A stretch of DNA of 64,000 nt, taken from positions 63,178,001 to 63,242,000 of the forward strand of contig OX597820.1 of NCBI GenBank assembly GCA_951406725.2, given 5' to 3'. The notes under the pieces were generated by a model. It made no database searches and was not told the DNA's origin. It saw nothing but the letters and a program-made list of their open reading frames with translations. The position numbers were made by a program, and so were the translations under genes. The stretch comes from Octopus vulgaris (lineage: Eukaryota). Below are positions 1 to 64,000 of the stretch, piece after piece; the first letter of the stretch is position 1; each line of letters opens with the position of its first letter.

Positions 1-694
1 ACTCTGAGTTTCAGATGCCGAAGTGGAAATCCACAACACCATCTCTTCGGTTATCTGGCTATTTGAAAACGTTATGAAAAAATACCGTTAAAAATGAAGG
101 GAAATTACTCTGTTATAACTCTGCTTTGCCTGCGTACTTATACATCGCTCGCATTTTTCGTCATAAAAATTATATAAAAATACATAAAAATATATAAAAT
201 ATATAAAATCTTCTTGGGACATAACACAGAAAGCATGTTCTATCCGTTTTCTTTAGGGGACCAAAAACGTAACAGAAATTTAGTCACATGTGGGCATGAT
301 CCGAAAAGCTCTGTCCTTGTATTTAGACCTGGCTTATCTGGAAAAGCAGCTTAGACCCTACCACATGTCTAAATACAAGGACAGAGCTTTTCGGATCATG
401 CCCACATGTGACTAAATTTCTGTTACGTTTTTGGTCCCCTAAAGAAAACGGATAGAACATGCTTTCTGTGTTATGTCCCAAGAAGATTTTATATATTTTA
501 TATATTTTTATGTATTTTTATATAATTTTTATGACGAAAAATGCGAGCGATGTATAAGTACGCAGGCAAAGCAGAGTTATAACAGAGTAATTTCCCTTCA
601 TTTTTAACGGTATTTTTTCATAACGTTTTCAAATAGCCAGATAACCGAAGAGATGGTGTTGTGGATTTCCACTTCGGCATCTGAAACTCAGAGT
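1..694. repeat. Long fold-back palindrome: 328-bp arms (1-328, 367-694) with a 38-bp spacer; may extend beyond the window start
   Basis: 1-328 (actctgagtttcagatgccg...gtccttgtatttagac) is the reverse complement of 367-694 (gtctaaatacaaggac...catctgaaactcagagt). No mismatches seen by eye. Confidence 0.95.
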
Positions 695-701
695 TTTATC
701 T
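639..701 (+). ncRNA. Candidate minimal type-I hammerhead ribozyme (variant core)
   Basis: Stem I AGATAA(639-644)/TTATCT(696-701). Core CCGAAGA (U4>C). Stem II GATG/CATC plus one extra T, then GAAA (683-686). Self-complementary stem III ACTC-A-GAGT, cleavage triplet GTT. Confidence 0.5.
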
Positions 702-723
702 TGACTACCGAGTAATGTAACAT

Positions 724-777
<54 letters not shown>

Positions 778-840
778 GGAGATATACTTGCATAGCTAGT
801 AACTTGATCTAAGATCGTGCGCTAGAGCGAAAACAACTGC

Positions 841-1088
841 AGCGTGGAAGGTGTTTTGAAGCCATTTAAGAAACACACAAAACCGTTAGATTCGCTTCAA
901 CATTTAAATTTAATTTGTAAAACTATTTTCGTCGCTTTGAAACCGCGACCAGGTCACTGACAAAACTGATGCAGCACGAAGTTTTGTCAGTGAACAGGTC
1001 GCGGTCTCAAAGCGACGAAAATTTAAATGTTGAAGTTAATCTAACGGTTTTTGTGTGTTTCTTAAATGGCTTATAAACACCTTCCATG

Positions 1089-1090
<2 letters not shown>
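841..1090. repeat. Imperfect ~250-bp palindrome (fold-back, PLE-terminus- or MITE-like), followed directly by (TA)n
   Basis: agcgtggaaggtgttt...cactgacaaaact pairs with agttttgtcagtg...aaacaccttccatgct. ~12-bp spacer; the right arm has a ~20-bp deletion. Confidence 0.9.
983..1020 (+). ncRNA. Hammerhead-like motif with swapped G3-C8 core; mirrored copy on the - strand at ~914-964
   Basis: TTTGTCA-GTGAACA-G-GTCGC-(9 nt)-GCGAC-GAAA. The mirrored arm reads TTTGTCA-GTGACCT-G-GTCGC..GCGAC-GAAA-ATAG-TT-TTACAAA and supplies stem III and stem I'. Confidence 0.45.
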
Positions 1091-1150
<60 letters not shown>

Positions 1151-1154
1151 TATA

Positions 1155-1870
1155 TACAGGGTGCGATGAGAAGTTGTCACTATTTTATATTTTTTATTAC
1201 GCTCACATTGTTTATTTTTTATTTTGTCGACTACAGTGTATAGTAGAGTCCATTGAGAGTCATCTGTGAGAAAAACACCCCCGTTACGTAATTCACCAGC
1301 TAAAGCATCCAGTTAACGCCATGATGTTTGGAGTAATCGCCAGTGATGGCGACGTTATGCCTCCATTCACCTTCCCACACGGCCTCAGAATCAATACGGA
1401 TGCCTGGAGGAGGTAGTGCTGCTCTGCCTAAAGATGGTGGCAACTGGAAGACCCTATGTCTGACAACAGGACTCTGCACCATGCTACGCAAGCAGGAGAA
1501 CCCAGACATGGCCGATAGACAATTTCTGCGACCACATCACCCCTAACGTCTGACAACCTAACTCCCCAGACTGTAACCCCCTTGATTATTATTTGTGGGG
1601 CACAGTTCAGCGAGAAACCAATAAAACTTCTTGTAACACCACAGATGAACTGAAGGCAAGGATTATGGCAGCACTCGCCAACATAAACAAGGTGACCGTC
1701 CAGAAGAGCTGCATAAGATTCCGAAGTTATTTGGAAGCAGTGCGTAAAGCCAATGGCGATTTCATTTACTCTTTAGCATTTTAAGATATTTTTCTATAAT
1801 TTTGGTAAATATATCTGTTAAAATGAGATGTCAGTGTTATTTTCATTTTTACCGTAATTTAGACGAGAGT
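1155..1870 (+). mobile_element. Decayed Tc1/mariner-superfamily DNA transposon, DD37D (maT-like) transposase C-terminus
   Basis: Translation from 1461: *QQDSAPCYASRRTQTWPIDNFCDHITPNV*QPNSPDCNPLDYYLWGTVQRETNK...LEAVRKANGDFI. 37 residues lie between the 2nd and 3rd catalytic D. Begins TACAGGGTG after a TA tract. Boundaries approximate. Confidence 0.8.
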
Positions 1871-2122
1871 TTATATATATATACACAGAGATAGATAGAT
1901 AGAGAGAGAAAGAGAGAGGGAGAGAGAGTGAGAATGATACATTGCACAGTCGGTTACGACGACGACGGTTGCAGTTGATCCGATCAGCGGAATATCCTGC
2001 TCGTGCAAGTGGCTGAATCTCCACAGACACGTGTACCCTTAACGTAGTTCTCAGGGAAATTCAGAATGACACATAGTATCACATGGGTAGCCACTTGGAA
2101 CACAGAAACCACTCATTTTTGG

Positions 2123-2216
2123 CAGCCGAAAAGTTACGTTAACAACAAACAAGATGAGCACAAATATCCGTCAAATATAAATAATATAATTAAATCCTCA
2201 TCTCTTAAATAAAGAA

Positions 2217-2218
<2 letters not shown>
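2123..2218 (+). mobile_element. Fragment of a dispersed repeat with a PLE-like terminus; related copy at 44205-44475
   Basis: gttaacaacaaacaagatgagcacaaatat recurs inverted at 44205-44234; cgtcaaat..cctcatctcttaaata recurs directly at 44417-44470. Confidence 0.6.
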
Positions 2219-2395
<177 letters not shown>

Positions 2396-2619
2396 CTGCC
2401 GTCCTTGTATTTATTAAAATGGCGAGGTGGCTGAATTGTTAGCTCACCGGACAAAACGTTTAGCGTCTATGTTTACCTTCTCGTGAATTTTGCATTTGGC
2501 AAAATAGACAATATATATACACATATATATATATAAGAAGCAGTGTATTAAGGGAGTCGATGTAGTCAACTCTCTCCCTCTAACAGGTCTTGTGGTTATA
2601 GAGAAAATAATTACTACTG

Positions 2620-2780
2620 TGGCGGCGAGCTGGCAGAATCATTAGCTTGCTAGAAAAAATGATTAACGGTATTTCGTTCGTCTTCATATTCTGAATTGAA
2701 ATCAAGTTGAATTGGGATTCGCTTTTCCTTCATTCGGGATCGATGTGATCGACTAGGCCCCCACCTCTCTCTTACAATTT
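2620..2780 (+). mobile_element. Diverged SINE family A copy; another fragment at ~2420-2480
   Basis: ggcggcgagctggcagaatcattagc...ttcgggatcgatgtgatcgact matches the copies at 13781, 45434 and 57187. Confidence 0.7.
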
Positions 2781-2802
2781 CAGGCTTCATTCATATAGAA
2801 AA

Positions 2803-2861
<59 letters not shown>

Positions 2862-3493
2862 TTATTATTATCATCATCGTCATCATCGTCCTCATTATTA
2901 GGTATGCATTCATTTTCTGTATGTTGTTCTGTGTTAACAACAATGTCACGCTTAACACCGCCTTTATTGAATTTTATTTCCCCAGATCTTTTCAAATCGC
3001 CATATTATTAACACATTTAACATAAAGGCTCTTTAGGTTGTTAATACGTTTTAAATATTTTATATCATTCTATAACCCGTGCTATTCCAATGCATTAGGC
3101 GTTAAGTAACTCGTCCTTCATATGACATGAAGTCATCTAGCATTGTATCGCATACTGTTGAAATTATCATCATCAAATATTATCTCTTCCACTACACGCC
3201 TACCTATTACTGAATTATCATGTTGATCTGACTATCCATCTCTGTGTGTAATTATTCAGGTCTCACTGCCTTTCAGAGTCTATCACTCTCTCTCCCATTT
3301 TGTCTTATCTCTCTCTCGCTTCTCCAATATGCACACATAAAGAAATACCAACCTATTGCACAAAAGCTCCAACATATTTATACAAATATACATACATCTA
3401 TACATATATATGTGCGTGTATGTGCGTGCGTGCGTGCGTGCGTGTGCACAAGAATGCATCCATAAATATATATACGCATATACACATATACAA

Positions 3494-3526
<33 letters not shown>

Positions 3527-3757
3527 CATATATATGTATGTATATACATATGTATACATATGCATGCACACACACGCACGCTCACTCATATATATATATA
3601 TATCTGTAAATAAAATATGCGACAATTATTCGGTAGCCATCATAAAAATCCGAGTTTTATCCCACGCCGGCATCTCTTCAGTTATCAGGCCATCAACAAA
3701 ATGCATACACACACACACACACAAACACAAACACAAACACAAACACACACACGCACT

Positions 3758-3809
<52 letters not shown>

Positions 3810-4121
3810 AACGTACGCAGAGTGGCCAAAAAATAGGCTAACAGTTATTCAACTGTCTCTTTCGCATTCTTATATTAACAGGTTATTATTATATAAATAA
3901 ATACTGTAGTGGGTGTGTGGTAAGAAGCTTACATCCCAAAAAACATGGCTCTGGTGCACTCCCACTGCCTGGGACCTTGGACAAGTGTCTTTTACTGTAG
4001 ATTTTGATTCAAATGAATATGGTACTTAACTTAGATGCACCAGAATTTTTTTATGGTATTACCCGTAAAATTATGTGGGGTGATTATAACCAAAAAATAA
4101 GCAACAAGAATGGATCGGTAG

Positions 4122-4207
4122 TTTAGTACAATTGTTTCATACTATAAACATTTTATTAAAGCTGCAAATATTACAGCAAATTTAATGTCAAGTAATCTTC
4201 AGCTAAA
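4122..4207 (-). ncRNA. Candidate type-I hammerhead ribozyme in the 3' terminal region of a Penelope-like element
   Basis: Minus strand: TTTAG-CTGAAGA-[long stem II: TAC/GTA, ATTAAA/TTTAAT, GCTGTAA/TTGCAGC]-GAAA-C-AATT-G-TA-CTAAA. Canonical core, palindromic stem III, GUA triplet, ~380 nt downstream of the GIY-YIG stop. Confidence 0.7.
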
Positions 4208-4589
4208 TTTCATATAGGTTTTCCAAGCATCTTAGAGAGTGTAAATATACTTATAAAGTTATATGTGAGTTCCAGGAACTTGAAGTAAGATTCCAAGCAG
4301 ACCATATATGTTTTCCAACAATACAAAGTTCTTAAATTAATTGTTGACATCCCAGAGAAGGTAAATATACTCATAAATATGTGGATATAAATTTCAAGAG
4401 ACACGAGGAAAGATGCCGATCAGACCACGATTAAGTTCGCATCTAACTGTTGCAAACAAAATTCTGTAGTAGTATGAAAAGATAGCGGGTAGGTCAAGGA
4501 AGCTGACTAGCTAGGGCAAAGAACATTATTAAAGAACATATTAAAAAGATACAGTTAGAAAGAACAACAATCGAAGAACCTACAAATTT

Positions 4590-5315
4590 CTATTTAAAAT
4601 ATTTTAAAGGTTTGATTTTTGAATGAATACAAGACAGACCCAACTCTATTTGATAATTTAGTACATTTTTTTTTCTATACTTTAGAATCTCGTATGTCTT
4701 CATGGAACAGAGTTGACAGCCTACCCTATTATTTCTATAACTACCCATTCTAACTATTACCCATTTTAGGTTATATTTAATATTATTAGTTTTGAGTTCC
4801 CAAATTTTACTGGAAAGTGTAGTGCAACCTGCTTTAGGATCTAATCGGAAAGAGGAGAGATGATTGCTAAATCTCTGTTTAAAATTAATAGTACAACCCA
4901 GGTAAAAATAGTTACTATAAGAAGTTGTTTTAGTACATTTATAGATTACGTTATGGACCGAACAACGACCAGATGCCGGACATTTTGACTTAATCCTACA
5001 ATTGCAACTAGGGGGATAATTTTCAGATTTAGAATTATTTAAGGACAGATCTCTCACATTGCTGCTATTCAAATTATTATGAATATTATTTTCGTTATTA
5101 TAGGTAATATTGTTATCCAAAGTGGGGTTATTATTTATTGATATGTTTCCACTATCATTTAGATCTACCATAACAATATCACAATTACCTACATTATTGA
5201 TATTGCTATTATTATTATTTGTATTTATATCCAAGTAATTATTACTGCTATAGATATAATTGTTATCCTCATTCTCGATATTATTTCTAATTGTATTATC
5301 TTTATTTTTATCATT

Positions 5316-5321
<6 letters not shown>
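4590..5321 (-). mobile_element. Penelope-like retroelement 3' fragment: Asn-rich linker plus GIY-YIG endonuclease
   Basis: CNCRIKSKCPASGRCSVHNVIYKC...YFYLGCTINFKQRFSNHLSSF...LSSKIWELK...CQLC matches the PLE Cys-rich linker plus VIY-YLG motif. The 5' end runs into (TA)n. Confidence 0.85.
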
Positions 5322-5385
<64 letters not shown>

Positions 5386-5395
5386 GCATGTATGT

Positions 5396-5590
5396 ATTTG
5401 TCTCCCCACCGTCGCTTGACAAACGACGAGGTGTATTTACGTCTCCCTAACTTAGCAGTCCGACAAAGGAAACCGATAGAATAAATTAAATAATAAGCTT
5501 ACAAAGAATAAATCTTGTGATCGATCTGTTCGACTAAAGTCGGTGCTCCAGCATGGCCACACTCAAATGACTGAAACAAGTAAAATAATG
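5396..5590 (+). mobile_element. SINE family B, 3' half; a 5'-half fragment lies at ~3908-4005
   Basis: Matches 42995-43190 (cgcttgacaa...ggtgctccagcatggcc...aaatgactgaaacaagtaaaa). Confidence 0.8.
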
Positions 5591-5978
5591 AAATTAAAAA
5601 AAATATACGTGTACGTCCGCACGTCTATATATGTTTGGTGGCGGTTGTATTTTCGCTTGATACACTAGCTGTATAGTCAAATTTTGCCTCATCTTTGAAT
5701 TTTCTGACTTGTTTCTATTACTACATTTATGTAGAAAATGCATCAATCTCGTTACTTATATCACTCTTATTCTCTCTGTCTATCTCGATTGCGGCATCCA
5801 GAAATCTTTCAAGATGGAAGGAATATAGAAAAGGTCACATGACAATAGCAATCATGTTTTAAACGAAATCTTTGAAAATAAAGTCCTTGATTTCTATGGA
5901 GATTTAAAGCGCAATATTTTTTTCATTACCTCGCTATTGAAAATATTAAGAATGTTGCAGGTGTTACAATTTGGACCT

Positions 5979-6055
<77 letters not shown>

Positions 6056-6389
6056 TAAATGTGTGTGTGTGTATGTGTGCGTGTATATACATACTTATAT
6101 GAAAGTAGCGGTAAAGGAAAATTCTCTGATGATTCTCAGTTTGTTTACCATTCACTCCAAGACATCTTAAATTTACATGTTTTATGTAGATGTTCGTCTT
6201 CTCGTTTCTCTGTTCTTTTTTTTTTGTTTTCTCTTTTTGTTTTCTTTTTCCATTTCTGCACCAAATGATATCGATAGAGATTCTGCATTCATTTCTTTTA
6301 TTCTCCTCCATGTTTTAGTCTTTGGATGCGACATTTTTGATCCAGCACGTCATAGAATGTATCTCTCAGTATTTTTCAAATGCATGAAA

Positions 6390-6422
6390 GTAGTAGTAGT
6401 AGTAATAGTAGTAGTAACAGTT

Positions 6423-6458
<36 letters not shown>

Positions 6459-6720
6459 ACAGTTGTAGTAGTAGTAGTAATAGTAGTAGTAGTAGTAGTT
6501 GATGTTGTTGTTGTTATTGTTGTTATTTTTGTTTAAGTTGTTTCCGTTATTGATGTTTTCTTGTTGTTGTTGTTGTACTTCTTCTTCTTCTTCTTCTTTT
6601 TGTTTTTCTACTTCTTTTCTTCTTCTTCTCCTTCTTCTTCTTCTTCTTCCTCTTCTCCTTCTTCTTTTTCTTCTTCTTTTCCTTGACGTTGTTGTTTTTC
6701 TTCTTCTCCTCTTCACCCTT
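6390..6720. repeat. Compound (GTA)n/(GTT)n/(CTT)n microsatellite
   Basis: Directly visible; source of the poly-V, poly-Y, poly-R and poly-L ORFs. Confidence 0.95.
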
Positions 6721-7074
6721 CCTTCACTTCTGATCTGCATTGCACTTCATACTGACCATTCATTAAACGATTCGTAGTAAATCGATCTTATTTTCTCTCT
6801 CTCTTTAAAAAAAAAATCCGTTTCCTTTCTTCGGGTGCTGAAAAAACTATAACTGATTTGTCATTATCCCTTTTATAATCTTTTCCATAATAGCGCCAGC
6901 GAGCAATAGACAGGTGAGAAAGTCAATATCTGTGTTTCGCTGGTCTTTGACTTCAAAACAACACTACTACATACAGGAGCAGCAAATTTGAATCCTGTAT
7001 AATTTGAAAACATGTTCAAATTAGTCAAGCATATCGCTAGACATTGTGTTCGGAATTCTAATCCTTTTGTCCAG

Positions 7075-7217
7075 TTTCTGTTATTTTATATCAAATATAC
7101 GCTTTTTCAAAAATAAGAGGGGATGGTCCACGGTGGAACGTCTTTACCCATTTATCCTACTTGACCAAAGCTACTCTGTTGTTGTACAACAACAAAAACG
7201 GCGAAACCATTTATTGC
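7075..7217 (+). pseudogene. Candidate exon of an unidentified secreted or surface protein gene; downstream exons look disrupted
   Basis: Acceptor ctaatccttttgtccag and donor gtatgt bracket an open frame SVILYQIYAFSKIRGDGPRWNVFTHLSYLTKATLLLYNNKNGETIYC. The next acceptor/donor pair (7337-7396, tttacag...gtaagt) has stops in all three frames. Confidence 0.35.
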
Positions 7218-8101
7218 GTATGTATAATTATGAGTATTATGCGACAAAATTAACGATGCTAATGAATTTGATCCAAGCATTAATCGATTTCATCAATTTT
7301 GAAATGATGATCTCAATGGTTCTCTGCACTTTACAGATCGATTTAATATCGAAATTTGAATCACACCAACTTTGATTATGTCTACATATGCATTATGTAA
7401 GTTTTGGCGGAATATACTGTGTTGGCGACCGATTAAGATTTAACACCTTGGAAATTGAAACTGCATAAAAGTAATCTTTGAAACACTACCTGCTATCTAT
7501 TGTACGCTATATTACAGTATGTAATTCATGACTTTCCTTATTGCACAGGTTCACAATAACGAAACCTGATACGTCAGAAAAACATTAGTATTTAACCTGC
7601 TGGAGTGTCCTCCAACTAATAAATCTGGTTATAACACAACTCCACTGTTATACAGCATCGTTTAGCCTAGCAACATTAATGTATAACCTATCACAATGTG
7701 TTACACGATAAGCTCATTTTACCCTTTCATATTTTAAGCTCCCTGTTTCATACCTTATTAAAAGGTTGTAAAGCCATTATTCTCTTTTCTATTAAATCCT
7801 ACAACTATCTTAGACATTCTCTGATACTGTTATTACATATTCCGTGAAACCATCGTATGGCTATGAGAAACAGTACTTCATATTAGGTTTTTATCATCTC
7901 TAGATGATTTCGCCTCTTACGAATATAATACAACGAAGAAATAGGAAGACAATGCATCGAGATTTCAGCAAGCAGTGGATGAATATACGATATCATTTAA
8001 AGCTCACAATTTAGCTTTCTAATAATATTTACTCTTTCCTGCAATATAAAACAGTGATTCCTTCTAGCTGTATATATATATATATACATATATATATATA
8101 C

Positions 8102-8133
<32 letters not shown>

Positions 8134-8134
<1 letters not shown>

Positions 8135-8481
8135 AGGTAAAAGGTAAAGACCCCCTTCGGTCATGAATGACCATGGGATTGCACCTAGAAAGTTACCCTC
8201 CTAGACACAAGTCCGGGCAAGGTTGTTTATGGAAGACCAGCAGTCGCCCATGCATACCGGCCTCCCTCTCCACGCCACCAGTGTTACCCAAGGGGAAGAC
8301 AAAGGTTGATACAGCTTGGCACCAGTGACGTCGCAACTCATTTCTACAGTTGAGTGAACTGGAGCAACGTGAAATAAAGTGCCTTGCTCAAGAACACAAC
8401 ACGCAGCCCGGTCCGGGATTCGAGCTCACAACCTCACGATCGTAAGCTCGACGCTCTAACCACTGAGCCATGCGCCTTCAC
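8134..8481 (-). mobile_element. Full-length tRNA-derived SINE (family C) with a (TTTACC)-type tail
   Basis: The minus strand begins GTGAAGGCGCATGGCTCAGTGGTTAGAGCG (A box) then GCTCGAATCCC (B-box-like), has a central gtgttcttgagcaaggcactttatttcac domain and ends ctttaccttttacctt. Related fragments at ~1960-2120 and ~63420-63630. Confidence 0.85.
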
Positions 8482-8771
8482 TACATATATATATATATAC
8501 ATATATATATATATGTATGTATGTCTAAAAAGATTATTTGCAGGAATTCATGCATTTCAATAATACAGACTCCAAGGCAGAATCAAGGCGAGCACACCCA
8601 TGTACCAACAGTGAGTACGGACACTCGCGTACTTAGTATACAGATTTGTCTTTCCAGTTATGCAGATATCGACTAGTATAGACCAGACAAACTCAATGTA
8701 TAAGTAATGTCACTCCGGCATGCATTCCAAGGTCCACTGTAGGCCCAAACATCTCTTCCTTCGAATTAAGC

Positions 8772-8908
<137 letters not shown>

Positions 8909-8939
8909 CAGATATGACAAAGCTGAGGAACAATGACGA

Positions 8940-10545
8940 TTTAACCTTATTTCAAACAACCTGTAGTAAGAAGCTTGCTGGAATGTCAAACAACAGAGAT
9001 ATTGATTGAATCAGCGTGGTCTGCTTTTAAAAATGTTGTATTTGAGTCATTTGTGGAACACTCAGGTATGGAAAGAGAAAGCACCAAGATTGATTCCATT
9101 TAAATGATCGAAACCTCTCTCCTCTTTTGGAAAATATGCACAAGTGCCGCTGACAATGGATGTTAAATAAAAATAATGCCACAAAACGCATTATAAAGGC
9201 CAAAATTACAGGTCAATCTCAACAGAGGGAAATGATAAAGATATGGTTGCAAAAGAAATCACAAGAGCTGCAGATTGCTCCGGACAGATGTGATACCAAT
9301 TCATTCTATTATAATTTAAAGAATGCCTTTGAACCTGTGTTTGTTGGCTCAGCTCCCATAATTTCAATTGGGGGTAATCTTCTGACAGATGAAAAAGGAC
9401 ATCCCGAAGCGCTGGAGAGGACATTTTTCAAGTGTTCTGAATATGAACTCAATTGTTGATGAAAAACTGATCAAAGAGGCCTGTCCTTAAAGCACTGTTA
9501 GTTGCACCATCAAATACTGAAATAAAAGTAGGCCATAAAATAGCTCATGAATAGAAACATGTCTGGGAACGATGGCATACCAACCGAGACATATTAAGGT
9601 GGTAGCAAAGCCCTTCTGAACAAATTATATAAAACTATTCTCAATCTGGGATCAGGATCAGTCCCACAAAAGTTTAAAAGCGCTTCTACTGTTCATGTTC
9701 ATTAGCACAGAGGTAACATATGTGAATGTGACAACCATAGAAGTCTCTCCTCTCTGTATGTTGCCGGGAAGTTCCTTGGAAGGGTTATCTGAAGCAGACT
9801 CAATGATATCCTTGCCAGCTTAGTGTTGCCTGAATCTCAGTGTGGCTTTTGAACTGTAGATATGATTTTCAACATAAGGCAACAGCAGGAAAAGCCTCAT
9901 TAGCAAACCGAAACGTTTTTGTCAATTCTGTAGATCTAACTAAAACTTCCGTCACCCCATCTAGGGATGCTCTTCGGGTTTAGAAAGCTAGGTGTTCCTG
10001 AAAAGTTGCTCAAAATCATCATTTCTTTCCATCAAGGGATGACAGCTTCTATCAGATATTGCGGGTAAATGTCCGATTCATTGACAGTCTCAAATGAGAT
10101 AAAACAAGGCTGTGTTCTTGCACGCCTCGTATTTGATTTGTATTTCTTTGTCATTTAGGAAACTGCGTATAGGGTTAAAGAAAGAATAAAGTTTGAGTAA
10201 AGTACTTGTGGAGGCATGTTCAACCAACAGAATTTCAAAACAATAACTAAAACTGGTGCAAACAGTTCGAGATTTACTCTCCGCGGACTGTTGTGGACAT
10301 GTAGCACACGTCCTTGAAGACATGCAGCAAATTCTAAACAACGTCCCGCGTTCATCGAAGCCTTTTCGTTTGATCAACAGCATAATCCTGTCCAATAGAT
10401 CATTCGTGACCATCCTCCCTCTGTTGCCCCTATTGTATATTCTGATGGGAAAGTAGTAAAAACTGTTTCTTCCTTCATTTATTTTGCTTCCATTGTGTCC
10501 AGTGATGTTAAGATGGTTAAAGAAATTGACACGTAACATATCAAC
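8940..10545 (+). mobile_element. Degenerate RTE-clade LINE (linker plus reverse transcriptase remnant)
   Basis: Broken frames give REMIKIWLQKKSQELQ..DTNSFYYNLK, SGNDGIPTE, DNHRSLSSLYVAGKFLGRV, PESQCGF, IKQGCVLA and DLLSADCC, i.e. RT motifs in RTE order with many stops and frameshifts. Confidence 0.8.
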
Positions 10546-12017
10546 CTTGTAACGTTTAAGCCAAAATATCCAAAGGATAGAAAAATATTCTGGCTTTTTT
10601 TAAATTCTGAGTAGATGCCAATAAATTACAGAAGAAGGTAGCAGCATTTTTTAGAGTACTAATAGTTTTGAGCGACATTGATAGTAATCACTGTACTCAA
10701 TTAAAGGAAGCCGTATTATGTGTAGATGGAATTTAAATTCGTTGAAAACATTCAAGAGATGAAATTAACTTATCTTGCGGACAAATATTTAATAATATTC
10801 ACGACAATGACTGCTTGTTTAGAGATTTATCACTCTTGATTGATAACATGAATCTGGGTACCTCTCATGATAAAGCCGTAATGCATATATGCAACAGATG
10901 TTGCACTTTCATGGTTGTATTCTTAGCGGCACATTACAGGAATACTAAACATGCATAAGAAAAAAACCCAGTTTCGTTGAAATACTGAAATGCCTGGTGA
11001 AATTGTTCATCTTACCTCAAAACAAATAAGAACATATTTTTCATCATTAACTGTAGGCAGATGTGTGCCTTCGGAAAGAAACATAACTGTGACAGCGGTT
11101 GTTCTAATGTTAATAAACATTACGGCCATAACAGAGGTGGAGTCGAAAAGGAAACATTGTAAAATGTGGAAAGAAAACAGGAAAATAATATTTCGTAAAA
11201 CAAATGATGAGCAAGAGGAGGAGAACAAAGAGAAGGAAGGTGACGGTTGTGAAGGTAGTGGTGTTGTTGGTGTTGATGATGATGATGGTGATGGTGGTGG
11301 TGATAATGTTGACACTAACCCTATCAATGACAAAACGAACAGTAATAGTAGTGTAATAAAAAACAGAAAACAGCAAAATCAGGGTTAACAAAAATGAGTA
11401 TAAAGGGGAAGTGAAAAAGATAGAGAAATAAGATAGTCGACATTGAGGCAAAATTACATGACTGAAAATGCAAGAAAGGAAAATATTAAAGAAGATCAAC
11501 AATAGAAATAAAAACTCCAAAACGGCGATTGAAAGAGGAGAAATATTGAATTCAATAGAACGAAAATTATCGTAAAAGAAATTAAGAAAACATTCGAGAA
11601 ACAAGCTTTGAAATACAGTCTTCAAGAGAATGAATAAAAGGGCAGGCATTGAACTGCATTTACTTGTGATCTGAAACATAATTATGCATCTGAACGTATT
11701 GTATCCCTGGAGTGTGTATATAACACCTATAACAGATGTGGTGAAAGACATTTCAATAAGGAGCTTACCAATAATTGGGGCACCTGATAATGCAAACACT
11801 TTTCGAGAAATATTGAAGGAAAATTAAGAGAAATTTATAACAGAGTTTCAGTTTCAACATATATATTTTGTTGATGGCATTCAAACAAACAGAAATTCAA
11901 TTTCACAAGTAAAAATGCCTAAACACAAGATTTGTAAGAAATTCTTCATAAATACAATTCTTATATCAACAGATTCTTGGTATACTTTACAATGCACTTC
12001 AACGCTGAATTTTCAAA

Positions 12018-12222
12018 TTGACATCGTTTCCGGCAATAAACACAGAGGGAGGATATGTCTATCGATTTAATGTTCTTGAGTGTAATGAAGCGACAATTAT
12101 TATGGCTCGAGATAATAGCAAACGAGATATTGATTTAAAGTGTCGTGACTGTAGCATTAGATTCATAAATGATTCCTGTCGTTCATACGATGCTTACAGT
12201 ATCTGTAGCTTTTTGTCAACAG
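12018..12222 (+). pseudogene. Candidate Cys-rich exon remnant of an unidentified gene
   Basis: TSFPAINTEGGYVYRFNVLECNEATIIMARDNSKRDIDLKCRDCSIRFINDSCRSYDAYSICSFLST followed by donor gtaaat. FNVLEC resembles FNLLEC at ~7590-7608. Confidence 0.25.
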
Positions 12223-13780
12223 GGTAAATGTAAATCACTTAGGTTTTCCACAAGTCGGTGGTGGAGTTTACTTAAAAAACCCGCGTGTTTATTGCGATTT
12301 ATAAGTCTATCGTTAAACAAAATTAACGAATTTTCAATCAGAGCAATTTGTCTATTCATCTTTATAACTATCAAAATTCATTTTCACGTGCTTTTTAATC
12401 ATATACGTGCCCAAACAGAGTCGGAGGTCTCCACCCCTGGGAAACACCCATATCGAGAAGAACTATTATTAGAGTCTTATATAAACGGTATCATATGGAT
12501 AGATTTCGGTGATGTTGGTATTCTTCCATGTTGTTTTACAAGAAGCTTCTAAAGCTCTTATATTTTCGTTCCTTTTACTTTAATGTAAATTGAAATTAAA
12601 TCAAAATATTTTCCAAGATGGCTGCACACCGAAAGACCAAACTAATATCAAACTGTTGGACCTTGTATCAGTTTCATATATATTTTTACAAGTAAATTAG
12701 GATTTGTACAAAATGGCATAAAAAAGCTGTTCACATACATTTCAATATATTTCAATTAGATATATTTCAATTCCATTTATCCTATAACGGCGCCAGAAAT
12801 TTCTACCCAACAAAAATAACAGAACTTACCCAAATGGGAAATTGCACATCGTTTTGGTTGCCTCAGGTTAAAGCATAAAACACAAGGTTCAACAAAAGGT
12901 TATTCTAAGAATTATATGAGAGGAATACAAAATGATGAGCGTGGATATGTATAAAAATGAACCCTACCAGACTGAGCTTTTGATGTTAAAGTTAGGTATC
13001 ATGTCATTGGTAACCAATGAATATTGCTTTAGTGCACTTTTAGCTGAAGCATATGACACACATAACTATGAACCGCTGTAATGTTATAATTCCTCAAATA
13101 TAGTTGTGAGTATATTTGCAAGACTTTTGATAATGAAATATTTAGACTCGATCTCACGATGAAAACACGCACTTCCATATATGGCGGTATTTTTGTAACA
13201 ATGGAAACTTTTGGAAGGTATGTGTTTTCTCTAGTCACGAGATGTATACTCACGTGAATAGCAAACTGTTTGCTCATAGATTAGATTATAAATATATTTA
13301 CGGGAGAAATTGCAGCTCTGATCTAACCTAGCATCAATCAAATAAACAGCTGTGTTTTTCAAGTTGACAAAAGGTTGACAAAATGTCTATTTTCCACCAA
13401 TTCTGTGGTATAATCAATTTCTGTCATATTATACGTAGAACGCCTAACAATCGAATTAAAAGAGCTGTTAGTTTTAGAGTTCTTACTCTAACATAACGTG
13501 TCGGCAGAATCGTTATGAGGCCGGGCAAAATATTTAGAGATATTTACTCCATTTTTACATACTGAGTTCAAATACTACCGAGATTTACTTTGTCTGTCAT
13601 CATTTCGTGATTGATAAAATAAGTTAGGCATAGGGGCCGTGTTAATCACCCAAATGTTTTGGCTTTGAGCCAAACTTTGAAACAAATACAGAATACGATT
13701 TGCCAGTAATGTGGGAATGATGTAAACGGTACCTCAAATTCACCATGGAGTATTTTACTAAAGATTATTTCTTCATGAGA

Positions 13781-14193
13781 AGGCGGCGAACCAGCAGAAA
13801 CGTTAGCACGCCGCGCAAAAAGCTTAGTAGTATTTCGTCTGCCGCTACGTTCTGAGTTCAAATTCGGCCGGGGTCGACTTGCTATAAATCCTTTCGGGGT
13901 CGATAAATTAATTACCAGGTACGCGCTGGGGTCGATGTAATCGATTTAATACCTATGTCTCTCCTTGTTTCCCCCCTCTATGTTTAGCCCCTTGTGGGTA
14001 GTAAAGAAATAGGTATGTCGTCTACCGTTACGTTCCGAGTTCAAATTACGCCGAGGTCGACTTGCCTTAAATCATTTCGGGGTCGATAAATCAAGTGCCA
14101 GTTACGCACTGGGGTCGATGTAATCGGCTTAATCCTTTTGCCTGTCCTTGTTTTTTATCTCTATGATTAGACCCTTGTGGGCAATAAAGATAT
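13781..14193 (+). mobile_element. SINE family A (tRNA-like head, Deu/Nin-like core) with a duplicated body and an ~18-bp TSD
   Basis: ggcggcgaaccagcagaaacgttagc..gagttcaaattc..tcctttcggggtcgataaa; the body occurs twice. Flanked by aagattatt(t)tcttcatga at 13761-13779 and 14194-14211. Confidence 0.85.
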
Positions 14194-14266
14194 AAGATTA
14201 TTTCTTCATGAAATATGACACCGTTTTCTTTCTTTCTTTTTTTTTTGTTGATAATCGTGTTTGCAG

Positions 14267-14478
14267 ATTACCAACACTACATTATAACACAAATTTCTTC
14301 CAGGAAGTACAATATATTTATAAAATTTCCAACTCAGTATGAATTGCTATTTCAGCAATGTTTTCTCCACACGAACAAATAAACTTGTACGCGTATAAAA
14401 TTCTTCATACTCATTAGAAAACGATGAGTAACAATGGAACTAATAAAATAATTCCTGCAGCACTGAAGATCTGTCAAG
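14267..14478 (+). other. Two candidate small exons (14267-14336, 14418-14478) joined in frame across an 81-nt GT-AG intron
   Basis: Polypyrimidine tract, then tttgcag|LPTLHYNTNFFQEVQYIYKISNS|gtatga...tcattag|KTMSNNGTNKIIPAALKICQ|gtatgt. Confidence 0.3.
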
Positions 14479-16927
14479 GTATGTAAATATAAATTAACCT
14501 GATATGTTTCCTTATCAAAATCAATCTACAATTCTATACTTGCGATGGTACATTGCGATCAAAGCTTGAGGCTCCTGTCGGATTTTGTATAACACTTTGT
14601 CTCTAAGTTGCAGTCTGACAATTTTCTGCACCTTTTTAACGTTTGGCTGCGTCTTCAGTTCTGGCATAAATCGACTATTCAGGTGCTGCATGAAAAATCC
14701 CTACCGTTTTCTATTTTTGTTTTTGCGTTTTAGTACTGCTTATTTCTTCTCAAATGTAGTGAAGAATGGTATATTAATTTTATATATTTGGAAAACATAT
14801 GGATACGAAAGAACAAAACTGCTATATGCACATTGGACGAGTTTACGTTAGTAAGCAAAAAATGCTTTGACAGTTCTCTGCAGATGGCTTTGACATTTGA
14901 AAATTCGGAAGTATAACGTAAATGTGTTCAACTGTGCGATTAAAGAAATAAAATGCGCAAATATGTTGACTAAATTAAAGCGTTTATATGGGGACACACG
15001 ACAACGATCATTGTAATTCCGGTAATGCTGTCGTTCTTAAATTTCAAAAATTTACCTTCCAATATTTGTGACAAGTACTTTCATATCTAGATCTAATTTC
15101 TGGTGTCCATGTATAGATGTATTATTCTGACACAAACTTTCCGATGTAGCAAGCGCCAAAACTTTATTAATTTTTTCTTTACTTGCAAGAGAGGAAAACA
15201 ACCGTTAAACCTGTCCTCCAGGAGGGAGGACAGTTTAATTTTATCCAGAGTAGCATTTCCTTTAGTTGAATTTAACATGTTTTCCATTTGTTCTTATATG
15301 TTAGTGTTAAATTAGCTTCTGTGTTCAAATATATTCAAATATATCAGCAAATTAAGATAGCTTTGCATAACATTAGTAAGCATTTATGAAAAAGGCCAAG
15401 TTACATCTCTTGAGATAATGTGAATATGACTCAATTTGCCTGTGGTTAGCTACCTTATATATAGTGACGGAGAATAGGGAGAGGAAATCTTCGTCGATAG
15501 ATGCTGTCTTTTAGAGGAATTGCCCTTGATTTTAATGATAATTTGAAGAGTATCATGAAGAAAACTTGCAATTATTTGTTTCATGCTTTGATTATTGGAC
15601 ATTCGCAGTAAATGATTTAAGCTGCTGTATAATCTGATTCCATGGTTGATGTTGACAGGTTAAGATTTTAATTACTAAACATGTTTTGACTATTTTAAGT
15701 ACATATTCTAATAAAATAACCCCAGAACTACTCTCAGAATTTCTTGGTGTATTCTGTAGAATTTTCTAAATAAGTCACGAAGAGTTTTGTAGCAGCTACA
15801 ATTTTCAACCATGGCCGTTCTTTTAATTTCCTTATGGGATAAATATTTGTTCACTATATCATCCTCCTGAACAAACTTAGCAAATCTCATTAATATTTCC
15901 CAGTTCTCTTTGCAGTTTCATTAACTTGAAGCACATATAATGATTCCTGTATTCGATAAGTATTCTCTTTTATATCTGCCGTTATCTCAACAATACGCTT
16001 ACATGCTTTGTCATTTCTAAGTTGGATCTTTTCATTTTCATTAGGTGCCTAATAACTCTCATAGAAACGAACGATCCATTAATAATATGAGCGTTTTAAT
16101 ACTTGGAAACTGGTGACAAGATGACTGTTACTGAAATTTAACTGTACATTTAAAAATTGTAATGGAAATTGAGATTTGCATTTTGAGATTCGTTAGTAAA
16201 CACCTGGAGTGAAAAACAGGGCTGAATTTTTTCAGTCCTACTGTCTCATTCTTTTCATTTCTTTTCATAAATACAGTATTCATGAAGATGACTCTCCTCT
16301 TCTATACATAAAGTAAAATCAAGTGAGAGATATAATTCATGTATTGCCTACTCTTCTGCTCTTTCTTAATTTTTCTTTTTGATTTTTTTAAGGGCGTCGG
16401 ACATCGTGTGCTGAGTGAGAAGGATTGTTTTCCCGACACCTCAAATTCAGCAATCTCATTTGTGTTGCCACCTGCGAATCAGCTTCACATTACAAGAGAT
16501 ATATCTAATACATCTGAAAAATCCTTCTGAAACTCAAAGAGCAACCATTACTATATAATTCTAATTAACTGAAATATTTCAAAATGTTTGTTATATCTGT
16601 TTCATGTTTCACGCAAACTTTACAAATACTTCAGATTACTAGTCATATTTTCAACAGCCTCAATGAAAATCCAACTCAATTATTCCAAGATATTCTGTGA
16701 AGTATTAATCTACAAATTCAATACTATATAAGTGAATTACACGGAAATTATGTTTCAGATTTGCTAAATTTTTACTTTCTTAATAACTTTCTATTTAAGA
16801 AATACTTTTTTTCTGTGAATACTGTTAAATAAACGGCAACTGTTGATGTATACATACATATACTCACAAGCATACCAATAACATATATATCTGTGTTTGT
16901 GAGTATAAAATACACACACACACACAT

Positions 16928-16997
<70 letters not shown>

Positions 16998-17719
16998 GCC
17001 CATGCATAACTTTACATATATACATTCATACATACGTATATGCAGATATACACGCACACACACAAATATGTATATACAAAACAACATATATGCGTACACA
17101 TGACATGTTACGAAACAATTAGTGCTTCAATGCGAAATTGACAACTTTAATTAAGTACCAGATATTGTGCGTATGTATTTGTCAGTCGTCTCATCCTACA
17201 CTAAACTGTTATTTGTTAAGGTGAGTTACGCACTTAGATAACTGAATGTAATCACACGCATACACACATAAAATCACATGCACACAATCAGACACAGACT
17301 ACAAATTAAAAGATGAGCACATACGAGCAAACAGTCACTCATACACAGAAGCGGCAATAGTTATATACGTATTCGCACATTCGTCCATTCTAGGATTCGC
17401 ACACAAATACAGAAGAACATAGTTACGCACATAAACGCACAATTACACACCGACATGGGTAACACAATGAATAAATGTATATAATTCACTGCATACACTT
17501 TCTCAAGTGCTCTTTATTGTGAATAGGTTTTCATGTTTCTGGAAATGGAAAAGCGTTGGTTAGACAATCAATTATTTTTCACGGTGGAACCACTGAGTTC
17601 GTGTATCTGGTTTCAATCCTTTGACGGGCAGTTTGAAACCTATGTTTCAGAGATGAAACATTAATAGGACTGAATTATATATGTTTTTCCAATTAGACTT
17701 TAATATTGCTTACAATGAA

Positions 17720-17945
17720 GGCGGTGAGCTGCCAAAATCGTTATCACACCGTGCAAAATGCTTAGCAGTGTTTCGTCCCGCCTTACGTTCTGAGTTCAAA
17801 TTCTTTCGACGCCAACATCGCCTTTTTGTCTCTTTCGGGGTCGACAAAACACAATGAATAAATGTATATAATTGAGCACTGGGGTCTATGTAATCAACGT
17901 ATGCCTTCTACGAAATTGCTGGCCTTGTGCTGAAATTTAAAAGCA
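17720..17945 (+). mobile_element. SINE family A, diverged; further copies at ~13495-13630, 18452-18660, 23702-23790, 23823-24030, 59620-59770
   Basis: Shared ggcgg(t/c)gagctg, ttctgagttcaaatt and ggggtcga motifs. Confidence 0.75.
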
Positions 17946-19816
17946 ATATTTCTTGCACTGAATATGTTAATATGAGGTAAATTATAATATCCCAAATGCT
18001 ATTAATAACGTATTAGTGACTCGTAATTATTATTAGAATGTTAACCTTGCCACAAGACCCCAGAGAAAGAGAAGCACACAGAAATAGTAATTAAATTATC
18101 ACCTACCCTCGTATACTACACATACATAACACAAATTAAGAACTTAGATTAAGAAAATAATATATCTAAATGCATACGATATGTTTTACATATTTTATAT
18201 ATAATAGCATAATATATTTAACATTTACATTGATATAATTTTCTGACAACCAAGTAGAATAGTTTGGCGTGATGAGGTGTTATCATTTTTCAAATTTTCA
18301 GCCGGGATTTAAAAGCACATCATATTTCGTTTGATTGGAGTTTTGTATTTTGCTCAATAATCAATGACCTCATTTAGTCTTGTTTTACCATTAATTTACT
18401 CTGTGCATACTTTTAACTGTTTACAAACTGAATTTTATGATTACACCTATTTGTGGCGGTAAGCTGGCAGAATAGGTAAACTGGCATGCGGGGGCCAAAT
18501 GGTTAGCAGTTTGTCGTTGGCTTTTACGTTCTGAGTTCAAATTCCGTCGAGCTTGACTTTGCCTTTCCCATTTTAGGAGTCGATAAAATATGTTGAACGA
18601 TGTAATCGACTCAACCACTCTCCACGAAGTTTTGGTTTTGGGCTAACTTTTAAAACCATTAGCACATCTATTTATCTATTCTTTATTTCATACAGTTCAA
18701 GCATTTTCATACGTGTGTCTCTTTTAGCTATTCGAAAAGTTTAGAGTCATTTCTATATATTCTACATAGACTATCGAAAGGTTTTTTTTTTTTTCCAAAT
18801 TATTCTCTGAATATTTATCTGAAATATAATTGAGAACTATTTACAAAAAAAAAAAACCTAGAAAAAAAGCAAAACAAAACAAAGCAAAAGACAAAATCTG
18901 CATCGAAAAGCGGAATGGAAAGGAGAATATTATATTTGCAGGGAGAAACAACAATCTTCAGAACTGCAGCAAATAATTCGAATTCCTGGTATGCTCAATA
19001 ATAATGACGACGTTGATGGGGCAAGCGAGGCGTTGTCTTATGCCTAACACCTCAAAGTATGTGCATCTCACCGGCCAATCTTGCGAACAGATTTTATTAG
19101 AAGCGCGTAACACAAACCGAATGTATTTTAGATGATCTTTGTTCCATGTACAGAGTGAAGCCATGAAATTCAAAAGCATGTGGTTGGTTAGAAAATATCT
19201 TATACACGGTACCAATTGTGCATTTATACAAATTATAAGATATTTGAAATACTCTTAGAATATTTCAACAATTTTTTTTTTATTAAATGATTTAAACGCT
19301 GAATGTAATAAAATGCTTTCAAATATTTTTAATCTAGTAGCAAATTTAAAATATTTTTGATGTTACCTCTTACTGCATTAATTCATCACCTAAACCTGTT
19401 TTATATTCATATATTTATTAAATAGAAACATACAACTATCACCTTTCACCGTTCACAATTACTGTTTTATTATTTTGCTAGCGACCATGATTAAAGAATC
19501 GCCCATCAAAGAAGCATTCTTCAAAGCATAGTTCACAAAAGAGATTCCTTTGATTCTGCTAAACCATTCCATTTTCAGCGTCATTGACCAGCACGTAGGC
19601 AGTCGGTAAGTCGACTCGAGAGGTCAGTTACGAAAAACATATTAAAATATGGTTCACTACATATTGAAATTGAAGTTATCGACAGCATTGTGGATGATTT
19701 TCAATGTTGCATATATCAATATTATATATATATATATATATACACACTCTTAGAATATTTCAACAATTTTTTCTTAGATGATTATATATATATACGCATA
19801 TCTACATACATATACA

Positions 19817-20190
19817 TTTACTTGTTTCAGTCATTTGACTGCGGCCATGCTGGAGTATCAACTTAAAGGGTGTTAGTCGAAGAAATAGACCGCTAGACAT
19901 ATTCTGTGTAAGCCTAGTATTTATTTTGTGGTTCTCTTTTGCCGAACCCCTAGCCCAAGGGGACATGATCACACCAGCAGCGGTTGACGAACGATGGCGG
20001 GGGCACAAACAGAGAAACACAGACACACCGACACCCAAATAATATACATATATATATATATATACGGCGGGCTGTTTTCAGGTTCCGGCTACCAAATCCA
20101 CTCACAAAGCTTTGGTAGACACCAACCCAAGGTGCTACGCAATGGGACTGAACCCGGAACATGTAACTGGAAAGCAAGCTTCTTACCATG
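19817..20190 (-). mobile_element. SINE family B, near full length, with an internal (TA)n
   Basis: Reverse complement of the 42789-43200 copy. Confidence 0.8.
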
Positions 20191-20229
20191 CATCCATACC
20201 GTTGAGGCGAGAGTCATGACACCCCTTGC

Positions 20230-21420
20230 GAGAATAGACTTGACCGAACGATTATAAATAGTAGCGGTCTGCGTGAGATTAGGCGTTAATCGCAGGAAAT
20301 CGTAAGGTGTCGTATGGGCAGCTTGTACACATGTACATATTTACGTGTTAGTGTCGCATGGGGCAGATCGTTTGTGTGCAAGGCAGTTATACTGCCCGTG
20401 ACAACATCGTTGGTATGGGCTTGCATAGAGACGGTCCTGAATGGGCCAACCGAATCTCGAGTCCTTTCCTACGGATAGCTGTGTAGATGGCACAAGTGGA
20501 ATACTCATTGAAGTGGGAGAATCATCAAGAAACAGGATTTACAGAGATCCCCCTTGCGGCGTTTAGCTGGCCTGTGTTCCTGTAACGGGGTTAGTAACGG
20601 ACGTAAGGTATCCGATGGCTCCAAGTATCTTTAGGAACTGAGTAACATATGCGTCCCGAGTTGTGTTGTCACTGCAAGTTTTACGTATCGGGGTTTATCT
20701 TGGCCTCGATAGGGAAGGCCGATTTATAGTGGACGAAGATGTCCCAGCAAGCAGATTTTGTGTATGACACCGTGTCAATCTTCTCCTCATCCGTGGTGTT
20801 TAGCAAAAACTGAAGCAACAGGAGGGAACCACCATTCTAAGGGTATTTAATGGTGAAGTTATTGAACTTCTTCAATATAGTGGAGGCGTCCTCTTGGGAT
20901 GGGGTGAGCATAACGATGTGCGTGGTAGGTGCTGAGTGCCCTACGCTTAAGCTGGTCTAAGTAGGCAATATCGAGCGGGCATGATAGGCTGGACCCCAGA
21001 GGCAGGCCTAAATATTCCCAATACGTGTTGTCCAAGAAATCGTAGTGTGTATTGGTAAATATAACTGATAGAAACTGGTGTGTTTCCGAAGAGGTAGTTC
21101 GAAGCAGTGTAAGTCCAAGGAGGTGGTACATTCTGTGTTCAGATCAACTGCAGTAAGAGCAGGAATCGAGGTGTATAGGGAAACCACTTCTAAACTGAAA
21201 GTACACCTGTTGTATCTGAGCGTACGGGTTCGAGACTTCGTTTCAGCCGTTGAAAACTTACGTACCTGGACATTTCCAAGACTGGTTTCCTTCTGAAGAC
21301 TGGCCTTTATGCTTGAAGTTTAAATCTTTTATTAAAATTGCTGCATTGTCAGAAGGTTTCTATATTCTCTCTCTCGTTACGTTCTTCAATATTACAATGA
21401 TTCAAGCGAACTACAACGCT
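20230..21420 (-). mobile_element. Degenerate Penelope-like reverse transcriptase remnant
   Basis: Minus-strand motifs FSLEVVSLYTSIP (~21163-21201; PLE consensus SxDVxSLYTxIP), GLPLGSSLSCPLDIAYL (GxPMGSPLS) and thumb-like SYTKSACWDIFVHYKSAFP. Boundaries approximate. Confidence 0.7.
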
Positions 21421-21421
21421 C

Positions 21422-21500
<79 letters not shown>

Positions 21501-21635
21501 TTAGTAAAATATGCCTTACGGAAATATGCCAAAATATGCCAACGGAAATATGCCTTAGTAAAAAAGGAAAAAAATTATTTCGTGCAAATCTGACCCTGAT
21601 ACATACGATACAGCTAAGGGTCAGACCCGATTCTG

Positions 21636-22060
21636 ATTGGTCAACAAGTTGATGACGTCTAGCTCTGCTAGAATGGACAGGATACAAACAGGGGACAGTC
21701 ATTAGTCAGAATATTGATGACGTCCTTTTCTGCTTGACTAGTCACCTAACAAGTACAGACAGGGGGCAGATCTAATGTAGCTATAAGTCGTGATTGGGCA
21801 GAATCTGGATGACGTCCCGTTCTGCTTGACTAACGAAGCGACTGGTCAAAACAGGAAACAAACAAGAGGCAGTTATAATGCAGCGATTGGTCAAAATGAT
21901 GATGACGTCCCGTTCTGCTTGACTAAAGCCACCTAACGAAACGATTGGTCAAAACGTTGATGACGTCACGCTACGCTGGATTGACCACCTAACAGGCATT
22001 ATAAAACCGAGCACTTCACAAAACTCACTAGAACCACCCAGCGAACATCCACCATGGGTC
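21636..22060 (+). promoter_or_regulatory. Pol II promoter-like array: 5x [ATT(G/A)G-N12-TGACGTC], TATA box, Inr-like site, Kozak ATG
   Basis: ATTGG (ATTAG in unit 2) at 21636, 21701, 21793, 21886, 21944, each separated by exactly 12 nt from TGACGTC at 21653, 21718, 21810, 21903, 21961. TATAAAA at 22000, CTCACT around 22027, CCACCATGG at 22049-22057. Confidence 0.65.
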
Positions 22061-22320
22061 ATCACAATTGCTTAAGGTAAAACTGAATTCCTCGCTCTTT
22101 CGGAAACATCAATCTTCTGTATTGACCGCTTTCCACCACTTTGATCTGTTTTTTGTATTGAATACGTATCGCCACCGTGGGCCACTGCATCGAACACTTT
22201 GAACATATACTTCAAACTATATATCAACTATACATGAACTCTAAGATGTCTGACTCCGTTGTGTATTATAAATGAATTTCTTGTGTTTGACGGCATGAGC
22301 TGTCTTTTTTTATATATGAC

Positions 22321-22366
22321 TTTTTTTGATAAGGTTCATTTCAGGAACTGAAACATGTTATAATGT
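22321..22366 (+). ncRNA. Hammerhead-like motif with U3-A8 core (weak stem I)
   Basis: TTGATAA (22326-22332)-GGTTC-ATTTCAG-GAACT-GAAA-CATG-TT-ATAATG, with a palindromic CATG stem III. Stem I is only partly paired. Confidence 0.35.
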
Positions 22367-22421
22367 ATATATAAAAATTAAAAATTGTATAATACAGCAG
22401 CATTTTCGAACTTCATTTTTT

Positions 22422-22478
<57 letters not shown>

Positions 22479-22888
22479 GGACATTACTACACATAAATGC
22501 CTCACACTATGAGGGACTCTTAAAGTCAAAACTAGCATAATAAACACATTGTACCGAACGCGAAGGAATGCAACTCTCGAAGCGACCCTTTTAAAAACAG
22601 ATTTCGCCGCAGGTCATATGAATTCATAATTAGTGCACAAAATGCACCTTTTACTCTTCAGTGCAGGCATAATCAAGACACATAAAAATGAACAAAGAAA
22701 TCAACATACCAGACGAACACCAAATGTATCCAACACAGTACATAGACTTGTTCCCACTTATATATCTATGTAAGAGGCGGGATTTTCGAATTGCATCCTG
22801 GTACCCGTGTTTATTCAGAATAAAATTCATCACTGAATATATTCTGGTTAAATTTACAATTTAGTTTTGAATTTAAGAGTCCCTATAT

Positions 22889-22955
<67 letters not shown>

Positions 22956-23157
22956 ATATACGCGTGCGCATATAACACATTTACATACACAGATACGTAC
23001 AAATCTAATCTGGCGTGTGTGTGTGTGTTTTGTGCCTATGTAGTTTATTCTATATCTTCGCACACATGTTTGACAATGAGTGCAAGCATATACACACCTT
23101 TAATATACTCATATTCTTATACACATTGACTTGAATATTCACATCATATGCACAATT

Positions 23158-23220
<63 letters not shown>

Positions 23221-26200
23221 TAACACATATATATATATACATATATACATATATACATACATATATATGTGTGTGTATACATACACATACATATATACAT
23301 GCATATCAAATGTATACTCATCTTACTTTACAATATCGAGGAAAACCCTCATGTACATGTGGCAAAATTATCATTTTAATATTCATTTCATCGAATGTTG
23401 ATAGAATGTGTTTACATTTAATCTCACGTAAGAATTAGTTTTGCATTGGTTGATGGTGTAAACATCAATGCACTATAGTCCGCCAACAGGTAACGTTGTA
23501 CATCAAAACAGTGTCACTAACAGAAATGGAGCAAGTACCATTAGGTATCATTCTCCCATCTTCATATTTGCTTCGTAGTAAGACTCTTATCTAATAATGG
23601 TTATTTTTTGATTGTTTGAACATATTTTTCTCTCTAAGCTACACGGAGTAATTTAGATATATAAACGAGGTTTATTTGGATATACTTAGAAATTCACCCT
23701 AAGCGGCGTTCTGGCAGAATCGTTTGCACCCCAGGTATAAAAAAAAATTGCACCAGCTTTTCTTCAGACTTTATACTCAAATTCAATCGAGGTCGATTTC
23801 CCAATACTTTATGTTCCCCTAAAGCAGGGAGCTGGCAGATTCATTAGCACTGTGGGCTAAATGCTTAGCGGCAATACTTTTACATTCAGGTTCTGAGTTC
23901 AAATTCCGCTGAGGTTGAGTTTCCTTTTCATCCTTTTGATGTCGATGAAATAAGTATCAGGTGAATATTGTATTGATGTAACCAACTTACACCTTTCCCC
24001 TAAGTTACTAACTTTATGCCAAAATTTGAAAACAATGTTCAATGTCTAGACATCAGGTATATAATATGTAACTGAATTTCATGTACGTTATTTGTTAAAT
24101 GTGGAATCCGTTGAACAGATTCACTTGAAATCTACGAAATTATGTTTCATGTGTAAGGTTATCTCTAAAGATTTTCTATGGAGCTCAAAATGAAATTATA
24201 GCACTATTAACACAAGGTAGGACACAGTATAGACTTCTGAACCTATAATATACTTAGAAGTATTACGGTAACAAAACGAAATGCTATTGGCTTGCCAGCA
24301 ATTAGATATGAAATTATGTACTCACAGGACATAAACGACACCCACTGTACAAGAGAGAATAGAAACATAATACCCCTCATCAGCATGACCTTAAACTTAA
24401 TATGAGAGTTAATCTCATTACACCGTTGCCAATAAACTGAAAGTTTCAAACCAAGCAGATTAAATCAACTGCATCTTTATTCAAAAGACAGGGATATAGC
24501 AACTAACTTTCCCAATCAAAATTATGTGACTTTCCCCTCCGCTCAACAAATGACTATGCGTGTTTCCTATAACCTGTTTTCTGATCTGAACATAGTATTT
24601 GGAAATTTTACATAATAAAAATTTACAGTCAGATGTATTTCATGCTAACTGAGCTTCAATACCATACGTTGTATATTTCCATATTATATTCTACATTGTA
24701 ATAGACATCCTGTGTTACATGCTCTAACACTTTAATGTGTATTATATGTTCGGAATTCTTATTGTCTTTATATGTGATTGCTTGGCTGATTGTCCTTGCC
24801 TAGCTGTATAAGTTTACGTATGTGTATGTGTACGACTATATGCATATGAACATACACACACATATGATGTAGTATGTGTGTGTGAGCGCGTGTGTGTATG
24901 TGTGTGTGTGTGTGTGTGTGTGCGGGCTTCCGTGAATGCGAATATATCATGTATATGTGTGTTTCAATATGTGGTAACGCACGAAACGCTCAGCCCTTGA
25001 GCTACTCTGATGCTTCTGCCAAATACTGACGAATACATGTATATAACATACTCATGTTTTCAGTTGTATATATATGTACATGAATATATATGTATATATA
25101 TATATATACATATATATATACATATCAAAATGTATGCATGTATCCATATGCATATAGATGAATGTTTATATACATGCACACACTCACACACGCTCTCTCT
25201 CTCTCTCATGCATATATTTTCACCCCTTCCTCCTCTAATAGACATATTTAATTCAATCGCTCGCCATATTTCGTTCAAAGTTACTCATCCACGCTCACTA
25301 CAAAATTTAATTTATGGCTCTTTAAAGACACTGATGCCATGGAGATTCTCTGTGTATATATTTGTATGTCCGTGTCTATGTACGTTATGTAATGCGTGTA
25401 TGAGTGTTTGTATGTGTGAGTGCACATGTGTGTGAGTGCTTATGTGTTTGTGTGCATATCTACATTATAGAGAATAATCTTCAGTAATGATAGAGGACAT
25501 GTAATCCATTCACTAAATATAATCTGAAAAATTACTATTATTTCAATCTGTATTCAGAGAATCTTTCAAGTTATATTATTATTCGATTATAATTCTCTCA
25601 AATAATACCTTTGTCTCATTAAAAAAAGAAGGCACTTTGGATAATATAATACTTGAATACTTCATAGCCCTAAAATGACTGTGCAGAGAAGGCTTTCGAT
25701 CAAAAGTGACGTGAAGTTAAACAACAAAAGCAAAATGTGGTATCGAATGAACCTCTACGCGGAACGTAAGATTCCTGGCAAGAGAAATTTAATTCTTCTC
25801 TGCATTATAATATAATATAATATAGAAATACTTAAATGAATAAAAATACAGAAAGAGAAAAGGATAGAAAGTAAGAAAGAACGAAAGAAGACCGAAAAAT
25901 TGGATAATGCATTTACAAATATAGTGTACCTTAAAATAAAAGATGGATGGTCCTTTTATAGGATTAGAGATATTCTTAAATAAAACTGCCCTACTGTGGC
26001 GAAAATAAGTAGATAAGTACATATTGGTGGTAATATGTTGTAACTTGGTCTGCCCGAAATGGCAACCATATCTCCCTGTCATCTCCCTGTTGTTAGAGGA
26101 AGATATCGCCTGCAATAAAAGCAGAACTAAAAACAACAATAACCTCTTTTATTCTTTCAGATTTTGTCTTACTTTTGCAAAGACACTCGTTTCTCATTTT

Positions 26201-26880
26201 GTACAATGACAACAATGAAAAGAGCGACAGGAACTTAAACAAAGGGGCCAATTAGAAATAACAGTCAACTGCCATCACGAGTATGTTTTTTGCATTTTAT
26301 ACAGCGAAAGGAAATGCGATAGATTATATTAGATAGTATAAGGCCAACACGAGGGATAGGCTACTGTTGGACTGCATTTTCATTATACGTTAAACCAATT
26401 TTGTTGAAGTGGGATTAATTGCAGACAACTTACAGAGTAAAAGCCAAATGCTTTGTTAAATGTATGATTCGATTCAATTTTAAAAGTAATTTCATTATTT
26501 TGATATTTCATTTTAAGCTTAATTTTAATTATTTTCAATATGTATATATTTTGAAAGTTAATCAAAAGATTACAAAGATTTGCCAAATTTAGAGAACTGC
26601 TACAGAAATCTATTGATCTATATAGAATTATACCTTATTTTTTGAATAACTACTACAATTAATTGTATTTTCCGTACAGAAACACTAATATACGCAAACG
26701 TGCACACAACTAAAGAAACATATACGACCAAAAGTTATTGGTGAGACTTCAAGTTCAATCCTCTTCAGCGACATAAAGTCATTGCACTGAATAACTTCTG
26801 CGAAGTTCTGCACGCTCAGTAATTAAAAGGTTTCGATGAGATCAACTAAAAGTATACGACAATCTGTGCAGCGTTCGTTC

Positions 26881-26936
26881 TATGTATGTATGTATGTATG
26901 TATGTATGTATGTATGTATGTATGTATGTATGTATG

Positions 26937-26970
<34 letters not shown>

Positions 26971-27085
26971 TGTATGTATGTATGTATGTATGTATGTATG
27001 TATGTGTGTATGTATGTATGTATGTGTGTATTTATATATGTATGTATGTATGTATATATGTATGTGTGTACATATGTATGTATGC
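26881..27085. repeat. (TATG)n microsatellite
   Basis: Directly visible. Confidence 0.97.
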
Positions 27086-27277
27086 ATGTAAGTAGGCCAG
27101 TATGTGAGTATCCCTCTGTATGAACAAAATGCAAGCCTATTCCTTTGACGATCGGGAGAAATGGAAAGTCTTTTACGTTTCAAGCCTACGCTCTTTAAGA
27201 GAAAGGATTAAGAGAAAATAAACAAATAAACAAATAAAAAGAGATGAAGAATACTTGTAGATTCCAGCGATCCACAC

Positions 27278-27351
<74 letters not shown>

Positions 27352-27499
27352 CTAAATATTTAAATTTTAAATAAGGTGTATTATTACCGTTATTAATGGT
27401 TTTAATAAGTTAATAATAAGGTGGCCAGCAAGTTCATACACTTACAGGCACAATGTAGGGCAAATTTAGATACAGTAGGGTATATAGTAGCACTTCCTA

Positions 27500-29340
27500 A
27501 AATCAGAGCCAAGACTCCAAAACTATTATAGACTCACAATAAAAATTACATGTAAGCAATGCATTGAACATAGTAGAGATAGGTTTACTTTTGATAGGCT
27601 TCTTTATTAAGACGAGCTTCTGTTGAGATCCACTCAGCAAACTTATACAGAGGGAATATATAGAACTGTGGTTGCAATTGTTTTGCACATGCATCAAATA
27701 TGATCGCTGAGATGTATCTGGCGATATTGTGGTGAAGCTATTTGTTTCCGGTGCACTGTACAGCGGTGACGGATAGAATTTTCTGTACTTCTGATATAAT
27801 CTTTTTGGCAGCCCGAGGATTTGATCACATAAATTAGATTTTCGGACGCACAAGTGAAATCTGATTTGATTGTAAAGTGTTGCACTTGTTTGAAATGGCA
27901 TTTTGACCCTTCCAAAAGGTTGGGGCATGTCCACAGTAAGAGCGATTACAATTTTTCCAGTTTTGCGTTGGCGGTATTTGGAAGTAATTTTGTATTTATT
28001 AGTATTTTCTTTCATGACTTGGGCTGTTTGTTGCTTTTGATTATTTTAAGGTAACGTAGAATTCTTTTCAGTTTAGGGTCCTTACCTAGTATTGGTAGGC
28101 TTTGCATGATTCTGTTCAATGCTTCTTTGTTTCTGGGGTTGTATGTTAATATGTAGCATAATGTTTTTTAGAGTAGGTTTGTTGTTGTCTTTTGTTTTTC
28201 TTAGTGCCTCAGTATTAATGGATTTCGCACCTTTTACCCCTTCGTTTATAAGTTGGTTTGGATAGTGCCTGTCCAGGAATATGTTTTTGAGTTCTTGTAA
28301 TCTTAAATCCCTGGCATTTTTCCCCGAAACGATAGTGCAGATCCTTCTCGCAAGATTGAAGGGGTGTTTGCTTTCGTATGTCTCGGGTGACAAGAGCTAA
28401 AGAGAAGGTATTGCTTAGCATCTGTCGTTTTATAAAAGATATCTGTTTCTAATATGTTGTTGTTGTTTGTGTGCTTTTTTAATAGTATGTCCAGGATGGT
28501 AGTTCTTCGTGGTTGTATTCTACAGTAAATTGAATGTTTGTGTTGATGCTGTTTACGAGTGTTTTGAATTCCAGGAATTTGTTTATGTTTTTATTCCATA
28601 GTATGAAACAATCGTCTAAAAGTCTCTTTCCATTTTCCGTTAAGAATTGGGCGAGAGAGTCTCCAAGTTTTAGCAGTGATTTCTGGTACATTGTTTGTTC
28701 TAAGACTCCCATTGTAAGATTGGCAATCGTAAGTGCTGCGTTCGTACCCATCGCAATTCCAGATTTTTGGCGGTAGAAGGTGGTATCAAACATGAAGTAA
28801 TTATTACGGAGGATACATTTTCTGGATTCAATGATGAATTCTTTGTTCATTCGTTCTTGTATTTCTTCTGGATATTGTTCCAGCCAGAATCGAATTGCTT
28901 CTAATTATGTGGTAGGTTGGAATCTAAGTTCATGACATCGAATGTAACCATGAATGGTTATTCCTCAGCCTGTTCTGGGAGGTGGTGCAACATATCCAAA
29001 TCATCTCTGATATAACCTTTAATGTGTTTTAGGTATGGCTTCAGGAGAATGTCTATGAAGCAACTTAATCGGTGGGTCTCAAAGGATGGGCCAGATATGA
29101 TGGGTCGTAATTTTAGGTCTCCTGGTATTGGTGTATGTATGTTTGCATTACGTTTTTGATGGTGTCGTCAATGCTTAGGATTTTGTGACTTTTAAGAAGA
29201 CCATAGAATATACTGGGTTTACATTTGAAATTTGTCATGGTATCTGTTTCTTTGTAAGGTCTTTTTCATGGGCTTGAACCAGTGGGAGTAGGTTTTTCAT
29301 TGTTTTTTGGAGAATTGTAGTTGTTGAGTTTTTCATACTA
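27500..29340 (-). mobile_element. Penelope-like retroelement, decayed RT plus GIY-YIG ORF
   Basis: Ordered motifs KPSIFYGLLKSHK, LKLRPIISGP, VTFDVMNL, NNYFMFDTTFYRQKSGIAMGT, RLLDDCFILW, IQFTVEY, PFNLARRICTIVS and FTCASENLIYVIKSSGCQKDYIRST, split by frameshifts. Confidence 0.9.
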
Positions 29341-30057
29341 TTCATAATAATTTAATATGATATTTGGAGTAGGATGTGTTCATGAATACAACTTCAATTC
29401 CTTTATCTGCTTAATTTATATATATGATGTTTTGCTTTGGAAAGATTTTTATAAGGCTTTAACTTTCATTGTAGTAGTATCTATGGAAGACCAGAGGAAT
29501 TCTTATTTGAATGGGCTTAAAGAGTGGTTGCAATTTAACATATAATTTAGTTATTGCAGTTTACTATTAATACCGATATAATGTACATTGTTTTATATCT
29601 TTCTTTGTTGTACTTTTATTAAAGTTAGTGCTTAATCCTGCCTATATATTGATTGATTGAAATAATGTGGTTATTAAACTTTTCCTTTTATATTATAATA
29701 CGGAAGACGGTAGGGGTTATAATTTTCATATGACGTAATCGAGTTGTCGCTGTTCAGTTACGTATTTAGGTGTGGATGTAATTTACTTACTGAATTCATT
29801 TATCGATACGGTTGAACACAGGGTAAATGTGTTCGAAATTTGCGGTCTCCTTGCATTGTTTATTCCGAAACAACAATTATTTTAGTGTTGTTCACATCGC
29901 TGGATTGAAGGGTACTGTCCAGGTGCCGAAACCATAGTGATATCCGTAGGGCAGCTGATGATGGAGATATGTTGCATTGTTGGAATAGCACTTTTTGTAT
30001 ATGTGGAATAGTATTATTGGATTGTTAGTATAGCTGTATTATACATATATATGTATT

Positions 30058-30102
<45 letters not shown>

Positions 30103-30162
30103 CAATGACAATTCTACCCCTTTTTTACTGACAATATAATGCTTTCTCTCCAAGAATTTGAA

Positions 30163-30225
<63 letters not shown>

Positions 30226-31289
30226 TATACATATATAACCCTCTCCATTCTGTCGATATCTAATCCTGTTCCAGTTCTTTTGAACCTGCTCACATCTAAT
30301 TCCCATTTGTGATTTATGCCTTAATATACATTGTACTCCTGAGGTGATAGGCGATGATGAGTGAAAGCAACGATTATATGAACGAAAATGAACGAAAATT
30401 ATCTAAGTATCTTAGCAAATCAACATAAATATATTTTTTTTACATGTCACAATAGAGACCTCTCAAGAAGTGAGTTGGCAGAGGAAATTACATTGAACAA
30501 CCACTCAGCCATTTAAAGAAGAGAAGTGTAAAAAGAAATATAACCATCAGCTTGCGCATCTCCCAATAAAAAATTGCAGTAGCTTCACTAGTATCCAACC
30601 AAATTGTTTAAACTAATTACAAAACAATTTACATGCATCTAAAGATTTTCATAGTGAAAAAAATGCACTTATCCTAGTTACTGAATCATATTTCACTTTG
30701 CTCCAACTCTCACTTACCACAACCTGCGTAAATTTAATCAACCTATAAGTACGCATTAACGACTGCGAGTAATAGAAATTGAATGCATGTTACCTACATT
30801 TCAGTATTCTCCCAAATGCTTTTGTTCAAAACGCGGCTTGTATGCTTGCAAGTAATGCGTTTATAGACCTAGGCTCTAATTTTTCACAACACAGCCATAC
30901 GTTTCGAAAGTAGTTGAAAATGTATCGACACAGAACTATCAAATGAAAATGCCCGAACTGAGAACAAGGCATATTGTGTACTATCCGACTTAGGACATTT
31001 GGCTTTATACATATTCGGGAAGGAAACATTGCGCTACGTGTTTACATTCCGAAGAATAGATGCGCTAATTTTTTCGAGACCAAACCTCAACAGAGAGTTT
31101 TTGAAAACTATCTCTCAGAAAATACGTAAGACAACGAAATCCTAGAGACACTATATTTCATTAAGATACCCCTTGAAGAAATATAGCCCGCGAAGAAACG
31201 CACACTTACAAGAATTATTACTAGATACGCAGGAAAGTACAGTCTAGAATTTTCTATCTGTGACAACGTGCTATCTCTGAAGCAGAAGA

Positions 31290-31420
31290 TCAACAGCAGT
31301 TGTTTTCACCACGAGTAAGGCTGTGACGATGGTCATAGATACTTTCATTTGGAGCCTTCATGAAGTGGATGGAGCGCTACAACAAATGCATTGAAATCAG
31401 AGGATCCTACTTTCAAGGAT
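31290..31420 (+). mobile_element. Mariner transposase extreme C-terminal remnant
   Basis: FMKWMERYNKCIEIRGSYFQG (31357-31419) matches the mariner WxxRxxKCIxxxGxYF terminus. Confidence 0.6.
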
Positions 31421-31704
31421 TTATTAGGTCTCTGAAATTAATAAATGTCTCCTCTGCAAAAGGTCTCACAAATTCTGGATTGCACTATTTTTATATATCT
31501 ATGTATATGTATACTATTAGATAATAAAATGAATGGTTTATAACTGGTAGCATACTGGTAAAGCACAATCACTTCTACAGTATTCGTTATGTATTTGGTT
31601 AATGAGAGACGGAAGATAGAAGTTACGAGAATTTTCATTAATCACTACAATTTTTTCGTCTCTAAAGGATAGAGTAGAAACAACTGTAGTGATTAAGAAA
31701 AAAA

Positions 31705-32076
<372 letters not shown>

Positions 32077-32482
32077 GTATGTGTGTGTGCCTTTGTCTAT
32101 GTATGGGCATGTGTCTGCATGTATGGAGTCTCTATGTATTTGCTTGCATGATGTGTCTATGTGTGTGTGAGGAAGTCCTACAATGTATGCCACAATAAAT
32201 ACCTCATCCACCATCAATATCTATTTCGTCATTATATATCAATTTCCATATTGTTATTAATAGTATTATTATCATAGCTACTGTTTACTACATGTTGCTT
32301 CTTCTTATTTTTTATAGTTGTTATAGTTATAGTTTTATAGTATGATCTGCACTGGGCACATTAATTTACTTGTTCTTCCCATCGTTATGGCTGGCATGCG
32401 AACCATCTTAGCTCGTTTTTATTCTCCTATCTCTTCTTAGTACTATTGTTCTTTATTATTACCACTATTGATATGATTGGTA

Positions 32483-32570
<88 letters not shown>

Positions 32571-32846
32571 GTATACACCAACACGCTTGCCGAAACCTAA
32601 GTTCACTTGGAAGCAGCAACATATCGTGGCGATACTTTACTGAATTGCCCTCCACACGAACAGAACTTGAAATAACTTTGAAGTGACACACATACACACA
32701 GACACATATACACCTCCACACACAAACATACACACACATTCGCACATATGTATGCACAAATATATGCATATATGTGTATATAACTCTACACATATATGTA
32801 TGTATGTATGTATATATATATGTATGTATATATGTATGTATGTATG

Positions 32847-32897
<51 letters not shown>

Positions 32898-33250
32898 TCC
32901 TATGTTTGTTTGTACGAAGTTATGTATACATAAACACACAAAACTTACAAATATATGTATGTGATTTTCGCCGGGCTGGAATACCGGTCTCTAAACTGGA
33001 AATAGGCGGCGTATTTGCTGCCAGAGAGCATAGACCCGGAGAAAAGATACCAAAAGGCATAATGTGTAATCCTTTAATAGATCTGCCAATTCAGACCGTT
33101 TTATACAGTAACTGTCTCGGGAAGTTTTTAAGCAAGTGCCCAAATATTCCTGCGTATCATTCTGTATGGCAACACACCAGCTGGCGAGAGAAAATGCATG
33201 TGAAATCTAATACTATGGTATAAAATTAAACTTGCTCACGCATATATATA

Positions 33251-33322
<72 letters not shown>

Positions 33323-33343
33323 ATATGTATGTATGAATGTATT

Positions 33344-33412
<69 letters not shown>

Positions 33413-33989
33413 TTGGATGCATAGATAGATACACACACATATATATCTTATCAAATGTATATGTATGTGTGTTTGTGTCACTTTAGATAGTGAGCAGATA
33501 GAAAAAGTGAAAGATTTGTATACTTCACTATAGTGAATGTTTGTGTGACAATAATGGAAGCTTTATATATGTGTGAGTGTATATAGAGAGCGGTTCTATG
33601 CACGCGTTCGTGTTGGTGTATGTTCGAAACTATTATTTCAATAGAGGCGAAATGTAATACATGATATAAAATAAGTTCGTGTCTGAGAGTTTCGGTACAA
33701 CTTTTCCTTTTCTAGTAAACGGTCGAGCTTAAATAGCTTAAAACTAATTCACATATTTTGTTTGTTCCAGCATAACTGCACTTGAAAGACGGAAACAATT
33801 GAAATGTAGGCGATATATATGTGTGTTCATATCTATATATCTATGCACATGCACACACAAAAATGCGCATACGTAGGCATATATTCATATATGTACGTAT
33901 ATGTGTATATTTGTGAGTTTGCATTTATATATATATATGCATATATAGGCATACCTGTACGTATGTAAAAATACAGAAGCAGAGAAACG

Positions 33990-34050
<61 letters not shown>

Positions 34051-34861
34051 CGTATATCAGTCCGTAGCAATGGAATAACTGTTTGTATACATACACAGTA
34101 TATGTTTATATAAGCTTATATTCTGGAAATTTTCATTGATAAAGACGAGCAGGTTTTTTTATAGAAAAATCTGATGAATGCAGGCAGCCTCACCTAAGAA
34201 GAATATTGTTTTCATATATATTCTGTAATAATAAGTATAGGAGCCTCAAATGTCATACAATTGGTTGTCAAAGATGGTTGACATTCCATTGGAAATAAAT
34301 ATAATATATATTCACCGAACACTTCACAGGTCTTTTCAGGAATTTATTCAATTATATTCTTTATGTGAACATTAATCCACATACTTTTCAAGCCAGTGAA
34401 CATTCAGTGGGTACATAATAGATTCCATCACTGAAAGAGGTTCAAATTGGATAAAGAATAAATGGCTTCTTACATTGATAGAATCCCCTCAGATTTTCTT
34501 CTATTTGAATGGGATTCCCAAGGCTGTGCTATTCCTCGCGTTATCAGTGATGTTTGTCAGGGATTACCGTACCACTATTACTATAAATACGCTGTTATGT
34601 TGACTATGTATAAGAATAATGCTTTAAAAAATGAATTCGATGCTAATCGAGTCATCTATTTACTTTTTATCCATCGGGAATTATGTTCCAGGTTTTTATA
34701 TTTTCTTTTATTTTTATTTGAGACATTTTTTTATTATATTTATGTGTAGCTTTAGAAAGACGACACATTCTGTTCTTTCATCGTCGATATCACAGACATT
34801 AGGAACTGCATGTTCATTTTTATCGTCTTCTTTTACAAAATTGGACAACATACATCTGCAT

Positions 34862-34961
<100 letters not shown>

Positions 34962-35197
34962 CTATCTTATCTATCTGCTCACAATGGACGGACGCTAGTC
35001 ATATCGGCTCCACGTAAGTTGGCCACTTCTACATGTTTAAAACTCCTTGTTGTCAAATATTTTGTTTTAATCGTTGTGCAAGTTCATTCACTAAAAAACC
35101 TGAGAATTATTCACGTAGAATTCCGCCCCTGTATGGGCGAAATTACAAAAAACTTTCAAAACTTTCGTGGGTTTTTTAGCCATTTTTCATTTTTAAA

Positions 35198-37193
35198 ATG
35201 GCAACTAGAAACCACGTGGCTAGCCCGCCAGTCATGCAGAACGGTAGCAAAACACTATTGCTACCACTAGCTGCTAAACATCGCAGGGTGAACACCGCTG
35301 TCACCACCATCACTACCACCACCAACAACAACAACAAAACTAACGTCGCATTCACCATCGCCGCGACCAAAGACATTAACTTAGATTTCCCCTCACTCCC
35401 CACACCACTTGTTGATGATAAAGGGACGGAGAAAGGGATTTCAAAAATGAATACAAACGAAAACATGAATGCCAGCACCACCACCATCACCACCAACAAC
35501 AACAACAACGAAATTGGCACAAAGCCGCCTACCAAAGACAACACCGCCAACACCAACACCACTACTACGACGTCAAATGCTACATCTAAGCCTTCTGCTG
35601 CTAATACCGCCAACACCAACACCACTACCATGACTTCACCTGCCACAATTAACACTTCTACTGCCAAATTCAAAACGAATTTTGCGGACGTAACAAAACA
35701 AAAAAGAACAATTGTAACATTCACCACACAAGAGATAAACCGCACAAAGGCACTCTTCTCCAAAGAAGGAGACAAATTGCACCTTCACATTCCACAACAC
35801 ATCGTGGAAAACACACACAAAAAAACAATAATTTATAAAGTAATAAACAAGAAAACAAGAAGAACAGAAAATGCACCGCAGGAAAAAATCGAAAAATGCC
35901 TTCGTCCTGCATGGGACTCCAAGGAATATATCAGTTGGGGAAACAAATTTGGTACAGTCCAAGTACGTTTCCTCAACGAAAGTTTAGCAAAACGTTTTTC
36001 CACATTGGAGCTGCATTCGGACGACTTGGTAATGATACCAATCTATTTAAACAAAAGGGTCACGAAAGTCCAAATAAAAAACATACCACTTGAAGTCGAA
36101 ACACAATGGTTGGTCTCTGCCATCTGCTTTGAAATGACAGAGACAATGTCAGAGACAAACATCCTTGAAATCGCGGTTCTAGGAGAGAAAGACTATGTGG
36201 GCAAATCAATCGAATTCCTGCTTCAATTGGATGAAGCAGCAAGAGAGAAGATACCCACCGCTATAGAACTGCCAGGAGGCTACAAACTCTATATAGTGGT
36301 AGAGGGCAGGCGACCACGCTGCTATTTGTATGGAAGCGAAACACACTTGAAAAAGACGTGCCCAACCACTGCACACCAAGAGCAACAACAACAACCACTA
36401 CCACAACCAAAGCACTCCGGAAAAAAGCTCTACTACCCACACCACCATCAACACAGAAGACGACAAGAGAAGCACACCAAGCTAATCCGTCATCAACCAA
36501 AAACCACTCAACACCTGAAAAAATACCAACACCACCAACAACAGCAAAACCCAAAGGAACAGAAAAACAAAGAAAACACACACAAACTGATCCCCCATCC
36601 CTTATACCGCACTCAACACACACAAACACTCAACAACCAACAACAACGAAAACAACAACACAACCACTTACACAGACATACATAGAAGCCCACAACATAC
36701 CCCTACCCCTACTGATTCCTCAGAAATTTCGTCGGAAGACGAAACCAGTGAGGAATGGCAAATAGCTACAAAAAGAAGGAAAATAAAGAGCAGAAACACA
36801 ACCAAACCAAATGCAAACACGAACAAAGCAGGGGGAAATACATCTCACGAAGACATTTCAAAACCCAACGCAAACAACAGCCACACCAACACCACAAAAA
36901 TATATACAGCAAACATGCTCACAGCTATAGACACCAAAAACACAAATTTGATGGAATACATCCAATCAAAAACAAACATAACAGAAGATGACATAAAAAC
37001 AAACAATCACCCATACACAACACCACCAGACCACATCAAAATATTACACATCTCCAAAAGTCTGCACCACACACTCAAAGGCATTTTCCCCAGCGCGGTT
37101 GGTAAATGCCAAAAATATCTCACAAAGAAACTGTACTGGGATCTCCTCGAGGACAAACCAAAAGAGGAGAAAGCAAAAACTTTCGAGCAGTAA
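35198..37193 (+). CDS. Tx1-like ORF1 (nucleic-acid binding, zinc knuckle), with two apparent frameshifts
   Basis: KVQIKNIPLEV (RRM-like) and IVVEGRRPRCYLYGSETHLKKTCP (CX2CX4HX4C with C>Y). Continues through frames 36358-36765 and 36915-37193, with shifts near 36390 and 36710. Confidence 0.75.
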
Positions 37194-37237
37194 GTAACCC
37201 TCTGTTCCTTTCACTTGTATTCTAATTCATTAGGACT

Positions 37238-40200
37238 ATGATCAAGATTGGTTGTGTAAATGCGCGTGGCTTGGGGTCCCCTTGGAAACAAGGGTACCTC
37301 TTAAATGACATAAAGTCACATAAGTTAGAAATCATAGCCATAAGTGAGACCAGACTCCACAATCCGCGGGCCCTAAAGACCATGTTTGGCGGACAGTTCA
37401 ACATTTATTTTTCCCCCTGTCTGCCGAGAATGGGCGGTAGTGGCACCGCGGTACTTTTTCACAAGAGTCTGGATCTCAAAGTAAGGACAATATTCGTAGA
37501 CCCGGAGGGTAGACTGGTCGTCCTGGATGTCGACGGCAGCAATGGGTGCGCTTTTCGACTCGTATCAGTCTACACACCGCCCTTAACAGGTCGGGCGGAT
37601 TTCTTTCAACGTCTAGAAGTATTCTTGGGAACGTCTCGTCCTTTACTCTTAGTGGGGGATTTGAATGCTACCTTGGACACGCATGTAGACTACGTGGGTA
37701 GAGAATAGACGGGGATGCAAATGCCTCAGAGACCTGCTCAGACGCTTTCAACTGTCTGACAAGTTCCGACTAGACCACCCGAATGCGCCAACGTGGACAT
37801 GGAGCAACCGCATCGGGTCGTCGAGATCGTATCTAGATAGGATACTGTGTAGGACAGTAGACAGAGATAGCATAGGATGTCCACAATTCCACATAGTCAG
37901 CTACACGGATCACAAACTTGTGACATGTACGCTAGACTTAGGTAAGACACTTAGGCAGGGTCCTGGATACTGGAAACTAAACGCGACTTTCCCATCGAGA
38001 CAGGTTTTCAGAGACCGGATTAGCACACTAGTAAAGAGGGCTTTGACGGGAGCCATCATCAACAACAAATGGTGGTTTGCCCTCAAGAGAGCAGTAAAAG
38101 CAGAAGCGATTAGGTACAGCAAAGCACTAGCCATAGATAGAAATAGAGTAGAGGGTGAGCTAGTTAAGAAGCTAGAAGAGGCAATTAGAAGCGGCATCGC
38201 ATCCGACGTTTTGGCGGCGAGGTTGGTCCTCGACCAACACTTCAACGCCAAACACGAAGGATGTGCTGTCAGAGCTAGGATGCGTGCTCTAAGGAACGAA
38301 GGTGTTGGAGCCGCGAGAGAGGCCCGGGTGGCAGAGGCGCAACAGGGCAACAAAGCCACCATTCGGTCCCTGGTAGATGAACAGGGGCGCGAATTGCTCG
38401 AGCCAAGTAAAATGTGTGAGGCCTTTCAGCAGCATTTTGCCCGACTGTTCGGAACGAGTGGAGGGCAAGAACGTAGGGTGGACTTCAGTGCCTACCTACA
38501 TAGCCTACCACGACTCTCGACAAGAAAGGCAGGGTGCTGCGAAGGTGCCATCACGGCGGCGGAAGTGCAGGAAGCGATGGCAGAATGCTCGAGGGACAAA
38601 TCACCGGGTTTGGATGGTCTACCCTACGAGCTTTACAATTGTATGCCAGACTTGTTTGGAGATCTCTTGGCGGCGGTGTACTGCAACTGGCAGAAAAACG
38701 GGAGCATTCCTGGTTTTGTGAGCCGAGGAGCCGTAACACTGCTGAAGAAAGATCTAAACAAGGGAAATGTAATAGATAACTTTAGGCCCATCACTCTGCT
38801 TATTGCAGACTTGAAAATTTTGGCCAAGGTGCTAGCCAAGAGGTTGGCGCTTGTCATCGAGAAACTGGTCGACAGGGCGCAAACATGCGCCGTGCCAGGC
38901 CGGACCATCCATGACAAACTCCACCTGATGCGCTACATCATAGACAGGATAGTTAACGAACCTGGCATGGGTGGGGCGCTGATCAATTTGGATCAATCGA
39001 AAGCTTTCGATAGGGTGGACCATCGATACTTGGAGGCGGTCCTCGGAGCGGCTGGCTTCGGTCCCGTCTTCCGCGGCTGGATAGCCGCTTTGTACAGAGG
39101 CATCCGTTCGGTAATTCGCGTGAATGGACATCTATCGAGACCCTTCGACATCGCACGTTCGGTCCGTCAGGGATGCCCCCTCTCGTCGCTTCTATACGTA
39201 TTGACTCTCGAGCCATTATTGCGGAAGCTGGCAACCTTGAGAGGCATCCCGCGAGAACTGGGATGCGGGACGAGCGTGTCTGCATACGCGGACGACGTCA
39301 CCGTCATAGTGTCTAGCCACGAGCACATCGAGCAGGTCGGCGAGACACTGAAAAACTACGAAGCGGTGACAGGAGCGAAAATCAACCGGGAAAAGTCAGT
39401 GGGCTTGCGACTAGGCACCTGGAGAAGCAAGCCCATGCCGTCCACCAGCGCCTCCGTCGTGGGACGCTGGACCGACGACCCGGTTGAGTTGCTCGGGGTC
39501 TGGTTTGGTCCGGACCTCCAAGTGGAGAAGAACTGGAACGAGATAACGAGTAGGGTGGTCACTCTCGCCCGGCAATGGGCCGAGAGGAAACTGTCCCTAA
39601 AAGGTCGGAAGGAGGTGGCGAACACGTACATCGCGTCCGTCATCTACTACCGCCTGACCGTCGTACCTTGTCCCGACCCTACCATCACCAAACTACAACG
39701 CATTCTCTTTCGCTTCTTGTGGAAAGGATGCGTCCCGATGGTCAGGCGATCCATTTGCTGTCAACACCCGTTAAAAGGAGGGCTGGGCATGTCGTGGTTG
39801 ATGATGCGCAGACACGCGCTGAGACTGCGACATCTCTGGCTCTATGTAGACGACGGTGAGCAGGTGTGGTCGCCGTTTGTGAGGCACGCTTTCCCGCAGC
39901 TCGTCTCCATGACCGAACTGCAGTCGTGGATCAAAAAGAGGCCGAAGAAGGGCGAATGGCACCGCGAGTGTCGCGTTGCTCTCAAGCAACTCTGCCGTCC
40001 TGGGTCGACCTTGAGTGACTTCATCACAACCAAAGCATTCTATTGGGGTTTAGTGGAGGGGAGGTACGACGACGAGCTCGGGGCGAACCTGGACGTCGAC
40101 GAGGAGTACCTGACCCGCCTATTCAGGACGACTTTCGGGCCAGGGCCCATGGACAACTTCCAGAGATCCCTGGCCTGGCAGTGCTACCGAGAAGCGCTAC

Positions 40201-40670
40201 CCGTTCGGGATAAGCTCTACAGACACGGCTCGAGAAACACGGGGCCGACCTGCCCGAGATGCGGTCAGAGCGACGAAACCGTTCTGCACGCACTCGTGCA
40301 GTGTCCGACAATTTCCGACCTGTGGGCTTATGTCGAACAACTGCTGTCACGTGTGGGACGAGTCGGTTTATCAGCTGAGTCTATCGTCAATATTGTCACG
40401 CCTCCCTCCTTCAAACGGGAAGGAAGAGCTATTTTCATCATCCTTGTGGCTATGGCGAAAGAATGTATCTGGTGGACGCGTCTGAAAGGATTGGAGACAA
40501 ACACTTTCCTCTCTGGTCAATCTCTCATCAACTTCTTCAAGTACCACTTGAAAAGGAAAGTGAGAGTAGAGAGGCAAGTTTTGTCTAGCGAATGTTTTAA
40601 AAAAAGATGGGTGAATGTAGCAAGAATGGCACGTATGAATGACGAAGCCACCTTGAGCATGATCCTATGA
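37238..40670 (+). CDS. ORF2: APE endonuclease, reverse transcriptase and C-terminal CCHC; one frameshift near 37700
   Basis: NARGL, ISETRL, VGDLNA, then in the shifted frame TWTW..SYLDRIL..YTDHKLV. RT motifs KSPGLDGL, FRPITLL, DQSKAFDRVDH, VRQGCPLS, YADD; C-terminal CPRCGQSDETVLHALVQC. Confidence 0.93.
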
Positions 40671-41063
40671 ACCCAGAAATTGAAAACAGAGAGTTGCTTA
40701 TTCGCAAAAAAAAAAAAAAAAGAAATATAACATGTGACTCCATTGACCGAGGTTACCGTGGTCTTTTCCGTAGGCTTTTCTTTCCACGGGTAAACCTCAC
40801 CTGTCCTCCCCTTTACACTTCATATTGACATTTCTGTGATAACGATCCCTATTGATCAATTTTTTTTTCCTCTCCCCCTTTTTTTTAACCCCCTTTTTTT
40901 TGTCCTCTTTCTCTCCTTTTACGATCCCTTTTGATCGAAACTCCGCCTTCCTTTTTTTTTTTTTTTTTTTTTAAACCTTCAAAAGAAAAGCTCTACCTTG
41001 TAATTTGTTCTATCTGTGTGCAGCCCTGTGTGGCTAATAAAGAAACATATCTATCTATCTACC

Positions 41064-41108
<45 letters not shown>

Positions 41109-41264
41109 CTATATATATATATCTATATATATATATATATCTATCAGTTTATATTATATATGTATATGTATATGTATATATATACACACACATAATTGCA
41201 GTGTGTGTGTATATATGTATGTACATATCTATATAAGTGGATATTCATGTATTATATATATATT

Positions 41265-41376
<112 letters not shown>

Positions 41377-41704
41377 TATACATATATATAATAAAATGAT
41401 AAACACAAACCTCTTGTTACAGTACAATATATATTTGAAAGAATGAATAGAGAAGGCTTTAGTGAGGGGGTCATTTTTCTTTTTAATATTAATAATATTT
41501 ACACTGAGTTAATCAGAAATAAGATTCAATTTCAAGTAGCTGTTTTCAAACGGTTTCTTGAAAATGGAAACCTTTTTGAAAACTGCTACTTGAAGGTCGA
41601 AACTCAAATCAGACTGACTTACTGTTAACACTATTTTTAAGATTAAAATAAAATGTACCACCTCAAAAAAAGCCATCTCTAGTCATTCTTTCAAATATAC
41701 ATAT

Positions 41705-42115
41705 TTCTTTAATTCTTTTATATGATTCAACATCTGACTGCGGCCATGCTAGAACAGCACCTTTACCCACCTTTACTGGAACAATTCCAGTACTTATTCT
41801 TTGTAAACCTGGTACTTATTCTCTCGGTCTATTTTGCCGAACCGCTATGTAACGGGAATATAAACACACCAACATCGGTTGTGAAGCGATGGTGTGGGAA
41901 CAAACATGGACACAAATAACAAACACCCCCACCCCACATATATATATATATAAACCACGGTCTTCTTTTAGGTTCCGCCTAGCAAATCCACCGGCAAGTC
42001 CTTCGTCGACCCGAGGCTGTATTAGAAGGCGCTAACACAAAGTGCGATGCAGTGAAACTGAACCCGGAACCACGTGGACTGAATCCGGAACCAAACTCTT
42101 TACCACACGGTCACT

Positions 42116-42118
<3 letters not shown>
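41705..42118 (-). mobile_element. SINE family B, diverged
   Basis: Reverse-complement match to 42789-43200. Confidence 0.75.
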
Positions 42119-42156
<38 letters not shown>

Positions 42157-42628
42157 ACAATAAAGGAACGGCCATAATAGGCTATTCACCCACTAGAAAT
42201 AACAGCCAAAGCTTCAACCGCAAATAAAAGTTAATTCAGTAAACCAGGAGAAAATTTAAAAACATTTACCCTGTAATTTCTTATACGATATACCGTTTCA
42301 TCTGCTGATTAATGGTAAACTAACCTGATTAAATTAAATCAAGCCAATCTTCCACAGGCCCTCAGATTCTTCAGTAAGAAATAGCCCAAGACGGAACAGA
42401 TATTTTCACGAGGCATTTCCGACGTTGCCAAGTTTATATCTGACCTAAAATTTTCAAATCGTCGCACTCGCGCCAAATTTATCGGCAGCAAATAAATATA
42501 AGCCGTCGATTCCATTACGGAATTAACCAGAAAATTCATAATTAATCAATATAGGGTGGCCAAAAAAATTTTGTAGAATTCTTTTGCCACCAGCGGCCTA
42601 GTAGGAAAAAATTAAAATAGTCATAGAC

Positions 42629-42668
<40 letters not shown>

Positions 42669-42677
42669 CATACCTTA

Positions 42678-42777
<100 letters not shown>

Positions 42778-42788
42778 GTATATATATA

Positions 42789-42951
42789 GGCGCAGGAGTG
42801 GCTGTGTGGTAAGTAGCTTGCTAACCAACCTCATGGTTCCGGGTTCAGTCCCACTGCGTGGCAGCTTGGGCAAGTGTCTTCTGCTATAGCCCCGGGCCAA
42901 CCAATGCCTTGTGAGTGGATTTGGTAGACGGAAACTGAAAGAAGCCTGTCG

Positions 42952-42982
<31 letters not shown>

Positions 42983-43200
42983 TTGTGTGTCTGTGTTTGT
43001 CCCCCTAGCATTGCTTGACAACCGATGCTGGTGTGTTTACGTCCCCGTCACTTAGCAGTTCGGCAAAAAGAGACCGATAGAATAAGTACTGGGCTTACAA
43101 AGAATAAATCCCGGGGTCGATTTGTTTGACTAAAGGCGGTGCTCCAGCATGGCCGCAGTCAAATGACTGAAACAAGTAAAAGAGTAAAAGAGAGTAAAGT
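42789..43200 (+). mobile_element. SINE family B, full length: tRNA-related head, internal (TA)n(TG)n and a (GTAAAAGA)-type tail
   Basis: GGCGCAGGAGTGGCTGTGTGGTAAG (A-box-like), GGGTTCAGTCCC (B-box-like), ending aaatgactgaaacaagtaaaagagtaaaagag. Further - strand copies at 48272-48425, 53440-53630 and 57908-58215. Confidence 0.85.
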
Positions 43201-43206
43201 GAGTAT

Positions 43207-43279
<73 letters not shown>

Positions 43280-44204
43280 AATATTTATATAGACACATAA
43301 ATATATACATACATGAATACATACCTATTAACCTACCTAATTACCCACCTACCTATCTGAATAGATACATACATTCATAATACATACAAACTACAGTAAT
43401 ATGTTATTTCCTGCTGAAGATTTGTCTAGAAGCGAGACAACTGAAGAAAGTCTCAAATAAAGTTACGCAAAACAGCTGATTTCAAATCAAGTTGACTTTG
43501 ACTCACAGGAGATTGCAAGTTTAAGCCTTCTGCACGCGAATTGTAAAGGAATGCTATGAAAAAAAGAACATAAACATTTGAACAGTAAGCAAATAATTAT
43601 TTAGAGAAAAAACATATCATATTAACGAGAACGACTGGAGTGCAGAGGCCACAACGTGGCACTAATAAGAGACGTAAGATGCCATGAGAAGTATTGAAAG
43701 CATACCCGACAGAAAATTTGCAGCCTGAGAGAAAATTTTAAGTGTACATGCTCTTAATCTGACGACTGTGTGTTCATGGGTATAGTTCCACTAATCGTGA
43801 GGATAGAATGTCGATTGTAAGGATAAGAATCGACAATTTTAAGTGCAGGTGTTAAGAAAATACATTTTACAGCAACATCAGAATACTGAAATAATTGATG
43901 TTTTCAACTCCATAACAATTTCGATAATCAGTTAATCAAAAATCATCTTACGTTTTGCTTGAGTGGCCCAGGTAAAAATATATTCTAAGTGTGAATAAAT
44001 TTTCAAGAAAATCGGTTGAAAAGTTATGGCATAAAATAAGATTCACATGAGAATAGTGTCCTAGTGATTTTTGAAACATCGATGCCGATTAAAAATTATC
44101 GATTTTTTTGAAATTCTAAATCCGTGAATGACCGCATGAGCACAAGCCCCACACATGTGTCATGGTTCATCAAAATCGGCTGTTAAAGGACTTAAAGTTG
44201 AGGG

Positions 44205-44328
44205 ATATTTGTTCTCATCTTGTTTGTTGTTAACGCCACGTATCGGGTGATATACCCTCCACCCTTCTTGAGGTGTCTCGGGGAAATTTCAAGCCTGGGT
44301 TCTCCTTCCTAAGGTATTTTCCCGATGT

Positions 44329-44363
<35 letters not shown>

Positions 44364-44475
44364 TTATTATTATTATTATTATTTAAGTCACTGCCTCGAA
44401 TCGAACTCGGAATATTCGTCAAATGTAAATAATGTAAATAAAGTACATAATTCCTCATCTCTTAAATAAAACTGT
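44205..44475. mobile_element. Internally inverted copy of the 2123-2218 repeat carrying a degenerate hammerhead (44233-44276, - strand)
   Basis: Minus strand: ACAC-CTCAAGA-A-GGGTG-(10 nt)-CACCC-GATA-CG-TG-GCGT. 44417-44470 continues the family sequence in + orientation. Confidence 0.55.
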
Positions 44476-45433
44476 ATTATTCTATACGTGCATACACATA
44501 TAAATATACATGTGTCATTCTTAAGTATATGTTACACATGCTCTCATATATATATATATATATATATGCATATAATTTTTTTCATATATATCTGTATATA
44601 TCTGTATACGCACGTATATGTGAATGTATTCAACATAATTATGTATGTTTGTGAGTATTTATGTATTTATGATTCTATACGTATACGTATATATAGCGCA
44701 TATACAAATAAATACATACAAATATGTGCGTATATATATATATATATATATAAATATATATGTGCATATATGAATGTAGGTATGCATTTATATATTTATA
44801 TATGTCTGTATGTGTGCATAGGTGCACACAGATTCTTGTGTACGATCTGCAGGAGTGTATTTGTAGGAAATGTCCTTGCAGAGACAATTAATGTCTTGAA
44901 CTTTAGGCAATATGGGGCAAATACCCCTATATAGAAAGCAGCATATTCCAGGGTGAAAAAGATCATCTAATACTATCTTTCAAACTCCGCGCAGAGTTAA
45001 TTTGTTTCTAACACTCTAGAAGCTCATTTCATAAACAAAACCTTTTCATAATATATTGTTTTGTCACGTTTCCTTGCATCCCTAAGACCACATCGTGTTG
45101 TTATACAAGCGTAGATACATACATACATACATAAACACAAAGACACACACACAAACTGAAACACACACACATAATCACTAGCGACAAATGTAGTATAGTA
45201 AGAAACAGGCAATGTATGTTGCGCTAGAACCCCATATATCGCTTTATTTACATTGCCAGAATCTCTCACATGGACTCAGGGCTCATAGTAGCACTCATAT
45301 TTATACGGTTGAGAGAAGATAGTCGGCTACATCACCGGAACCGCTAGGTGTCATGATTTCGCCTTGCACATACTTCAGCGACGGACATCTTGTAGCGTTA
45401 TAGCAGCCGAGGAAACGTGACAAAACAATATCA

Positions 45434-45668
45434 AGGCAGCGAGCTGGCAGAAACGTCAGCACGCCGGGCGAAATGCGTAGCCGTATTTCGTCTGCCGTTA
45501 CGTTCTGAAGTTCAAATTCCGCCGAGGTCGACTTTGCCTTTCATCCTTTCGGGGTCGATAAATTAAGTACCAGTTAATCACTGGGGTCGAGGTTATCGAC
45601 TTAATCCGTTTGTCTCTCCTTGTTTGTTCTCTCTGTGTTTAGCCCCCTTGTGGGTAGTAAAGAAATAG
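45434..45668 (+). mobile_element. SINE family A, well-preserved single-body copy
   Basis: aggcagcgagctggcagaaacgtcagc...gcctttcatcctttcggggtcgataaattaagtaccag...gtagtaaagaaatag. Confidence 0.85.
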
Positions 45669-46681
45669 TTATAGCAGCCAAAACTCAGTCATGGATGTCG
45701 CAAATAGTAGCAGTCTTATTGAAAATATTATGGATTATTTCAGAAGCATTCCTCATGTTCATCTTAAGGTGGAGGATGTTTAAGAACATAGAACTCTGAA
45801 TTATTTACTTTGAGAGGAACTCTCATATGCACCTGCAGTGCATATATATATATATGTTTGTGTGTGTGTGTGTGCGTGTGTGTTCGGTGGTCCCGTTGCT
45901 GCACGATGGTAGGTGTTCGTTCCTCTGTTTGCAATATATATCGGGTGTAGTTTAAATCGTATAACCAGCTGGAGAGGCGTTCTTCTGGGGTTTCTAGAGG
46001 CCGGCCATGTTAAAGTGGCGATAATAAACCTTATTTTACTGTATAGTTACTGCTTTCATTTCTCATAGAGATTTTCTAAGTAGCTAATTTGCTTGTTATA
46101 TATGACCGTTTATTAAATTATTTTCCTTAGTCATTGCACGGTGATTGCCATAAGCTTTAAGATTATATAGAAATACCATTATTATTTACAGGATTGTAAA
46201 AACGGGGCCGTATACAATAAAGATTTGCACCGAAAGCATATAGAAATTTGTTTATATATAAAAAAAAACAAAGATGACCTATTATAGTTCTGAAATTTGA
46301 CAGGAAAAGGGAGTCTGAGAGGATTTCACCTAAAGACTTACGTTCATGGATCTATGCAATATTGCACCTTTGGTTTCTATAACTTCGGAAAGTTGCACCA
46401 TGAACTTTTATGCTCCTTTTACTTCTCTCTTTCCATGTTCTTATTCTTTTACTCCTTTCCTCCATGCTGTCATCTTATTGATATATGCCATTCTCATTTT
46501 CCATATCTTCTCCCCTATTTGTCTCTGATAACGGAATATCCCATACTCGGTGATATCAAAGCAACAACTGTAAGATTTGGAATTTCTTCCCCTTCCTATA
46601 ATTATATCGTATATCGTATATGACTTGAGATATTTGCAATGCTTTAATGTTTGACGTCCTGTTTAACTATTATATATATAT

Positions 46682-46721
<40 letters not shown>

Positions 46722-47432
46722 TGGTAGATAAATAGATGCAGATATATGGAGAGTGAGAGAGAGTCAACAGATAAAATACCGTGATGTTCAATATAGAAAA
46801 CACTATATTCCCTCTCATATATTTCTACATGCATCAGTACTCCGTGTCAACCCGCCTTCATTCTTCGAATTCCCCTTCAACACCCTACTAATATCTATAA
46901 CTGCATCATTTCCCACTATTTAAGACCCGCCACCCTCCGTTGTCTCACTATTTCAATTTCCCTTAGTTCTATGGCTTCACCATGCCTAACTATCAACATC
47001 TCTACTTAAACCAAACTATAACGAACACCCTTCAAAATATTGCCCATTACATCACTCTCACATATCTCTCAACTCTCCATTTCAACTTCTTTCAATACAC
47101 CGATCTCACATTCCCTCCAACACCCAGATATGCCTCTCTTATCACTTTATGCCCTCCTCTTATTCAACAATCCCAACATATCCATCAAGCGACTTGCTTG
47201 CTCTCTCCACTACTGCTTACCTACCTGTTCGCCCATTCTACCTTTAAATTTCCTTGCATTAGGACTTGAAATGTAAAGTTCTTTTTTTAGATCCTGAATA
47301 TGGGCACCTAAAACTAACTAATGACTATTTGCTTCCATTGCCAGACCTGTAATACCATATATTAGCCCCCTAAATTTTATGATTGTTTGTATTTCGTGTA
47401 AGTTGCTGTGGTAATATAGAAATATCTACATG

Positions 47433-47975
47433 CAGTAGAATCTCATAGTACTAGTGCATCATTGTACGAGTAGTTCTCTCGTGCAAAATTTTGTCTTGAA
47501 GTACGAGCAGAAATCTGCAGTACGAGCGAGTTTCATACAAGCGACTGCTAGTCGGTGCTGAGCTCGCTCACACTATCCCAACAGGCAGCTTCCCTGTTGT
47601 TTTTTTTCAGTGTTTTGTTTAGCTTTGTGCATTTTTTGCTAATGTTTTATAACTACTTGCGTTAGTCATGGGTCCTAAGCAGGTTAATATAAACGAGAGT
47701 GCTGAGAAGAAGAGAATATTGTGATAGAATTGAAAAAGTAAATAATTGATAAACATTTGAGAGGTGTGCTCGTAGTGGACATAATACTTCAATACGACCG
47801 AAGTACGTCATCGATCTGCACCATCATGAATAAAAAAAGATGAGATCAAGGCCGTTACAACAGCAAATGTTATCTCTAGGTTCTCTATGCAATGCACACC
47901 TGTCCACGAAAGGATGGTAAAATTGCTTTTCCTGTGGATCAACTAGAAGCAACTCGCAAGCGGATACGACCATCA
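47433..47975 (+). mobile_element. Tigger/pogo-like DNA transposon 5' remnant (CENP-B-type HTH)
   Basis: From ATG 47668: MGPKQVN..EKKRI / IELKK*IIDKHLRGVLVVDIILQYDRSTSSICTIMNKK / EIKAV..HERMVKLLFLWIN*KQLA. Starts with CAGT. Confidence 0.7.
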
Positions 47976-48182
47976 TCAACTTCAATTACTGCTCCCCATT
48001 TGCTTGGCAGACGGTCAGACCGTCATTTAAAGTTGTTTTTGTTTTAAATAAAATTTGTTGAAAAAAAAGCTGCAATAATTATACACCCACCCAATAATTC
48101 ACACACACACAGATACTCGCACACATACACACACACACATACACACACACATACACAAACACACACACACACGCACACACAT

Positions 48183-48272
<90 letters not shown>

Positions 48273-49031
48273 CGGGCTTTCACAGGTTTCTGTCTGCCAA
48301 ACTTATTCACAATGCCTTGATGGTCCCAGAGCTATAGTAGAAGACACTTGCCCATGGTGCTCCACATTATGACTGAACCCGAAATCATTGTGGATGTGAG
48401 CTGGTTAACCACGCAGCCGTGCCTTTGCTATGTTCAGTAAGCTAAACAAACCACTACATAGCCGCTATATCTGCAAGAAATAGCCGGTGTATTCACTTCA
48501 ACTCAAACATCACAATGTAACATAAAATAAAAATAAAGCAAGACATATCGTCAAAATTGAATAAATTGTGAGATACAGCATGTCTGACCAAAACGACAGG
48601 ACAGTTCATGATGGAACGCTTTTGAACATACGTCTGCTCAAACAAACCTGACCTACGGCAAAACAATATGAACGTCACTTTAGAAGTGAATGAATACGTA
48701 CCAATCCAGAACTAAGGTCGATTAAATCGAATGCGTTGTACCGATTGGCTGCCAATATTTGTAGCTTTGAAAAACTATTATTTAGAGCCATTGGAAATAG
48801 TTACTGTAAAATAACTTGAGACAAAAAGAAGCTCACTATCCATCTAACCATCCATCTATTTACAAATCTCTCTCTAACTATCAATCTATCTATCTATATA
48901 TCTATCTATATTTATGTATATCTATATATAAATGCACGCACGCACCCCCGACCCACGCACACAGGCACACATGCAAGGAAATTTAAAAAGCCGTGTCTTT
49001 GTGAAGAGAGAACTAAGCATTTAGATTTGCT

Positions 49032-49070
<39 letters not shown>

Positions 49071-49100
49071 ATATATATATATATATAGATACATTTATGT

Positions 49101-49153
<53 letters not shown>

Positions 49154-50038
49154 CGTGTATATTTTTATCAATATCTGAATTTGTGTACGGGTTTATGCGC
49201 GTGTAACTGCGTATGTGTATGTGAGCATTAAAATCATGTGGCAACAATAAAACTAGAAACGGTAAATTCATGTTGGCTAGTCGACGAGAAAAGAATATTA
49301 AGGAGAAAAATCCTGCAGCGTCAAAATTCGATGTTGCCAACACGAATAAAACGCGTAAAGTAAAACTGCATCAAGAATCAACTGAACAGCGGATCAAAAG
49401 AACATGATATACTATCGAGGGCTAGCGGGGTTCTTGATCGCTGCATTAGATCAAAGGAAGGCCCTACTGTCTGTTAAAAGTTTTAGAGTTATTTAATTCT
49501 TTATTTTGTTTCAGGTAAGACCATGCTGCATCACAGACAAATTGTGAAGTTGATATATAATATATAAAATATATAGGAGTTCTACTCTAAACGCTTGTTC
49601 CTCTTTACACTCTGTTTTATTATTTTGGCGATGTTACGACTGTCGAATCACTCACAAATTATGCTTCATGATATTACTAAATGCAGGAACGCATTAGATT
49701 ATTGCTTTTCAATTTTTACGATCAGGAGATCAAATGATATTTACCGGCTTACGTCGCATTGATTTTTTTTCATTACTTTTTAATTACTGACATATTCTGC
49801 ATGGAAAATTAAAAAGAAATGTAAATTAAAACATTTAGAGATCATAGAAAAAAAAATTACTTAGCTAGTTTTATTTTTTATATCAGTTTATAAAATATTA
49901 TAACACGAGTATGCGATTAAAAAAGCTTTAGATTAAAATCGCCATCTGTTTTTGAAACTAAATGTATATACGCCGTCACAAGGCATGAATCTGTGAAATT
50001 ATGAGGTAGAATCTCTTCATCAGCTTGTATTAAAAGCA

Positions 50039-50114
<76 letters not shown>

Positions 50115-50354
50115 CGAGTGAGAGAGAGAGAGAGTAATACTTTTCTTATGACACACATAGAACGCATATTTATATTTATGGGAGTGTGACGAACATCATC
50201 ACCTCTTTAACTTACAAGAACGAGAGGCGTGTTTCACTTTTTCAAGGGTTATTAGTTCCATGCACTCGACTGTTATCAGTTTAAATAAGATTCGTGGTTG
50301 CGATATATATGCATACATGCTTCTAATTTTTCTGATTTACTTTCATCTCTGCAG

Positions 50355-50461
50355 GTACGCGGACATTAATTTAGACTATGCATCCATCGCCATAGATCTT
50401 TATAAAATACAAAACGGATTAAGAAACGAAATGATAGTAGGGCATTTTTACGCCATTGGAT
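50355..50461 (+). CDS. Candidate internal exon of an unidentified host gene
   Basis: Strong acceptor (ctaat..tttactttcatctctgcag) and donor GTAAGT. Only one frame is open: YADINLDYASIAIDLYKIQNGLRNEMIVGHFYAIG. Confidence 0.45.
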
Positions 50462-50860
50462 GTAAGTAACAAAAGCTTGTAGAACACCTTTGCCATTCTC
50501 TCGATTATGATAGTAGGTTCCAGTGACACGAATTGCAAGATTAAACTGCAAGTTTTAAGTCAGAGTATCTTTCTCCTCGAAAAGCTACCTTGCACACGGC
50601 TTTGTCAAATAGGCATCTCCTCTGGCCTTGGTAAATCAAATTAACCAATTGGGGCGACCATACAAGATCCTATCATTCCACTTCAGAAAGTAATGGTAAT
50701 TATGCGATGATACCAAGGTCCTGACGACTCCAGAAAACTCTAACGCTTGTATCCTCACTTAATGCAGTTTAACGTCATTCCTTGATACCCACCAACATAC
50801 GCACATGCATACACACGCACATATACATACACATGTGTGTATATATATTTGTGTGTGTTC

Positions 50861-51605
50861 GTTAGTTAGTTAGTTAGTTAGTTAATTTTGGCTCAAAAGC
50901 AAATAGCAAGGCCATGTAGGGGGACATGGAGTTAAGTACAGGGTGGTGTTCATGTAAAGAGTTCAGGCCACTTGAGGTCAAGGGAGACTTTGAACAAAGT
51001 GGCCGTCGGCATCTTCACCATCTCGTCTGGCAGCTTGTTCCACGGATCCGCAACCCGGACGGAGAAAGCTCCTCTCCTTCGATTGAGATGAAATTGTCGC
51101 AGGTAGAGCATTTCGGAATGACCCCGCAGCCGACGCTCTGGAGCAAGAGTGAAGAACAGCTCTTTCGAGAGGTTACACTTTCCGCTTATGATGTTGTGAG
51201 CGAGAATGAGATCACCACGGCGGCGGCGTTTTTCTAGAGAATAAAGGTCGAGCGTCCTCAGCCTTTCTTCATAAGACAAATTTTTGAGACCATGAACCAT
51301 GCGGGTAGACAGCTTCTGGACTCTTTCGAGATGCTGTATGTCTTTGAGGAGATAAGGAGAAGAGGCTTGAATCCCGTAATCCAATATGGGTCTCACCAGC
51401 GTGACATAGAGTGGTAGGAATATGGCTGCTGTGAGCATTCCGAATAACCGTCGAATCAAGAACAGAATTCCGCGTGCTTTGTTGGCAGCATGGACGCACT
51501 GGGCCGAAGGCGAAAAGGAGGAATCCACCAAGATACCCAGGTCCTTTACCTGATCGGTCCTCTCCAGCAGCAGACGACCCGGCTCGAAATCAAGTTGAGT
51601 TGCAA
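50861..51605 (-). mobile_element. 5'-truncated CR1-clade LINE 3' end with a (TAAC)n tail
   Basis: KDLGILVDSSFSPSAQCVHAANKA...LYVTLVRPILDY...LERVQK...YEERLRTLDLYSLEKRRRRGDLI...FSVRVADPWNKLP. Short 3' UTR and (GTTA)n on the + strand at 50861-50884. Confidence 0.92.
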
Positions 51606-51731
51606 GGCACACACATACACCACACACACATATACATATATATAGAGAGAAAGAAGAGAGTAGATAGTCAGGCAGACAGATAGATAAATAAATAGATAGG
51701 TAGGTAAATAGATAGATAGATAGATAAATAA

Positions 51732-51811
<80 letters not shown>

Positions 51812-52568
51812 GACAGTGACTACTTCAATAATACAGTACTATAAATATATTATTCATTAATGTATTATTAGCAGCATTAGTGTTTATTATCAGACGCTTG
51901 CTCGTTCTAGAAAGAAACGTGTTGTACACGACAGAAGCAGAATTGAATTACATTCGCCAAATACCGCAGTGACTGTGCTGTTTCAGTTGCGGGAACAGTC
52001 AGGAAAGTTTCCGCAAAACCAGTGAACAAGTCTATCAGGTGATTTTATCTTAAACAATTACACAGCTTCATGCCATTTAACAGTGTGTATACCTTTACTA
52101 TGATACACATACGCGATTGTAGGGATTGTGGTGCCTTAAATTACAGTTACAAAATTTCATATCTCATTTCGCTACCTGCTCCGAGTAATAAATATTAATA
52201 TCCAAATGTGACCAGGTATGATGTTAGATCATGATTGTATTTGGTTTAATTCAAGCACAACAATAATAGCAAAACGCAGCAATACAAATATCAATGTTGG
52301 TATCGCACCTTCATCTAAAATAAAGCAAAAGTGTAGACCTGAGGTTATTTTTTTAGAAATAAGAAATAAATGATTATATAAATATTTGGGACAGACATCC
52401 ATAATTGCGTGTTTACTACTTATTATTATTAAATTTATTCTATTTTGTGATTTGAGTCAACATAGATTACAGTTTAATAACTATTCCGCAATCGCTTTTT
52501 TCCCTGATTTTGCGCTGCATACATGTCCTTAGTCACAGTCTGTGGAAGTTTTTTTCTTTTTCTTCCAG

Positions 52569-52636
52569 GCATCACAAAGATGATGTCCCGGATAAGAATC
52601 AATTACGAACTATATCAACAGTCGGCGAGAATGTGA
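52569..52636 (+). CDS. Candidate terminal coding exon, phase-compatible with 50355-50461
   Basis: tttttttctttttcttccag acceptor. The join T|GC gives CITKMMSRIRINYELYQQSARM*. An AATAAA occurs at 52811. Confidence 0.35.
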
Positions 52637-53278
52637 AAGCAATGATCACTGCAATATTTCCTGATTTATTTCTGTTTTTTCACCGATGGCGATATGTTTG
52701 CCCATGAACTAGCTGCTTTGGTTAAAGCTGTTAAAAAACCTTTTTAATACAAACGAACGAAACAGCAGAAGTCGATCAAAATAGTGGACACTTGTGGTTA
52801 TCAATGACAGAATAAAAGACAGCAAATAGCACTTAGATCATTAATTTTATATGATTTAAGACCTATAGTGTATACTGAGTGATAAACATTTCAATTTCCA
52901 CAAATGATTATTCAATGTCTTACGTAATAGACAATCTGTTGAAATAATCTGAAATAATCCGAGAAGAAAAAATCTGCTAATTAAAATATACTATGTGAAG
53001 ATTAAACATGAAACGATAGTCGAAATTATATTTACGCTGGTAATGATAAAGTATGATACAATACAAATATACAAGCAATAACTTAGGAATTAATGTATAA
53101 TACACACATTAGTGGTTATATGTTTCTAAGTTTGTATTCATTGACTCGTTCATTTGTGTGGGTATGTACGTGTCCCTGTGTGCGTATGTCCTCAGAGCGT
53201 TCATGCGTACGTCAGTTTATCTAAATATAAATACACCACGTATAATTATATTCATACAGGTGTGTGTATATGTATATG

Positions 53279-53380
<102 letters not shown>

Positions 53381-54120
53381 CACACGCACACACCTGTATG
53401 AACAAAAGAATAACGTATACGTATATATAAAGGCGATTTTTTTTAGTCATTTTACTGCGGCCATGCTGGAAAAACCGCCTTTAGTCGAACACATCGACCC
53501 CAGGCCATATTCTTTATAAGCCTAGTACTTATTCTACCGTGCACTTTTGTCGAACCGCTATGTTACAGGGACGTAAACACAACATCGGTTGCCAAGTGAT
53601 GATGGGCTACCAACACAGACACACACACACACATGGTCTCTCTCTCTCTCACTTTCTCCTCATCCCTCACCCTCTTGTACTGTCTTATATCCCTCCCCAC
53701 CACTACACACACAATAACACTATAGAATGGTCAATACCTTTTACACAGGAACTTAGTTCGATTTGAAAACCCCACTAGAATGGGAGAAAGTACTAATACA
53801 TGATCTAACTTATATGATGTACAAAACATGTAATATACAAATACATATTTGCAAATATAAAACCATCCGAATTTCTGAGTACCTCATTTCTTCAAATATA
53901 TAAACACATATATATATATATACATATATGGGGCGACCAGATTGGAGCAATCTCGAGTCTAACCAGCCAAAACTGCAAAGGTGATCTGGAACTCGACTAA
54001 GGATAGGAAGCTCCGAGTGACCCGTCCTTGTTTTTTCCTGTCCCTTTTTGTATCGTCTAAATGCTCGGATGTTTTGTTGTCGCCTGTTACCTTCTTGTTC
54101 CATTTTTTGTTTCCATTTTT

Positions 54121-54184
<64 letters not shown>

Positions 54185-56222
54185 GATATATATATACGTG
54201 CGTGTGCTTGTTTGTGTGTCTGTGTGTGTGCATGAGTACATGTAAATATATGTCAAAGTTTTTAAACATATATAGATAGAGATAGAGAAGAGAGATAAAA
54301 CGTCAAGCAATTTTCATATAATCTACTGAAGACTACATATATGAACAGAAATGCAATATTATATGCCTTATTGCATAACGGTGGCCCAGAAGAGATTGAC
54401 AATGATGTTACGGCAGTGTCTTCAAACCACCAAGCATTAAGCGGTAAATTAAATTTCCACCAATTCAAGGTACCATTACAAGGAACACCCTAACACTTTT
54501 ATCTTTGGGATTATATAAAGAATTACATAACTCCATTTCAGAAGCACGTCTCAACATCAAACTTAGAAGGACCAATACGTCAACAGAGTCGGTATCTTTT
54601 TGGTTTTGACTGTATCGATCGACTTTCTCCCATAGCTCTTGAACTGCATGATTGCAAAATTGCCTGTGATTACAAGAGAATGTCGCAGTACAGATCCAGA
54701 CTTTTCTCAGTGCAAGAACTACTAAGTGTATGGCCATTTATTAGGAACAAATTCTCCTGGTGAAATGTTCAGGGTGGCACAGTATTTAATGAGATATGTG
54801 GCTTCAGTAATCAGAGGTTGTGAGCTGTTGACAATAAGACATTTTTTGCCGTAGGTCATATTTAACACTGTGAAAAGTCTCGGAGAAATTTATTAATGGA
54901 CATTCCTTTGTCTCTTGTCCGTACTATTTTTCTTACTGCTGAGCAATAAATGATACAAATCCAATGTATTTCTGCAATTCATTTAGATGGTTCATCAGCT
55001 AAACAATGTTTGAAAAGCGACAATGAGTCTTTCTCATTAAATTACTTGTTTATTAAATTATTAAATTTTCGAGTACCTCAAATATTAATGTAATAATCAT
55101 GCTGAAGCTGCGTGTCACAAAGTGAATGAAACAATTCACCCGTAGCAGTACCGTAAATTTTCCTCAGTTTTCCCTATATAAACAACTGTAAGTCAACTCG
55201 AGTTTGCAAAATACTCTAAGCTATAATGCTTTGCGGTGAGACACATTTCGAACTTGGGAATTATGAATCATACTTCTGAACTAGTCGGCTATGCTGCCTT
55301 CATAAATGATCAGATAAACACATGAACGTTTGTCAATTTTTTCGTTTAGGCTCTAAAATTAGTTTGTGCTGATATGCACAAAATTTATATTCTAATATAT
55401 ATAAAGTATATGATTTTGAGGTTCATATATTCGTTTGTAATATTGTGCACCCTATATTTTGTGAGGATTATAATTGTGCTTATGTGAAGTGCACAACTAT
55501 AATTTTTATGCAGAGACCCCAAGATTTGTAGGCTTATATTACAGTAGATAATAGCATCAAAATTAATAATTGTTTAAGCGTTACTAATTAATTAATCTTA
55601 CAGCCAAAACTGCCGCATTCATGGAAGCCAGTGTGCATGATTTACTAAAACCACTCATATACTGGACATAAATACTAAGTTACCATCACCAGTAATACGA
55701 TATTAATCTATTGCTTCAGAGATCATAGAGACGACAGAACATATTCCAGTTGATTACTATTTTCCCATGAGAACGAAATTGCATACAAAACATAGAAAGA
55801 CAGCTATCTACGACAGTAGTGTTCGTAAGGATTTTTATTTAATTTACATCCACATTGGCAGTTGAAAAAGTTACAGTTTCTTGCTAAATACACACATAAC
55901 TCCCAGACATGCGCACACTTATACGAGTACAACTTTATTCCAAAGAGTCAGAATAATATAAACAGGCAGGAGAAATACATGCAACGCGTTTTAATATAAA
56001 ATGCATCGTTTTGTTTTCTCTGATGTAATATCAGTCACGGGCTATTTGTACATTTCCTATGGCTTTCATTGACTGTCAACATGATTCAATGATATACATT
56101 CGTATATTTACCATTTTCATTTGTCAATCTATAAACACATATACATAGATACATACATAGGTATAAACATATATATGTGTGTATGTATGTATGATATCTA
56201 TATGAGTGCATGTATATGCATG

Positions 56223-56264
<42 letters not shown>

Positions 56265-57186
56265 TATATGAACAGACACACACATACACACACACGCACA
56301 TATACACGCGTGCACACACAATAATATTCATATAAATTTTTCTCCATATATATTCATATATATTTGTTCAGGGGTTCGCTTCATGGGTATTTCCTGTTTT
56401 CTTCACGATTAGCGTATAAGTTTATTTATTCGGATTGTTTGAAATATAATCGCCATGATTAGGTGTGTGTGGATTGTATGGATAATGGTTTGTAATTTGG
56501 AACAAAAAAAAACTGTAAACAAAGCTTAAATGAAATATATATGCGTGTGTGTGTGAGAGAGAGAGAGAGTGTGTGTTTGCATGTATTTATGTATGTATGT
56601 ATTGATATATATATATACAGGGATGAATGTTTATCGGACACTATTGTGTAAACGAAAAGGGATGAAGAAAAAGGGAGACAACACAGGGGAAGCGGTAGTG
56701 TGCACAATAAAGAATCCCATCCTGTATATGAATAAACGAACGCTCGCTCACATGTACGTTTGTGAATAATATTTCATGCGAATTCTTAATAACCTTGCAT
56801 TTAATCTTGCTATGCAAATATTCTGTGTAGTTAAACCGCTGAGTTCTCTCCAGAGATCTGAACATCGAACAATCTCGATGATTTTATCCGATCGTTATCA
56901 GAATGTGAAGGATGTTTTATTCATCAGCTCTAGAGAGTGCGACAGTGGTTTACATTTGCTTATAATATGCGCTGAGCAACCGCTGCTGCTTTTCCTAGTG
57001 AGCATATCATTACATCCGTGGTTGTTGCAGATTAATTAAGGAAGCTGCTGATAAATTAGTACTGTGAATGACTTTATAATTGGATTTACATGCGTAAAAA
57101 AATACTTCGTCTTCCTATGAAAATTTGTCCTGTGGTTAAACGATATTTTGATGTACAAAATCGTAAAATAATCAGTGAGATACGTA

Positions 57187-57770
57187 AGGCGGCGAGCTGC
57201 CAGAACCGTTAGCACCCCGGGCGAAATGCTTAGCGGTACTTCGTCGGCCTCTACGATCTGAGTTCAAATTCCGCCGAGGTCGAATGTGACTTTCATCCTT
57301 TCGGGGTCGATAAATTAAGTACCAGTTACGCACTGGGGTCGATATAATCGACTTAATCCGTTTGTCTGTCCTTGTTTGTCCTCTCTGTGTTTAGCCCCTT
57401 GTGGGTAGTAAAGAAATAGGTATTTCGTCTGCCGTTACGTTTTGAGTTCAAATTCCGCCTAGGTTGACTTTGCCTTTCATCATTTCGGGATCGATTAAAT
57501 AAGTACCAGTTACGAACTGGTGTCGATATGATCGACTTATTCCGTTTGTCTGTCCTTGTTTGTGCTCTCTGTGTTTAGCCCCTTGTGGGTACTAAAGAAA
57601 TATATATTTTGTCTGTCTTTACGTTCCGAGTTCAAATTCCGCCGAAGTCAACTTTTCCTTCCCTTGTTTCGGTGTTGATGAATTAAGTATGTGTTGCGTA
57701 CTGAGGTCGATCTATGTGACTACTCCCCTCCTCCAAAATTTCGGGCCTTGTCCCTAGAGTAGAAGAGAAT
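57187..57770 (+). mobile_element. SINE family A with three tandem bodies behind one head
   Basis: Bodies restart near 57420 and 57605, each after aaagaaata. Confidence 0.85.
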
Positions 57771-58117
57771 GAGTGAGTTAGGTTTAATTTTTCATGAGTG
57801 TTTTAATATTGAAAATTTTGTATACTCACGTAAGGCACAGTAGGATACCTACACGTAGATACTAATAAACCGACACACTTTTGTACTAGGGTCTCTATGG
57901 CATATTCTTTTATTCGTTTGCTTGTTTCAGTCATTTGCGTGTGGCCATCCTGGAACACCGCCTGCTGGAACAAATCGATCAGAACCTAGTGCTTAATCCT
58001 TCTGTATCATATGTTAAACCGCTAAACGGGGACACCAGCATCGGTTGTCAAGCGATGGTAGGGGGACAAACACAGAAACACACTTAAATATATGCATACA
58101 AACATACATACGTACAT

Positions 58118-58151
<34 letters not shown>

Positions 58152-58703
58152 GTATATGTGTATATGCAGTAGGACTGAATCCAGAATCATGTGGTTGGGA
58201 AGCAAGCTGCTTTATTTCTATTTAGTGGTGTGAACAACACTGACAACACGCATGCGCTTGAAGAAAGCACCTGTATTACATTATATTAGCCATAAAGGCC
58301 TTATAGAGAGAAACAAAGCTGCGGGCTGGATATACGCATAATGTTATATGAAATGAACAATTAAAATGATGATTAATGACGGCAACAAGCGACGCCCGTC
58401 GATCGTTGTTTACCAGCGATCATTGATCTCTTATAATTTATTCATGAAGCAACAAACCTTTTACACTGACTCAAAAGTATTGTAAAGGTTGCAAGACGCA
58501 ACGAAAATTTTTGGAAAATATAAATAAGAAATAAGTGTAAATTTTACCGGTGAGTGTGTTAATTTATAAGGCACAAAATGAAAATGACTCTCTCCCCAGA
58601 CACAACAGAACATGCTTCAACACACGGACTCACATAAAGAATCTTGCAAGCCAAATCAAAAGCGAAATATATATATATAAGTATTTATGTATGTATGTAT
58701 ATG

Positions 58704-58738
<35 letters not shown>

Positions 58739-58928
58739 ATTATTATTATTATTAGATACATATACTAATCTATATGCTTTGTATATTTTTCGGTGGCTCC
58801 AATGGCGTACCGGAGTATATAACTCTCATGCCGCGGTGATAAAACACCCTAGAACTGTTTTATCACTGCCGACATTAGTAGATGTATTTAGTAATAGTTT
58901 TTACACAAGAGCTGCGTTTGCTGCATAC

Positions 58929-58990
<62 letters not shown>

Positions 58991-60276
58991 GTATGTGTTT
59001 ATGTAGTATGTGTACATGCGTGCGCATGTATTTGTATATTCTTTAGAAGATAAATTCCCGATTCTTCTATTCCATTTATTTTTCTCCCTGCATTGTCTAT
59101 GTATAATAACCAGTATTTAAAAAAAAATATTTCATTGTACATTTTCTAAAGAAAATATCCCAGTTGACTGTTAAGGTGACATGTTCGACGCGAAAGACCT
59201 GTGTTTTTACTGAGTGCGCATAGGTGCGCGCAGATACACACATACACACACACACACACACAGAGTCACACGCAAATATGGATATACTTACAGAGGTGCC
59301 TATGGCTATATGTGATTATATAATGCTAAAAAAGATGAAAACGAATATCTAATTACGTTGAGCAACGAAAACTCCACTTCGTGCTGTGATACGAACACGA
59401 ACTTGGGACGTATTCCAAGAGTTGAAATAGGATTGAAAATCGATTAGCCCTAATAAAAGATGAAATATGAAAATCAGAATTAGCTGACAACAACTATAAG
59501 AAAAGAAACATCATACACCGCTTTGGAGTAACAATTGCACTGAATATAAAGAATTACAGTGAAAACGGAGAAACAAATCGAAGACAATCTAGACATAACG
59601 CTTACAGATGATTCTTGCTGCAAGCCTAGAGCTGATTGTAACTCAATATCGACTTTGATCTTTTTATCATTCGCTGGTCGATGATATAAGCATCTGTTAA
59701 GTTCTGGGGTCGATACATTCGACTATCTCTAGTTTAGCCAAAAGTTGTGTCATTGTACCTCCTATGTTAGAAATCAATATATTTCTGATATTACAAAATA
59801 TTCCTTGTTATTCTTGAAAACTTCCTCTTAGATGTACCAATGCATTCGGTACGAAGATATTCTTTCAATTTTGTTGATTTTGTTTTTGTTCTTTTGAGCC
59901 TCTGGATAAGTGAAGTACGAACACGATGACTTTTGATGAGAATCGAAGTTTCCATTCCTCGGCATGGTGGTTCGAAAGCATCTAGGACTGTGAGTATTTG
60001 GTCATTCTCATGTCTGTTCTGATCAAGCAGAGCAACGTTGAATGCTGATCCAATCAAATCCGTGACTGGAAATGAAGCAAAATTCGTTTTCTATTTCCAT
60101 TAACTAGTTCGACTGATTGCATAAATGACTTGTCCATGTGAATGAAAACATGAAGCTATCAGATAACTAACAATCTAATAACGGCATAGATATATACACT
60201 TATGCACAACCAGAGAACAGATACACGCGCGTAAGCACAAACGCGTACGCGCTTGCAAACACTTGAACACACACAC

Positions 60277-60316
<40 letters not shown>

Positions 60317-60323
<7 letters not shown>

Positions 60324-60380
60324 TGAGGGTACTACTATTCGTAGATACCTTACTACGAAAAGTAGTACCCTCAATATAAT
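60317..60380. repeat. 64-nt near-perfect hairpin
   Basis: attatattgagggtactact/agtagtaccctcaatataat (20 bp), one mismatch, ttcgtag/ctacgaa (7 bp), 8-nt loop. Confidence 0.9.
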
Positions 60381-60521
60381 ATAAATAAATATTTTCAAAG
60401 TGGAAAAATTTACGGATTTTTTCTCTTACGAGGTTTTTCACGCTAACTACTGATAATTTCTTTTAAAGATTTTATCCTCAATTGTTAATATATATATATA
60501 TATAAAAGTATGTAAACACAT

Positions 60522-60603
<82 letters not shown>

Positions 60604-61036
60604 GTATGTATGTAAACACATATTCATACACATACATTCATAGAAAGAAGTTGAGAAAGAAATGAGCATAGAATATATTTACATAAGTCGATGTAGGATA
60701 TATATTTCACGATATAATTTTAAATCCTGACACCTGTTTCGATGTATTATGTAAACAGTCGATATTCTTTGCATATCACACTATAAGATGTGAACAATTT
60801 AAGGCAATATTGAACAAAGTATATACGGAAACCTAATATCATATATATATATAAACCTTCATATCACTGTAAAAGTTATTTTATCTATAGTGAAGTAAGA
60901 GGCAATTGCGAGAGAAGAAATAATTCCTGAAAATATGTATTGTTAGAGAGAAGTTAGACAAAGATAGATAAGAACACATACAATATAATGTAATATACGT
61001 TGGACAAAAATGAGGGAAAAGTATAGCGTGATATTA

Positions 61037-61435
<399 letters not shown>

Positions 61436-64000
61436 TTGAGAGAGCAATGCATGCCATCAAAGTGTCACTGGGGTAAAATATACGAAGCCCAGTATACCCA
61501 TCATGACTACCTGTCTGACAGGGAAATACTAGGTACATGCATTACAACCATATGTGCGCAACATGGTGATTTCATATCATGATAAACAGCTCATATTATT
61601 CGTTCACATTCATTTTATAAACTATCCCCTACAACCAGCGATTTCCAAATATGATTCGATGCGAGCAATTACATTCATATTACCAAATGTATACTCACTT
61701 CCCATCCTAAACAACACAAACTAAGGAACTAAATTATTAACGAGCATGAGACCACTTTTGCTTTAAAGTATTTGCTTTCATCTAAATGTGTTCCTGCCCA
61801 GTTATGTTATTCAGTACATAAGAGAGATTGTGTGAATCATTGGTCACATAGGTGTCTTCCGTTGACCCAACAGTTTAGGAATTTTCCAAATCGAGCCGAC
61901 CAAGATAACAGCTTAGTAATTCATATATTACATATAGTTGTTGGTGTTATTTTCCCGAGGAAACTAACTTTTTTCTTTTCCTTTTCAAATCACATACTGT
62001 TTCCATTCCTTCCTTCCTTCCTTCCTTCCTTCCTTCCTTCCTTCCTTCCTTCCTTCCTTTCTTCCTTCCTTCCTTCCTTTCCTTCTATCTTTCATTCACA
62101 CTGCGGGTATATTCCTTAAAAGTTTTCATATAAGACGTAGTTGTTCTGTTAGTAAAAGTTTAGATACTAACATAAAAATCAAACATTAGGTGTTGACTAA
62201 ATTAATTTGTTGGCCTGTCTGTTGCACAAGGTGTGCATTAATTAACAGGTAACAACCTAAACTCAGTTATTGCAACGGACCACAGATGAGTTGTAAATGT
62301 ATTGTATTAATGGTGTCACTAATAATAATAGCGGCTCGTTAGTGTAACTTAAAAGCAGTAACATTATTGTTCCATACCTGTATAGTGTTTAAATTGTTAA
62401 TATTTTATAGAAAATGCTGATTTCGGATTAAATTGATTTACAGTACAGTTCTAAGACAATCTTAGTATTTTAAAGATTACATTTGTTGATTGTTGATAGA
62501 TAGTATTTTTCGGCAACCAATTTTTAACGTCTTAAAATATAGAGATAAGAGAATTAAACTAAACAAATACTAACAAATATTTAGGAATAAGTTGCGTAAA
62601 CCTATGCAAATGTTCACTAGAGTAAGCAGATGAAAATATATCAAATGAGGAACATGATAACTAAATTGAATGGATAGAGACCAACACTGAATGCTAAACT
62701 ATAAATTTATAGGTATACATATTCTATCTATACTTCTATAAGTTATATTTGTGAGGTTCTCAGTTGGACGGTAAAATAAACTACAAGTACTAGGGAGGTA
62801 TGCCAGGAATATAATAACAGCAGATATAATACACGACCTGTAGTTTCTCTTAAACAAGCGTAGAGATTTGTCTGTATCCAGCCGCTGTGAACATATAAAA
62901 TATCTGCTATAGATGCACCACAAAATATTTTGTCAAGACAATGGTGATGCATAGAAATAACCATAATGTAGACGCAAAACAAAGAATACTCTTATCCCTT
63001 CAACTATAAAACACGCTGAGATGTATAAAAACCAATAAAGTGTTTGCAAAAAGAATCACTTTCTATTATTATATGTGTAATTTGAAGGGAAACTGGGATG
63101 GTATATGTTTGTATAAGGTAAGTTTGTATAAGGTTAAAACTTGAAAAATAAGGGCAAAGTGGAAGGAGATAAGAAAATAATGCTCTACGCCTTTAGTTTA
63201 AAGTAAAAAAGAACTTAAAACTGAGAGCATAGGAATTTTATTGGCGGTGCAAAACAGATCTTGAGGATATTAACAGCACACTGATGGAGATTGATAGCAT
63301 AATTTTCAATATATACCATTTATAAATCGATGAATCGAATTATTTCTGAGGGTGCTGTGCTAATGTGTGTGTGTTTATGCGTGTGTGTATTTGGCAGACT
63401 ATCGGATGTTATACATCGCTGCTCACAATCTGCTTCCAATGATACTAACAAATTAGTTAGGCTGACAGGCAAACATTCCACTTGAATGGAAACCCAGTCC
63501 GTCGCACAGTTATCTGTTTAAAGCTGAATGAACTGGATCAACGTGAAATGAAGTATTTTACTGGATATTACAACGCACCGACAGTCTTGAACCTGAACTG
63601 CGGTCTTGCGATAGTGGGTGCAACGCCTTTCCCACAATATATTTGTATTTGCGTGTTTGTGTATTTATAAATATGTGTGTGTGACTGTATACACTGCATA
63701 TATATGTATGCCAGTATGTGCTATATACGTATAAGTTCTCTTTCTCTTATCAATTAAAAAAAAAAATCGATCGGCCACCTATTCTGTAGCAAGATTATGA
63801 AAGAAACCATCTTGCTTTGTTCTCAACCTTTAAATATTAAGGTCTTGCTAACGTTTATATTTCTGGATATCGTGATCATTTATGGTGTATGAATGAAGCA
63901 TTAGCGTTTTCGTCCTCAAGAAACTAAGCTCAGCCATACTGTGCTCTAAGTGGGTTTGTATGCGTCCTCTACGAATGTATGAATGCATGTATGTAAGTAT

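Follow-up and report, generated by a model that had tools for sequence, protein, structure and literature searches.

Near one end of a 64,000-nt stretch of Octopus vulgaris DNA (hereafter, the window) lies a palindrome in which each arm resembles a hammerhead ribozyme with the C3-G8 pair of the catalytic core replaced by G3-C8 (positions within the motif are numbered according to the general hammerhead convention). The exchange of this pair is the standard laboratory proof of the hammerhead tertiary pair. The locus raises the question of whether the exchange also exists in nature, as the settled state of a repeat family, and whether a hammerhead built in this way would cut.

Two Damaged Copies of One Unit, Head to Head

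Alignment of the minus strand of the left arm with the right arm showed the near-palindromic region 841–1090 to be a single unit present twice. In its full extent (781–1090), the locus holds two copies of one repeat unit of ∼125–185 nt, arranged head to head between (TA)n tracts at 728–774 and 1090–1148. The left tract is the likely insertion target, a preference for (TA)n having been reported for Penelope-like elements (PLEs) of the Hydra and Naiad clades (PMC8557442). The left arm (841–967, minus strand) is an inverted copy that lacks the first 12 bases of the unit, and the right arm (968–1090, plus strand) is a sense copy that begins at the fixed 5′ start of the family; this start was placed from loose contig ends at 965/967 (consensus at 967), from the joints described below, and from the alignment. 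A 17-nt stretch after GAAA is missing from the right arm, and the left arm extends ∼60 nt farther, through a one-sided 3′ extension of the unit (the tail; 781–840, minus strand) that is absent from the right arm. The palindrome described in the initial annotation is thus present, but its limits of 841–1090 were drawn too narrowly, with ∼60 further bases of the family at 781–840 and (TA)n on both flanks. No third copy of the unit was found within the 64-kb window. The surrounding DNA is AT-rich and of animal type, with abundant microsatellites.

The right arm carries the 5′ part of a hammerhead motif (983–1020, plus strand), consisting of the 5′ strand of stem I (983–989), a GTGAACA core (990–996, with G3 at 990 and C8 at 995), an extra G (997), a 5-bp stem II (998–1002/1012–1016) that opens with G10.1-C11.1 and encloses a 9-nt loop, and GAAA (1017–1020). 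The 17-nt deletion that follows takes out the 3′ half of stem III, the cut site, and the 3′ strand of stem I. In the left arm (914–964, minus strand), every part is present, with G3 at 957, C8 at 952, stem II at 949–945/935–931, GAAA at 930–927, and a predicted cut site between 921 and 920. Its lesions are a U at A9 (951), a G at 16.2 (923), and a U at position 1.2 of stem I (919). The order of parts first proposed for both arms, namely stem I, GTGA(A/C)C(A/T), G, GTCGC..GCGAC, and GAAA, is indeed found in the sequence, and each arm is damaged in a different place, as had been claimed. The literal CUGANGA core is absent, its place being taken by GUGAACA, and the three-stem layout of a type I hammerhead is incomplete in both arms.

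The predicted fold energy of each arm is no better than that of its own shuffles, and the RNA of the whole region was predicted to form a single hairpin (−159.5 kcal/mol). Because both arms are damaged and the RNA would fold into one long hairpin, this copy is not a working ribozyme; it is dead. The palindrome does not belong to the ribozyme itself but represents a head-to-head insertion of PLE type, whose long hairpin, as modeled, would block the hammerhead. None of the ten Rfam matches on 780–1090 was to a hammerhead, the scan being of the damaged copies rather than of the family form, and none was found among the 150 listed of the 249 matches in the window. Rfam matches to miRNAs were rejected as real miRNAs, since they reflect only the long hairpin.

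Several other elements were observed in the window. A first palindrome (1–694), clipped by the window start, has 331-nt arms that are 100% complementary, and arms identical to this degree indicate either a very recent insertion or a fold-back in the assembly. It ends in a hammerhead-like motif of its own (639–700, plus strand), in which stem I has 6 bp, core position 4 is a C, GAAA is preceded by one additional base, and stem III, of 4 bp closed by a 1-nt loop, resembles the Hydra-clade rows of File S2 (PMC8557442); a short tail and then (TA)n follow. A weak relative of this end (3613–3693, minus strand; blastn E 0.003–0.13) adjoins (TA)n and has a canonical CTGAAGA core with a damaged stem II. 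The frame at 4590–5498 (minus strand) has a GIY-YIG-like endonuclease end (Pfam PF01541, E 0.038, below the cut-off), looks by eye like the Hydra-1_Obim endonuclease (PMC8557442), and is probably a truncated PLE. At 22326 (plus strand), a U3-A8-type core with a 5-bp stem II, GAAA, a palindromic stem III, and almost no stem I may be either a decayed hammerhead motif or a chance occurrence. A 141-codon frame (28479–28904, minus strand) gave no Pfam match; by its motifs, it looks like a fragment of a PLE reverse transcriptase. A near-complete LINE (35180–40670, plus strand), presumably L1/Tx1-like, comprises ORF1, an endonuclease-like frame, and a 993-codon RT frame (RVT_1 E 2e-30, zf-RVT). By eye, the regions 1260–1800, 10090–12552, and 50950–51819 look like pieces of mariner/Tc1 transposase and a CR1/L2-type RT end.

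The Majority Form of the Repeat Family

Part of the stretch is contained in 20 of the 24 public sequencing runs listed, under four organism labels. Six runs that were taken by guess to be RNA contain a share of 0.24 of its sequence words, which speaks neither for nor against expression. When one run per label was matched to 781–990 (at least 80% likeness, with a 2% threshold for variants), 3,336, 5,822, 4,817, and 3,280 contigs matched the unit. The four labels probably amount to fewer than four independent lineages: the window itself may derive from one of the runs, labels A and C appear closely similar, and X1 and X3 each contain a contig of ∼1,094 nt with an equal span and an equal number of differences. 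Summed contig depth was not equated with copy number, for which thousands is a rough guess.

Comparison of the family with the left arm revealed which of its letters are peculiar to this locus. Across the four runs, the majority letter opposing each left-arm lesion reached 97%–99% at 951, 98% at 953, 99%–100% at 923, and 95%–99% at 919; the lesions are private to this copy. At the core positions 957 (G3) and 952 (C8), no variant of at least 2% was present among the 40 of 43 variant rows listed, and G3-C8 therefore looks fixed in the family. The consensus predicted from the two arms, TTTGTCA-GTGAACA-G-GTCGC-N9-GCGAC-GAAA-N4-TT-TGACAAA, corresponds to the majority letters in all four runs, with ATAT as N4. 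Pairing of this consensus in stems I and III had been set beforehand as a test, and both stems were recovered: stem I has 7 bp and stem III has 2 bp or is palindromic, with a stem II of 5 bp between them. The minimum-energy fold of the majority form contains stems I and II, with pair probabilities of 0.93–1.0 for 11 of the 12 pairs and 0.71 for the outermost, and the 10 nt of the stem III region form a perfect palindrome. A Watson-Crick 3-8 pair, U4, G5, A6, A9, G12, A13, A14, A15.1-U16.1, and H17 are all in place, and the majority form has the complete three-stem type I layout and every feature of a PLE minimal type I hammerhead except C3-G8. The contigs of the four runs and the fold of the majority form hence support the suggestion of a repeat family with a G3-C8 core, and they agree with the further suggestion that only its consensus is intact, the majority form having all the parts while both arms here are broken.

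These data also bear on whether the motif resembles a hammerhead by chance or the palindrome arose as a fold-back artifact of assembly, as might be argued from the lack of an Rfam hammerhead match, from the artifact-like 100% identity of the arms in the adjoining palindrome (1–694), and from the inability of either arm to fold better than its shuffles. However, a minimal-hammerhead descriptor that allows any Watson-Crick 3-8 pair and a palindromic stem III is satisfied by the majority unit, and none of 20,000 dinucleotide shuffles satisfied it even when relaxed. Moreover, the two arms differ by the 17-nt deletion and several substitutions, and contigs from X2 and X3, with 3–11 gaps, span the center of the palindrome. 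The contig and shuffle results largely refute chance or artifact, which we regard as barely credible.

Inside the motif, five non-CpG polymorphisms were found, four of which are tolerated by the structure: a change of U-A to a U·G wobble at 918 (20%–33%), changes at 939 and 941 in loop II, and one at the extra nucleotide (950). The fifth, A>G at 919, breaks stem I and reaches at most 2.7%. CpG-type changes at G12, at C11.1, and in stem II occur at 1%–4%, as expected for the decay of individual copies after insertion. Within the family contigs, which are very uniform and whose variant tables carry no linkage, no two-sided compensatory change was found at any pair of the motif, the only related event being the one wobble-making change. 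Covariation at 3-8 exists only against other hammerhead families. The signs of selection from the polymorphisms are thus weak, and the swap itself is a stronger argument for selection than their pattern. By our own rough estimate, two random changes among the 13 conserved core letters would produce a Watson-Crick 3-8 swap in ∼0.4% of cases (1/78 × 3/9), a value to be read in the knowledge that many families exist.

Architecture of the Insertions

Contigs that depart from the reference at 965/967 number 119, 169, 174, and 135 in the four runs; they share 12–14 nt and then pass into unrelated flanks. This shared departure places the fixed 5′ start of the unit at position 968, with stem I 12 nt and the cut site 47 nt downstream of it. 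Nine of the 15 joints listed (of 39 in all) link a left arm that ended at 851–930 to 967–970. The joints are single contigs with short sides (21–24 nt), but they follow one recurring pattern, a variable-length inverted copy adjoining a full sense copy. Clustering of the inverted-arm ends at the cut site was considered for those at 914, 916, 918, 922, 926, and 930 and was rejected, as none of the joints listed ends exactly at 920. No clear head-to-tail junction, the arrangement that a dimer needs and that gives PLEs their direct pseudo-LTRs, was found among the 15 of 39 joints listed; the 843–967 joint, a candidate, was dismissed, the 32 letters on one of its sides being compatible with a head-to-head junction only.

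The tail (781–840) is covered by family contigs at far lower depth than the body of the unit, with shared majority variants at 811, 820, 824, 827, and 837. A 31-codon frame (773–865, minus strand) extends through the tail from an ATG located ∼55 nt beyond the predicted cut site. It has one stop in the window, at 811, where most contigs read another letter. Searched as a short query with X at the stop, it gave no protein matches, and it could be the start of a parent ORF or a chance frame. The repeat unit contains no ORF for the telomerase-like RT and GIY-YIG endonuclease of a PLE.

Long inverted arms and TA flanks would be compatible with a foldback or MITE-type DNA transposon, in which case the palindrome would represent long terminal inverted repeats, the insertion would have occurred at TA, and the hammerhead would be captured or incidental. 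The arms of a MITE are expected to be fixed and symmetrical. Such terminal inverted repeats were not observed: among the joints listed, the inverted arms of other copies end variously (851–930) yet join one fixed start (967–970), more than 100 contigs per run pass from the fixed start into unrelated flanks, and the tail is one-sided. A transposon of this kind is therefore considered very unlikely.

The inverted arm that precedes the sense copy, the tail confined to one side, and the microsatellite target instead match PLE insertions as reported by Craig et al. (2021, PMC8557442), which carry a 5′-truncated, inverted copy at their 5′ end and a tail on a single end and favor (TA)n as target. The tail is up to ∼60 nt long here versus the 30–40 bp reported for PLEs (PMC8557442). 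A PLE protein was shown to start reverse transcription inside its RNA, with the tail lying between two RT starts, and to use uncleaved RNA as its main template (Frangieh et al., 2024, PMC11167929). Of six motif terms, four relating to the core or 5′ start and two to the 3′ part, none occurred in the Naiad, Chlamys, and Hydra consensus files of PMC8557442.

Taken as a whole, the locus is probably a decayed head-to-head pair of a short high-copy repeat. In its family form, this repeat would be a type I hammerhead of the minimal kind in which G3-C8 is fixed, likely derived from the pseudo-LTR of a PLE and likely capable of only weak self-cleavage, as a dimer or with the help of protein. A PLE protein would copy the transcript from an internal start 80–140 nt past the cut site back to the 5′ end of the RNA, which would yield an insert of ∼125–185 nt with an optional tail, and template jumping would add the inverted, 5′-truncated arm. 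Copying from an internal RT start to the RNA 5′ end would explain both fixed ends as well as the optional tail. Since the copies retain the whole hammerhead and start 47 nt upstream of the cut site, they appear to have been made from uncleaved RNA. Restoration of the 3-8 pair is the probable reason why the swap became fixed in the master element. In loop II, the two arms (941 versus 1007) carry different alleles of a common family polymorphism (minor form 16%–40%), a weak hint that two different template RNAs gave rise to them.

Expected Cleavage by a G3-C8 Core and Relation to Known Hammerheads

Mutants with the same core have been studied in the laboratory. In the PAc hammerhead, cleavage is lost with either C3G or G8C alone and returns in part when the two are combined (PMC11167929). 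A complete pairwise scan identified the G:C swap as the sole rescuing double mutant in that motif (PMC9901934), and in a review, G8C is given as causing a 10^5-fold drop that is partly rescued by C3G. Even when the core is normal, minimal PLE hammerheads cleave weakly and depend on dimers (PMC4209133). Judged from these rescue data and from the weakness of the minimal PLE hammerheads, cleavage by the family form would most likely be weak and conditional. When two strands were folded together, an alternative duplex (−32.0) was predicted to be 5 kcal/mol more stable than the designed dimer hammerhead (−27.0).

The main rival to weak, conditional cleavage is an inactive relic derived from a PLE, in which the fold is real by descent, G3-C8 is practically without activity, and the family spread with no need of cleavage. 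Such a relic would be in keeping with the observations that insertion in vitro does not require cleavage and that no RNA-seq ends were found at the PAc cut site (PMC11167929), that the swap rescues only partially (PMC11167929 and the review), and that activity is low in minimal PLE hammerheads whose core is normal (PMC4209133); the start of the copies 47 nt upstream of the cut site, and so their origin from uncleaved RNA, points the same way. In contrast, the majority form keeps all other core letters and the three stems, where a drifting relic would more likely have acquired uncompensated lesions, and the common subfamily change in stem I preserves pairing. An inactive relic is considered unlikely, though far from negligible, and weak, conditional cleavage is the preferred reading.

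The motif shares most of its features with the minimal hammerheads of metazoan PLEs (Cervera and de la Peña, 2014, PMC4209133): type I topology, an extra nucleotide between A9 and G10.1, the G10.1-C11.1 pair, GAAA, a UH cut site, and a tiny palindromic stem III (15.2-16.2 plus loop 3), as in the Drosophila-type variants. Those hammerheads sit in pseudo-LTRs, and their copies are mostly dispersed, with some close pairs on opposite strands, as here. However, none of the 56 motifs in Fig. S3 of that paper has G3-C8 (53 have CUGA and 3 UUGA), the only covariant named being U3-A8, and no flanking PLE ORF is seen at the repeat unit here. PAc (Poseidon of Anolis; PMC11167929) resembles the present family in the partial activity of the same swap, engineered as C3G/G8C, and in its layout, where the hammerhead lies close to the 5′ end of the RNA, the 3′ end is fixed, and a tail may or may not be present; unlike in PAc, the swap here is natural and apparently fixed across a large family. 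The Hydra and Naiad clades show the same (TA)n bias, inverted 5′-truncated copy, and one-sided tail, and the Hydra-clade hammerhead lies ∼100–200 nt from the 3′ end, which is similar here (PMC8557442). In File S2 of Craig et al. (PMC8557442), however, all 34 rows have ctga cores and none has G3-C8. Moreover, the Hydra stem III comprises 3–4 bp closed by a short loop, and GAA is frequently preceded by an additional base (PMC8557442); the present motif differs in these respects. Metazoan non-LTR retrozymes (PMC7761336; bioRxiv 10.64898/2026.07.22.740005) are likewise short noncoding repeats with a type I hammerhead that are likely moved by PLE proteins. They form head-to-tail tandems from cut site to cut site, whereas the unit here starts 47 nt upstream and occurs singly or head to head, and at this locus no head-to-tail tandem is found, the two copies being head to head with no third in the window.

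A natural change at 3-8 is known in the form of U3-A8 (Perreault et al., 2011, PMC3088659), which is likewise compensatory at the tertiary pair and is the only natural 3-8 covariant named in the available parts of the literature examined. U3-A8 involves two transitions and G3-C8 two transversions; the latter is not named in the core-variant section of PMC3088659. In the open literature accessible here, G3-C8 was found only in laboratory mutants; a natural form may have been described elsewhere, most likely by Lünse et al. (2017), which by its title concerns PLE hammerhead variants. Scans for the exact motif returned no match in JGI metagenomes or in prokaryotic genomes. Two narrow stem II patterns matched five loci in IMG/VR, none of which passed the type I/III stem test or Rfam. 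The viral locus L001, the sole match to the family stem II in a scan of viral sequences, lacks stems I and III and was judged to be a chance match. The hammerhead type itself is known; judged by sequence, the natural, family-wide G3-C8 variant of the PLE-type minimal hammerhead is apparently new.

An otherwise perfect PLE-type motif in a large and uniform family provides a clean natural sequence with G3-C8 against which the mutants can be compared. The G3-C8 family also bears on the role of the hammerhead in PLEs. That positions 3 and 8 still pair after two transversions speaks for selection on the fold, while the presence of the entire motif in the copies suggests that any cleavage must be weak or conditional. 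Descriptors of the form "cuganga," as used in PMC8557442, miss the GUGAACA core. Tentatively, the family may represent an active natural G3-C8 hammerhead at very high copy number in an animal lineage, in which the swap would act as a built-in brake that keeps most of the RNA uncut for reverse transcription. The short copies would then be an in vivo record of PLE copying from the RT start to the 5′ end, and surveys based on CUGANGA would be blind to whole families, perhaps including PLE clades that have been called ribozyme-less.

Follow-up and report, generated by a model that had tools for sequence, protein, structure and literature searches.

A solo pseudo-LTR of a young Penelope-like element in the Octopus vulgaris genome, with a CCAAT+CRE module array, a likely promoter and a splice donor that can be joined to host exons

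The segment 21541-22428 of the window studied here (the whole 64,000-nt stretch of Octopus vulgaris DNA that was analysed) is a solo, 5'-truncated pseudo-LTR (pLTR) of a young Penelope-like element (PLE), and not a stand-alone unit (Table 1). We hold it probable that this pLTR, inserted in a (TA)n tract, is of a kind from which, in tandem copies, Pol II likely transcribes the element, and which can splice a first exon onto host exons when left alone. An initial annotation, made from the sequence alone, had described an ordered series of motifs in this region, and every motif that it named is present at the position given. It had considered that these motifs might form a PLE terminal repeat, a retrozyme or a viral relic giving rise to a self-cleaving RNA of ~330 nt. 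The first of these options is borne out by linkage to an RT-GIY-YIG open reading frame (ORF) and by copies with the structure pLTR-ORF1-ORF2-pLTR.

Table 1. Features of the pLTR in the window and of the full-length copy L047
Feature	Position	Strand	Basis or remark
Solo 3' pLTR (3' UTR) of a young EN+ PLE	21541..22428	+	Own-genome similarity search and locus comparison
(TC)n(TA)n tract, target microsatellite, left of insertion	21421..21497	.	Sequence; (AT)n after the 3' ends of all 30 loci; empty C9 paralogue site
(TA)n tract, right flank of insertion	22426..22475	.	Sequence
Stutter at the 5' junction: five ATATGCC units, duplicated from the one unit that the family has	21494..21554	+	Private to the window copy
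9-bp inverted repeat	21589..21625	+	Left arm different in sister subfamily
Five reverse-CCAAT + N12 + CRE-like modules	21636..21968	+	Starts 21636, 21701, 21793, 21886, 21944; tandem duplicates
Position equivalent to 5'-end cluster of long copies	21941..21958	+	5/18 ends, in module 5
TATA box with Inr-like site; start predicted at 22027	22000..22029	+	TATAAAA at 22000, TCACT at 22025-22029
8-codon upstream ORF, MGHHNCLR-stop	22054..22080	+	ATG at 22054; not conserved in sister subfamily
5' splice donor, boundary 22076|22077	22074..22082	+	Used in chimeric RNA-like contigs from two other copies
Minimal type-I hammerhead, U3-A8 core variant	22306..22377	+	Core 22326-22359; GAAA 22350; predicted cut after 22359
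Candidate 3' splice site in loop II, ends 22344	within 22306..22377	+	Best internal acceptor
ORF1, 466 aa	L047:3615-5015 (C14)		Full-length copy
ORF2, 765 aa, -1 frame relative to ORF1, overlapping; also has its own ATG	L047:4934-7355 (C14)		Full-length copy

The search for copies and linked ORFs that the initial annotation had suggested yielded many copies and a linked PLE-type RT/GIY-YIG ORF. Querying the octopus genome with positions 21560-22425, and scoring 40 of 1110 candidates, gave 43 matches, 37 of which cover the whole 866-nt query at 94-100% identity; a 25-nt hammerhead probe has 625 exact matches in the same genome, and its reversed control none. The mean identity of 51 complete units, taken from 50 loci, is 97.2%. 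Upstream of the unit, shared sequence continues in 26 of 30 loci, and the stop codon of ORF2 is reached in 25 of the 30. Complete copies read pLTR-ORF1-ORF2(RT+GIY-YIG)-pLTR and are embedded in (TA)n. Among 20 loci chosen by an ORF1 match, 12 carry a direct pLTR piece upstream of ORF1 (three are complete, and one of these pieces is preceded by an ORF2 end). Both ORFs are intact in 3 of 20 long copies. Because it is linked to ORF2 and repeated upstream of ORF1, the unit is the pLTR of a PLE of the endonuclease-bearing (EN+) type.

Other properties of the copies are those of PLEs: the pLTRs come from partial tandems, inverted pLTR pieces and 5' truncation occur, and 6 of 30 loci have an optional tail of ~30 nt beyond the pLTR, identical to what comes after the upstream pLTR in tandem copies. 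All 30 loci have (AT)n directly after the 3' end. Such pLTRs, tails and microsatellite targeting are among the PLE hallmarks given in the accessible parts of PMC8557442 and PMC11167929, and the optional tail of EN+ PLEs extends 30-40 bp beyond the pLTR. No related loci were found in metagenome contigs.

Non-LTR retrozymes are non-coding head-to-tail monomers bounded by hammerheads. An independent, non-autonomous element of this kind, with a self-cleaved RNA of ~330 nt mobilised in trans, would account for the hammerhead near the 3' end and for the 4 of 30 loci that have no common upstream sequence, and retrozymes have been proposed to be derived from pLTRs (bioRxiv 10.64898/2026.07.22.740005, accessible part). 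However, the solo copies begin at differing points, as random 5' truncation predicts, and head-to-tail monomer arrays are absent from the loci examined. All 30 insertions also end ~66 nt or more beyond the predicted cut, which therefore cannot be what sets their 3' end; the insertions further include the upstream modules, which an RNA of 330 nt could not carry, and such an RNA is therefore not the mobile unit. With 25 of 30 loci running upstream into the RT-GIY-YIG ORF, neither the self-contained, self-cleaving unit of the initial annotation nor its retrozyme and viral-relic options find support. The ORF-linked copies largely refute the retrozyme-like explanation, which we regard as very unlikely.

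ORF2 matches the Pfam families RVT_1 (E 1.2e-6, slightly below the curated cut-off) and GIY-YIG (E 3e-6), the endonuclease being C-terminal, and has no integrase match in Pfam. It has 540 homologues at E<=0.001, the best 120 of which, those listed, are 42-58% identical, and it contains a DKG motif, a CX4CxxC linker (found in 120/120 of the homologues listed) and a CCHH motif. Compared by eye with the accessible rows of Figs S1-S2 of PMC8557442, the 24 residues from its CxxC to the next Cys resemble the ~25 of two Neptune rows rather than the ~10 or fewer of the Nematis rows, and its RT motif B is Neptune-like rather than Nematis- or Poseidon-like. The DKG, CX4CxxC and CCHH motifs and the long linker spacing thus favour Neptune over Nematis, Poseidon, Hydra and Naiad, and the family probably belongs to the Neptune clade, a placement by motifs and not by a tree. 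Naiad/Chlamys (N-terminal EN, DKA) does not agree with the C-terminal EN and DKG, nor the Hydra clade (DKT, no CCHH, CxCX5C) with DKG, CCHH and CX4CxxC.

ORF1 has a charged, probably coiled-coil N-terminal half and an N/H/P/Q-rich C-terminal half with a duplication of ~46 aa. It has no known homologue: we found no convincing Pfam match, no Atlas match and no longer homologue in which it is fused, the last of these being weak evidence. A slippery heptamer, T TTT TTA, lies in the phase of ORF1 in 17/19 copies and suggests a gag-pol-like -1 frameshift joining ORF1 and ORF2; pseudoknot-free folding gave no stable structure behind it (z 0.65).

LTR retrotransposons have fixed TG...CA ends and an integrase-bearing pol. 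Reading the unit as the LTR of such an element, or as the relic of a viral promoter, draws on its CCAAT/CRE array and TATA box, which are like those of LTR promoters, and on the binding of NF-Y to LTR12 and MLT1 in human cells (PMC3730095, accessible part). Against this, the linked ORF encodes a PLE RT that has GIY-YIG at its C-terminus and gives no integrase match, the 5' ends are ragged, TG...CA termini are absent and the insertions are found in (TA)n. The full-length copies refute this explanation by their structure, and we assign it almost no probability.

The window copy is a 5'-truncated insertion in which the pLTR alone was retained. At its 5' junction ATATGCC occurs five times (21494-21554), four times as the full AAATATGCC. 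Since the other 29 of 30 loci carry none or one, this run is a junction stutter of a single-copy unit; the repeats seen initially at 21495-21555 are real, and their interpretation as iterons is not supported. The hairpin reported at 21589-21625 is confirmed as a perfect inverted repeat of 9 bp (arms 21589-21597 and 21617-21625).

The initial annotation had also connected the unit with a remnant of an RT at 20230-21420 on the reverse strand. This remnant is old and heavily decayed, and belongs to an unrelated family, probably of PLE type. It has no tblastn or blastn match to the ORFs of the pLTR family, and against the homologues of ORF2 it gives weak patches of 24-50% identity (best E 0.001) and no domain match to their profile. 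Its own relatives are ~70% identical and lack the unit in 7/7 cases fetched, so that the proposed connection has no support. The last ~165 nt of the remnant (21255-21420) form a separate repeat of ~80% identity with many copies. Elsewhere in the window, we noted a broken copy of another Neptune-like PLE (27594-29458, reverse strand), with ~45-65% amino acid identity to ORF2 of the pLTR family, and a nearly intact LINE-type element (35180-40670, forward strand) with a 501-aa ORF1-like frame, an endonuclease frame and a 993-aa RT frame. A GIY-YIG-bearing PLE fragment at 4590-5498 (reverse strand) is one that we take by eye to be Hydra-like, and 50950-51819 (reverse strand) is presumably the C-terminal fragment of a CR1/L2-like LINE. 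Tandem units of 183-184 nt, at 13830-14194 and 57235-57649, belong to an abundant SINE-like repeat, which we assume to be one known from octopus genomes.

Five modules of the form ATT(G/A)G-N12-TGACGTC are found in the unit, with none elsewhere in the 64-kb window; 2000 dinucleotide-shuffled versions of the 510-nt stretch contain none either. As initially described, they lie at their stated places with an invariant N12: there are no spacer indels, and the gaps between modules are 41, 68, 69 and 34 nt. Across the five modules, ATTGG retains 24/25 letters and GATGACGTC 45/45, and the full palindrome TGACGTCA is confined to module 5. The supposed divergence of the spacers was overstated, their mean pairwise identity being 70%; the flank 3' of each CRE is also partly common, and both features show the modules to be old, diverged tandem duplicates. 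Module number varies: with a loose pattern, 39 of the 51 complete units have five modules, 9 have four and 3 have six. We found no such module within 1.8 kb of the EN in three more distant PLE families, several of whose copies are broken. Cooperation between CRE and CCAAT boxes is known from the fibronectin promoter; it did not emerge from our literature search and is not drawn on here. As the CRE-CCAAT spacing is unlike the 10-12 bp seen in human composites, the putative NF-Y and CREB/ATF identity of the binding factors, and a possible cAMP response, are taken from the names of the motifs only.

Related subfamilies indicate which of these motifs may matter. In a sister subfamily (53 probe matches) the pLTR is ~78% identical to that of the main family. 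The TATA-proximal module of the sister has a spacer of exactly 12 nt in 12/12 loci, only 4/12 identical to that of module 5 in the window, and an exact CRE in 10/12. The TATA box and donor are retained in 12/12 loci and the Kozak ATG is absent from all 12; the geometry of the TATA box and Inr-like site is similar, and both, together with the donor, persist across the ~78% pLTR identity. Judging from this retention, the modules, the TATA box and the donor look to be under selection; no such sign is seen for the mini-ORF, the hairpin or the "iterons". The sister subfamilies as a whole (L080-L091, L108, L118-L120) have ORF2 DNA 87-95% identical; each copy contains 1-6 modules, and the hammerhead core is unchanged while loop II differs in sequence.

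TATAAAA at 22000, the Inr-like site near 22027, the ATG, the MGHHNCLR frame and the donor were all found as initially described. The significance attached to a Kozak mini-ORF found no support, as the ATG is missing not only from the 12 sister loci but also from a copy on C15 that still splices (see below). A fusion of the mini-ORF from its first codon to ORF1 was rejected, as no YAG acceptor yields it.

Use of the donor could be followed in contigs from four public runs, presumed by guess to be RNA (among the runs listed as containing the sequence, none was recorded as RNA), which were compared with the full-length copy L047. Two of the runs, X1 and X9, which come from two studies and carry two organism labels, each have a contig that departs from the element at L047:3178, immediately ahead of the donor (22076 in the window). 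The X1 tail matches two paralogous places on C9, directly after a pyrimidine-rich CAG acceptor; at one of these paralogues the donor of a solo, four-module pLTR lies 1117 nt upstream of the acceptor, and at the other the equivalent site is an empty, short (TA)n with no insertion. The X1 exon continues into a frame of 271 aa that encodes nine C2H2 fingers. The X9 tail matches a single place on C15, after a pyrimidine-rich CAG acceptor 595 nt downstream of the donor of a solo pLTR, and that pLTR is the one without the ATG. AGs internal to the element are skipped in both joints. Splicing gives GT-AG joints over 1117 and 595 nt, and DNA would not; donor use into host acceptors is thus shown at two loci, each joint being a single contig (two contigs in all) and both coming from copies other than the window copy. 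Of the portable promoter splicing into host exons that had been envisaged, the splicing part therefore stands, with two chimeric contigs, canonical host acceptors and a donor equivalent to 22076 used at two other copies; the promoter part is a prediction.

The same runs contain a third donor-side loose end (X6), which leaves 7 nt beyond the donor. In addition, a CAG lies 35 nt upstream of the donor, and one X9 contig enters there, so the chimeric exon could also be a cassette exon inside a longer transcript and not its first exon. The loose end of this contig matches C5, where there is neither a clean donor nor, within 1.5 kb, a pLTR. Contigs cannot show transcription starts. Among the joints listed in all four runs, with 8 loose ends and 209 pieces lying beyond the listing, none connects the donor to an internal acceptor, the one in loop II of the hammerhead included; an intron retained in the pLTR or 5' UTR, as EN+ PLEs can have, is thus a candidate only.

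These observations bear on a more passive explanation, in which the unit is the same PLE pLTR, but solo copies are inert: host read-through would pick up the strong donor (exonisation), and the module array would be a slowly decaying minisatellite without selected function. The tandem-duplicate nature of the modules, with spacers 70% identical and 4-6 units per copy, agrees with this explanation, as does the CAG acceptor 35 nt above the donor that one contig enters. It is less easily reconciled with the retention of ATTGG (24/25) and GATGACGTC (45/45) and the lack of spacer indels while gaps range over 34-69 nt, with the last module of the sister, which swapped its spacer yet kept the N12, and with the survival of the TATA box, Inr-like site and donor at ~78% pLTR identity. 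We therefore consider passive solo copies unlikely, and prefer a pLTR that carries a likely promoter.

The C9 region itself (G000:C9:60852413-60916726, L063-L069) is a cluster of 8 single-exon C2H2 zinc-finger ORFs with 8-22 fingers. It includes an inverted duplicate pair of ~4.5 kb, and the solo pLTR is present in one paralogue only, 1.1 kb upstream of the coding exon.

The hammerhead-like motif first noted at 22321-22366 is present, with its core starting at 22326, and occurs in 47/51 pLTRs. U3-A8 replaces C3-G8, stem II has 5 bp, helix III is palindromic, and the weak proximal helix I is closed by a distal A/U helix. The base pair at the base of stem II is G-U in the window copy and G-C in the sister, so that pairing is kept while loop II has changed. 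An Rfam scan of 19500-24000 returned no hammerhead (E<=10) or other credible family, only microsatellite-driven miRNA matches, and the minimum-energy fold of the isolated hammerhead stretch differs from the active fold. For PLE hammerheads, a U3-A8 variant, a dimer model and low in vitro activity have been reported (PMC4209133), and hammerhead cleavage was dispensable for insertion in vitro (PMC11167929; accessible parts of both). As the candidate acceptor sits in loop II, splicing and ribozyme folding would exclude each other; the loop-II AG is absent from the diverged copy L108.

The 5' ends of long copies were mapped at 22 pLTR-body junction loci (L100-L121), of which 4 diverged ones were dropped, leaving 18 ends. 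Five of the 18 fall in module 5, in a span of 17 nt (P 0.0005-0.006 under two simple nulls, post hoc), and three fall within 8 nt of the predicted cut (P 0.001-0.011 under two nulls, post hoc), where TA microhomology could be the cause of the cluster. None of the 18 is at the predicted start, the nearest being at the TATA box and the donor. Such clustered ends bear on what defines the template RNA of PLEs, and on whether the hammerhead cuts in vivo.

We propose that NF-Y-like and CREB/ATF-like factors would bind the repeated modules of the upstream pLTR and drive transcription from its TATA/Inr region, and that the RNA would cross ORF1 and ORF2 (possibly linked through a -1 frameshift) before continuing into the downstream pLTR. 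The GIY-YIG endonuclease would nick (TA)n and reverse transcription would begin near the end of the pLTR, so that every insertion would carry the promoter and most would stop short. In the window copy, reverse transcription would have halted at the 5' edge of the pLTR and stuttered. Cleavage by the minimal hammerhead would probably be weak or take place in the dimer, and some templates may owe their 5' end to it. The steps that we infer in this scheme are promoter activity, factor binding, frameshifting and ribozyme cleavage.

A bolder scenario appears possible to us, if doubtful. An active Neptune-type PLE with an LTR-like, copy-number-variable NF-Y and CREB/ATF enhancer array would scatter hundreds of signal-inducible alternative first exons in a cephalopod genome and would already rewire expanded C2H2 zinc-finger clusters, filled and empty paralogues providing a natural control; long RNAs would begin within the last module or where the hammerhead cuts. 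For LTR elements, the donation of promoters to host genes is well documented. A young family with intact ORFs gives testable cases of promoter donation by a PLE, and the zinc-finger paralogues with and without the insertion offer a direct test of the effect of the pLTR on host expression. In the literature searched, with Repbase and most subscription journals lying outside the search, we came across neither a description of this family nor a pLTR with a CCAAT+CRE array, and no report of cephalopod RNAs in which PLE and host sequence are joined. No octopus Neptune family appears among the rows examined in the supplement of PMC8557442, where Naiad and Hydra families are listed.

With the Neptune EN+ PLEs described in the accessible parts of Craig et al. 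(2021, PMC8557442), the octopus family shares the DKG RT, a CX2-5CxxC linker and, at the C-terminus, GIY-YIG with CCHH, as well as microsatellite targeting, partial-tandem pLTRs, inverted pieces, the optional tail and a hammerhead near the 3' end. It differs from them in its separate 466-aa ORF1, which overlaps the -1-frame ORF2 and carries the slippery heptamer; the legend of Fig. 1 in that paper allows for an ORF1 with a frameshift, the clade not being stated. The hammerhead resembles those of other metazoan PLEs (Cervera and de la Pena 2014, PMC4209133, accessible part) in its U3-A8 covariation, which is reported there in Schistosoma Cercyon, its palindromic helix III, its weak helix I and its location in the pLTR. 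In D. virilis the end of an intron likewise overlaps the ribozyme, whereas the octopus candidate acceptor lies in loop II and not at helix I (PMC4209133). Human composites of NF-Y with bZIP/bHLH factors (PMC7793273, PMC3730095, accessible parts) similarly have a bZIP-type site 5' of CCAAT at a constant distance (an order that applies here to the minus strand) and form arrays in LTRs, but their distance is 10-12 bp and the centre of the octopus CRE is ~18-19 bp from that of the CCAAT box, so the geometry is not the same.

The closest parallel is the Penelope element of D. virilis (Schostak et al. 2008, PMC2377424, accessible part), in which the pLTR also contains the promoter and a conserved donor follows ~46-50 nt after the start; reporter work there led to the proposal that the pLTR drives downstream host genes or exons. 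By analogy, the octopus pLTR would work in the same way (PMC2377424, PMC3846280, as far as accessible). The promoter of D. virilis Penelope is, however, TATA-less and internal, consisting of an Inr and a downstream element, whereas the octopus pLTR has a TATA box and an upstream, copy-number-variable CCAAT+CRE array that is LTR-enhancer-like; and, as a further difference from D. virilis Penelope, splicing to host exons is seen in RNA-like contigs for the octopus family.
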